Source of the DNA: Cirrosporium novae-zelandiae
Lineage: Eukaryota
Reading direction: 5' to 3'
Assembly (NCBI GenBank): GCA_026023565.1
Contig: JAPETS010000003.1
Coordinates: forward strand, 434,001 to 498,000
DNA length: 64,000 bases
The translations under genes were made by a program, and so were the position numbers. Of the stretch, positions 1 through 64,000 are shown piece after piece (the first letter of the stretch is position 1; each line of letters starts with the position of its first letter). The notes under the pieces were generated by a model that saw only the letters and a program-made list of their open reading frames with translations, was not told where the DNA came from and did not search any database.

Positions 1-1434
1 TTTCGCACAAAGAAGACACGAATGAAGATCGGTGTAGTAAAGGCAACAAATGCAGCACAAGCGCCGATAGAGAAAATAGCACCAATAGCAACAGACCCCC
101 CGAAAAGGAGGAGAGTCATGAGTATACCGAGTGTCGTATTTAACCAAACAGCGTTAACGGGAGTGCGGGTCGTGGTGTTTATGTGAGCCAAATATTTAGA
201 AAATGGGAAACAATCTGCCCTGCATATTAGTGACTGCAATCATATGCGTATAGAACAAATTACAAAGTGACTTACCATCACGAGCGTAAGCAAATGTAAC
301 TCTACTCGCAGCAACCATGCAGCCCTGTCCCATCGAAAATCCAGCTACAATCGTGAGGGCAAGAATGGCTGTTGCCGTTTTTGTAGAAACAACTTCCACG
401 AGATATGCTGCCCAAGGCTGACCCAAATCGCTGTCTATTACCGTATCAATATCAACAACAGTATAGGCAACTACCAGCTGCAGAAACCATCCGAAAAGGC
501 CACCAAAGCCAGATGTCATGACAATGGCTCGTGGAGAAGCAATGTTAGCATTGGAACATTCTTCTGAAAGATGGAATGGTGCGTCGTAGCCTGACATGGT
601 CCAGATGACGGACAAAAAGGACATGAGTATTGAGATCCCTATAGGAAACTCAGTCCCCTGGTAGAATTTTCCCCAGACATCACGCGATGAGTTGAACTTG
701 GGGAGGTTCTGTGAAGTGCGGTTGGTGTCGGCAGGAATGAGTATGAGAACAACGACAAGAGCGACAATGTTGAAACTGCTGCCCCAGGAATTAAAAGTAG
801 CAACCCATTTTGTAGGCATGCTGCTAATACATCCGTGGATCACCATGATCAAGGCCGTTAATAGAAAGGTCTGGTAATTCTCCGGGACATAGTTTGGATT
901 ATTCATGGATGCCGTAGCGAGGATCATCGAGGAAAGTGCGTAATCGACTGAAGGCGCACCCGATATTTGTGAAAGCCAATTGCTCCAACCGGTAATCCAT
1001 GCGGCCAGAGGACCCCATCCTGGAGGAGCCAGCACTGCGGCAGCATAATAAAGTCCTCCAGATGTTGGCATCGAGGAGCAGAGTTCTGCCATACTCATTG
1101 CCACACATTGGATGAAGAACATTGCAATAATCCACCCCCAAACCATACCGGGCATTCCAGCATATCCCATCCCATAGTAAAGTGTGCTGGCAAAGCTTGG
1201 CAACAACCCCAAGACGGCGAAACTGACACAGAAGCTTGTCCAGAGGCTAAATTCGCGTTTGAATTCAGGTTTGTATCCCAAAGCTGCTAGCACCTCATCG
1301 TCGGCTGTAAGGTCACCATCGTATACCGGTACATCGCCATCTCTCAGGACAGAAGTCACAGGCTTATCAGCAATCGAGTGACGTTGAGCGGTTGTGGAGA
1401 CAAGGGCTTTCTGGGGTCCGTTGGATACGCTCAT
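1..1434 (-). CDS. APC-superfamily amino acid/GABA/polyamine permease, 3' end runs off the window
   Basis: Motifs LGYKPEFKREFS, MAELCSSMPTSGGLYY, GYDAPFHLSEE, plus many hydrophobic segments. ATG at 1434. A GT-AG intron at about 275-215 restores the frame (ARD|DCFPFSKYLAHINTTTRTPVNAVW). Confidence 0.92.
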
Positions 1435-2624
1435 ATCGATCGCGTTCAAGAAGGTTTATTTATTAACATGGGATATTTTATCAAGTGAATGGGAATATCC
1501 ACGAGCGATGCAAAATTAATGAATTGGCCTATCATTGGATGAGAAGAGGAATGAATTGAAGACAATTAGAAAAAGTAGCAATGAAACACCTCACGAGAAG
1601 AACACGCTGCACAGAGGTCGAATAAATACAAAGCAGAAGCTATTTGCCGTGGCAATTCCATGACGATTGATAGAGACGGGTACTGGATGATTAACCACAG
1701 GGTTGGTGTAACAGAGGAAGCTTGACTATTACAGGAAGGCATAACCTTTTGGGAGATGCTATCTGTGCCAGCAAGATATTAACGAGCGGCCTGAAAGATA
1801 AGTCGTACAGATAACTGGGATGATTCTTGACGGTTGTGGATGATTTCCAAAGCTTGTCCTTTCCAAATTCGGGAAATGGGACGAGCTGGAGTTCGAAAGA
1901 TGTTGACAAGCGCAAGGTTCCTGACATGTTTGCCCTATCTATGGATCTGATAGAAGGTGTTACGATTCAATATCCTAGCGCTCTTATCTTTACCCTTGGC
2001 ATCCCCTCAAAAATGTCCCCACCAACTTCAAACTAGGACTTGACAGGTGGCGTTGTATTGTAAAAGCGATAATAAAGGAAATCTACCTCTAGATTAGCCT
2101 TGTTGATAAGGGAATCTGTCACACGAACCATCGAATCCTGGAATATCCTAGTATCTTAAGCCCATTTGTGTAGCTTTGTAGTTAGCTTTAGAAGGATTGC
2201 CTGAACCCTCCCAAGAACTTGACTTGTGCTCGGATGAAATATTAAATCAAAAAGCAACATGAGATGGATCGATCAGTTGCTTTAATCTTTCTCAATTTCC
2301 ACATCCGGAATCCAATTCTCTGAGATAAGCGCGACAAAGACGCCCAATGGTCTAATATCAACACAATTCTCTTCTTCCACCTTTGGCAGCTTCTCATGTA
2401 CTTTGTATAATTTCTATATATATGTGTATGTATGGTACTAGCCCTGAAAATCCCTCTTTTTAATACGCTCCTATTAGTCCAGTATCCGGGTTTTCGAATG
2501 CTTTATCACAACCACCAACTCCAATGCTTTGATAATTATTACGTCCGGTATCGCCGGGTATCCAACCGTTAAAAGGAATAGATGGATTGGGAAACAAACA
2601 TGTCTTGACCGTCTCTTGGCGGAA

Positions 2625-4824
2625 TTAATCGTCACTCAAAGGGCTTAAAGGCTCTGAACCACTAGACGGTGACCAAGGCTCAAGGAATCCAACATCTTGA
2701 CACTCCTTTGGGGTCCGACAGAGAGCTCTGACGGATGGAGACACTGTCTTCCATACTACTTCACGGAGCTCCTTGCCAATCTGGTCAATAACATCTATTG
2801 CCCAAACAACATCCAAATGCTCATACTCATCAATCACCTTGGCGTGAACGAGATGAACATTTGGTTCACGGCCCTTGTGAAATCGTCTCAACAGCCTTCG
2901 TCCATCAACTAGTCCATCAGATCCAGCGATCCACATGGCCATTGGGGGTGCTTGCTCGTTGTACCATGCAGTTCGTCCGCGTTCTGCTCTATTAAATCGG
3001 GTCGGGGATTCATGGCAATCATCCATGCTGTCTTCAAAATCTTCAAGTTTAGCTTCTTCTCGGGTGGCAAGGATACATTTTTGTTTGGCAAAGCATTCCC
3101 GTCCAAGCCACCATCGCATACTCTCTGCGCTGACGTAGACCGGGGCAAATTGGAAAAACCGGGGTCGCAAATCTCGTTCCCATCGAGCATCGGTCCAGTT
3201 GAAGAGAAAAGAGAAGACGCGATAACCGAGAGCACCATATAATTTGGCTGGCAATAAGGCGTGCATGGTCATCATGAAAGGGATAAACGAGTGAATACCA
3301 AAGAATATCCGAAACATGGCAGGGGAGATGACCCTCATAAACTTGAAGTACATCTTCCCAATGAGTGGTCCTGCATAAGCTGCCGGGGCTAGTGCGCAGA
3401 AGACACTGATCTTCTCTCCTAGGTCTGGACGCTGCTCCTTGGCTAAAGCGACAAATGTTTGCGTGGTACCTTGCGAATGGCATACCAATCCCAACTTTTC
3501 AAATCCCGTCTCGAACAAAACGCGGGAAATGAGAGCTGGCAGATCCAATACTCCCATCTGTCTGATGTTCCAAGCCCACATTCGGGGGTCGGAGTAATTA
3601 AGCATCGTGTGTTCGGGATGAAATCCGCATCTATTGTTCCCCAGCCAGACATCGTAACCACTAATATGCACGGTTAATCATGATTCTAGAAAAGTAAAGC
3701 AGTGATACATACCTTTTACAGAGGAAGAAGGCCAAACTATCATCGTCGTTGGTACAGTAGGTTCCCGCACTTTGTAATAATCCATGGATCAGTAAAACTG
3801 GGTATTTCCGATTGCCATCCGAGTATTGTGCCGCAGATCCTCCTACGGGTTGATTGTTCTGATCTTTATATGGAACGAAAACCTCGGGGCTTTTTGGAGC
3901 TCTGTGCGCTGCAGAGACCGGGGTATACTCCTTTGGGTTATAGATATGCCAGAGCTCGAGGAGAAATCCATCTTCCGTCTGGACCTTGAAGGTTTCGGCA
4001 TCGAGACCTACTCTGCGGGCATAGTATGCCACATTGCAGAGAAGAGCATCCTTGCCTCCTTCTAGGGGTTCGTAATCTTCCCATTCCCCAGCTTCCTCAT
4101 TATCCTCTTGGCCAATCAAAGACGTCCTTCTCTTTTTTTTGGTCCGCGTCCATTGTCGTTCGGCCTCCTGTCTAAGTTTGCGCCTTCTATTTTCTTCCTC
4201 ATAAAACGGCCTATTGGCAGCAGGGTCCTTTAGTAACAATCGACAACCAATATTACGAAGCATTAATGGTATTGTAGTGAAGAGCGAGCCAAGCACAACT
4301 ACACCAAGGAATCCTAACGAAAGGAAGAAGGAGGATATCCGAAAGCCCATGCACTGGAGGTTCCTTAGGAGGGATGGAGGTCCATACAAAGGTAATGGTG
4401 GAAATAAGGGGTCGGTTTTTGAAGGAGGAGCTGCCGAATGGAGGCCACCCTTCTTGCGAGGTGACCTCTTGAACATATTGACAATTCCTTCTGGTTCATC
4501 CTTGTCGCTGTCTGGGAAAGCCTTCCCAATCTTTGCTTTTTTATGGTTTTCGGCCTGGGATATGACATTGTCGTGATCCTTAATTGGATTTTCGACTTGA
4601 TCTTTGAGTAAATTCAATTTATGAGCCTCCTCCAAGGGGACTCCAGGTAATCGCCCGCCATTCGCAGTTTCAATGACGACGTCTTGAGGAGTGATAAACT
4701 TGGCTTCAATAGCGGTAGTCTCTGCGGAATCCTGCGAGTCTCGAGGACGCAAGGATAATTTTTCGGCCTGGTGAGCAAAGTCAATGGCTACTGCAACTTT
4801 GTCGTGAGTTGATATCGAAGCCAT
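2625..4824 (-). CDS. alpha/beta-hydrolase lipase, sterol esterase (Yeh/Tgl1-like) with N-terminal membrane anchor
   Basis: VQTEDGFLLELWHI, VLLIHGLLQSAG, GYDVWLGNNR, nucleophile elbow CHSQG, and YEHLDVVW His motif. One intron at 3712-3661 joins the two ORFs. Confidence 0.92.
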
Positions 4825-6007
4825 AGCGAACTTTAGTTTCACTTATATGAGATTGACGCAGTCATGTATTGTACAGGTAGCATTTATGTGCTCCGAGACT
4901 CGAGGGCGAATATGTACAAGGAGAATAGAAGGTGGATGAATTGAGTATATATACAAGAGTACCCCTATCACTTATAGAAGAAATATGAAGACAACGAAAT
5001 GTCGGAGCAGGGCAAGAAATGCAAGTATGAGCAGACTAATGTAGTAGTAATGGAAACAGAGCAGGAGAATGGGTGGAGGCAAGAGATGATAAAAGCAAGT
5101 TCCTGAGCCCTGGACCACAAACCAATGGGTCACCGCCAGCCACCAGCAAATAGCCTGATTTTTTTTTTTAAAAGTGTTTGGGTCAGATGAATGATGGAGA
5201 AGTATAGCGTGGACGAGTAAAAAGAGTAGAAGAGTCGGGGATGAGAAAGAAGTTTAGAAAGGGAAATTCACATGGGAAGGATGGGGGGGGGGGGATGAAG
5301 AGTAAGAGACCTGACGCAATTGTTGATCAAGACATGGGATCAGGGAATGCACCAGACCCAATTCCCGGCCCGTTTATAATTATTTGATTGGTTGAAATTG
5401 ATTTGTGTGCTGACTAAAGGTAGTTTCACCGCCCAAGGCATTTAGGGCATTGCATTGAGGCAGATGTTCTGTCCAGGTGTCCAGGCGCCTAGGTGTCCAG
5501 TTGATAGCTCAAAGCCTCAGGTGTCCAAGGTTTGGTGTTCTCGTTCTCCGCATTGGCCAATTGCCATATTATCTCCTCTCAACTCAACACTACGGGAACT
5601 GTCCAAGGAATAAGATTAATTTGCCAAACGAGGGGAAATCCTCAAATTCCAAACTTTATAACTTTCTTCTACCCTTTTTCACATGTGAGTTTGATAATAA
5701 TCAATGAATCCACAGGTGGCCTAATTACCTCTTGTTTCTTCAACCTGTACTGTGGTAGAAGAAAGGAATATCAATACTACCCTTCATGGACTTGGTCCAT
5801 TCTTTGGCTCTTCAGTCGCCTAAACTTTCCCCTGTCCATGGTCATCATCCCATGCCTCCAACACTCTCTAACGCTGGCTTCCCTCTGAACCTCGGTAGTC
5901 GAATCGCATTCGACCATCTCTCCGAATTCATCGTCGGTCACAATCGAATATTATAATTTTAATGACAAATATTCTTCTCTACCAATTAATCCTATAATAC
6001 ATCAACA

Positions 6008-9000
6008 ATGTCTTTTGGTGACCCTGAGGTGGAACATCAAAGGCGGAGGAAGAGGAGGAGGCAGGATAAACAACCAATCGTGGGCCGCTTGATCTTTGAT
6101 GAGGATATCAAAGGAGACACCGGAGTTCTGTCCGATGATCTTTCAGCTGAACTCTTTCCAGCTTTGAAGTTGTTGGGTTGGTAGGCACCTCTAGTTCTAT
6201 AACATGTTCAATAGCTGACCTTGATTCCTGTCAATCTCAATAGTTGGCCCTGACCAAGACAACACCTCAAAGCCACCCCCCCTATATGTAGCCATATCAG
6301 CATGGAATCCCCTCTCCTCGGCTCTCGAGGACGATATCTGGACCATCATTCCAGTCCAGCCATCGTTACCAAATAGAAATGCTCCGACCACAGGCAATAT
6401 CCCTCATTCTACCATTAGATTTCCTGCCAACTCGCGATGTCTACAATACTTGGCCCAAAGTCTATCGGGAGTGCCTACTGCCAAAGGTCTTGGAGGAGGG
6501 CAACGGCTGACAGAAGTACAAATCATTGACGTTGCCCCATTGGCATTGGGCGCTATATATGTTTCGGTGGACGGGGACCTTTTAAGAAAACATCAAGAAA
6601 CCCAAAACCAGTTTGGCGGAGGATTTGTTGACACGAGTATAAATGGATCGATGCAAAAAGGAAAAGCTCCATTGAACAACCAAGTCAATGGCTCCAAATC
6701 AAAACGTGAATGGCGAGACAGGCTTCCAGCAGCAATTCGCGAAGCCCTATCCAAACCAAAAATTATTCGAACTGGACTTGTCATATCTCTTCCTTGGCCT
6801 TCTCATCCAATTACCTATGCTCCTGCGCCACCTGTCAAGGTCGTAGCTTGCGAACCCGTCTCTCAAGGCCTCTTGCTTCCACAGACTAAAATAATATTAA
6901 TACAATCTCATCAGAAACGAAGCCAAATTAAAGGAATCAATGGAGCACTTGTTGGCGCGAACCCTGAACGCCCCGATGATACGGACGATACTTCGAACGA
7001 GCAATTCTACTCTGCTGCTGAAGACCGGAGCAGTCTTCCACCCCCCTCATCTTCAGATGGGTCAGCAGATGAGCTTTCGGAATCGGCGACTTCGGCCAAA
7101 GGTTCAGGAGATTCATCCGACGATTCCTTGGATGATATGATAAGCCTTGCTACTCCAAGTCTAACATCATCTCAATCTGGTGGCCTTTCATCTCTGGCTT
7201 CTGCTACCCCAAGAGCAGTGTTCAGGAGGCCTGATGGGGTCAGCACACCGCGATCGGTCGTTTCTAATTTCACTGCTACGACCGCCAGGCCAGGTGGGGT
7301 ATCTGCGGGTAAAATACTCAAGACTCAAGCTCTTCTACAAAGCATTCCCGAAGATGCACTGCACCCTAAGCCTGCTGAAGACGAAGATGAAAATTCTCGC
7401 GTTTACGTGGATATAAGTACCCTCAGAAAAATTGGATGTTTTTCGGGGGATTGGGTTCGCATTGAGGCTACCGAGCAGCCACAGGCAAACACTCTCACAT
7501 CTATAAATCTTAGTGCGCTTGCTACCAATATTGAACTTTCGGAAGACTTTAGAGTCGCGAAAGTCTATGCGTTGCCTGAGGTTCTCAACAAGCGACCTAG
7601 ATATCATGTTGACACTTCTGCAAATCGAAAAGAGAGTATTTCGCTTCTCCAGAGACCTTCCTTGAATGCGGTTGCGCATCTTTCGCCGGTTTTTTTAAGT
7701 AATTTGCAGGAGACTAAATATATCAGAATCTCTCCATTGTCGGATTACTCATCATCAACTCCTATCCGACCGGCCGCAGAAAGGTCTAGACAACCAAAAC
7801 TGGAGCCCCCATTGGCAAAAGAAGTCACCCTTTTAAAAGTTTCTTCCCCGTTATCAACTGACAGAGCCCTGCAGCCAGCCCTGATGGCAAGCCTGAAGCA
7901 ATATTTTGAGCAACGAAGACGCCTTGTAAAGAGTGGAGATCTAGTAGGGATTTCTATTGATGAAAACCTTGCGAGAGTTTTATTTAGTTTCACAAAGCCA
8001 CCTGATGCAGATCCGGGGGCTGATTCATCTCTGATTGGTCTTGGTTCTCGAGAACTGAATCTTTCAAAAAATAAAGACGTAGGGGCGAAAAATAAAAAGA
8101 TAGGGGTTGCTTGGTTCCGTGTAAGTCAATTGACCACGGCTGCTTCTGGCCCTGATCTCGCGCAAGACAGGATTGATTTGTGGGGTGGGACTGCGGTTCT
8201 TGATCCCCTAAATACCAAGTTGGTTCAAGCTGGCAGTGAATGCTCTAGAATCCCCAAAACCATGGAAAGCACTTGGGAATACTATTTTGGAATTAAATCT
8301 TTACCCAACCTTGCACATCTTGGGCATAATGCTGGAAAACTCATCATGGAACCACCAAAACCTCACGCCACCGGTATTCGCCGTCGACTGCGGGAGTTGA
8401 TATCTGCTGGTACAAGCCTACGTGCTATACACTTGCAAATGAAACCTACAATTATTCTTTTAACTTCTACACAGAGGGCGATTGGCAAACATTGCCTTGC
8501 CGCCCGAGCATGTGCAGATACAGGTCTTCACTTCTTTACTATCGACGCCTATGACATCTTGACAGAAGGTGGGGCAAACGGCGGGGATGTCAAGACGGAG
8601 GCCTTGCTGAAAGCAAGATTTGATCGTGCAATGAGTTGTGGCTCTGCGAACACCGTTTTAATCATTCGTCATGTCGAAATTTTGACTGCAGATAGGATGG
8701 TCTCTGCTCTGAAAGATATTTTTGCCGATTCTCGTGTTGTCATTGGCACGAGCACCGAAGTGGAGAAAGTACCTGACGGTGTTAGAAGTCTGTTTACGCA
8801 TGAGCTGGAGATGTCTGCACCGGATGAGGGCGACAGAGAAGGGATATTGAGGGATGTAATAGCTGCTCGTGGTGTTAAACTTTCATCAGATGTTGATCTC
8901 GGAGGTGTCGCAGTGAAGACAGCTGCTCTGGTAGCTGGTGACTTGGTGGATGTGGTTGAAAGGGCTATAACGGCTCGAAAGCACCGTCTCGAAACGCTTG

Positions 9001-10543
9001 CGAATATTGCATGCAAAACCTTGGCTAATGATGTCTTTACCGCCCGTGACGTTATCGTCTCTGGGGGAGAATCAGCTCTTTCTTTGACAAAAGCCGACTT
9101 TACCGTCGCTGTTGATGCCGCGAGGAAAAACTTTGCAGATGCAATTGGAGCGCCCAAGATCCCTAACGTGACATGGGATGATGTTGGGGGCTTGACCAAT
9201 GTTAAAGATGCTGTTATGGAGACGATACAACTTCCTCTTGAGCGCCCGGAACTTTTTGGCAAGGGCATGAAGAAACGAAGTGGCATTCTTTTCTATGGCC
9301 CACCAGGAACAGGAAAGACATTGCTTGCCAAAGCCATCGCTACAGAATTTTCTCTCAACTTCTTCTCCGTCAAAGGTCCTGAGCTTCTCAACATGTACAT
9401 TGGTGAATCTGAAGCCAATGTTCGACGGGTATTCCAACGGGCACGTGACGCCCGTCCCTGTGTTGTCTTTTTTGACGAACTCGACTCTGTTGCACCAAAG
9501 CGAGGAAACCAAGGCGATAGTGGTGGTGTCATGGATCGTATTGTCAGCCAGCTGCTAGCCGAGTTAGATGGGATGAGCGATGGCGATGAAGGTGGCGGAG
9601 GTGTCTTTGTCATCGGAGCTACCAACAGACCCGATCTACTTGATCAAGCACTACTTCGACCCGGCCGCTTCGATAAGATGCTTTATCTCGGCGTCTCTGA
9701 CACTCATGACAAGCAACTGACGATTCTTGAAGCCCTAACTCGGAAATTTACACTTCACCCTGAGCTATCTCTCCGTCGTGTTGCAGATACACTTCCTTTT
9801 ACATACACCGGAGCCGATTTCTATGCGCTTTGCTCTGATTCCATGCTCAAAGCTATAACGAGACAGGCATCAGCTGTAGATGCGAAGATCAAGGCGCATC
9901 CAGAACCCATCACCACGGCATATTTCTTTGATCATCTAGCTACACCAGAGGATATTGCGGTGATGGTTACCGAGGATGACTTTTTGGGAGCAAGGAATGA
10001 ATTGGTCCCTAGTGTCAGGTAAGTCTAAAGATCACCGCCACCCCTGAATTTTATTAACACTTTAATAGCGCCAAAGAATTAGAGCACTTTGAACGAGTTC
10101 GGAAAACCTTTGAAGCTAGCGACGATAAGAAGCCAGCTCTCCCAGTCCGCACCAAATCAATTTCCAGATCAGGACCACCAAACGAAATCGCAAGCCCCAC
10201 GGTAGCTGGCTCAAACCTCCCCAAAAAGCCCAAACTTCAAAGCCGACAAAACAGCACCAGATTTAGGGACAAATGGAAAGGGAAAGCGCCAGCTCGGGAT
10301 GCGGATTGGGTCGCAGATGGGATGGATGAAGATGGTGACGGGGAGGGGGAAGGACCCGATGATTACGGTCCGAACGGGCCTACCAGTGTGAATGGATCTT
10401 TGTCGGCAAAGGCGAAGGGAAAGTTGCGGGCTGGAGATGCCGACGGGGATATCCATGAAGGTGCGTTTTCGAACCTTGAATTCGGGGATCCAGCTCAGGG
10501 AGATGAGGGGGAGCTTTACGGAGTTGGGGGGGGAGGGGAGTAG
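6008..10543 (+). CDS. PEX6: Peroxisomal AAA+ ATPase peroxin-6
   Basis: IGAPKIPNVTWDDVGGL, GPPGTGKT, SVKGPELLNMYIGESEANVR, FFDELDS, GDSGGVMDRIVSQLLAELDG; the first AAA domain is degenerate. ATG at 6008. Introns at about 6177-6243 and 10019-10068; the last exon is open to the stop at 10543. Confidence 0.95.
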
Positions 10544-11516
10544 TAGTAACGGGATAGGACGAGAGATTGTTGCTGCTGTTGGTTTTTATTTGGTTGTTTC
10601 TTGCTTGCTTGATTTGCATTATATATATATTAATTTGGTTTTTTGTTTGAATTAGCGGAGCGCCTGAAACGGCTGGCTTGTATTCTATCACAACACCACC
10701 ATGGCGGATGGACGAAGACGAATTCACAATCAAAATCAAAATCAAAATCAAAATGCCCCTCATTGACATTGATGCAGAAAAGAAAAAGAGGCGATAGAGA
10801 GGTTGGTCCGGGTCCGAGTCGGGAAGAAACAATGGAAGAAGAAAGAAAAAACTTGCCAAGAGAGTCCGGGATTTAATTAAAAACCGTGCATGAAAATATC
10901 CAAATTTTTAATTTAACTAGTTAATATTCTCACCAAGTTTTTTATATTTTTATATTTTTATATTTCTGTTTTTTTATTTTTCCTCCCCCATTACTCCATT
11001 ATTTCATTAAATAAGATAGATACCCCAATATAACGTTTTGCCTGCCTGCCTGCCTGCCTGCCTGGCGCCAAAAAAAGTACCATACCAAAACTCCTCCCCA
11101 TCCTCCCTCTTTTTTTTTGATAAAAAAGGACGGAAGGGGAACAAAAAAAGCCTCCGTGGATGATGAACGTATATGGTAAAACCGAATAATTAACGCCAAT
11201 CCTCTCGACCGGCCGACCGATCGACCAGTCCGAAGAAGAAGAACTCCTCCACCCAAATCCACCTTCCCAAACTCCGCTCCGCCCCCCCCCTCCATGGATG
11301 ATAAACCCACGAGCTATACCGAACCGAACCGTTCCAGAGTACGCCGATATGACCGACCAGTCCGAAGAAATCCGTCCCCTGGCCCACCAAACGTCTATCC
11401 GGCCCTCCAAACTCTGGGGACCCGACTCGACATATCCTCCCAACCCACCCCCAAATGCCAAAACGCCGTCCCTCCCTCTCCTCCCCCCCCCCCCCCCCCC
11501 CCAACAAACTAATCCC

Positions 11517-12251
11517 TCACTCACCAGCAAGAGCACCAACACCCCATCCCCTAACCACCTTCACCAACCCCCTCTTCCACCACCTCCTCTTCACCTCCCT
11601 CTCCTCCTCCTCTCTCTTCTTGATCCTCGCCATCTTCTCCTCATAATGCCTCGTCATCATTTCCATAATCTCTTCCATCTCTTCATGGGAAATAGGTTCG
11701 TGTTCGATGGCACCGTCTCTAGGAACTATGGCGCCTCCCTTTTTGATGCGGTCGGCTTCCCATTGTTTGAGGGCGGGGTCGAGTTCCCAGATGGGGCCTT
11801 CGGGGTCGTTGGCGTGCTTGTTGGAGGGGGATCGTTCGGAGAGGTCCAAGTCCATGTCAAGTTCTTCTCCTTCTGGTATTACTTCCTCTAAGTCTATTTC
11901 TTGGTCTTCGAATTCCTCGTCATCATCCTCCATGTAGTTGGCGTACCCTTCATCCCATTCCTCTTGCTCCTCCTCCTCCTTTTGGGGCTCCTCCATAGGT
12001 CCAAACCCCTCTTCTGCCTCGTCGGTCACGCTACCATCATTATTACCGCCAGCACCCATGTGTCCCGCAGAAGGTGGATGCAGCTGACCCAGATCATTCA
12101 GGGGACTCGTGGAGGAGGGAGGTTTGGATAGGGAGACCATGTCGTTGAGCATGTCATAAGTGATGAGGCCCCAGGCCCAGGCGGAGGGGGCTATTGTAAC
12201 GGGGAGGGTGAGGCAGAGATGGGTAAGGATGGTGAGGATTGAGACGCGCAT
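11517..12251 (-). CDS. Hypothetical protein with signal-peptide-like N-terminus and very acidic core
   Basis: 244-aa ATG ORF preceded by an A-rich context and a TATATAAA about 170 bp upstream. Hydrophobic N-terminus, E/D-rich middle, basic C-terminus. No family recognised. Confidence 0.55.
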   Translation of the reverse strand: MRVSILTILTHLCLTLPVTIAPSAWAWGLITYDMLNDMVSLSKPPSSTSPLNDLGQLHPPSAGHMGAGGNNDGSVTDEAEEGFGPMEEPQKEEEEQEEWDEGYANYMEDDDEEFEDQEIDLEEVIPEGEELDMDLDLSERSPSNKHANDPEGPIWELDPALKQWEADRIKKGGAIVPRDGAIEHEPISHEEMEEIMEMMTRHYEEKMARIKKREEEEREVKRRWWKRGLVKVVRGWGVGALAGE

Positions 12252-14149
12252 TTTTGTTTTATTAAATGGCGTAAGGGGTAAGGTTGTGGTTGCAGTTGTG
12301 GTTGTGGTTATGGTTGTGGTTTGGTTAATAAGATAAAGTGAGTAAGTGAGTAGGTGAGTTGAGTGAAAATAATGGTGGTGAGGGAAGAAGGATTGGGAGA
12401 AAGGAAAGGAGGGGAGAGGGGTTTATATAACCTGACTTCTTCTTCCCTTTGGACCTTTGGACATACAATGCCGAGTGACATTCCCATCCATCCTTTTCGC
12501 ACGCATCATCCTCATCCTCATCCTCATCCTCACGTCTCATATCACAATAACTCCCTATAAACCCCTTAAAACCCCCAAACCCAAAACCCAAAACCCTATA
12601 AACGACAGAAAGGCATCTGCACAGAAAATACAAAAAATCTTAACTCCTCACATAGTTTTTTCTCTCTTTAGGTTTTTTTCAGCTTAGTTGAGTTTGAAAT
12701 CGGTCCGGGGTTGAGTATGCTATGTTGGCATCGATATGTGATGGGATCGCGTGTGTGATATGGGTAATGAATGCCGATAATGAAACAATGAGACAATAGG
12801 AATGAATGATTGATATACATTTCGGCTTCTGGCATTATCATTATTCTGGAAGCTTCTGTAGAGGCTCCACCGGAACTAAGTGAAATGGCCGATCGGGTTA
12901 TTATTTGAGGTTAACACGGTAATGCCTTTCTTTCAAAGGTCTTCAGGATATTAGCACAATGCTTCTGCCACTATATCACAAGCTTTTCGTTATCAAGGCT
13001 CAGACTTGGACTTGGTATGAGGATATGGGGGGTTTGAGCGTCGGTTTAATTTGAGTGTAAAAGAACCTATGGAGGGGGGGGATGAAGAAGAGAAGGGAAG
13101 GGTGAGGAATATAATTGTGATTATTGTTGTTTGCTGTTTGTTTGTTTTGTTTGATGATTTTATATTATTACTATCATTTACTACTTTTTTTAGAGGAGAG
13201 GGGGCAGTCGTTGTAAATCCTGATGGATATATTATCACGCAAGTCCCAAAATCAAGAGGGACTCATAAACTCCGTTTCCCGAGCCAGCCTACGTGCCTAC
13301 CTACCCAACACTACGCCCATCCAAAAAGAATCATCAGAAAAATGATCCTAGGGAGAGGCCTTCAAACAAAATCAATTTAAAGGCCTCCCCAGGAAAAAAA
13401 AATGATTAAAAAAAAAGGAAAAGAAAAGAAAAAAAAATGATAATAATAAGGGTTTGAGTTTGAATTTGACAAAGGGTATGCATGTATGCATGCACTTTAG
13501 GTTATATGTATAGCCTATGTATAGTCTAAGTAAATAAAATCACTCGAAAGCTATCTACGGTAATTAGGGAAATAAGGACTTGATAATAATGATGACATAA
13601 TTATTACTATTTTTATTTGTGTATGAATATGAAAATACTCTGGGTATGAACCCCCCCCACTCGGTACGACATACCGTTCTATTGAAAAAGAAAGATAACC
13701 CTAACAGAAAGAAAGTTCGGGATTTGAAAAAAAAAAATGTTGGGTTGTGGGATATTTATTTAACTTGATTGGGGTGGGGGGGGAAGGGGAAGGGGGATTG
13801 AAGGTTGTTGGTAGACGATAAGTAGATGGACTCTGTTTAATGGTTAGATTTGGGTTGGGTTGGGTTTTGAGTTGAATTCCGATACTGGTCAAGGTAATGT
13901 GAGGGCCAGAGTGAGAGAATAAGAAGGAGATTAGTTGCTTGTTCCCTGTATCTAAGACTTTCTACATTCGGCGTGTTGAAGAAGCCTCTTGGCACAATGA
14001 TTATGATTTCATACTAACATTGTTAAACACCGCAAAAAGCCCTATTTTCTATTCGAATCCCATTTACCCTAGACGCTATACTCAATCCGACGTTGACAAT
14101 GAGACCGGCCCGAAACACCCCCAAAAATGCCTCGCGCCCAAGCAAGGAC

Positions 14150-17100
14150 TTAAGCAAAGATGGGGAAGAACTTGTCATCAAAGGCTTGTCTGAGCTTCTT
14201 GAACATGTGCAACACCGACTTGAGACCTTCGGCTTCGTCAAAGTCTGGCGTGCTGGAAGATTCCGATGGTGTCTCTTCGTCTTCTGAAGAAGAAATCTCT
14301 TCATCGGCCCAGGAATCAACAATCTTCTTCTTCGTCTTTACGTTGATGGCTGCAGGCTTCTGGACTGTAACGCTCGCAGAGGCAGCCTGACCCTTCTCCT
14401 CCTCCGCTAGAGTCCCCGCCTCTATCTCATCCTGCTCGATATTCTTCCGATCTCCAAGCCCTGTAATTTCAGCCATAGCCATGTCATCATGGTTGCTTCC
14501 ACTGATAAACCCCTCCAAGGAAGTAACAATTGTAGCTAGTACGAGCGAAAAGTCATTGAGGACAAACCATATATCTCCTCTGCGAATCTTGTTGCCGACT
14601 TCCAAGTCCCTTACGCTTCCATGCTTATAAAAGTCCAACAAATATGCGTTGAGTGGATTGGATACTTCGGCGTTGCCAAAAGGCAAGTAGGGAATTACTG
14701 CCCTTTCCAAAAAAATACCATTACGGACCGAGGTGCAAAGGTCGGTCAGAGAGGTGAAGTCTAGGTCAGAGTGATTGGAGAGAGCAAAGAAGGGGGACCG
14801 GACAACGGTAGGAGGGAGAGCCGACGGAAGAACGCTTCTATCAAACAGATTGCCTTCCGTACCTCCTGGGGAGATGTGTGTAAATGGCAAAGTGTTGTCC
14901 TCCTTGTCCTGGAAATACTGCTCCGCGTATGTGCGGACATACGTGTGAAACGTCCTCAATGTTTCCTCATTGTGTTGCTCAAGAACCTTTGACGCCTCGT
15001 CGGGTAAAGGAGGAAGAAAGACGATGCTCGAAGACTTCTTAGTCGTCTCTTCATCTACATTACGCAACGGCTGTCGACCGAACAGGTTTGCCATGACTAT
15101 CATGAGAGTCTCCAAGGTCTCAATTTCATGATCCGCAAGCTCCTTAGCAAGTTGGTGAAAGTAGCCTTCCCTGAGGAGTGCATGAAACGCAAAGGCTGAA
15201 TTTTCAGTGTGGTAAAGATGTGAGACTAGTGATGTAAGATTGAGAGGTTCACCATGTGGTCCGACTAGGCCTTGAACACGTAGGTATTCAATAGAAAACC
15301 GAAGGTGGTGTAGAACTTGATGTTTAAAAGACTCTCCACCGAGCAAGAGACGGGGTTGGGAGAGAAGGGAGTCAACGGCATGGACTGCAAAGGGGGCCTG
15401 TTTTGACTCGTGAAGGAGATTTAGTAGACGAAGAACCAGTGTCGTCGTCAACGGGAAGTGTCCATTGAGATCAGGGATGCGAGAGCTTATAAGTCGGCAT
15501 GCTTTATTGACAGAAATACCATGGAACACAACATTTCCCAGCAGATCAAAACCTCTTCGTCCTGATCGACCTGCTGCTTGACGGAAGTTGAGGGCCGTTA
15601 GGTAGACCGAGTCACCGCTGAATACAACCGTTTTACAAGGCATATTGATACCCAAGGCTAAAGTTCCCGTAGCAAACACTACTTGGATGAAGCCTCGTCT
15701 GAACCAACTTTCTACAGCTTGCCTATACTTTCTATTCATACCAGAATGATGGACACCAATGCCTCTTCGAAATGCGTCAATGAGGTCCTCGTTGATACCT
15801 CTCCACCTAAATGCTCTGAAGACCTGCTCAAGCTCGTCGCGGTTGAATTTCCTGGGATCGGCAAAGGAAAACTCGTCGCAGGGGTCGAGAGGATTAAAGT
15901 AAGCATAGTTAGAGTCATAGGATTCGTCTAGGCTAGGGTCTGTTTTTGCAGTGTCTCCATCCTCTTCCTTTTGCTTGCTGTTCCTAGCTTTCTTAACCTC
16001 AGGCCGCTTCTTGGATTTCGAATCTTTTGTCTCTTTCCATGCTTCCCAGCCCTTGATCCGAGATTGCCATAGGGGATTTGTGCTCTTCCACTGTGTCTCT
16101 GATTCTTTCAACCGAGATAGAATTGAAGTCGCCATATCCTCGCATGTAGTGCGATCAAAGCTAAAGCAAATAGCAGGCAAGGCACCAGTTTCTTGCAATT
16201 TTGTTAACAGTGGCAGCATAGTTGCTTCGAGTTCTGTCCGATCAAAGGCGTGTACATCTTTTGTATTTTGAAATAAGCCACGAGAAATCTCAGCATGCAC
16301 ATTTTCGTAGGGAGAATCCAAGTCTTTCATCCATGTACCAAGCAACTCCTTTAGCCTAGCGCCCCACCTTAGGACGTGAGCCTTTTGAATGTTATCCTCT
16401 GGGAGAAACTTTTCCGGTGAAAGATCAGAAGGGACTGGAAATTTCTCCGTTTGATGCTTGGCCATGGCTTGGAATAACAATAAACAATCATGGCTTTCCA
16501 GCGCTAAATCGTCTGGAATCCCACGTTTCCTGTCCGTCAGGCTAACAACAGGATGCATATAGCTGAAGCCCTCCGTACAATCAAGTCCAAGAGGGGGCAC
16601 AACTGGTTTCCGGGGAAGCCCCGAGAAGGAAAAATCTTCCGGAGGAACAAAGAAGAACTTTCTGAGATCTGAAAAGCGATGGCTTACTTCTATCATGCCC
16701 AATTTCGTTGATTTCTGCGATGTGCTGAGCCAATCCGTAAATGCAGTAGGATTCCCAACAGTTGCAGATAGAGCAATAATCTGACAAGGTGCCATTAGTA
16801 AGAGCTGTTCCCAGATCACACCATCTTCCGCTTGTCCAATGCAGTGCACTTCATCGAATATGATAGTTTTGATTCTTGGAGCCCAATTGCGAGCATTCGA
16901 CGGCGAGAGAAGCATTATCTGCAGCATGTGAGGTACGGTGACCAACACTTGGCATTGGGTAGGATTATTGACACGATAGTCGCGGGTATGTATTGCGTAG
17001 AGAGTGGTACCAGCATGTTTATAGTTTTTCTTGAAACGGGCGACGACCTCTGCAGCAATCTGGTTCACAAGAGCTTTTGTCGGCGCCACATACACGACGA

Positions 17101-19590
17101 CACCATCGTCGCTGGCTCGAAGTACCTTTTCCATTGCATAGAAACTTATAAAAGTTTTACCGCTACTTGTTGGAGCAACGACAAACACGGAATGCATTGC
17201 ATCTAGCTCATCAAGAACATTTCTTTGCCAGCCATCAGGACGAAAAAGGACACGCGGATCATCAGCCGAGTCCATATCCCTGTCCATATATGGACCTACC
17301 TGCAGCAAGGAAAATTGTTGAGCGTTTGTTCCTAGGGACATATCGATGTTTAAGGGGGAAAATAAGAACGAGAAGTTTGAGGAAGCAGCATCTTTAGAAA
17401 TTGCTTTTGGTCGCGTCTTCCATGATATCTGTAGATACTTGGCAACATCCTTGAGAATTTGGAGAGTTTCCGCGGTGCAGCTCATTTGGGTTATTTGATG
17501 CATCGTTACCAAAATCAAAGCAGCGATATGATAGCTTCGACTTTTTGTAGAGGAGCTTCGCGAGGCCTCTCTCCAGGATCTTAGTAGAACAGACAATTTA
17601 TAAAGTTCTAATTCAGGGGCTAATGCTTCAAGATCTCGTTGCTGAGATGCCTCGTTGTAATAAGACACTGTTCGAGCATACCTATCTAACGGATCATGTA
17701 TCTTATCAAGGGTATCTGTTCGATATTTTGTCCATGCTGAAGAGGCAGAGTCGGCCTTCTTCTTCTTTTTCTCTGCTAGATCTTGAGCTACCTTTTCGTG
17801 CATCGCCGCTTTTGTGCTTGAGCCTTTCTTGTTCTTGGAACCACCCCCTTTTATTTGCTTCGTGGTCTTGCCTTGTTCCTTCGGCCCCTTTGCCGATGCT
17901 TGATTGGCCTGGCGAGTCTTGTCTGTGCCAACGATGATTAGTTCGGCATCAAGAACCTTTCCAGTTGCATTTGTGAGACTGGCGGCATATGCATGGGTCT
18001 CTGCCATATATCTTTGGTTTGATCTAAGACGGCGAGCTTCAACCTTGGGATCCAGTAAGACTCGGCGTTTATTGGATGCGATGAGACTCTTGTTGTGCCA
18101 GTGAGTCAACTCTCGGTAAATCTTTCCTCTGCATTTAAAGTCATCTGGAGTGGTATCAACCTTTACGTGTATTGAAGCAAGGTGAGCATCGAGATGAGGA
18201 TGGGAAAATGGCATTATTGAGAGATCCCCATCATCATTTTGCATCTGTGGAGCAGCCGCTGGTTTCGCCAGTATTTTGAGCACTGTGGCTTCCAAGCTAA
18301 CCTGGATATCCAAGAAAGAGAGTAGTAAATGGTACTCCTCCTTCATAGGAGCCGGGAGGTTATCAATGTCAACACGCTTCTCTGCCAAGGCACCCAAGAC
18401 AGCACGAAACAGCCTGCCATCTACGAGGTCGACAATATCGTTGCTTTTCCCGTCGTTTTGATTTGTTGCTTTTATGATTGCTTGAGCTTCTCTGCAAAAG
18501 CACTGGAGAAAAGTGTCATACGATTTTTCTCCCTGCTCGTCGAACTTGACCAGGGAAAACCGCCGTTGAGATAAAGGCAAGTGCCGAAGTAGAATTGTAT
18601 GAAGAACGAATGGTGCACCAAGTGCTTCCATCTCCTTAGTAGCAGACATACTGACCAGAGCTTGCATTGTGATTGAAATTCGTGGCGTGACTGGAAAATC
18701 GGGGTTGCGCTTTCTAACGAAGGCAGCCAAGTTTTCGTGCGCATCGTGGGTATTAGTCTCTTTATCCGGCGGGTCCGTGGTTTTCTCAAGATTATGGCCC
18801 AACTTGGAATATACGTCTAAGAAGTTGCTCTGGAGCTCATGCCGAAGTTCGGTATGTTGATGTTCGGACTCCATCACAAAGCTCATTACCTTCGAGTCGC
18901 GAAAGTCAATTCCGTTTAGTAACGCCACATTCAAGCCATGATCCATGAACCAAAATATTATTGCTCTCAGGTAGCTGCGATTTTGTTCAGCACCAGCCTC
19001 ACGAGACCCGTTGCTCAATTTGCTCTTATGATCCGGAGAGGTATTCCCTGATAAACTAGGCTCATCCAAGGAAAAAGAAAAGGCGCCATCACAGCAAGCG
19101 ACAAAATAGGCAGAAGAAATTTTCAGATATTCTTGAAAAGCCACACTTTTGAGGTCACTAAAAACGTGAATCTCAAAGTCATGAGAAACGTTTGATATAT
19201 ATAATTGAAGGTGTCGGATGATAGCATTGCGAGCAAGGAGATATCGATAATCATGCTTGGATGATTCTGGAAGACAAAGATGTGCGTGATTTTCGAAGAA
19301 GACAACGTGGAAGCGACATCCACGTTTTTTCAAATTTTCAAGGAATGCTTCGACAACATAAGCGGCGTGAAGTAATTGGAATCCATCTAGCAACAAGTCA
19401 GCAGGCGTACATGTTTATTCTGGCCAGAAATTCCACCTTCAAAATCGATCCGTTGATCGATGAAACAGTTGAGGAGCAAGCTGTCACCTTCAATAATGAA
19501 GATTTCATTTCCAGCGTAATCGCCAACCAAGTCAACCCAGCGAAAAAGAAGTGAGGAATACCATTCCGATAATGACGTACTAGAGGCCAT
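14150..19590 (-). CDS. Large Ski2-like DExH helicase of the DDX60-like family
   Basis: N-terminal VDLVGDYAGNEIFIIEGDSLL / GFQLLHAAYVVEAFL, Walker A APTSSGKT, DEVH, SAT, GIGVHHSGM, TLALGINMPCKTVVF, QAAGRSGRRG. ATG at 19590 and intron at 19436-19387. Confidence 0.9.
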
Positions 19591-20247
19591 TCGTAAGGCT
19601 CTAAGTAAATGAAAGAAACAATTCAAACCAATAAGTGAATTACTGAGTTTGAGTTGTGAAGGTTGGACGGATTCTGACGGTGGTGGTTGATGGTTAATGA
19701 GTTGATGAGTTAATGAGCAAGCGCTTGTCCGAAGATCAAACACCACCTTTCTTCTGTTGGGGGGCGTGTACTGTTGCGGAACATGGTGTTAGTTGACCGA
19801 GACTTGCATGCGGCATCGGTTATTAGGCTTTTGGCATTGGATAGTTTGCTCCATCTTCCATGTCTACTGGTGCTGGCCATTCCTGCAGTTCCTAGCCAGT
19901 GGCCTGGATAGTTTCAATTTGCCAGGCGACTTCCCTAACATGATCATAGAAGATACGTAGAAGATTGATTTCAATCTCAGTCAGTATTCGTCCAAAGTCT
20001 TCTTCTGCTTGACCTTCTGCCGAATGGGAATCTTCGATCATCATATCTACGCGACAACAGTGGTAGCAGAAGGTATTGTTCCGAAAAGACAATGGAGAAA
20101 ATTTACCTGGAATTATTAAATGCTGTAGGTAGGTATCTAGAAGAGAATCCACTATTTACCCTCCAAACGGATTCTTTCCAGATCTTCAATCGGTATCATC
20201 ATCCCTCAATCCGTCATTTCCATCGTTTTCAAATGTCATAATTTATA

Positions 20248-21404
20248 TCATTGATCCTTCTTTTCGTCGGCTTTCTTCTCCAATTCATGGTACCAGTTCA
20301 TGGTCTTTTCGATCGCTGGCTCCAGTTCGACAATCGGTCGGTAACCTAGCCTTTTCTTTGCTTTTGTAATGTTGTAGTATCTGGCCATTGTACTATACTG
20401 GACCTGCTCTCTTGATAGATTTGGTTTCCTTCCCAGGACCCAGAAAATCCACTCGAGAACACCTCCAATGAACATGCCGAACCCGGTTCCGAGCACAATG
20501 GTATCCTTTGGTTCCGTCTTATCTCCCGACAGTTTCCATAGCATGCGTGGGAAATCCCAGAAGGGTACTGGGGAGTCGTTGGTAATGTTGAAGGCCTCAC
20601 CATCAACTCTTTCGTGGTCCAACGGGGTGGTGGTAAGGGTGCTGGTCTGTAGCAGAGCCTGAGCGGCCAGAATATGTGAATAGGCAACATTGCCGACATA
20701 TGTCCAGTCCCAAAGATTGGTGTTGTCGCCCAACTGCCATTTGGTCAATCCACGTTTGTAGGCTCCCAACATGGGCTCAACCACCCAAGCACCGCCTTCT
20801 CCGAAAATACCGGCAGGTCGTAGGGCCACCGTTAGCATGTTGCCATACTGCCTATTTGCCTTGAGGACAATCTCCTCGGCATCGGCCTATGCAATTCAGC
20901 CCATGCTACACCGTATGAGGGTTTCGTCATCGTTACCTTGGTTTCAGAATAATATTCCTTCTGAGCAGCGCCACGACAATATGGCCAGCGTTCATCAACA
21001 TAGGCCAGGTCGCTTTTTGAGTCATGGACCACGCTTGCGCTGCTGGTATACACGAATGCCTTTACCCCTGCCGCTCCAGCTGCCTCGAGCAAATTTGTCG
21101 TACCATCAATGTTGACCTTTCTCAGAAGCTCCTTGCGGGGTTCATTGTGGCGAGGAGAAGCCGTGTGAATGACAACGTTAGGATGTAATTCTTCTAGAAG
21201 GGACTTTGTCGCGGATGCGGAAGTGATGTCGAGATCATAGTAAGATACGTTTGGCAGCCGGTTCGCGTTGGTAGAGAGGTCTGCAACTGAGATTGTCGCA
21301 GTGGCATTTTCCACAAGTTGAGATACAAGATGGTGGCCTAGAAATCCGCATCCGCCAATGACAAGAACAGAGCCGAGGCGCGGGGGCGCAGACACTGCAG
21401 ACAT
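20248..21404 (-). CDS. ERG26: Sterol-4-alpha-carboxylate 3-dehydrogenase (C-3 sterol dehydrogenase)
   Basis: GGCGFLG Rossmann motif, VYTSSASVV, YSETK catalytic YxxxK, LRPAGIFGEG, WDWTYVGNVA, GEAFNITND. Intron at 20936-20887. Confidence 0.9.
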
Positions 21405-22059
21405 AGTATTCTACCGTCAAAAGCGATCAATTGGAGAGGAGAGGAATGGTGAATTGGTTACAATGTTTGTTACAATATTTGTTTTCGGAATATTTCCAGA
21501 AGCACCTGATTAACTTCTTGTATGAGGGGGACTGGGGGGAACGGAAAAGAAGTCTCCGTTGGTCACAACATGGCGTCTTCTGAAAATCATCTCGATGTCC
21601 CACACTACATGGCTAAATATTAGTCTCCCCAGCCAAACGACTTTGCTCACCTTTCTATTTACTACAGCCTAGGGATATTTATCGCTTCACCCTGAACAGA
21701 TATTGAGCACCAAAATGTTGCATTCGTTACCTCTATATTACCCATTCATGTCGCGTCGTGAAACCTGCATGACTGTGATTGATAATTGATAAACCCCCAT
21801 GGCTCGTGGAAACGCCCACGATAATTCACTATAGCTTCCTTCGTTGGCTCATCTCTCCGGTCCTACCCTTGGAAGCAAAGGGGTATTACTTCCCGCCAGC
21901 ACCCATGGAACTCCCTCCCATGCGAAAAACAAACCATAAAGTGTAGAGAAATGAAGCGTAAATCCAGATCAGGCACCATCAATCTTGTAGACAGGTTGAA
22001 AAGTATTGGCAGAGGTGTCTTTAGAAATTTCCACGCCGAATCGAATGAACATGATAGCC

Positions 22060-23780
22060 CTAACCCTCTAGTGACCTTTGAACCGCCCTCCTCAGTTTTT
22101 TATTGTAAGCCTTTTTATCTTCCGCCGATCCCCAAAACAATTTAGATGCTTCGGGGTTGACCAAGGTACGAGGATCATATGGAGGAGCCTCGTCCTCCAG
22201 TGAATCGACGATGCCTTCAATATGCGATTTCATATCTTCCGGGCGTTTGGCAAAGTAACAAAGCACACCAGCTGGGGAAATGCGGTGGTGAAACATTTGG
22301 GTTTCAAATTTGACTCGTGGTTGCTCTTCGGGAAACCGCGTGCTCAGGGAGATTCTAATCCTGAACATTCCACCATCCAAATGTGTCATTGGGCGGCCGA
22401 AATAAGTTAGTATCCACACAAACGGGTTGCCCTGATCCAACTCCAAATCCAGGGTGACCAGGTCGTTTTGCTTGTAACTTTCCACGATTTGTTCATATTG
22501 CCTCTTGAGGTTTGATGCGACACCTTTATCAGTTGCTGCAGCGACAGCACCCTCGGTGGCCCAACGTTCGGTTTCTTGGTGAATGGCCATGTTAATGGTA
22601 TTCAGTCTTCGCCGAAGCTCTGGATAATTAAAGATCCCCTCCATTGCATTCCCACTTCCTTCAAAGGGCATTCGTTGAAAGGCTTCGTTTACACCAACCT
22701 TCTTCTCGGCACTGTCAATAGTCCGCATATATGAGTCATAGTACCATAGAAATCTACGCTTGCAAAGATCTTTGAACGGCTCAAATGCAGGCAGGTTTAG
22801 GGGCTCATCCGAGTCGGCTTCGTATTCCTTGGACAGGGTATAGTCGATGGTACCATCGGGAAGAATACCTAACGATTCCTCTAGACGTTCAATAACCGCA
22901 ATCCTCAAGGTCTCATGTTGTATCTAGTCAAAATTAATCGCACGTTCTCCAACGAGATAATTATTTCCTGACCTTGGCTGTGTATGAAGCCATGTTTTTC
23001 CTGTCTGAAGATGACTTTGCATTTTCAAACCCTGGTTCGTTCTCGTACGGGTTGGAGGACATTAAACTCTGGATCGAGATGAGGATCGACTCTAGGCCCT
23101 GTGCCGAAGACCACTGTTCTCCGCGTTCGCCCCGCCATGTTCTGAGAATATTACGGTTAGTTTCGTTACTGGGACTTTTAAAGTCATTAGGCAAGGTCAT
23201 ACCCGAGGATGGAACTAAAGTAATTGGGGTGCGGTTAGGTCAAAGTTAATTCCAATCTATTGTGGGGAACCAACTCACAGACAGACTTTGCCTTGGGCAT
23301 ATATGTTTGGGTTGAACCTGGTTCGGCCATTGTTTGTAGTCATAGCTGTGACGATCGGCGCCTTACCGGGATAGTCTACAATACATGTTGAGCGCTCCAA
23401 CGATCATAGATGTTGGGAGGATAGTTACCCTTTAGGAACTTGACCGAAAACTATTTCACTCAGCAAGACTGTATTTTGTATGATATATGCGAGGCATACC
23501 CACCTCGAAGAAACCAAATTCGTATGGAGTATCAGGTGGACCAATGATTAAGGCCTTGACATGACGCATGTCCGCATCTCGAACACCAACGGCGATGGCT
23601 ATTCAATCTCGATATTAATCACGGGCGGATGGCAGGGGAGAGAAGCTCTCTTACATAAATCGGTCGTTTTCTGGATATCTCGAACTTCCTACGATAACCA
23701 ACAATGTCAGCAGATTCCATGGTCTCAAGGGCCAGGATCAAACTCACTCGAGATATCCTTAGAATTGATTGATCCGCCAT
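22060..23780 (-). CDS. UBE2Z-like ubiquitin-conjugating enzyme with a second C-terminal UBC-like fold, multi-intron
   Basis: Spliced exons read [27 protein letters not shown]...[17 protein letters not shown], then [13 protein letters not shown] and [37 protein letters not shown]. The C-terminal half has [10 protein letters not shown]...FHHRI...LCY. Confidence 0.9.
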
Positions 23781-25132
23781 ATTGTCTTTCAAAGGGTAGT
23801 GGAGGAGAGGTAATGCAGGTCAAGACCTTGAGTGGGGGTACTAGAAGGTTAGATCATGAAAATGAGGAGGGGATAGTAGATGATCTGAAGAATTAAGTAG
23901 AGCTGAAGAGTTGGACAGTGGAAGGAGGGTTGGTGAATTAACTGTGCAACTTTATGAGTCGAACAAGGTAAAGAAGACGAATGATGCGGGCAGGCAGGCA
24001 GGCAGGCAGCTATGACCTAGTTCCCAGTGCTCAGTGTTCGACGTTCAACCCTCTCCCACTAATCTCCAAGGCCTATGGTTACGGAACGAAGTGTAGCGAT
24101 GTATTTGCCTCAAATGATTCGCTGGCCCAGTGGATCTAGATTTCAATATTCCTCTCCTCTTTCAAACGGACAGGTTTAGAGGGAATAGGGGTGACAAGGG
24201 GTAGAAAAGGGTCCTATGGAATTAGATAGCTGTAGAGAGAGAGAGAGTGAGGAGAGTGATGGAATAGAGTATTATTGAGGAGGCTCTCAGGCACACAACT
24301 CAGATCAACAAGGCTGAAACATGATTAATACCATCTTGTTTCTTGACGGAGGCTTGCCACGGGTGTCAGTCCTCTAGAGATGGTACGGTAAGACTGTAAT
24401 TCACATGTATCAAGTAATTTAGACTATTTCCTGGGGTATTCGGTATTCATGCATCAGATCTTGTCCCTTTCTCTGGCAAATAATGGATATTTTTATCAAC
24501 ATGTATTGATTGACTAGTTACTCAGATACCCTTTAGATCCGAACATCCTAAGGCCCCGAGATAGGCAATCATTTTCGGGAGCCTTATTGTGTGGGTGTAG
24601 ATATGGTGTAGATATGGTGTAATTTAGGGTCTAAGAAAGCTACGTCCTCTTAGTGCCATTGGTAGATGTTTTTTGTCTTGTTTTGTCTTGTTTTGTTTTT
24701 TTTGTTTTTTGCTGGTCTTTTGATGGAACTACTTGTACATGTACACTACAGGCCCTAGTTCCCTTAGGTGCCACTCGAGTAGATTAACAGAAAGTTTAGA
24801 TACAGGACGAAAATAAAAAAAAACATGAATGGCTACAGGTTTACAATTGACAGGACTGGGTGCCTTAGGCGGGAGATAGTTTGGTTTAGGTCATGCGCAT
24901 CGATGCCTGAGGTAGCAAGTCAGGGAAGGTCAGGGAAGGTCAATGATGAAATACAACAGATAAAAAGAATTAGAATTCTAAATTAAAAGATTAAAATGCA
25001 CAAAGTGAATTCCTTTTAACCCCAGGTCACTAACTACCTGTTAATGATCGAATCATGTTGTTGAAGGGAATTGGTTAGTAAGAATTGGTAGGGTTAGAAG
25101 GAAGGCCCCTAAGTTAACAAGAGGTTAGGCAG

Positions 25133-25300
25133 AGGAGCCAGAGGAGCCAGAGGAGCCAGAGGAGCCAGAGGGTTAAGCCAAAAGGTCAGAGTGAAGGTCT
25201 GACTGAGTCTGAGAAAAGGCAAGGCAGTCAGTGCCAGCAAAGAAGCAGATCCAACAAGCCAACAGGGCCAACAAGGCCAACAAGGCCAACAAGGGCCAGC
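25133..25300. repeat. 9-bp tandem repeats (AGAGGAGCC)~4 and (CCAACAAGG)~5
   Basis: Directly visible in the intergenic region upstream of the RhoGAP gene. Confidence 0.85.
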
Positions 25301-25481
25301 AGAGCAAGCAATAATAGTTAACCTCCACTATAACCTTTTTAGCACATCTGATCTCTAACCAAGTACTATGCTCGAGTACCTACAAGTCCTACAAGTTACT
25401 ATACCTACCCACTATACTACGCTACTGTATACTACTCTTGCGGTGTCCAAACATCAAACCTCCCCCAAACTTCTCAAACCT

Positions 25482-25563
25482 CCAACCCTCCAAACCCTCC
25501 AAACCCTCCAAACCCTCCAAACCCTCCAAACCCTCCAAACCCTCCAAACCCTCCAAACCCTCC
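25482..25563. repeat. (CCCTCCAAA)n minisatellite, about 9 copies
   Basis: Directly visible; it produces the spurious TLQ/PSK repeat ORFs. Confidence 0.9.
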
Positions 25564-26545
25564 CAAGACTACACCCAAAACTACACCCAAAAATTACACA
25601 CTGCATTGTACAGTACCACAATTAGAAAATTAGTCTTCCATCACCATCACCATCACCACCACCACCACCACCACCACCCCCCAACCCCGAAAAAAAATAC
25701 CCACAGTAACAACAACAATAACATTTCTTCTCTCTCATAATTTTTCCCATATTATATCCCTCCTTGGCTTGTCCTTTTTATTGTCAGATTGTCTACCTAA
25801 ACGTCGCCTTGAAACCCTAACAATAACAGCAAGCGCATCGGCGATTCAAACAATTCATCTACCGCTCCGCCGCCGTTCGGTTTCACCTCCCAGAAAAACG
25901 AGCCACAGCAGACCACCAACAACAACAACTCGAACATCAACACTACCACACACCACCACACACCACACACCCCCCCCCCCAATTCATTCATTCACCTACT
26001 TTTCACCCTCATCACCTTCCACCTTATCCCTTTTCGATGCAGCGACCAAAGATTTGATCCATTTGGATTCTCTCAGTAATCTCCACCACATCCTCACACT
26101 CAAGATTAATACCTTGGATATTCCCCATCTTGCTTGTACACACGCCAAGAATCCTCCGCCGCCCGAGTCCACACATGAATCTCATCTATTCTGGAAACGA
26201 TATCTTGGGCTACGGGTAGCATCTCCGCCAAGGTTCCGCGCTCATTGTTTATAGCTCGATTGGGGGTCACGGCGACCTGTACTCCGACTGTTGTCCGCTC
26301 CCATCTTCAACCCGCAATACACATCTATTCCTCCTTCATACGAATACTACCCTGCTCCCACATAATTGATTCCATTTATCGTTTGCCGATCCATTATTTA
26401 CGTAATACACGTTTCCGAGTTTACTTTGCAAACGCGCCATATCCTTCCAACCCATCCCCATCACCGACTTGGTTGCCTCCTGTCTATTGAACGTTCCACG
26501 CCTTAATCCTGCAACCATCATACTTAGGCAACGTGGAATTTGGAC

Positions 26546-29500
26546 ATGTCGCAAGAACCGCCCCCAAACGGTACAGCCGACGCGGTTTCCGATGATCGGA
26601 CCGAACAGACTCAAGTCACGGAGGTGGCACTCGGTGGGGACCAGAATAATACATCAGAAGCCCCTGCGAGAGAGAGGGGACAGCCAAAAGCAAACGGGGG
26701 TACAGGAGGTAGAGGTCCCAATGGATCTCAAAGAATTTGTGGAAAGTGTGGAGAGCCGTTGACGGGGCAGTTTGTAAGAGCACTAGGTGGTACATTTCAT
26801 CTGGAATGTTTCAAATGCAGAGTACGTATATTCAATGGGGTAGTGCTAAGAAGCTATCTGGCACGGCTGACTGGCTTTCTTCAGGATTGCGGTGAAATCG
26901 TGGCTTCCAAGTTTTTCCCCGTGGATGAAGAAGATGGTAGCGGACAATACCCCCTTTGCGAGACAGACTACTTTCGGCGTTTAGATTTACTCTGTTTTGA
27001 ATGTGGTGGAGCCTTGCGAGGATCATACATAACAGCCTTGGATCGAAAGTATCACATTGAACATTTTACATGCTCGGTGTGTCCTACCGTCTTCGGCGCT
27101 CAGGATAGCTACTACGAGCACGAGGGCAAGGTTTACTGCCATTATCACTACTCGACGCAATTTGCGCAGAAGTGTAATGGCTGTTTAACGGCCATCCTGA
27201 AACAATTCGTCGAGATCTTCCGAAATGGTGAGAACCAGCATTGGCATCCCGAGTGCTACATGATCCACAAATTCTGGAATGTTCGGCTAGCAGCTTCGGG
27301 CCACGGGGCGGACGCGAACCCCACGCCGGATCCAAATGCATCGGACGAGGAGCGGGATAAAATTAGAGAAGAGGAAGAGCGCATGGAGGAGAAGGTCTAC
27401 AAGATCTGGAGCGTGCTGTCCACATTCGAAGAGTCCTCCGCTGCCTGCATATCGGATATGCTTCTTCACGTAAGCAACGGTGCTTACGTGGATGGGGTAC
27501 TCGTTGCGAAGAAATTCATCTGGCACGTTGATATTCTCTTTGGGGCTATTGATCGACTGGCGGCATATATGTCCAAGGAAGGTGTCAAAGGTGGGAAGCG
27601 TTTCTTGTTTTTTTGAACTTTCAGCTGGCTGACGTTCTATTATTAGACCTGGCATATGGTCGGGAAGCCAAGCTCCTGTGTAAGAAGATCGTTGCCTTTT
27701 TCTCCCTCCTATCAAAAACCCAAGAGACTGGTGTTCGAAAGCTTGGCGTTACTCAGGAACTTCTCTCCCTCGTAACTGGTCTCGCACACTACCTTAAACT
27801 CCTCATCCGCATTGGCCTTCAGGGTGCATTAAAGCTCGAACGCGACCGACAGAATGCCGAAGGCCTAAATCAATTTCTCGATGAACTCGCCGACCTCGAA
27901 TCTGTAAAGGAATCGGACCAATTTTTGGATCTTACCACCGGCGTTGCAGGCCTCGAGGACCAAGCTTCCGATCGATGTTTTTCCTGCAACGAGCCTGTTG
28001 AGGATGCATGCTTCAGGATTGGTAGCCGAAGGTGGCATATTAAACCTCCCCATCTTGCCTGCGACCATTGCCATCGTGACCTCACCCAGGACTATCAGAA
28101 TGCCAGATGGAGTGCCAAGGAGAAACGGGTTGTCTGCACAACCTGCGTCGAGCAAACCGGACTGTCCCAGGTTGTCGAATCCGGATTTGTCCATGTCACA
28201 AAACTTCAACAATATGTCTTCCTTCTGAGGGTTGCTCTTGCCAGGCTTCTTTCCGTTTTAAGATCTGGTGGAACACTTCCACATACATCAGGTTGGTCCT
28301 CCAGTTCCAAGCGTATCCATGACTCCAAATAACGTCTCCTAGATGACCCCAACTTGACCAACTATGATTCACAGGAGGGTCATCGCATAACCCCAACCGG
28401 GGATTTGGAAGCACCTCTTCTTTCAAACACTCGATCCAAATCATATACTGGACCCCGCAATGACGTCCCGCATGAGGAATCTTCCTATGAGCAAACAGTT
28501 GGGGAAATGAAACGTCTCCGGTCGCAACGGAATGACAAGGCAGTCTCCACCACTTTCAGGAGAGCAAGGGCTTCGCGTATTATTGATGGCCCAGAAGGGC
28601 AACGCCCAAGTTCCACCGGACCAGATAGCTCCCGGAGGAAATCAGCCTTTCAGATTGTAGAAGATAGAGATGCAAATGGGGAGACCAGAACGGAGCTCAC
28701 CTTTGGCAACCAAGATGCTTTGACCTTGGATGATATCCCTAGAATTGTTGCAGCCGAGCAAGCCAAGGAACAACGGCCCAACGCCTATAGACACGCCGGC
28801 CAGAAGTTGATTGGCAGCCGGAACAGCACTCACCTCCCTAATCTCATCAATGGCCACCAACGCACCGGCTCCATGGGGAATGACCTCGACCGCGCGCTAC
28901 AAGGTGAGCAACCTAACCAAAGGGTCAAGAAATATTTCTCCGAACTCTCTGCTTTGGAATATTTTATCGTTCGCCATGTTGCAGTGTTGTCCATGGAACC
29001 ACTTCTGGAGGGGCATTTCAATTTAGAGGAGCTTTTAGGTTTAATTGAATCGAGAAAACAAGCAACATTCTGGGGTAAATTTGGGAAGGCTTTCAAAAAT
29101 GATGGAAAGAAGGGTGCCAAGAAGAAGGGCGTCTTTGGGATACCGCTTGACGCACTCATCGAGAGAGATGGAACAGAGTCAACATATGGAGTTGGTCCAG
29201 GTGCCTTGAGGATACCCACCATTGTCGATGATGCCATCTCCGCCATGCGACAGATGGATATGTCTGTTGAGGGTGTGTTCCGAAAGAACGGGAATATCCG
29301 ACGGTTGAGAGAGCTCATGGAATCCATTGACATGAAGGACGAGAATGTGGATTTGACCAAGGAAAGCCCAGTTCAGATTGCGGCTCTGCTAAAGAAATTC
29401 TTCCGAGGGCTTCCAGACCCGCTTCTTACCTTCAAACTCCATCGGTTATTCATCATCTCTTCTAGTATGGTCGTAATCGTCCTCCCCGTAAACCCATTGC

Positions 29501-30365
29501 TAATATTGTGTTAGAAATCTCCGACGATGCCAAGCGAAGACGTGTACTCCATCTCACATGCTGCTTATTACCGAAAGCTCACCGTGATACCCTTGAGGTT
29601 CTTACTTCTTTCTTGAACTGGGTATCTTCATTCTCCGAAGTTGACGAGGACACGGGTAGCAAAATGGACGTTCACAATTTAGCGACAGTCATTACTCCTA
29701 ATATTCTCTTCCAGAATACCAAAGTTGCAGAAGTAGACGAAAGTTATCAAGCTATTGAAGCGGTTGCTGCCTTGATCGAGTATAACGAGTCTATGGCCGA
29801 AGTAAGCATGCTCTGAATTAGCTGTGGTAAATCTCACACTAAATGAAAGCAGGTCCCTGAAGATCTCCAGTCCATATTGACGGACTCGACGCTATTCAAC
29901 GGAAGCGCGGATATCACAACAAAGGAGATCCTGAAGCGATATGGTGATATTGGCAAAGTCCAACAAACCCAAGTCCATGTTGAAGCAGCAGACTCCCCTT
30001 CGATGCGATCCAAGCAAGGCAGTGGTAAAAGCACCACGAACCAACCCGTCGCCCTTCGTGTTGACACGGATCCATCACAGGAAAATGCCTGGCAAAAGGA
30101 AAGATCTGTTCGGCACGTGCAAGCACCTGGAAATCCTCCTTTTGCGGCAGGAAATAACGGCCCGAATGGCCCAAACACCCCACCTCAGAACAATTACGAA
30201 TTCAACGGAACGAGTAGTCCATATGGGCACCAACGAGCGGGTAGTAATGACAGTCGCGGAAGTTTCGGGGCCTCACCCCCCCGAAACCAAAACTATAACC
30301 GGAATTCGGGATGGAAACAGCAACAACAATCGCAAAGTCCAGTGGGGGTTACGGGAGTACATTGA
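26546..30365 (+). CDS. LRG1: LIM-domain Rho GTPase-activating protein (Lrg1/Rga1-like)
   Basis: LIM zinc fingers (CGKCGEPLTGQFVRALGGTFHLECFKC and others) and a RhoGAP domain (VEGVFRKNGN, AALLKKFFRGLPDPLLT, KMDVHNLATVITPNIL). Introns at 26822-26884, 27591-27646, 28292-28342, 29465-29514 and 29802-29852 keep the frame. Confidence 0.92.
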
Positions 30366-32276
30366 CGTCATCTTCATAATAAGACGTGTGTGAGAGTTAT
30401 GTTTTTTGTTGAATTGAGAGGTTCTGGAAAGGAGTTTTTGACATTCGCTGGTTTTGAATACATGATGCGCATCCGTTCAGTTTCTTGACTGAATTGAGGT
30501 CCGGAGTTGGTCCTGGGAGTAGGGAATGGCTACAGTACCTGGATTACCCATCGACGCTGTTGCGTCTGGTTTGGTTTTGGTCGTCGATTGCACTACGGTG
30601 ATGCAATTCTATGCCTATATCCGGTTGCCTCGATCTTGTTCGGTTTGGCACCGAGCATGTTGAGGATATCAGCAAACAGAGAGCACACGGGCTCAGAGAG
30701 ACGTAACGCGTCATAAGGAGACACTGAACATTGACTTGGCTCAATATTAATTTCGTTTGTTCGAAGGATGCGTGGGACGCAGCAAATTTTCCCTTTTTTT
30801 TTTTTTTTTTGTACTTTTCTTTTCCCACCGAGATCCAGCAAGGCAATTGAGAGAGGATGCATTGGATTGGCGTTTTTTTATATATCAAAGTAGTACCAAA
30901 GTCTAAAGAACAGCGAGCGAGTCGTTACGACGATCTCCGAGGGATACGGAAGCCCCTTGAGAAGAGAGCGCACAGCCAGGTGCGAAGAAGCTAGTGTTGT
31001 TGATGTTTAGGCCTTAGGCAAATCGAATCAAAGACGCTTTTCTCTTCCATTTTAAACATCGGACCTCAACTATACTGTCGTGGCTGTACAGAAGTCATGA
31101 TCATGTCTTGCAATGATCAAGTCTTGCAATGATCCAGCTCAACTCGGCCGCCAATGGCAACGGACACGTTGGATACGATAGATAAGTAATGAGACAAAAA
31201 TTAATTTTATTCTAGCAGCATAATTACAAGTGTTCAATTCACTATTGTCATGTTTCACGATATATCTCAACTCTAAATTTAGAACCACCGTTACCGAACC
31301 AAAGAACTCCCTTTCCCACCTCTTCTCAACCTTCCATGATCAAAAAACGAGCCCTGTAACCCTTCAAACGGATATCTGACATACCATGTTGGCATGTCTT
31401 ATAAGCTTCTTGATAATCTTATGTCGCTAGATCTTGGTACGCGACGGCTATCTTGCAGATGACCGACACAACACAACCTGCAGGTTTCAGCTGATGCTTA
31501 GAGATCATTTCGGCATCACCACATGACCCTTACTTCCCACACCACATCATCAATGTTGCAGCCATCAGTTGAATAATAAAGAATGTTTTCAATATCTTTA
31601 TCTTCTCTTCCTTCGTGTTCTAGTATCTACATTTATCCCTGGATGAATGCATCCATCAGAATTGATTGAACATGCCATAGACAAATGAATGAATGAATGA
31701 GTCGATGATTAAGTCGTCTGTCTGTTTATCTGTTTCGCAAGAAGACCTGACCTTTTGCTTTTCATTTCATTTTGATCAGTCGGTTGCTTTCTTGGCCCTA
31801 CTCCCACATCGCATAATAGAACTAAAGCAAAAGAAAAAAAAAACACATGGCTTTTTTTCGTTACTTTCTTTCACAAATAGTCTCATGGTATGTATCATGG
31901 TTGGTCCTTTGCACTATTCAGATGCCGGTGGCTTCATCAAAAGTGATTGTGCTCTATATTTGGCAGCCGATCATCTCCATGACCATTTACTTTTCATTTT
32001 CTTACCCTCAATTCCCGCTCTCCCTTTCCGGTTTTCCTCTTTCCTTTTTTCTCGTGGTTTTTTGATGCCTCCGATTATTCTTGTTCTACCTTAGCCTAAC
32101 TAGAGTGCTCCAGCTGTGAATCAGATTCCGGACTATATTTGTTTACTCCCATAGTCCATTATATTGCTAAATTTGCTCTAATATACAGAGTATCAAGGTC
32201 CACTCTGAAGTCTGTCTAGACTACACCGATTGACAAGAATTGGTACAATATTTTTTTCCACGAAAACAAAGCAAAA

Positions 32277-33329
32277 ATGTGCCTCTTTGTTCCCACTCCT
32301 TGCGATGAGCCCACCATCCGCATTATCAAGACCCGGCCCCGTCACCACCACTACCGCCACGTCATGCCCCCGAATGTCATCATTAATAATGCGCAATCGA
32401 AAGACAACTGCTCTTTCGACAAGAAATACAAGTGCGAGAATAGCGATAAGGAGAAAGAGCAATGTCCACCAAAGGTGGTTGAGAAGGAGAAAATATACAT
32501 CTATGCTCCACCGAGAGAGCTCTCTCGGAACTCAAGCCGTTCGTCCGGGTCGAGCTGTAAGAAGTCCAAGAAGAAAAGCGACAAAGGGAAAAAGAAAAAG
32601 AAAACTCGCTCTCCGTCCCCATGCTCCTCATCCGCCCCCTCCTCCTCTAGCTCCTCAACCAAATCTTCAGTCGATGACTTCTCCCCCCGCATCAGTACCC
32701 TAGAATGTCAAACCACGCACCTCTCCCACCGCGTTAGCAGTCTCGAGCAAGACCGCTCCAAACGCGATATCCTCCGCGACGTGAAAGGCATAGTCAAAGA
32801 TAGCGAAATTGGCAGCACGTTACGCCGGCTCGAGCGAGAGAAAGCCGGAAAATACTCTACCTCCAGCACCATTGAAACCGATTGGTGCATCTGTGGAAAA
32901 CCCGACTGCTACGGCGGATGTATTAGTAGCATCGGAGGAAAGGGAAGAGGCCGACAAAGAATAAAATGTACGTGCGTCGAATACTGCGACGGGAGGATTT
33001 GCTGCCCCGACGACGACATCATACGGATCCCGAAGATCAAGGAGAAGTCATGCTCACGCACGCGTGAGAAATCGAGAGAGCGTGTTGTGGTTAATGTGTC
33101 CACGTCCACATCCGCAGACACACGGTCCCGGTGCACATGCCGGGACTACTGCGGCGGACGGGTCTGTGGGTGGGGTGACAGGGAGCGGTATACGTGGCGC
33201 GGGGTGGAGACGGTGCCGGCACCGAGGCCGGAGGAACGGAGGTATCATACTTGGAGTACTCGGGAGAGGAAGCCAGTATGGGAGTGGTGGGGGAAGGATA
33301 AATTGGTAGAGAGAGATTGGCTTTATTGA
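32277..33329 (+). CDS. Hypothetical Ser/Lys/Cys-rich protein with repeated Cys motifs
   Basis: 350-aa intronless ATG ORF in a good AAAAATG context. It has a short coiled-coil-like stretch and three Cys clusters. Confidence 0.7.
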   Translation: MCLFVPTPCDEPTIRIIKTRPRHHHYRHVMPPNVIINNAQSKDNCSFDKKYKCENSDKEKEQCPPKVVEKEKIYIYAPPRELSRNSSRSSGSSCKKSKKKSDKGKKKKKTRSPSPCSSSAPSSSSSSTKSSVDDFSPRISTLECQTTHLSHRVSSLEQDRSKRDILRDVKGIVKDSEIGSTLRRLEREKAGKYSTSSTIETDWCICGKPDCYGGCISSIGGKGRGRQRIKCTCVEYCDGRICCPDDDIIRIPKIKEKSCSRTREKSRERVVVNVSTSTSADTRSRCTCRDYCGGRVCGWGDRERYTWRGVETVPAPRPEERRYHTWSTRERKPVWEWWGKDKLVERDWLY

Positions 33330-34573
33330 AGATGCAGGAGGTGGAAGGTGTGCTTGTGGTAGCGAACATGATAATGACTTGATGGCGTTTTGTTGGTTCG
33401 CCGATTGCGTTTTTCATCACGTCTTTGATATTCCAAGGAGGGAGTCGTAGATTTGGACTAATGTGATGGCTGGATGGATGGATAAAGCTCCGGATTGGGA
33501 TCTTATCCGTTTCTTCTATTTTTTTCAACATAGACATTATGCATCTATCACTATCTTGCAGTGTCCGGTAGCGACACCTCTCTCGAGCTATGACTATGTA
33601 ATAATATCGACCCTACTCCAGCCTACGGGTAGCGGTGCCGACTAGTTTATAGAAAGTGGCGTCCAATGAAGGAGACCACCATTCACTTGGATTATACTTG
33701 GACAGCCAGTTTTCCAGAAATCTAGTAATTTCCGGTGATGTTAGCTACCCATAATGATGGCCTTAGGCATATGACCTTGAGGAGGCCTCCAAAATCAGTT
33801 TTCATATATTCGCAAAACAGATTTTTATTTGAAAACCCCCCCCAACGCCATTTTTCTAGTTTCACTACAAAGTACTTTTGGGTCTAGTCGCTTTCATCCC
33901 TACCCGTTGAAAGCATTTCCAGTAGAGTCAAAAAATTTCCTCACCACTCTTCTTTTGTTGCAACTTACATATCACAGGCACCACACGGCAACTGGACCGG
34001 GTATGCCTCCCCTCACCCACCTGCCCCGCTCCGATGACCCTGCGGTCAGGCTGGCTGTTAGAAACGCAAACTGGCTGTAACATTTACGCCACACATGCAG
34101 CAAGCCGTCTTGGAATTGTCCTACATCTAGGACAGGGTTCAGTGCTTTCGTCGCCTGGGCTGGGTGAACCGGACCCCCGGTTGACACAAACAAATGGATT
34201 CAAGCCACAATTAACCTCGTGCATTTGTACTCGAGAGGCTTTCTATGATCAAGTTCGACTTTTGAATTCAAGGTCTCGATGGCAGTCTTGCAGACGAGGC
34301 CTCCATAACACTACAATCAAGTCATTCAGATAGCAAACAGAGGCAGGATCCACAGTACCCCAGCTTTAATATATAACCTTGCTATATTGTTCATCTAGGC
34401 ACCGACACATCTCTGCTTTGATTTAGCATGAATTTTGTAAGAACCCACCCTCGTCCGGTCGTCTTGATTTTCAACGTTGTTATTAGATCTTTCCAAGTGA
34501 ATCTCTATCTCTGCTATAGACTATCGTCTTGCTTGTTTTCTACTTGTCTTTGAAGATCCTAATATTTCCCAAC

Positions 34574-36387
34574 ATGGCTTGCGAGGAGTGCAAAAAGTCT
34601 AAAACCAAATGCGAAGGTGGTGGGCACGGGAAGCCTTGCACACGGTGCCAAAGAGTACAGAAAGCTTGCAACAACTCTGATGGTAGTAGTGTGAGCAGCT
34701 TCGACTCCACTGTTGGTCGTACTCCAAGCTCGACCTTTTCTACACACATCAAGGAAAGCGAACAATTTGAACGAATGGGCGTGGGTTCTCTTGCTCCATT
34801 GAAAATTTCTGATGCCGAGGTCCTCCAGAGGTAACGATACCGTAGTACCATTCTCATGTTCTTGTTATGTACCTCAATTTTGTTATGCATACACAACTAC
34901 TACCTATACCATGATTGCCTTATTTCTGAACATTCCTTCCTGCTAATGCTCCTTGTTTTAGCAATAAATTTAATATCCCTCAACGGCGACTTCTTATCGC
35001 GAGGGATCATAACCAGGAAGAGATATGGTACAAAGCATATAGGTCTGACACTGCATTAACTGCATCATATTACTATGGGCCAACAAGTGGGCAAAAGGGA
35101 GCAAAAGATGATATAGATTCATATGTGCCAAACGTGGATAAGCTGGTCAATTTTGTCACCGGCAGAAGATCCAAAGAAACCACTAATGCTCGTGGGGCGC
35201 GACGTTCAACTAATAAAGCGCTTGCTTGGATTTGGGAGGCTTGTATGAGAGCAAGTGGTCTCGGGCACGAGATTCTCAACCCCAGGAACGAAGAATCACC
35301 GAAGAGACATCGTCCAAGGAGGGATGTAAACTCGGGTTCAGATAATGAGTACACTCCAGCCCGTAAGAAATGTCGTGCCCCGCCGGATCTGGACAGTATC
35401 GTAGTCCAGACCTCCCCGAGAAAGAATCTAGAGATGAACCCACCACCACGCTCATTAAAGCCGCCCCATATGTCGAAACTCCCTGATAAGGGGAGAAAGT
35501 CGAAATCTAGCCGCTCATCGGATATATCTATTGACATAAATTCTCCAGAAACTACAGATACATTCACCCGAGCTCCATATCTTGCTCCACAGCTTTTCCC
35601 AACACCGAAATATCTGGAACCAGACGTCGGGCCACCACCTCGCCAGATCCCTAATAAACCGCCAAAGATCACAAGCCCTAATTTGTCTATATTAAGTAGG
35701 AAAATTCCTTCAGTACCGACCAAAAACATACCAAAACAGTTGGATACCCCTCCTTCTCGCCAAAAGGACAAGGCCCCCTCCAGCCACCCATCTAGCCGTA
35801 AGCAGAGTACACGTCCTCCAATCCAGATCATTATTGAAAAGCAGCCAGATTTCCCCCGGAACCATTATCAGACATATACAGAAGAACCCCCCTTTCCCTC
35901 GCCTACAAAATCCACAACCGTAGCAGCCACAGCCGAACCCACCACCACCACCACTACCACAGCAACAACAGCATTAACAGTCCCAACAAGCCCATCAACA
36001 ATAACAAAAATCTCATTCCTCGGCCTCCAAGTCCCCAAACCAAACCCCCTCTCCCTCGATCTAAAAACCATCCGCCAAGCCCTCGAGCGAAGCGAAGCCC
36101 GCTTCATAAAGCTCGCAACCGGCATTCTCCCCTCGGCGCACGGGCTGGGGGATGCCGGAAACAATATCAAGTACCTCCTCCTCGACATTATCATGGAAGC
36201 TCGGAGCCAGAATGATGAGGGGTTCGCGCAGAGACTTGAGGGTGAAGTTACGAGGAGGTGGGAGGAGTTGGAGTTGGATGGGAATAATGAGAATGGACGG
36301 AATGGGATGGATGGTCCAAACAACAACGACGGTGATGAGTTTGAGGCTTTGTATGCGCGGGACGGCACGGTTGACTCACTCATCTGA
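34574..36387 (+). CDS. Zn(II)2Cys6 binuclear-cluster protein with Pro-rich disordered region
   Basis: MACEECKKSKTKCEGGGHGKPCTRCQRVQKAC fits CxxCx6Cx8CxxCx6C. The intron at 34831-34961 joins it in frame to the 35125-36387 ORF. Confidence 0.85.
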
Positions 36388-38016
36388 TATATCAAAATAA
36401 TAAATTTGTTTTTTCTTTTTATTGAAGGGGCAATCAATCAATCAATTCGTCATGATCATGGATTTTGGTGTTCATTCATTCAATCTATAGACTACACACT
36501 CGTGGTGATTATATATATATATATATATACAAAACTTCGGTGCAAGCACAACAAAAACCCAGTACATGACTGATCATATGATTGGGGGGGGGGAGGGGCT
36601 AGATAATATTAGAAAGAGAGAAAGTGTTTGGATTTTCTGCTTAATCTCAATCTTCTAGATAGACCATGCCAATTTCCTCTCTCTCTCTCTCTCTATTAAC
36701 CCTCAACCCTCCACAAAAATACCCAATCGCTCGCTCGCTCTCTCGATCTAGTCCTGTTCCATCTAATCCACCCCCCTTCCCAAGTAAAATAAAATATCCC
36801 CTCCTAATATAAAACCAAAAATATAAAAAATATAACTTTAATAGTACAAACACTAACGACTGGCTTTCTTAGAGGAGGTTGGTTTTTTTTGATATATATA
36901 GTAAAGAGAAATAAAAAAAAAAAAAGGTTTGACTCGATTTTCTTTTTTCTCTTTTTTTCTAGATTTTATATTTGTTTTTTATATTTTTTTTTTTTTTTAT
37001 ACAATTGCTTCTATTCAAAATAACCCCGACTCTCAAACTCCCAAGTCCTAGCCCCGACTCTTAGACCCCTTTATTTTACCCTCACTTCTATATTTCCTCT
37101 TCCTCTTCCTTTATTCTTCTATTCCTCTTCCAGGCCTGATATCCTATATCCTATATTCTATTCCATATTCCCAATACAGTTTCCTTTTTGTTATATAGCG
37201 CACACCTCTCATACCTCATACCTTCGTGCCTCATTAAATCTAAACCAAAGCAAACCCAAACTAAAGCAAACCAAATTAAATCAAATCAAGGCCTTTTGAC
37301 TTTTTTGAGTCGTGACAAATTTTATCTATAAGTTGGGTTTTCGTGTGCGTGTCTATATATTGAGAGGGCAAAGGGTAGGATAGAAGGTAATGCGATAGGT
37401 ATCGAATATCAATATCAATACTAATATCGGTATTTGGTAAGTAAAGTAATTATATAGACCTGGGCATATGCATAGGCATGATATGAATACATTTTATAGT
37501 TGAATAGGTGCTTTATTTCAGTGAGATAGAGGAGGAGAACGGTATTAGGGGCTCGCTTGTGCTATATAAAAAAAAGGGTGGTTGCGAAGTTGCTTATATA
37601 GAGATATAAATGTACCTCTCTAAGCTCTAAGGGGATCCCGTCCCCTGTTTAGAAAAACCAAAAACTAGCTGAATATGGTAAAGTAAGTGAATTCGGAATA
37701 ATGGAGATGGAGGGGATGGCTTGGCTTGTTGGTTAAGTTGATTAGTTAAGTTAATTAGTTGAGGTAAAGGGATGGGATGAGATGGATGGGATACGTATAC
37801 TTCAAAGGTTCCAATAAACCGATCCGATCAAACGATTTGAATCGCGTTTAAGCGAAAACGACGACAACCGGCAACGATATGCCAGAGCCGTCGTGTCTAT
37901 CCATAATTTCAGAACCTAGAATTTAGCAATCGACTTTTTTCTTCATTAACCAGCTCCTTCTTCCTCTTTTCTTGCCCCCTTCCTTCCCTTATCTCCAGTT
38001 CAATGTCTACCATAGC

Positions 38017-38287
38017 CTATAAAACGACATAGGAAGAATCGGTTGAATTATCATTATCACCATTACCGTTGTGGTTGTCGTCGTTATCATCACTATCAGC
38101 ATCCCCTTCAGGTACTAGCCGCATAGTTGTTTCGTGCCTACTGCCCTCTGCGCTCTGTTGCAGCGCCGCCCTTTGATCCTTATCTTGTACATGTACATGT
38201 ACGTTGGGATCAGTAGCCCCTTTCTTGAGTAGCATCTTAATAATCTTCTCGTGCCCGCCGCTTTTCCCTCTTTATCTTGCGCGTTGG
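38017..38287 (-). pseudogene. Ankyrin-repeat C-terminal fragment (frameshifted)
   Basis: NAQDKEGK.../GHEKIIKMLLKKGA.DPN...QDKDQRAALQQSA...HETTMRLV matches the ankyrin consensus. It is cut off by a MITE at 38288. Confidence 0.75.
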
Positions 38288-38639
38288 CAGTGTTGGCAAT
38301 AGACTGGACCAAATAGACGGTCTACCTTAGACCTCAGACCGACCAGACCGAGCTTTTTGATAGACCGACCGACCAGACCTTGATTGTCCAAGGTCTATTT
38401 GGTCTATATAAATGCGAATTATAAAGTGGGGGATATATTTTTGGGGTTTGTAGAGGGAAATTTGGGAGTGTCGGAGTTCGGTATTTTATTTCGTATAGAT
38501 TAGTAAGACCTTATCTCCACGTAATATCACGTGGAGATAAAATATAGTATGGTGAATCGAGATTCAAAAATTTGGGCCGCGTTCCGCGCGGGTTATATTA
38601 TCCGGGTGTCATATGACCGCCGGTCTATTGCCACCACTG
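38288..38639. mobile_element. Non-autonomous TIR element (hAT-like MITE), 352 bp
   Basis: TIRs CAGTGTTGGCAATAGAC / GTCTATTGCCACCACTG, subterminal AGACC repeats, and an internal hairpin TTATCTCCACG..CGTGGAGATAA. No target-site duplication (TSD). Confidence 0.8.
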
Positions 38640-38775
38640 GGCATGACCGAAGAAGGAATTTTGATTAACTACGCCGCCGAAGAAGGTGGCTTATATATGA
38701 ATCATAGCCGTAAGTGAGAATATGCAGATCCCGAAAATCACCTGCCAGAAGATCTTCAGGCCAGAAGCATGAAAA
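38640..38775 (-). pseudogene. SesB-like alpha/beta-hydrolase N-terminal fragment of a fungal NLR
   Basis: The reverse strand reads CFWPEDLLAGDFRDLHILTYGYDSYISH, then a +1 frameshift, then FFGGVVNQNSFFGHA. This matches the WPxDLL..D.....RILTYGYDS motif of NLR-associated hydrolases. Confidence 0.75.
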
Positions 38776-39160
38776 CCTATTAACCTGACTTGAATTTGTC
38801 GAGGCAGGAAATTCTGCCTTTCTTTGTTTTTGAGGCTAAGGAACGAAACCAATTTTTTTTGTTTTTAGGCTCGGCTCGGCTGCTCCGTATGCCTAAGCAT
38901 TGTGAAAGAGTAGTGAGGTTGGGCGTTTATATGGGCAGTCAGTTGGGAATAGAAACTAGGGCTGAACAGCTTGCTCGAAGGGAGTTATAAATTGAATTAA
39001 GCCTTGGTTGTCTTAGGTTCTAGGATTTTAGGAAGGCTTCTATATAAGCCTGTAAGGCTCAGACTAGCACGAAAGGATTAGGGCTGAGCCTGAAGCCCTT
39101 GGGCCAGAGGGCTGATATCTCAGGTAGCGAAAATCGACAACTCTTTCACAGTATTCTTTG

Positions 39161-39339
39161 TGTTACGGAAGGTGGTACGGACCACGGGGACCGGTTATGT
39201 CAGAGTAAGGGAGGAGCAGGCGAGGAATAGGAAAGGATAGCTAGTGTATAAAAGGGGGCCCTAAGCCCCAGAGAGGGAAGACAGTTTTAAATGACACAAG
39301 ATTTCATACCACTTTGGGTGCCCTTGCAATCCGTGAACA
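39161..39339 (+). mobile_element. Solo-LTR-like fragment
   Basis: Starts TGTTACGG, ends CCGTGAACA, and has an internal TATAAAAG. No TSD seen. Confidence 0.5.
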
Positions 39340-39633
39340 AAAATGATACTTTTTAACAGCAGTTAGCAGTAGTATTTACAAAATATATTTCTAGCAAAAT
39401 AAATAAAACACACTCAACTATCGCTGATTTTCCCTCCGAAATAACAGTAAAGCCCTGTTCAACTATCTGAGCAGGGGCCTTCTCTAGTTTACCTAAGTCC
39501 TAACGAAGAAATTAGCCACCTAAAACGTTATTCAGTAGAGAGGTAGCACACCATATGAGCAAGCACTCGGCCGTGAAAGTCGACGGGGGTTTGAAAGCTG
39601 GACAGATTTCCGAAATCTGGAACTGCGCGTGGG

Positions 39634-39776
39634 TAGGATGACCGTCGTGTCGGGTAGTATTGACTATTTTCCAACACTATTTGTCTAGGGTCAGGGTAGA
39701 GCGGTATAACAAAATCAACACTACCCTTAAAGTGTAGGGTAATACCAGTGTATACCCTACACTCGTGGCCACCCTA
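39634..39776. mobile_element. hAT-type MITE, 143 bp, with perfect 8-bp TSD
   Basis: Imperfect TIRs TAGGATGACC / GGCCACCCTA, flanked on both sides by CGCGTGGG (39626-39633 and 39777-39784). Confidence 0.8.
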
Positions 39777-40854
39777 CGCGTGGGTTAGTTTAACAGAGTT
39801 TTCAGCTCGATGAACGAAAGAAGAATTAAGAGGCGGGGTAAATCCTAATAACATTCTAGCCGGTTGGTTGGTAGGGTAGTACCTTGCCAGACAATACCAA
39901 GGAAAACCGTACATCAATAGCTTCTAGACACGCAAAAGCTGATTCGGTATTCCTATAGGGGCTTAATGTAACCTACCTAGAGCTGGATAACGGCCGGGAC
40001 ACGTAGGAGTAAGTCACTTTAACTAAAAATTGGTTGATGCTATCTCTGACCTCTTATGCTAAGGACTAAATTTTGATGAAATAACCAATTCCCAGTCGAT
40101 GTCCAACTCTGAGCCAGGTACGCTAGTACATCTAATGACAGGACTCAAGGCTCTAAACGCCCCATACTACTTGATTAAAATGTCGACGAAACAGTCAAAC
40201 AAACAATCACAATTGAGGAATTTGCTGTATTAGAGTTTGTCCAGGTTCAGCTATTATATTTTGCGATCGAATAATCTAAGCCTCCGTAAATAAAAGACTT
40301 GAGATAATTTTTAAAACAGAAGCAGCGATTTATATATATTACTTGTGGTTAGTAGAGGAAAAGAAAAAGGCTCTATGAACTAGAATTGAAATTGGAATGG
40401 CTGGCTTAGAGGCAAAATAAATATATCAAAACTGGAAATTGATTGAATACAAATAAGAACAATAGTGATAACCATAAACACTAGTAATAAAAATACATCA
40501 TCCATGCATACCATAAATCTTTCAGATATAAACTGAACTGAAGTTGTCCCAATTCCAAACATCGCGTTTGTTGCCGTTGCTAGATGATAAAAGCACTACC
40601 AAGTAAAACAATATTCGGCCTGGAATTATCTGATATTCCAAGCCAAAGAAAATTCATAAATCGTGACAGAAAGTATTTCCCGACGGAAGACTCCTACCTT
40701 AAGTTAAACATTGCACAAAATAAACTTGAAACGTTGACCCACTCAAGACTTTTTCTGCGTACAGTGGGTTAATGAAGAAGTAGAGCTAAGAAACAGACTA
40801 GCTATCGTAGTATTCTTGCCCTTTAAGTTTCCAGTGATCCCTTTGACATGTAAT

Positions 40855-42075
40855 CTAGCACTTTTCAGCCTGCATTGAATTAATTAACGCCATTTCTTTC
40901 TTTTTGACCTGGGGATCATCGATATATTTTCGAGTGGCTTTATTGACGGCGGCCGTGCCATAAGCGTCATTAAGAGATGTCTTGTCTAGTGCAGTAGAAA
41001 GGGCAAAGCGATAGTACAAGTCTGGTCCTTGGGGGTACCTTTCCTTTAGTAGCTTGGTAATATCAGTTTGAAACTGATCTTCCATTTGTCTAAAGCTATC
41101 GGTGGTGGTAGAGGGTAAAGGATTATCTGTAGAATATGTATGGTCACAACTTTGGAGCATCGGATTATCGGATGTTGTCGGTGAACTTCTATTATTTTGG
41201 TGAGGGGCTCCAGCGTGTCGAATAGATAACCAATTAGGGCTGGTTGGCCTGGGAATTTTTCGAGATAGCCTCTTGCAGCTAACATTGATAGGCAATCCAG
41301 GTCCAATATTTACGACAACTGAAAGAGGTACATTGTGCCCAAATAGATTCCATACCTCATTTAAGGCAAGGCGTGTTATATTATGAGGATTGGGGAATCT
41401 ATCAGAGAAGGTGATTTTTCTGGTATTTGTGTCTCGAATCTTCCAAGGACGAGAGAGATGCTTTATTGCACTGGTTGCAGCAAAGGCACTCGAGATATTT
41501 TCTTTGAGTGGATTAGGTCCTGGAAGGAGATTTGAGGATTCAAGGGTGGGGTAGGTTCGGAAAAGCCAATAATTAGGGTTGGGACCATTGGAGCGTATCT
41601 GAGGGGCGGCAACAAATACATATCGACACTGTGCTGGACACTGATCAAGCAAAGTCTTTCCAGTTTCGTACTTGTCCGTTAGATAGTCAACTTGGCCAAC
41701 AAGAAGGTCCGGATCAAAATGCGAATGTTTTAGTTTCATACACAACTTCTCTCTCATCGTCGTCGGAACGATGTAGTGGGCCAGCTGCAAGTATTCAGTC
41801 AAGCAGGCAGTGATATCGAGGTGAAAACGGCCAAGAAGAAGTGCAAGCCAGCCGCCGGTGCCAATTCCGGCAATAACATCAAAAAAATCACAAGGTCTTG
41901 GACGTTGTTTGGGATTTCCACTATGTTTGGCGATTTCATCAAGGATATCACCGAGAATCAAGAGTGTGGAAATAGCTTGCAGTCCACCGCCATCGAGGGT
42001 TAGAATTCTGAGAGGCTGAGACCGTTGCGTTGCTGCCGACGGTGCCGACCCGTGACGTTGAATTTGAGTTGTCAT
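40855..42075 (-). CDS. Patatin-like phospholipase domain protein, predicted catalytically inactive, intronless, 406 aa
   Basis: LRILTLDGGGLQAIS, RPCDFFDVIAGIGTGG (Gly where GxSxG has Ser), AATSA, no DGG motif (FSDRFPNPHN), VVVNIGPG, YYRF. Confidence 0.88.
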   Translation of the reverse strand: MTTQIQRHGSAPSAATQRSQPLRILTLDGGGLQAISTLLILGDILDEIAKHSGNPKQRPRPCDFFDVIAGIGTGGWLALLLGRFHLDITACLTEYLQLAHYIVPTTMREKLCMKLKHSHFDPDLLVGQVDYLTDKYETGKTLLDQCPAQCRYVFVAAPQIRSNGPNPNYWLFRTYPTLESSNLLPGPNPLKENISSAFAATSAIKHLSRPWKIRDTNTRKITFSDRFPNPHNITRLALNEVWNLFGHNVPLSVVVNIGPGLPINVSCKRLSRKIPRPTSPNWLSIRHAGAPHQNNRSSPTTSDNPMLQSCDHTYSTDNPLPSTTTDSFRQMEDQFQTDITKLLKERYPQGPDLYYRFALSTALDKTSLNDAYGTAAVNKATRKYIDDPQVKKKEMALINSMQAEKC

Positions 42076-42953
42076 TTAAAGTCTAATTATGCTTTAACCA
42101 GAATTTCGGAGCGCTAGTCTGGTAAAGATATCGATGGTATAATCTTAAATATGAGATAGTCTGCTCAGTGAAAAACAAAGTGTATAACAGAGTGCGAGCA
42201 TGAGTCTCTTTCTTTGGGAACTGCAATTATTAAACCTTTTTTGGTTCTGCGAGGATAAGGCTTCAGCCGTTAAGCTGAGACCGATACAAGTCGAGATTAT
42301 TATACTCGTAAGTGGTTGAGAACATGACCCTGGCATTATGACCACACCTTGATGTAGGTAACTATAGACTAACCATTTAGGCCATATAAGCAATAGATAT
42401 TAAGTTATCCCTTAGAGTACTTGTATTCAGATTATTAAGTACTATATACAGACCATGGCCTGAGCCCCAACAACTACCCCTCACTATAGTTGAATTTATG
42501 AATAGAAGGATCTCCTAAACTGGCCCCAAAGGTCTATTGCTAGTAGGGATGTCATGTAAGGATTCTAATAAATCAGATCAGATCCCTGTTTTCAGGCAGA
42601 ACAAGGTATCAATTTCGTTGCTGAATTATTAAGCTTCAATATTCGAACCCTTGGTTCCATTATGCTTATCATCGCTTATAATTTCAAAAGTAAGATAAGA
42701 GCATTGCGAGGCACCACCTGAGGTTTCACCTAGCTTCGGGGTAAACCGGTCACGTAACAATTATTTCCTATTCAGCTATTCTCAGAATTACGAGGTTTAT
42801 AAAGCTGACCAGTAAGAGCACTATATTGTATTGACTTAAGTGTTGTATTCTTCTAATCTATAGTGATTTGCATCGAGATGAAGAATATATTCTAGCGTCT
42901 TGGCACTCCTGGGCTTATATAGTTTGTATGACTTAACCTTAGATAAGTCAATA

Positions 42954-43003
42954 CGAGGTTGGATTCCACGAGGTTGGATTCCACGAGGCTGGATTCCACG
43001 AGG
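42954..43003. repeat. 15-bp tandem repeat (CGAGGTTGGATTCCA) x3
   Basis: Directly visible in the intergenic region between the divergent patatin genes. Confidence 0.85.
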
Positions 43004-43418
43004 CACATCGAAACTGCAACCTCTAGTCAAGGCTAGTCATGTGCGATACATATACTGCAAAGTACCAAATATTTAATTTTTAAGTGACCGGTATGACCGA
43101 GATGGCTGAAAGGAACAAGGAAAGCATTTTTCTAATCTGGGCCTTTCGGGGATCTTCTTTATTGTTATTCAAGGCCCGGGGTAAGTTGTATGTTTGAATA
43201 GGCATTCATTTAATTTCCCAATATCGTGAATGCAAATTCAAATATGCGACTTACCCTAAAATTATCATCAGAACGGGTAGTTACTTTATAGCCTACCGAT
43301 TATGGAAACTGCACAGTAGACATTGTTGCCTTATAACGCTCAAAGAGATCTCCCCCTTGGGTATAAATTCCAACTACATTGTTATTCTAGGTCGAAAATC
43401 TGTTTCTTGAACGTTGCG

Positions 43419-44795
43419 ATGAATAATTCTCCTGAACTAGACCATCTCAATGTACTTGTTCTTGGTATGTGTATATCTTATTATTTCTATAGCTAGCTGA
43501 CTTTTTAGATGGAGGTGGTGTACGTGGTCTGTCCTCTTTGCTTATCCTCGAAGATCTTATTCGCCGTATCAATGAAAATATCAGAAGTAAGACTGGATTG
43601 ATGATCGATGACCTAAAGCCACATCAGGTCTTTGATCTTGTGGTTGGAACAAGTACAGGAGGGTAAGATGATTTCACCGGCACTCTATTATCAAAAAATC
43701 AGGTCAAGCTTATATTTTTGATGGATCATATTATAGACTTATCGCGATAATGATTGGAAAGCTGGGTTTGAGTGCCAAAGAATGTATAAATCAGTACCGT
43801 AACTTATCAAAGGAAGTTTTTGGGAGATATCACTTAAGAGGCAAGCTTAGTATGGGAGTGTTCAAGCCCCGATACTCCGGAGAATGTTTGCGGGATTGTG
43901 TCAAGAGACTGTTGCGAACGCATGATCTGCCTGAAAACTTCCAGATGAGGAGTAGCAAGGAAACTAGCAACCAGGACTCAACTACTGCTTGGTAGGTACT
44001 GACGGCATCTTTCCTTTTTGGTTTTGTGGCTTATATTTTGTCAGTGCCGTGGTCTGTCGAAGGCGAGACTCTAGATATTCTCCACTGGTTAAAGATGCAG
44101 TCTTCATATGCAGCCTAAAGTGTCTAAATTCGCCAAATTCCCTAGATTGCGGAGTTTGCGATGCTGCACGAGCTACTTCTGCTGCGCCAACTTACTTTCC
44201 TCCCATCAAAATAGGAAACAGATATTTTATCGACGGTGCAGTAGAATACAACAACCCGTCTTTTGCTCTATTTCAACACTATCGTTCATCTTTACCGCCA
44301 GATGTTAAGCAGAATCGGCGAGAGACCCATACCTCGGATCTGAATTTCCAACGTATTCGTATGGTTAATCTAGGTACTGGAAATGAGCCTCAAAGAGACG
44401 AACAGATGCTGGCTATCACCAGCCGTTCAATAGTCAAGCGATTGCGGCTTTTTCGTTCAATTCGAGATGCTGTTGTTAATGGAAAGGATGCAATCAAGAT
44501 TGCCACCACCTCTCAAACCCAGGCAGAATTCATGGAAACCTTGTCCCAGGCAAACGAAAGCAATGGTGATATCAAATACTATAGGTTAAGTGATAACACT
44601 GGTGTTTGTTACATCAAACTGGATGACTACAAAAAACTGGATGACATCCAGAACTCGACATTACAGTACCTGAACAATCATGATACAGTCGACCGCTTAG
44701 AAAGAATAGCCAATGAAATTACAGAAAGCCATATTAACAAAATGGTTCCGAACCAACCCCAAAGCCAGATAGAAAAACCCAGGAACGAGACCTAG
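43419..44795 (+). CDS. Patatin-like phospholipase with intact catalytic motifs, 4 exons, about 401 aa
   Basis: Exons 43419-43464, 43509-43662, 43737-43991 and 44045-44795 total 1206 nt in frame. They encode LNVLVLDGGGVRGLSSL, FDLVVGTSTGGL, ARATSAAPTYF, FIDGAVEYNNP, VNLGTG, YYRL. Confidence 0.9.
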
Positions 44796-45768
44796 CAGCT
44801 CGACATAGATTAGAAAATCAGGGCTCCGTTACCCCAAAGACAGAATTAGAATAGTGATTTAACGACGCCTAGGATATAGTGAATATCTAGGTGTGACTGT
44901 GTGGATAATGTATTGGTTGAAGATCTAAACTAAGGTGGAAAGGCTCACCTTATAAGGTGAGCCTAGGGTACGAACCCTAATGGTCTAGCCTAATAGGGAA
45001 CCGTAACAAGTGACCTTGAGGAGGCCTTTAATCAAAGTCAGTTTTTATATATTCATAATGAGTTTATTTTTTAGAGCTTTGGGGAGGGCCTCCAATTAAA
45101 TTATTACTGATTTCGTCTTTGGGTTTGGCTACTTTTATTTCTACTGGCCGAAAGTAGTATTGCATATTATATTGAGCATAGTACTTCTATCTATTACACA
45201 ATCTCCCCTCACGTGTGACGTTCTACTTCTAGCGCCTCGTACGTCTTCATGAAACTCCCCTATAAACCCCCACCTTCCGTAACACAATGGATTGTTCCTA
45301 CAATTTCTAATTCCCAGCTACCGTTATAAGGACGAAGGGATGTGTTTAAGTCGGAAACACAGAAGTGTAGAAAACTGAAGGTCAATTTTCAAGGTAGAAG
45401 CTGACTATATAACAAGCGAGGCCCTTAGGGCATTACAATAGTGTGGTGGAGCGGGTCTGCATGTTCATGGAGTGTACGAACTTTCAGGATTTAGGCCTAG
45501 GGGAGAACTCGATTAGTAGACTAAGGCTTCTGCTCATAATGTTCGTAGGCGTACGAATATAGATAATTCGTAGATAATGGTTTCAATTAATAAATAAATA
45601 AATAATTGGTCAATCTAGAATAATAAAAGGATGGATCTCGATCATACTTCATCACTCGCTCGCTTTTTATACCCAAACAAAAGCAAATATCACTTTTTAG
45701 GGTGAGACTATATGCAGCAAAGTAGGGTTGCGACCTACTCTGCCATAATAGTTTGCTTACTTCACTGC

Positions 45769-45884
45769 CAGTCGAAAAGGAGCAGACCAGACCAGACCAG
45801 ACCAGACCTATACCAACCACCGTGAACATTCACAGTAGCCACGTTAAACCAATCTAGTCTAGTCCGGTTTCTCTTCCTCTCTTG
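45769..45884. mobile_element. Degenerate copy of the AGACC-repeat MITE family
   Basis: CAGTCGAAAAGGAGC(AGACC)4 at the left end, a decayed inverse at the right end, and internal CGTGAACAT shared with the 53808 copy. Confidence 0.55.
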
Positions 45885-46024
45885 AAAAGGAGAAACAAAT
45901 ATTCCATAAACAGACTAGCCTGCCTATCTACTCATCTCCACATACATACATAAATGCTATGAAAGAGTAGATACCCTCGAGAGATATTTTGCAAATACCA
46001 CTAGAGGGTTGTGCCCTAAGCAGC

Positions 46025-46088
46025 CAGCGTTGTGAATAGGCCAGACCGACCCCCTCGGTCTGGTCAGTCTGGTCTATTTGTTACAGCG
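46025..46088. mobile_element. Minimal degenerate AGACC-family MITE (hairpin)
   Basis: GAATAGGCCAGACCGACC...GGTCAGTCTGGTCTATTT inverted arrangement. Confidence 0.5.
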
Positions 46089-46637
46089 AGCCAAGCCGTC
46101 ATATTATCGAACTGACGGTTCGATTTACTGTAATGTTTTTACACTCGTTGGCGCAATTGGGGTTGGTTAAACCTAATGCCTTGCCCTTAACACTGCCCCT
46201 TTTACCGTTGCGTAAAATATAACACAAACATACAGCCGCAGATAGAGTCTGTAGTAATACACAAGACTAAAAACAGGCTTTCCCTCTTCCTTCCTTGGCC
46301 CCTTTACTTCCAATCAGGGTTCCCTTTCCTCCTCTTTATGACGTGCTTCCTCGCACTCTTTACTATAGTAAAGGGTAAAGATAAACCAGGTTGGTAGGCG
46401 CTTTGGCGCTTAAACCCTTAAAGAGTGAACAATAAAAGATCGTAATAGAATATTTTTTAATGAAATCATCGATTTACCTACATAGACCTCCGAGGAAGCC
46501 CTTACATCCCTGTCTGCATTTCCAAAGCATACTCCCCAACCCAATTCTCTATGGGCCGCTTATTCGTGATAGTGGAAAAGTTTTGAAAACAAGAAAAGGG
46601 GTCTTCGCGGCGAAAGGAATAGATTAAACCAAATATA

Positions 46638-46705
46638 TAGTAAGGATGTAGACGGACTAGACCGAGGGAGGGTGGTCTGGTCGGTCTGGTCTATTCCTTT
46701 TGTTG
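46638..46705. mobile_element. Degenerate AGACC-family MITE
   Basis: GACTAGACCGAGGGAGGGTGGTCTGGTCGGTCTGGTCTATTCC is nearly the reverse complement of 47364-47410. Confidence 0.6.
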
Positions 46706-47355
46706 GGTGTTTGGGTTTTTTTGTATTTGGGATTGGTGGAGAAAGGGGAGGATGGGGGTGGAGGTAAAGGAAAGGGATATCAGCTATCAAGGGGGCGATG
46801 ATACTGGTGGAAAGATTTTTTGTGGGGATCAATTGAGATTCACCCATTCGAGTGGAAGTGAGTTGACAACGAGAAAAAAACAAAACAAAAGTTGAGTATA
46901 ATAAAAGAACAGTGCCTTAGACCATAATTAATAAAACAGAAAAAAAATTGAAAGATATTTTTGTGCTCTTTTTTCCCCTTATCTATCCACATATGAAGTT
47001 CGAAGCAAACAAGCTTTAAAGGAGGACGTATTCTAGATAACATCTTGGATCATATCATATATCCCTTAGAAGAACTATCTTCTGGAAGATGATCGTTGTT
47101 GCAAGGCCATGTTTTCATATTCTGGGAGGCCAGAATCTCGTTAATTGATATTATAGGCTTGCAATATAAACAAAAGGTAGTCGCCACAGCAACGGGGATT
47201 TGGTTAAAAATTCCTTGTTCCTTATTCGACCAACAAATCTATTGTAAAAGAAGTAAGCCTGAAGAACATACTCACCACTTCCCTCTCGCCTCGGTTTGAG
47301 GGAACCCCCCCTCCCTATTTTATAAGAGAAAGGTATTATGTTCGTTATAGCCAAA

Positions 47356-47453
47356 CAAGGGAAGGGAATTGACCAAACCGACCAGACCACCCTCCTCAGT
47401 TTAGCCGGTCAGGGCTAGATCGTTCATTTGGTCTGGCCTATTTCCCTTCACTG
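47356..47453. mobile_element. AGACC-family MITE, 98 bp, with 8-bp TSD (7/8 match)
   Basis: Ends CAAGGGAAGGGAATTGACC / GGCCTATTTCCCTTCACTG, flanked by TAGCCAAA and TATCCAAA. Confidence 0.75.
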
Positions 47454-48784
47454 TATCCAAAAGGCGACATATGGACAATGAAAATGAGCAATCATCATAA
47501 AGGAAAAGGCCCCTTACGGATAATACCGCCGGGAGCATGACCCTCTTCAACCTTGTTTGCCTATCCCCTAACAGAAGGCACTAAACGTGGCCATTCCACC
47601 ACAATATGATTCCACAACTTGATGAGATCAAGACGCCAAGTCGCATGATAGCCGCCTAGGCGAAACTTGGCATATATATATTATATGCAGCCAAGTATTT
47701 TAACGAAAAGGCTGTATTTTGAATAAGGGAAAATCATGATATAGGAGTAGACGTGTAGAGTTTACTTGGAATCTTTGTTTGGGGGGGTGAGAGTTTGTGA
47801 GCCTCGAAGTCTGGATGGAAGGTGTGTTCAATTGTCAACGAGTAGAGTGGTTATATGGAAAAAAACCTAGAATAATGGGCTTTTTTAGATTTGCTTGTTT
47901 TTTGGTACCAAGCCTTGGCGGAAGTACTTGGCAGAGGTCTTGTGATACAGATATAAAACTCCTTAGCCGGAGTAAGGGAGGGGGGGTGATTCTAAATTAT
48001 CGTTTTTTGTACCACTGTTTGTTACGAAGGGCATGCTTCTCTCGAATGGTGATTCGTTTTTCAAAGGTCCAAGGCGTTGCAGAATAAAAGTCCTAAGGCC
48101 TAGAGTTATGCTTCTTCAACCTCAGATAAAAACGTATAATTGATCGAATGATTCCTTGCTATCCGACGAAGCTGGCACGGCTGCACGGGTGCCTCAGTAG
48201 AAGTTCTAGGGCAATATTTAATAGAAGTCTCTGTAGAATTTTCAAGGGGGGCTTCAGTTAGGGCTTCGGCAAAGGCTTTAATCAATAATTTGGTCAATGT
48301 CTCAGGCTGCATTTCAATAAAAAGTGCACAAAGACAAGCTTTTCGTTTCAATTTTAAAATGGCTTGAGCCTCCTAATACCTGTAGATGGTACTGGCATTG
48401 GGAAGAGATCAAACTGGTCAGATCAATACTCTCAGTCTGGTCAGTTTATAAGAATTAAGAGCTTGATCTAGCCTCCTGGGCGGACCACCTATATTAGCCC
48501 AGTCAGTAAAATGATAATACAAGGGCATGATTAATCGGTTAATTATACATTCTTTAAACCAGGGTCTTGGCGAAGATTTGGTAGTGATCTCCACTAGAGC
48601 TCAGAGCCTCACCAGTAGCATTTGAGCTAGATATGTGGCATTCTGTTGCTCCTTCTCTTAAACTGCTTAGCTCTTCCTAATGGGATAATATAAAAATTGT
48701 ATATGGAAGGAAGTCGAGGCCAAACTTGGGCGTTTAGGGTGTTCAGGAATGTAACTGAATAGAGTGGCTAGTGCGAGCCTCACA

Positions 48785-49084
48785 ATATTCCGAAACTCCG
48801 AGCTCCGATATCCTCCCACTTCAACACCATGAAAATTCCTTCCCCCACTATAAAATTAGTATATATTTAGCCAAAATACTCAGTAGACCTTAAGTAACCA
48901 ATGTCTAATGGGTCTATAAAAGGGTTGAGGTAGTAACCTAGTCACGTGATATACACTATTTAATTAGCCATTTCCACACAAAAAATCTATAAGCTTGTAC
49001 CATTTGTTCCAACCAAACAAAGCTCGGTCTGATCGATCCAAGGTCTATAGACCATCTATTTGATTTGATCTATTGCTGACACTG
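48785..49084 (-). mobile_element. Decayed inverted copy of the 38288 element end
   Basis: AAAGCTCGGTCTGATCGATCCAAGGTCTATAGACCATCTATTTG...CTATTGCTGACACTG aligns to the reverse complement of 38288-38355. Similarity continues at CCCCCACTATAAAATT..TAGACCTT. Confidence 0.7.
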
Positions 49085-51052
49085 ATGGTTGCGGAAGGAT
49101 ACATTACTAGAATGGTTCAAGGACAGCTGGAAGGACAGCCGCAAAGCTAGACAGAAGAAATCAGGAATAAGGTGTAGCAATTTGATATAAATTTACGCAG
49201 GCTCTATTCCCTTATCGAATCTAATTCCAATCTCATTGTGGAGGTGGCTTTCGATTGCGTATGACTGTCAGAGGTGCCAAACTGCATTCTCGGTATTCTT
49301 CGGTGAAGGCCATGCTCTGGGAAACTTAGGCTGCTCTAGAAAGTTAAGCCAAATAACTTCCACACAGCTGAATATTGTTGATGGTTTTCAGGGTGATAAT
49401 TTAGCGCAATGAGTTTATATTCACCGTATATCAACCCATCGATCATAGTTTAAACAGATTAACGGGAGGCCTTGTACCTGAGCTGCATCGAATAAAGACC
49501 GCTATACTTTCCGAGACCCTCTGCAGTCCTGCAACACAGCAGCCACAACCTGATTGTTGTATTTGACTTTCATGATCAGATGTACTGTACAGTACAGTAC
49601 ATCAGGGGAATTATCTTAAAGATAGATAAGCATCTTTTACGAATGCCTCTACTTCCAGATTCTGTGGTTCACTTGGAAGTTTCCATTTTAAAGGCTAAGA
49701 TCAAGACGCGTCGCATCTAATATAATCATCCCTCAGCTCTGCTGTTGTCTACCCAATCATTTCGAGATAAGCTGAGATTATTTTTCTTGTCTAGAGATGA
49801 TGCTCTGTAATCAGACTTGGTAGGAAACAACACATTTTTTTGCCTATTCATCGAAGACTCTATAGCATTATCCATCTCGAGACACCTGCAGAAGGTGTAG
49901 ATGGTTTTGGGAATGCTTCTAGATGATGTCTCATATTATGGGTGAGGTACCACCGCAGCGTGTTCGAAAGCCACATAGGTGGTAGGAATGTGATCGAAAG
50001 TTGAGGTTACAGACAAGAAGCGGGGTGTTGACAAGGATACCTACATATATGTAAGACATGAGAGTCAGTGCTGTAGTTCCAGGATGTGGGCATTTGCTGT
50101 GGTACCCATTTCTCCAGTTTCTCCAATTCCTCCAACTTCTTCAATTTCTCCCATAGGCGCCAGGAATGAATGTCGAGTAAGTCAACCAAGTCATAGCAAA
50201 TCGGGGACTTTTTTTCATGGTTCATCATTACCAAGGATAGAAAGCCATTGATGACCGTTCTTGTTCTGTATGCCGAAGGGCAGCGTGGATTAATTAGCTA
50301 TTTCAGCTCCGTGTGTTAATGTGATAGGTGGAACGAAGGAATGGAATGCTGGAGGGGTTAAAGTTGAATCAAAGTTAATGATAGGCTTGAATGGCTTTGA
50401 ATGGGGGCTACCACAAGCCAATGTGGGGCTATGAGTTGGGGCCAGGCAAAGCCAAGAAGGCCGGTTAGATAAAGCTTTCCTATTTCTGGCTATTCCTAAC
50501 AAACCAAAATTCTTCTTTTTTCCAGCAACAAAATAAATAACAAAATGCCCAGACGCCCAGGTGCCCAGGTTCCCTTATTTCCAAAACTGAAAATACCGTA
50601 AAAATCATATTTCATGACCTTTGTTTTTTTGGTATCGATTAAAGTCTGACTTGTGGCTGAATCAACCAGTCACCGGTAATTTCAGACATTCACCATGACC
50701 TTATCAAGTATCGGTGTAGTCCTGTGCAGTCCTGTGCCTCCTCAACTGAGGCTGGAGCTGTATCGTTTATACCAAAAACCTGTATGTAACTTTGAATATG
50801 TATAGATATCCATAGATAGTTGCAAGCAAGAGGCTATGCTTACAGCCAACTAGTCGATAATTGTCTCCTCATCTTTCCCTGCTGGACCTGACCAGGATTC
50901 AACCACCAAACACCAAAGACTTATCATCTTTTCTTCAGCTATTCCCCAGTCTCTCCTCCGCTTCTTTTTTTCTTTTAGACTGCAAGGTCCTTTGCTCCAA
51001 CCCACCCTCCTCTTCATAATAAATTCCCTTGCACGCGCAAGGCTCGTTCACC

Positions 51053-51948
51053 ATGCATTCATATTACTATGCCTTTGTTGGTATATGTACATATTCTTTG
51101 TTACCGCTCGTTCAAGCCCAGAGTCCCTTCATTTCCTTCTCTTCGTATGTGAACATTGGTCAAAGTGCCAATGTCTCCTGGGATATTAGTTTGTTTACCA
51201 ATGACTCGGTCAATCTAGCAATTCGAGAAACCACTGCTTCTATTAATACCCCTCTTGGATATGCCCTCACCGGTGGTGAAATGACTTGGATAGCAGGTAT
51301 TCTAGCTGTCTTCCAGTCTTGTTATGCCTAAACTAATTCATCCCAGCTGCCAATATAGATCCGGGATGGTATTACTATAGACTCCAAAACAGTGACCAGA
51401 CTGGCATTGTCTATCAGTCAGATACCTTTCAAATCCTCAAAGCCGGAGTGACACCCACCGCCTCCATAACACCCGTCTCATCAACACAAGGATCTGCAAC
51501 TGGTATCTCCACTTCATCATCAACCACAACCGCCGCTTCAAGTAATTCCTTAAGTGCTGGGGCTGCCGCAGGAATTGGAATCGGAGCCGCAGCCCTGGTT
51601 CTGTTCGTTGGTTTGGGAATATTCCTCTTCTACAGAAGAACACGTAAAAAACACCAAAACTCGATGGGAGAAACACATGCTGAGCTCCCCAACACAGAGG
51701 GCGCCCAAGAAGTCGAATACTCCCCTGCAGCGCAGAATCCAAGCGGCACCTTGTCTAATATTCCAAGTCCAAGCTGGAGCGCAGGTCGGAAGCGGTACTA
51801 TTCGCATGAGCTAGAAGGCTCCCTCGCATCCCCGATCCCCGGTACCGATATGTCATCCCAACCTTCGCCGAGACCAGATACACTTCAGAGTTTTGGGTCA
51901 CAAGAGTTGCATGGGGGGGTGCCCAAAAGTCCTAGGACGCCATATTGA
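51053..51948 (+). CDS. Type I single-pass membrane protein (signal peptide, small ectodomain, Ser/Thr stalk, TM helix, cytoplasmic tail; Mid2-like architecture), about 281 aa
   Basis: ATG at 51053 and an in-frame intron at 51297-51346. LSAGAAAGIGIGAAALVLFVGLGIFLFYRRTRKK forms the TM and stop-transfer; the tail has AELP/HELEG/QELHG motifs. Confidence 0.85.
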
Positions 51949-53807
51949 GTGTTAATGTGTAATTATTCTGGGGGTGCAGATAGAAAAAGCAAGGCGGGAT
52001 TCCGAAAGGCACAATGATGTATGAGTATATATACCCAGGGAACATTTCGAGGTGCACAATTTAGGCGTTTTGAGTCTGGAGTGTGGAAAGGTTCTTTGTC
52101 AAGGCCTGAGATTCCAGAGGCATATTGACGAACAAAATCACTATTCGCGGTTTCTAAACTAATGAATATGATTCTATCATCTTATCACTTATAGGTCCCT
52201 TACATTTCATTTGATCATATCTCGCCAGTTGCAGACCCTTGTGGCAATTGCCTTTTCTCACTGTCCAGGAACCTCTATTTCACGTGCCTAGTGCAAATTA
52301 ACATGACGAATTGATTATTCTATATATTTGGTTTGAACTAGGTTAGATCGAAAATACCCCCCGAGGGCTAGAAAGCCAGCCTGCCAATCAGTAACTGAAA
52401 ATATCAAAAGACCAACCATACAGCATTCTAGCGTCAATCAATCGTTCATATCGACAACATACCTTAATCAAAAGATGAAAATATTAGGAAGCTCTGAACT
52501 AGCACGGAATGACTTCTCTATCGCTTCATCCATAGTAAAGCAATCAAGAAATAGTTTTTGCATCCTATCCTTTGATATGTCGTCATTCGCCAGCCACCAT
52601 GAAACTCCAGCATGTTCCCTTCTATCACGGGGCTCGATATCAAGTGCCTTTCGCCGCTTACCAGGTTATGTTCATTGGAAATTCGATTCCATGTAGAACT
52701 AATCTCTGGAAGAGAGTTATTATTCCCACAACTTCGAATACCGTAAGTGTTTGGCTGGATTGAGATGTCATAAGGACTATCTTGCACTCTTAAAAAAGAA
52801 GCCAGTGGATTTATTTATCGACGTCTACTGAGGGTCAAAGCCAAAGTATCAGAAGTAAAAACTCACCACATTACAGACAAGGATCATATTTTAGGAGGTT
52901 GTGAGGTTCTAATACGTCAAGGAAGCCATTGAAACTGGTAATATTGGTTATTAGGTGCCATGTTACACGAAGCGAATCGAGTTACGCGCACGAAGTTGAA
53001 CTTACGGTCGCGGTTTTAGTGAGATGCGCTAAAGGTACGTATTCAGCTTCAGAGTAGGGCAGCACACCTGCTGGATCAGCTCTCGAGACCAACAGAAAAC
53101 TGTATGATCGAAACCTAGTAAGATAAGAAATCATTGTACCGACTATACGCATACCCTACCAATATTTACCTGCCAAAACCGATGTTGGAGAAGCGCGACC
53201 GCCAGTCTTGATATTTCTCTCATAATGACCAGGAAGGCTAGTGTGTTGGCTACTTGCAAGGAGGGAACCATGAATGGATAGTTGCGAGAGTATAATTCAT
53301 ATAATAGGTTGATATTGAGTTCTTTTGCGCGAGTTTACGGATTTATACGAGTTTCCTTTCAGCCAGCATTGGCACGGTTCGGAACAACCAATAGTTGCAG
53401 CTTGACGTTTAAGGTCTTCTACCAATTAATATGGCCTGTACAATATTTTCGGTTGTTCAGCCTCTTATACTTGTATTTCTTGCCTATTTACAGGTCCGTG
53501 CACTATCCCACGTTTTGGTGGCTCGATTGACGGCTTGTAGAAAATAGAAGGCTACCAATACCAGTCTCCAAGTTTCCTTTTCATGCTCATTTTGCCTATA
53601 TAATCTTTTGAACCTCGTCCCACAATGCCCCTGGTTTTCTCCATCTGAATTCGTGAAGACGATTATAGCTAACAGAAAGTGCCAGGTTAATATTTGCAGG
53701 GGCTTTTAGGAGCCTTTCGACTCAGCTTGAGCGCAAGGCTGAAGTTTTTTCTTCTTTATTATTGTCTACCAGCGTGACTATACCATGGCCGAAGTAATTG
53801 GCCTTGT

Positions 53808-53979
53808 CAGTGAAGGGAATAGACCAGACCAGACCGGTCTGAAGGTGATTATTGCTGCGGTAACTTGATTATTACTACAGTAACAGTCGTGAACATCCTT
53901 ACTGCTGATCCGTGCCCTCCCAACATGAGATTATTTTGGCCATGTCAGACCGATCTGGTCTGGTCTATTCCCTTCACTG
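53808..53979. mobile_element. MITE, 172 bp, with 35-bp near-perfect TIRs
   Basis: CAGTGAAGGGAATAGACCAGACCAGACCGGTCTGA ... TCAGACCGATCTGGTCTGGTCTATTCCCTTCACTG (one mismatch). No TSD. Confidence 0.88.
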
Positions 53980-54842
53980 GACAGATTTGTGGTATACATA
54001 CCTTACCTAGGTAGTTGAATTGATCCATTCATTGGTTGGTTAGTGTAGGATTAGCATAATTGTATGATTGCCGTACTTTAATATAGATATAAATAAAAAA
54101 GAATAGGAAGAATAGAAAAGATCTCTTATATAATATAGAATATATTGTTGTTGTTGTTGTTGTTGTTATTGTTGTTAGTATTATAGCATACTACACTACA
54201 CTATATTATAAAACAAAAGGCTCTAATATAAAACCGACAGACTTGGTTAGTTATAATACTATGGGGCTTACCCACGTTATAGTAGGCTACGGAATTCACC
54301 AAAAGGAATGAGGGAGACTAAGGGGGAAGCAGGCAGCACTAACAACAATCAGCCTTATATATCATCTTTATTAAACTAATCTCACTCTTCTCTTCTACCA
54401 ATATAATAGACTATACTGATAACCCAAACTTTATTTAACCTTAATCTGACCTCACCAGAAGACCACTTTCCCTCCTCCCCTATCACTCTAGGAAGAAATA
54501 TATCCACCCATCGACTCAGTTAATCGCATCAAAATCCAAATTTAACCTTTACTAGCCATACGAAAAACTAACGTACGTGTAAAAAAACTATTTTTACTAT
54601 ATAAATTAATCTAATCTAATTAAAAAGAAAAAGATTTTTTTTTTTTTTTTTGGATGTTTTGGTGTAATTGTTGGTTTGTGGTGTGTATAGTGTGGTGTGT
54701 GGGTCTGCTATGCTTTATGAAAACGTAGGGGTTATTTGAATTTCTCTATCGACTTAAGATATTGGATATAAAGGGTTAAGGTGTTAGGGTTCAATATATT
54801 CATATATATTTTTTTCTCTTGAGGATTGTGAGGATTGTGAAC

Positions 54843-54920
54843 TAGGGAACGGAGAGGAACGGACTGGGTGGATTAGATCAACTCCCTCGGTCTAGTCGGT
54901 CTGGTTCTTTCCCTTCACTG
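54843..54920. mobile_element. Degenerate AGACC-family MITE
   Basis: The right end CTCCCTCGGTCTAGTCGGTCTGGTTCTTTCCCTTCACTG is recognisable; the left end has decayed. Confidence 0.6.
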
Positions 54921-55955
54921 TTTCCTTGTCCATGGGAACTAGGGATTAAGAAATTTAGATATGGGTTGTTTGTGGGTGAGAGTAGAATGGGGAAGAATAT
55001 AGTAGAGGAAATAGACCAGAAGAGAAAAAAAAATAAATCATTGGTGGTTTTTACTCCGTCCGAATTTCGTCTAAATCCTCCCGGTTTAATCGATTTAATC
55101 CATTCCCCCCCCCCTTTCCCCACTGTTCGCTTCGTGAGATGTGAGATGTGATATTTTATCCTCTATGCCTTATAACTCTTTGTGTTTCTTTTCTTTCGTT
55201 CCCTGGGAGCTTAAAGCTATGTGGGTATATATATAGGTATGTTATTCATCCATTCTTTTAAAGTTGTTGTACTAGGAAGCTGGTGATTATTGGGTGCAGA
55301 ATTATAAGTTGCAAAAGGCATGTATGTATGTAGGTTTCTAATCTAGAGCCTTTTTGTGTATGTATATATATCTTGCAAGAGGGGGGCCTGTGTTCTCTAG
55401 ATAAATAAGACAAGGTAGAATGTCTACTACTCCAGGCAAGGTAGTCATGCGGTTCCAGAATATATTGGGTCTTGTTTCTTTCTTTCTTCTTCTCTAGATC
55501 GTCTAGTTTTTTTTTTGTGGGGGTTGGATTTTGAGGCTTGAGTTATAGCTGTGAGGGAGGGGATCCGTCCTGTCCCGTCCAGTTTATCGATTATGGAAGA
55601 TGGTGTTAGGTATATTGGATGTGATGTTCTAGCTGAAGAGAAAGGAAGAAGGTACTAGCTAAGCTTCACGTCTTGTATATATACACACACACGGAGAGAA
55701 AGATAGAGAGAAAAGGGGGGGATATGTTTCTTAGAGGGAAATAGTGTTTGAAATATCATATAATTAATGAGTAATTAAGCTAGGAAAACTCGTTTTGCTG
55801 TAATCATTGAATTGGGTTGCCTCTGCTCTGCTCATCCCGCTTGTCCCATTTATCCTGTCAAATTTCGTATACCTTGGTAAATCCCCTTGCCTGGTCTCAA
55901 CGCCTTGAAAAGACAAGGGCTGTCGCCTTCATTGGTTTTCTAGCTCTGCGGTTAA

Positions 55956-58900
55956 CTAGATGACTGGCTCGACTGCTGGGTTGAACTTGATGATTGCCAC
56001 TTTACTATAGTTATATAGCACCGCGATAGTATCGCCGTTACTATCGTAGGTATATTGTAAAAAGCTAGGTATATAAATAATCCTCTGCCTGTTCCGAGTT
56101 ATCTAACTTCCGGGATTATCTAACGTACATGATAAATAGGGGTTGGTTTGAGAGCTATCCACAGGATGGGGTTTAAGTGCAATTTTTTGACCATCCACAA
56201 ATAGATGCAAGCCATCAGCACTGAAAGATAAGTTATGGGAGACCTGACCGCAGGTAATTATCTGTTTATCAAATATCTGAATCATTTCCATCGACTTAAG
56301 GTCCCAGAGCCGAACAGTGGTATCATAGGCTGCAGATGCTAAAAACCTGCTATCTGGAGAAAATGCAAGGACATGAATCCCTCCAGTATGGCCTTCAAGT
56401 ACGCTTTTCAAAGCCCCAGTTTTTGGGTCCCAAAGCCGGACGGTATTATCATATGACACAGATGCCAGTAACTGGTTATCCGGAGAAAACAAAACCTCTA
56501 GAACCCATTTAGTATGGCCTTGGAGTATGGTTTGTAGAGCCCCAGTTTCTGGATCCCAGAGTCGGATAATATGATCCTGTGATGTACATGCTAGGAAATG
56601 ATTATTTGGAGAAAATTGAATCTCCCTAATGCTCCCAGTATGGCCTTTAAGTGTGTTGTACAAAGCTCCAGTTGTTGGATTCCAAAGTTTGATAATATTA
56701 TTCAATCCAGTTGCCAGGAAATGTTTATTTGGAGAAAACTTAATTTCCATATCCTCTAGAAGCAGGGAATTATCCAACCAAGGTATAAAATACACTATAT
56801 TTTGGATCTGGCTTGGAATCTGGTCTAAGAACTGTTGGCGGACAATACTTTTGGTTGGACTAAATACCAGAGCCGAACAATACACTTGGAGAGGTGCCTG
56901 TTCAATGGCTTTTCCACGTCTAAAGATGAACTTCCTTGCATCATGAACCATGGCATGAAGAGGATCCTCGTCAGGATTAATGAAAATTAAGTCGATTTCG
57001 ATATTTGCAATAAGAATGTTTAACTGGATGGACTTACTGTCACAATTGATTCCAAAACAATAATTATTTTTTTGCTCTCAGCTATTTTATCCATCAGACT
57101 CATGGTCTCCAGCCAATGAAGTAGGTGTTCGTTGAGAAATACATGAATAGTTTCACTATCATGAAGCTCAACAAAGCCATGTCCTTGGTAAATGGGATGT
57201 TGAAGATGTCGGACCCAGTAGCGACAGGCATATTTTACGGCTGATGAGAGGTAGCGGTCTACGATATCACTTTTTACTTCTCTCTGACGTGTGCCTGGCA
57301 TGCGTAGGCTGCAACCGTCTTTTCTGAGCTTAATCGACATTAACTTGATACATTCCAAGGACAAATCCCTATACATCTTTTGTTCGTCAACCCAGAACTG
57401 ATTATCTGAACATCTGTTTTGATCAAGGAGGAAGTTGCGAAAAGATGGATGAAGTAGCCGAATGGGAGATTCCGTGGATGTTAGAATATCAATGATTGAA
57501 TATAAAGGGTCCAATGTAGCTTTTATTTGGTCCTGGGGCATTTGAAGCAGTTCACTTAAGGTAGTGAAAGAAAGTAAATCAAAAACAATAACAAGTGGTC
57601 CAAAAATATCTCGAAAACGATCACCCAATAATTTTTTGACGCTTTTTATAGTCCCTTGGATCACGGAATGTTGTAATATATGAGTGTATATCATGTCCAA
57701 CCTTCCCTCCGGAGTGGTCGAATCTGTAGGTATATCAGCAATAAGATGGTTGAGGCTTTCTGTTGGAGAAAGTGCCGTTTTCTCCACGAATAAATACGCA
57801 GTAGCTGCATAAATAAACAACCCTCCTGTTTGTTGTACAAGATTTGCTATCATTTTTTCACCTGGCCAATCTGTTGAACCGATCTTTTTAATTTTTCGAA
57901 TCTGATTTAGCTCGTAACGAAAGAAAGCTGAAATATTATGTTCTATGACTGACTGGGGAATATCTTGTAGCTGGAGATCGCAATAAATAATTCCCTGGAT
58001 CTTTTGAAAACTTTCACGAATAGAGACTTCCGGTCGACTGGTTACAAAAATCCGAAATCGCATAAAATCAAGTGCTTGTGCTTCATGGAAAATTCGGAGA
58101 ATTATTTCAATATCCTTTACATTATCGCACTCATCTAATGCGTCGATAACAAACACCAAGGCCTAGGGGTGCGACTGGCTGGTGTTTCGGGTTGACACCT
58201 TTGAGAGTGGTTGATAGATAAGTTCCTCCCACTGTTTAAATAAGGTTTGATTGGAAATATCCGGATTTTTATTGATAGCATCACAAATTTGTTCTCGGAG
58301 GTCCGATGAGAGGATAACAAGCTGGTAGGCGAAAGTTCGAAAGAACTTGGCGGCATGACCAAAATCACCTCCACCTTGGGAGAAGAAGAAGTTGGTTACC
58401 AAGTGTTCTTGTTTTGTTTTAAAAAGGTGGGCAGCAGTGTAAGCGATCGTGGGTTTGCCAGTGCCGGCCATTCCTTTAAACCAAAAGATGCGATGTCCAT
58501 ACGGCTCGTTACTCCATATCTGGATCTAGTCAAGAAGCTCAACTCTGGTGTTAGCGAGGCAGCGAGGCTCATGTTCGTAGCGATGACCGTCGTTGTAGGT
58601 GGCGTTTTCAATGGCTGATAGTTTTTGGAGTAGTTCCTGCTGCTGCGTGCTAGAGATTTGACATTGTTTCAACTCTCTAATATCCTCTCCAGTCGTAACG
58701 ACTACAGAACTGTCAGGACATGGTCAGTACTAAACTCAACAAGGCGATTTCTCTTCTTACTGTTGATCTATAGTTAATGCAGCATGAAAGTTTCCTATGT
58801 ATGTCTGGATCATGCTAATATTTTTCTGCATCTCATCGCAAGTGAAGGACCATTTCAAATTGTGATAGCTAAACCTCAGAATTCTCCATCTTTTCTTTGG

Positions 58901-59155
58901 AGTTAACTTGTCCCGTAGCTTCTTCAGATCATCTTGACACAGCTTCATTTCATTATCTAGCGAGCTCAGTGTGTTTACGCTGGAGCCCTGTGTCAGTTCT
59001 TGGAATTTTTCGAGGATATTTTGAAAAGTCTGTAATGTATTGCACAGCCGGGCTATATCGTCTTTAGCACTGTTAACCTTCAACCAGTATTTCGCGGAAA
59101 GGGATAGCAGCTCTCCACAAATCTGCGAAACAGCAAGGATAGTTCCTAGATCCAT
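55956..59155 (-). pseudogene. Fungal NLR (HeLo-like/SesA-type N-terminus - NACHT - WD40, HET-E-like) with three in-frame TAG codons
   Basis: N-terminus MDLGTILAVSQICG...LKWSF; intron 58760-58710; CLANTRVELL, IFWFKGMAGTGKPT (Walker A), VFVIDALDEC (Walker B), RIFVTSRPE, GGLFIYAAT, LLHPSFRNFL, YACRYW, APLQVYCSALVFSP, and 42-aa WD repeats. Stops at 58526-58528, 58163-58165 and 56103-56105. Confidence 0.9.
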
Positions 59156-60311
59156 AAGAAATGAGTATGTGGGAGTCCTTCTGGGCAATAAGTAATTTCA
59201 AAGCAAGACCTCAATAGTAAACACTAGGTAGAAAATATTGTGAGTTTTACTTCACACTTTCTCTCTTGCTTGTTAGCTATGAAGGATTAAACGGTACGGG
59301 GTTGATAACTTTTCATTGGATTTGGGCCCTGCAATATTGCCTGAGGCTGAGACTGTTACCAGTTGCTCTTCCACCTATAATAGGAGGTGTTGATATCACC
59401 CGCGCGGCAATATTAAAGCGTCGATCGGTTATTGGTTCGACAATAGTAACTCCGCTGCAGGTGATATAGAACCCTACAACCTCAGGCTGCCGATATTGAT
59501 TACCTCGAGCCGTGCCAAGGCATGTTGAAAGGACCTCCTGTGATTATCTACAAGCTTCTGCAATTATCGCAAGCGCCTCACTAGTCTTCCTAGTGCCCTT
59601 CCTTTTAGGTGCTATCCGTCTAAGTAGAGAATTTACCAGATATCTCCATAAGACACTCACTGCGAATGCAATGTCAAGCCGTGGCTCAGTCGTGGGCCAC
59701 ATGTTTGATCTGAAAATGGATTGATGCTGGGCTATAAGTTTGTCTGATAATAAATTGTCGTAGATGTTAGAACCATGTCACGTAACAACCAGATGTAGAA
59801 TAGCTTGAATAGGGTTTAGCCCTCCCCCACCAAGTTTAGTTGAAGGAGTTGAACGAGGGCTTAACCCCTCCACAATAGGCTTAGCGGCTTTTCTAGTATC
59901 CCGTGAGTGGCAGCGCGGTCCGCCGGCAACACATCTCCTTCGTTCTCATGCTACCTAATCACTATTTAGGATAGTCTCTTTATAATCATCACCAGTTCAC
60001 TACCCTAGCATCAACATAGTGTTGTGGCGCAGACTTATAGTTGCAATTATCGTTTGTCTATACCTATATAATGGCTAGACCCAGAATTCGAAACCAATTA
60101 AAGCCATCTTTATCGCGCAATGCCAGCATTCATCCCCCGGAGACGGATGTTAAGATAGTAATTTGACCGACGAACCCAGAATCCTGAATCTCCGTTAATT
60201 AGACGTTAACGATGCATACGATCAGGTCCAGAGAATTTCCGTTACTGTTTTATACAAAGTCGAAAGACCTCCCGCAGCAATACCTGTGACCAACATATAC
60301 ATCTGCCCACC

Positions 60312-61431
60312 ATGACTTCTGCTATTCCTGCTGCTTCTGTTCCTGCTGATGACGAGACCGAAAATTTATCGTATGTAGATTCCAACATAGACAATTCCAC
60401 AGTTGATGGTAGTGTTACCGATGACTCTGGTTCCGTCACTTGCACGTTAGACAGCAGCGCGAATAATTTCGAATTTAGGAACGGAAGGAGATATCATGTC
60501 TACAAGGCCGGAAAATATGATCTCCCAAACGATGAACAAGAACAAGAGCGACTCAATCTTCAGCATCATGCTTGGATCGACATAGTTGGCGCCCTCCAGA
60601 TTGCGCCAATACCGAATGATCTACATGACGTCCTTGATATCGGTATGCGCTACTCTTTTTCTGGAAACATTCAATTAACATATTATATAGCGACAGGTAC
60701 TGGCATATGGTGTATAGATTTTGCCGACGCTCATCCTTCAGCCCGCGTTCTTGGAGTAGATCTGAGGTTCCGTGTCCCCTTTTCCAGACGACTACATGCA
60801 TTCAACTTACACCGCTAGTCCTATTCAACCGACCTTTGTTCCCCCCAATTGTGAATTCGAAATCGATGACTGTGAGAGCGATTGGATCTATCATCGTAGA
60901 TTTGATTTCATCCATGGCCGAACCCTAACCATTGGCTGGCGCGACTGGGACAAACTATGTCGTCAATCCTTCAAGTTCCTGAATCCAGGTGGCTATCTCG
61001 AACTCCAGGAGGCCACTTATCCAGCCATATGTGACTGCCCACCGGACAAGCACCCACTTAACCCGGTCACGGAATACTTCCTTCGCATAACCGACGCTGC
61101 AAAGAAGAGGAAGATAGACACAAAGCTTAGCGGGGAGCTTATGGCAGAGCGGATGAGAAAAGCCGGATTTATCAATATTCATTATAAGACATATAGAGCA
61201 TGGCTCTCGAACCGTTATTTCCACAAAGACCTACTCGACGGACTGGAGGGAATAGGGTTGAGGTTATTCACGGAGCAGCTAGGTTGGAGTACCGAGAAGG
61301 CTTTGGTGTACATATCCCAGGTTCGAAATGCCATGAAGGAGGAAACCGTCAACCATCTTTATTTTCCTATATGGATCTGTTATGGGCAGAAACCACCGGT
61401 TGAGGACGAATTCACTAAAGATGAGCAATGA
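60312..61431 (+). CDS. LaeA-like SAM-dependent methyltransferase
   Basis: NGRRYH, LPNDEQEQERL, VLDIATGTGIW, GVDLSPIQP, PPNCEFEIDD, FDFIHGR, LNPGGYLELQE, YGQKP. Introns at 60643-60690 and 60767-60818. Confidence 0.93.

Positions 61432-64000: not shown

Follow-up and report, generated by a model that had tools for sequence, protein, structure and literature searches.

Head-to-head pairing of a canonical and a serine-less patatin-fold gene in Cirrosporium novae-zelandiae and other filamentous fungi

Patatin lipases act as death executors in fungal NLRs, bacterial CBASS and plant immunity. The locus described here raises the question of whether a patatin-fold gene that has no nucleophile serine is a decaying gene or a selected partner of the canonical lipase gene beside it. 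Both lie in a 64-kb stretch of the Cirrosporium novae-zelandiae genome (hereafter the window) that had been given a preliminary description from its sequence. We compared the two predicted proteins with known patatins, followed both genes across other fungi, and weighed what the pair might do. A conserved and selected serine-less paralog beside a canonical lipase would be a concrete candidate regulator of stand-alone fungal patatins.

The locus and its two predicted proteins

The pair consists of two intact patatin-fold genes arranged head to head, a 406-aa gene on the reverse strand and a four-exon, 401-aa gene on the forward strand. The serine-less gene (40855..42075, reverse strand, stop codon included) is a single exon with an uninterrupted open reading frame, and its codon at the nucleophile position (41860..41862, reverse strand) is GGC, encoding Gly72 where GxSxG has Ser. 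The two genes diverge from a spacer of 1,343 bp (42076..43418, 39% GC) that contains three 15-nt units in tandem at ~42955–42999 and would act as a bidirectional promoter common to both. On the forward strand, exon 1 of the canonical gene (43419..43464) begins at Met1 and ends one base into the Asp16 codon, exon 2 (43509..43662) encodes DGGGVRG and GTSTGG, exon 3 (43737..43991) continues the spliced translation, and exon 4 (44045..44795) encodes the dyad Asp (IDGA, D215), a C-terminal helical extension and the stop codon. The introns are GT-AG introns of 44, 74, and 53 nt, and the spliced translation equals the database protein P0121 (401 aa) letter for letter. The preliminary description of two intact, patatin-only genes of similar size that diverge thus held: Patatin was the only Pfam family on either protein, and neither had NB-ARC, NACHT, TPR, or other repeats.

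The surroundings of the pair in the window are AT-rich with few genes. They had been described as decayed genes and transposon debris, a description that was not confirmed. The flanks contained an ankyrin fragment and, at 56.1–59.2 kb, 11 kb from the pair, a NACHT-WD40 gene broken by a stop codon. None of the 93 ORFs of at least 70 aa at 30.5–40.8 kb and 44.9–64 kb matched a transposon family in Pfam, and no repeats of at least 40 nt other than WD40 units were found in 30–64 kb. RIP-like composition was patchy in the window, and only two 2-kb bins reached the classical RIP thresholds.

The forward-strand protein carries all three of the catalytic motifs that had been read from it, DGGGVRG at 16, GTSTG at 62, and DGA at 215. 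It scored 80.7 bits to Pfam Patatin (PF01734) against a gathering cutoff of 27.7, and GTSTGG was present in 54/56 aligned sequences of its family. By these three motifs and the Pfam score it is, at the level of sequence, a patatin-like phospholipase. Its AF2 model (pLDDT 86.4) matched CapV in Foldseek (E 2.7e-16), and patatin was also matched.

The reverse-strand protein has the corresponding segments in altered form: DGGGLQA (residues 28–34), GIGTGGW (70–76), F-S-D225, and PHNIT (230–234). The GxSxG nucleophile elbow is missing (GIGTG, Gly72), the DGGGxRG oxyanion loop keeps DGGG with Arg replaced by Gln, and a literal D-G-x motif is absent. The Pfam Patatin match covered only the N-terminal part at 21.2 bits, below the 27.7 cutoff, and residues 276–316 are predicted to be disordered. 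The AF2 model (pLDDT 85.2, pTM 0.85) nevertheless predicts the complete alpha/beta fold of patatins across the full length of the domain, with patatin 1oxw (E 1.8e-11), CapV, CapE, and iPLA2-beta as the best PDB matches in Foldseek. No identical protein was found in a collection of 5.8 billion proteins. In a profile-profile alignment, Gly72 falls opposite S64 of the partner family. The dyad Asp is probably retained in the serine-less family because D225, the nearly invariant Asp of an F-x-D segment, aligns with D215, the dyad Asp in the partner family (hhalign), and a strict F.D..FP.PHNIT pattern was present in 105/120 serine-less homologs. The claim that all three catalytic elements had changed therefore stands for the elbow, the Arg, and the literal motif, and needs amending for the Asp itself. 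A protein of this kind would be incapable of lipid hydrolysis by the patatin mechanism. With the Asp probably retained and the pocket conserved, a non-canonical activity or ligand binding is conceivable, as opposed to pure scaffolding.

Compared with known patatin-like phospholipases (PF01734; plant patatin 1oxw, iPLA2-beta 6aun), the full fold is predicted for both proteins, whereas the serine-less family differs in the Gly at the nucleophile position and the Gln in place of the oxyanion Arg, and both families here share an extra C-terminal helical extension. CapV was the best or near-best match among solved structures for both, by structure and by sequence, and PADLOC phospholipase effector models matched both as well. 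CapV and CapE are bacterial lipases activated by cyclic nucleotides and off until oligomerization, according to the titles of their PDB entries. In contrast, the present pair is eukaryotic, its sequences share no more than 13–21% identity with the solved chains of CapV, CapE, and related lipases, and its proposed regulator is a paralogous protein and not a nucleotide.

Conservation of the serine-less family and of the pair

The substitutions are shared across the family. The pattern G-x-G-x-GGW occurred in 120/120 of the best homologs of the reverse-strand protein and GIGxG in 117/120. Every homolog had Gly at the nucleophile position, none had Ser or a normal GxSxG, and the oxyanion Arg position was Gln in 117/120. 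In family alignments the former active-site segments (DGGGLQ, GIGxGGW, F-x-D, PHNIT) were among the best-conserved columns. Of the 24 loci examined, 22 had a reading frame unbroken across the whole match; in L021 and L024 it starts partway along, and an intron probably follows CDVFDT. Estimates of dN/dS by NG86 were 0.15–0.18, and not near 1, in both comparisons with unsaturated dS (two effectively independent comparisons, dS <1.5). Judged from these alignments, the serine-less family is under purifying selection. The window copy had saturated dS against every relative (dN 0.53–0.62), so selection on this copy is read only from its conserved columns: of the 84 columns with a conservation of 90% or more among the other 66 sequences, it keeps 79.

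The two families are distantly related, with an hhalign probability of 99.8% over 343 columns that include the C-terminal extension. In a quick tree the serine-less proteins grouped together with a support of 100, and their long branch stood opposite every other patatin sampled. This tree does not make the two families sisters, so it gives no backing to an origin by local duplication.

We fetched 66 loci, of which 32 had family-level matches (L001–L032). At 85% identity these fell into 16 clusters, and with one lacking a usable flank, 15 assessable lineages on metagenome contigs remained. The canonical partner lay upstream on the opposite strand in 14 of the 15, with only the start of the partner visible at the contig edge in two of these (L020; L023, E 3e-11). 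Intact pairs were separated by 868–2,410 bp. Two lichen fungi show the same arrangement as adjacent NCBI locus tags (MMC17_002290/002291 and Q9202_006930/006931). Its recurrence in all but one of the assessable independent lineages is far beyond chance. The remaining lineage (L018, discussed below) carries a HET-domain fusion and no partner. Pairwise identities of the two genes correlated at r = 0.87 across 12 loci (66 non-independent pairs), consistent with co-divergence.

The genes around the pair at 10 loci were ordinary and differed between loci. None of them was a conserved neighbor, and death genes, whether NLR, HET, or of another kind, did not recur beside the pair at these loci. Across 17 spacers, blastn and ORF tblastn found no conserved third gene or DNA element beyond close relatives. 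From these comparisons of sequence, the head-to-head linkage is maintained while the surrounding genes change. The presence of the same pair in many distantly related filamentous fungi therefore argues that selection keeps the serine-less copy as a partner and that it is not a decaying gene. In this respect the proposal in the preliminary description, a pseudoenzyme under selection and linked to the active gene, is supported, as the homologs, the dN/dS values, and the linkage in other species all agree with it.

A few loci have no intact lipase gene beside the serine-less one. In one set of near-identical contigs, the active gene was truncated in L005 and deleted in L006 and L009, in two separate deletions. 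The serine-less ORF remained intact in all three, with more synonymous than non-synonymous differences, and it may thus function on its own. Among these near-identical contigs we counted 6–10 synonymous against 2–5 non-synonymous codon differences, two pairs were identical, alleles were ~1% apart, and there were two length variants of 1,302 and 1,323 nt. Locus L018 (protein P0161) has the serine-less patatin in an 817-aa ORF behind a HET domain (PF06985). The HET match (E 5.2e-12) lies on the adjoining upstream ORF and none was found on the 817-aa ORF at E ≤1e-3, so the two parts would be joined across a short intron or a frameshift. No patatin partner was present within 10 kb upstream. Of the 59 representatives at E ≤1e-30, only this fusion was a long protein.

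Association of the two proteins and candidate roles

Co-folding the two proteins gave an ipSAE of 0.59 against 0.00 for the best control, with at least 63% of contacts agreeing between runs and a partner pLDDT of at least 70. The run was rated "weak support," so the proposed heterodimer gained a signal above control with a low rating. The mark used was reached by 51/78 solved complexes and 2/108 mismatched pairs, yet passes at or below 0.60 comprised only 5/78 solved complexes and all four passing mismatches (of 180); by this calibration such a pass misleads more often than not, except where the pairing was already probable on other grounds. The input had no family alignments built in this analysis. 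Self-association is a feature of the fold, as PDB titles name a CapV dimer, tetramer, and filament, and the signal may reflect merely the solved homo-oligomers of patatins.

The reading that we favor, and rate as somewhat better than an even bet, is a conserved two-gene module of long standing in filamentous ascomycetes, in which a canonical stand-alone lipase is controlled by a divergent, non-catalytic patatin-fold partner, probably in a heteromer. The serine-less protein would be a non-catalytic partner of the lipase, and the two would most likely pair by way of their patatin domains, much as solved patatin-fold enzymes associate with copies of themselves. This pairing would govern the on-off state or the timing of lipase activity, with the serine-less protein serving as activator, brake, or ligand sensor, and the common spacer would keep both proteins co-expressed. 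The most likely biological setting is regulated cell death or defense, which is plausible but unproven.

Pairs of an enzyme with a dead paralog include caspase-8 and cFLIP and the trypanosome "prozymes," and the present genes would be a patatin example for that list and an easily testable one. Among lipases, the accessible literature describes the pseudoenzyme ABHD5 as an activator of the patatin lipase PNPLA2; ABHD5 is an alpha/beta-hydrolase and not a patatin, and is unrelated to its target enzyme. All three are analogies in logic and are unrelated to our genes in sequence, and both binding and regulation in our pair are putative.

A rival and more specific reading, which we think less likely than not, is an NLR-free module for regulated cell death or defense in which the serine-less patatin senses a trigger or restrains a lytic lipase and then releases it. 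It corresponds to the executor/regulator or toxin/antidote proposal of the preliminary description, minus any selfish-element component. Fungal patatin domains are described as cell-death executors in Neurospora PLP-1 and Podospora HET-Z, and hetC of Aspergillus fumigatus as a patatin without an NLR scaffold that acts in incompatibility (PMC11138114, bioRxiv 10.1101/2022.04.03.486892, PMC12881547, as far as the accessible parts of these sources go). According to the same parts, cell death by PLP-1 requires patatin activity. Unlike the PLP-1 and HET-Z NLRs, both proteins here are free of NB-ARC, NACHT, and TPR and have no SEC-9-like partner. The comparison with hetC concerns its described role, and the accessible parts mention no serine-less partner for hetC, PLP-1, or HET-Z. 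The resemblance of both models to the CBASS effector CapV fits this reading. So does L018, where, if the fusion is real, a fungal death domain takes the place of the lipase. The two independent deletions also strike the active gene and spare the serine-less one, the order of loss expected if the lipase is costly. Against this, the HET fusion was seen once, in 1/16 locus clusters, the deletions all come from one closely related contig set, and death genes are not regular neighbors. The suggested role in cell death or regulation thus retains the fusion and the deletions in its favor, as weak or indirect support.

Taken one step further, the serine-less patatin could sense or guard as one half of a death switch that works with no NLR. 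Pairing would hold a membrane-attacking lipase off until the vestigial pocket bound a lipid or nucleotide signal and released or activated the lipase, or, in L018, the HET domain likewise. We regard the switch in this full form as doubtful. If true, it would be a eukaryotic counterpart, in logic, of the ligand-gated bacterial CapV, and the first pseudo-patatin regulator. A search of full-text literature, with subscription journals and supplements outside its reach, found no description of a serine-less fungal patatin or of the present gene pair.

It is less probable still that the two proteins are co-regulated and do not bind, the serine-less one doing separate work within the same lipid pathway, for example lipid binding or transfer, or non-canonical catalysis by the probably retained Asp with other conserved residues such as His231 or Cys62. 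Conservation in the family is highest in the pocket segments, the serine-less gene persists intact without a partner in L005, L006, L009, and L018, and the heteromer co-fold was rated weak, all of which suit this alternative. We consider it unlikely, as strict head-to-head linkage across fungal classes exceeds the usual need of co-regulation, and we know of no patatin that works without its Ser.

The preliminary description had also raised allorecognition, a meiotic-drive-like unit, and a toxin/antidote module; meiotic drive, allorecognition, and a selfish toxin-antidote element found no support. An allorecognition (het) locus or meiotic driver, or a pair carried as cargo of a Starship giant transposon, is in our judgment very unlikely. 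Starship auxiliary PLP genes occur in Pezizomycotina, often near NLR genes (accessible parts of PMC9156397 and the Tangerine preprint), and PLP and NLR genes count there as typical auxiliary genes. The window has a NACHT-WD40 gene 11 kb away, and the active gene is polymorphic for presence or absence. However, DUF3435 captain, DUF3723, and ferric reductase (FRE) genes were absent among 20 large ORFs and the 93 ORFs of at least 70 aa in the 64-kb window, and among 83 flanking ORFs (at least 130 aa) of the 10 loci. The two genes co-diverge across fungal classes amid ordinary neighbors that vary by lineage, and each locus has a single copy. The near-identical alleles of the one contig set, with their synonymous excess, also do not show the deep divergence of a het locus.

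That the reverse-strand gene is a recently inactivated pseudogene whose frame is open by chance has practically no probability left: its sub-cutoff Pfam score and the missing identical protein would fit, but the same substitutions in 120/120 homologs, the low dN/dS, the confidently predicted fold, and the conserved columns of the window copy speak against it, and the family-wide conservation of the serine-less state refutes it.

Loss of the nucleophile Ser was also found in other fungal patatins, NLR-type proteins included. Because this loss recurs, the annotation "patatin phospholipase" needs a check at the level of residues before a fungal protein is taken as an active effector.

A divergently arranged patatin pair

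In the window, an intact canonical lipase gene stands in obligate-looking divergent linkage with an intact, constrained paralogue that lacks the nucleophile Ser. The source species, Cirrosporium novae-zelandiae, belongs to the class Xylobotryomycetes (Pezizomycotina). The canonical gene lies on the plus strand in four exons (43419-43464, 43509-43662, 43737-43991, and 44045-44795) with GT-AG introns, and its spliced translation exactly matches P0121, a 401-aa database protein that NCBI assigns to that species. This protein contains DGGGVRG, GTSTG, and DGA, and scores 80.7 bits against Pfam Patatin. The Ser-less gene is a single ORF of 406 aa on the minus strand (40855-42075) that encodes DGGGLQA and GIGTG, with Gly72 at the nucleophile position (codon 41860-41862, minus strand). 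For this protein the Pfam Patatin match covered just the N-terminal third and, at 21.2 bits, fell under the 27.7 cutoff. Identity between the two proteins was 33% and confined to the first 97 residues, so the genes are not recent copies of one another.

Start codon to start codon, the divergent spacer measures 1,343 bp; three tandem 15-nt units (GAGGYTGGATTCCAC) were spotted by eye inside it at 42955-42999. The Ser-less protein had no identical or near-identical entry in a collection of 5.8 billion proteins, where the plus-strand product was present under its NCBI name, and it was found letter for letter in the ESM Atlas. The Ser-less gene may be absent from the deposited annotation.

Sequence, fold, and constraint of the Ser-less family

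Searching the 5.8 billion proteins with the Ser-less protein returned 349 matches, the top ones only ~43% identical. Named homologues came from lichen-forming Lecanoromycetes (Teloschistes, Xylographa, Puttea, Alectoria, Pseudevernia, and Usnochroma) and from Leotiomycetes (Hyaloscypha and Leptodontidium). Among the best 120 of the 349 matches, every sequence had G-x-G-x-GGW (GIGxG in 117, GTGxG in two, and GVGxG in one), none had Ser at the nucleophile position, and 117 had Gln at the oxyanion Arg position. An exhaustive HMMER scan yielded 59 cluster representatives of the family at E <= 1e-30. What is left of the active site (DGGGLQ, GIGxGGW, F-x-D, and PHNIT) falls in invariant or nearly invariant columns.

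Profile-profile alignment of the Ser-less and partner families (99.8% probability) spanned 343 columns, including a common C-terminal helical extension, and matched Gly72 to Ser64, Gln33 to Arg21, and Asp225, which is nearly invariant, to Asp215 of the dyad. The preliminary description had reported all three catalytic elements lost; Ser and the oxyanion Arg are indeed absent, but the dyad Asp, which it had missed, seems to be retained since Asp225 aligns with Asp215. An AlphaFold2 model from a 67-sequence alignment (pLDDT 85.2, pTM 0.85; residues 276-316 disordered) had plant patatin (E 1.8e-11), CapV, CapE, and iPLA2-beta as its top PDB matches, and the closest systems to the pair by fold are patatin and CapV.

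The Ser-less ORF was unbroken across the full match in 22 of 24 metagenome loci examined; in the other two (L021 and L024) it starts only inside the match, and an intron probably follows CDVFDT. Nei-Gojobori dN/dS was 0.15-0.18 in all pairs with dS of 0.05-1.5, which reduce to two independent comparisons (between two species groups, and between loci L013 and L018), while dS was saturated in all comparisons with the window copy. The window copy retains 79 of the 84 columns conserved at >=90% among the other 66 aligned sequences, where the median sequence deviates at one column and the worst at 19. Recent decay of the gene is refuted by this dN/dS, the retained columns, and the lack of Ser throughout the 120 homologues.

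Eight other fungal patatins (P0250, P0252, P0256, P0267, P0273, P0286, P0298, and P0302) also lack the nucleophile Ser, with GTGTG, GNGTG, GSGTG, or GAGSG; P0256 carries NB-ARC with TPR repeats, and P0267 a weaker NB-ARC match. In a quick tree these arose at least 2-3 times, apart from the family studied here.

Conservation of the pairing and its exceptions

Of 66 metagenome loci retrieved with the Ser-less family alignment, 32 (L001-L032) were family-level matches, forming 16 clusters at 85% identity; the L001 cluster had an unusable upstream flank, leaving 15 assessable. In 14 of these, tblastn placed a canonical patatin of the partner family directly upstream in opposite orientation, although two show only its first part at a contig edge (L020, to residue ~89; L023, E 3e-11). 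Annotated genomes gave independent support: the NCBI locus tags of the two genes follow one another in Xylographa soralifera (MMC17_002290/002291) and Teloschistes flavicans (Q9202_006930/006931), and for at least 11 further protein pairs the same longest-contig figure was reported for both members. The idea of a selected Ser-less pseudoenzyme tied to an active patatin, central to the preliminary description, survives on family-wide Ser loss, dN/dS, and conserved linkage.

In intact pairs, most lineages have spacers of 868-1,124 bp; two species groups have 1,564-1,661 bp and two contigs 2,410 bp, with no ORF or DNA element conserved outside close relatives. The flanking genes at 10 loci were ordinary and varied (histidine kinase, alanyl-tRNA synthetase, Vps35, coatomer subunit, dehydrogenases), and thus the pair is conserved while its neighborhood is not. 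Pairwise identities of the two genes co-varied across 12 loci (r = 0.87; 66 non-independent pairs), and the Ser-less protein was at least as conserved as the C-terminal half of its partner in 62/66 pairs.

In a single case, L018 (8261-11296; P0161, 775 aa), the Ser-less patatin follows the C-terminal portion of a HET domain within one 817-codon frame. The core of that domain (PF06985, E 5.2e-12) occupies the adjoining upstream ORF, which points to a short intron, and the 10 kb upstream contain no patatin partner. Nine contigs, 96-98% identical over the compared stretches (including L005, L006, L007, L009, and L025), contained the full pair in six cases. L005 has lost 1.75 kb covering the spacer and the active gene's 5' end, and L006 and L009, from different assemblies, have a 4.9-kb deletion in common that takes out the whole active gene. 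The Ser-less ORF was intact in all nine, with mostly synonymous differences (e.g., 9:3 and 10:5 between deleted and full haplotypes).

Possible function and genomic surroundings

Without Ser and Arg, the Ser-less protein should be unable to run the patatin Ser-Asp mechanism, and it would instead serve the lipase as a subunit or regulator without catalytic activity, both proteins being co-expressed from the shared spacer. PDB titles describe CapV as a dimer, tetramer, and filament; because solved patatin-fold enzymes self-associate, a paralogue hetero-pair would be a natural arrangement. A single co-fold job, computed without the family alignments built here, scored 0.59 for the two proteins versus 0.00 for the best control and was rated weak support. 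Its mark was reached by 51/78 solved complexes and 2/108 mismatched pairs; with a score of 0.60 or under, only five of those 78 complexes reached it, as did all four passing mismatches (of 180). Runs shared at least 63% of contacts, with partner pLDDT of at least 70. This pass may be carried over from known patatin homo-oligomers. On sequence alone, the role of the Ser-less partner could be to activate, to restrain, or to sense. The nearest known parallels in logic are enzyme and dead-paralogue pairs and ABHD5, a pseudoenzyme reported to activate the patatin lipase PNPLA2. Full-text literature searches turned up no paper on Ser-less fungal patatins as a family or on the head-to-head pair.

A lipase acting as a restrained death or defense effector is a minority reading, with perhaps a quarter of the weight. 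The HET fusion and the deletions striking only the active gene lean toward it, as does the cell-death executor role of fungal patatins described in PMC11138114, bioRxiv 10.1101/2022.04.03.486892, and PMC12881547. Meiotic drive or allorecognition, also proposed initially, found nothing positive beyond these deletions, and allele divergence was low; such exotic extensions are as yet without support. PMC9156397 and the Tangerine preprint list PLP and NLR genes as typical Starship auxiliaries; Starship cargo was rejected, as none of DUF3435, DUF3723, and FRE turned up among the ORFs scanned around the pair, here or at 10 loci. The transposon debris reported around the pair was not found in the flanks scanned, within 30-64 kb of the window.

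Positions 1-30000 hold ordinary housekeeping genes: an amino-acid permease, a lipase-region protein, PEX6, a DDX60-like helicase (1,754-codon frame), 3-beta-HSD, a UBC-domain protein, and a LIM-RhoGAP protein. Beyond ~36 kb the sequence is more AT-rich and gene-poor. An NLR-like gene at 56106-59197 (minus strand) combines NACHT (NPHP3_N) with WD40 repeats of 123-126 nt period and a weak Rx_N-like match (E 0.008; 58760-59197). One in-frame stop (58163-58165) breaks its NACHT region and the frame shifts near 57020-57077; it could be a pseudogene or contain unmodelled introns. At 34520-36384 (plus strand), a Zn2Cys6 transcription-factor start (E 1.7e-7) precedes a 485-codon frame without a Pfam match, and a gap of 2.6 kb separates the Ser-less gene from a lone ankyrin-repeat fragment (E 0.001; 38020-38271, minus strand).
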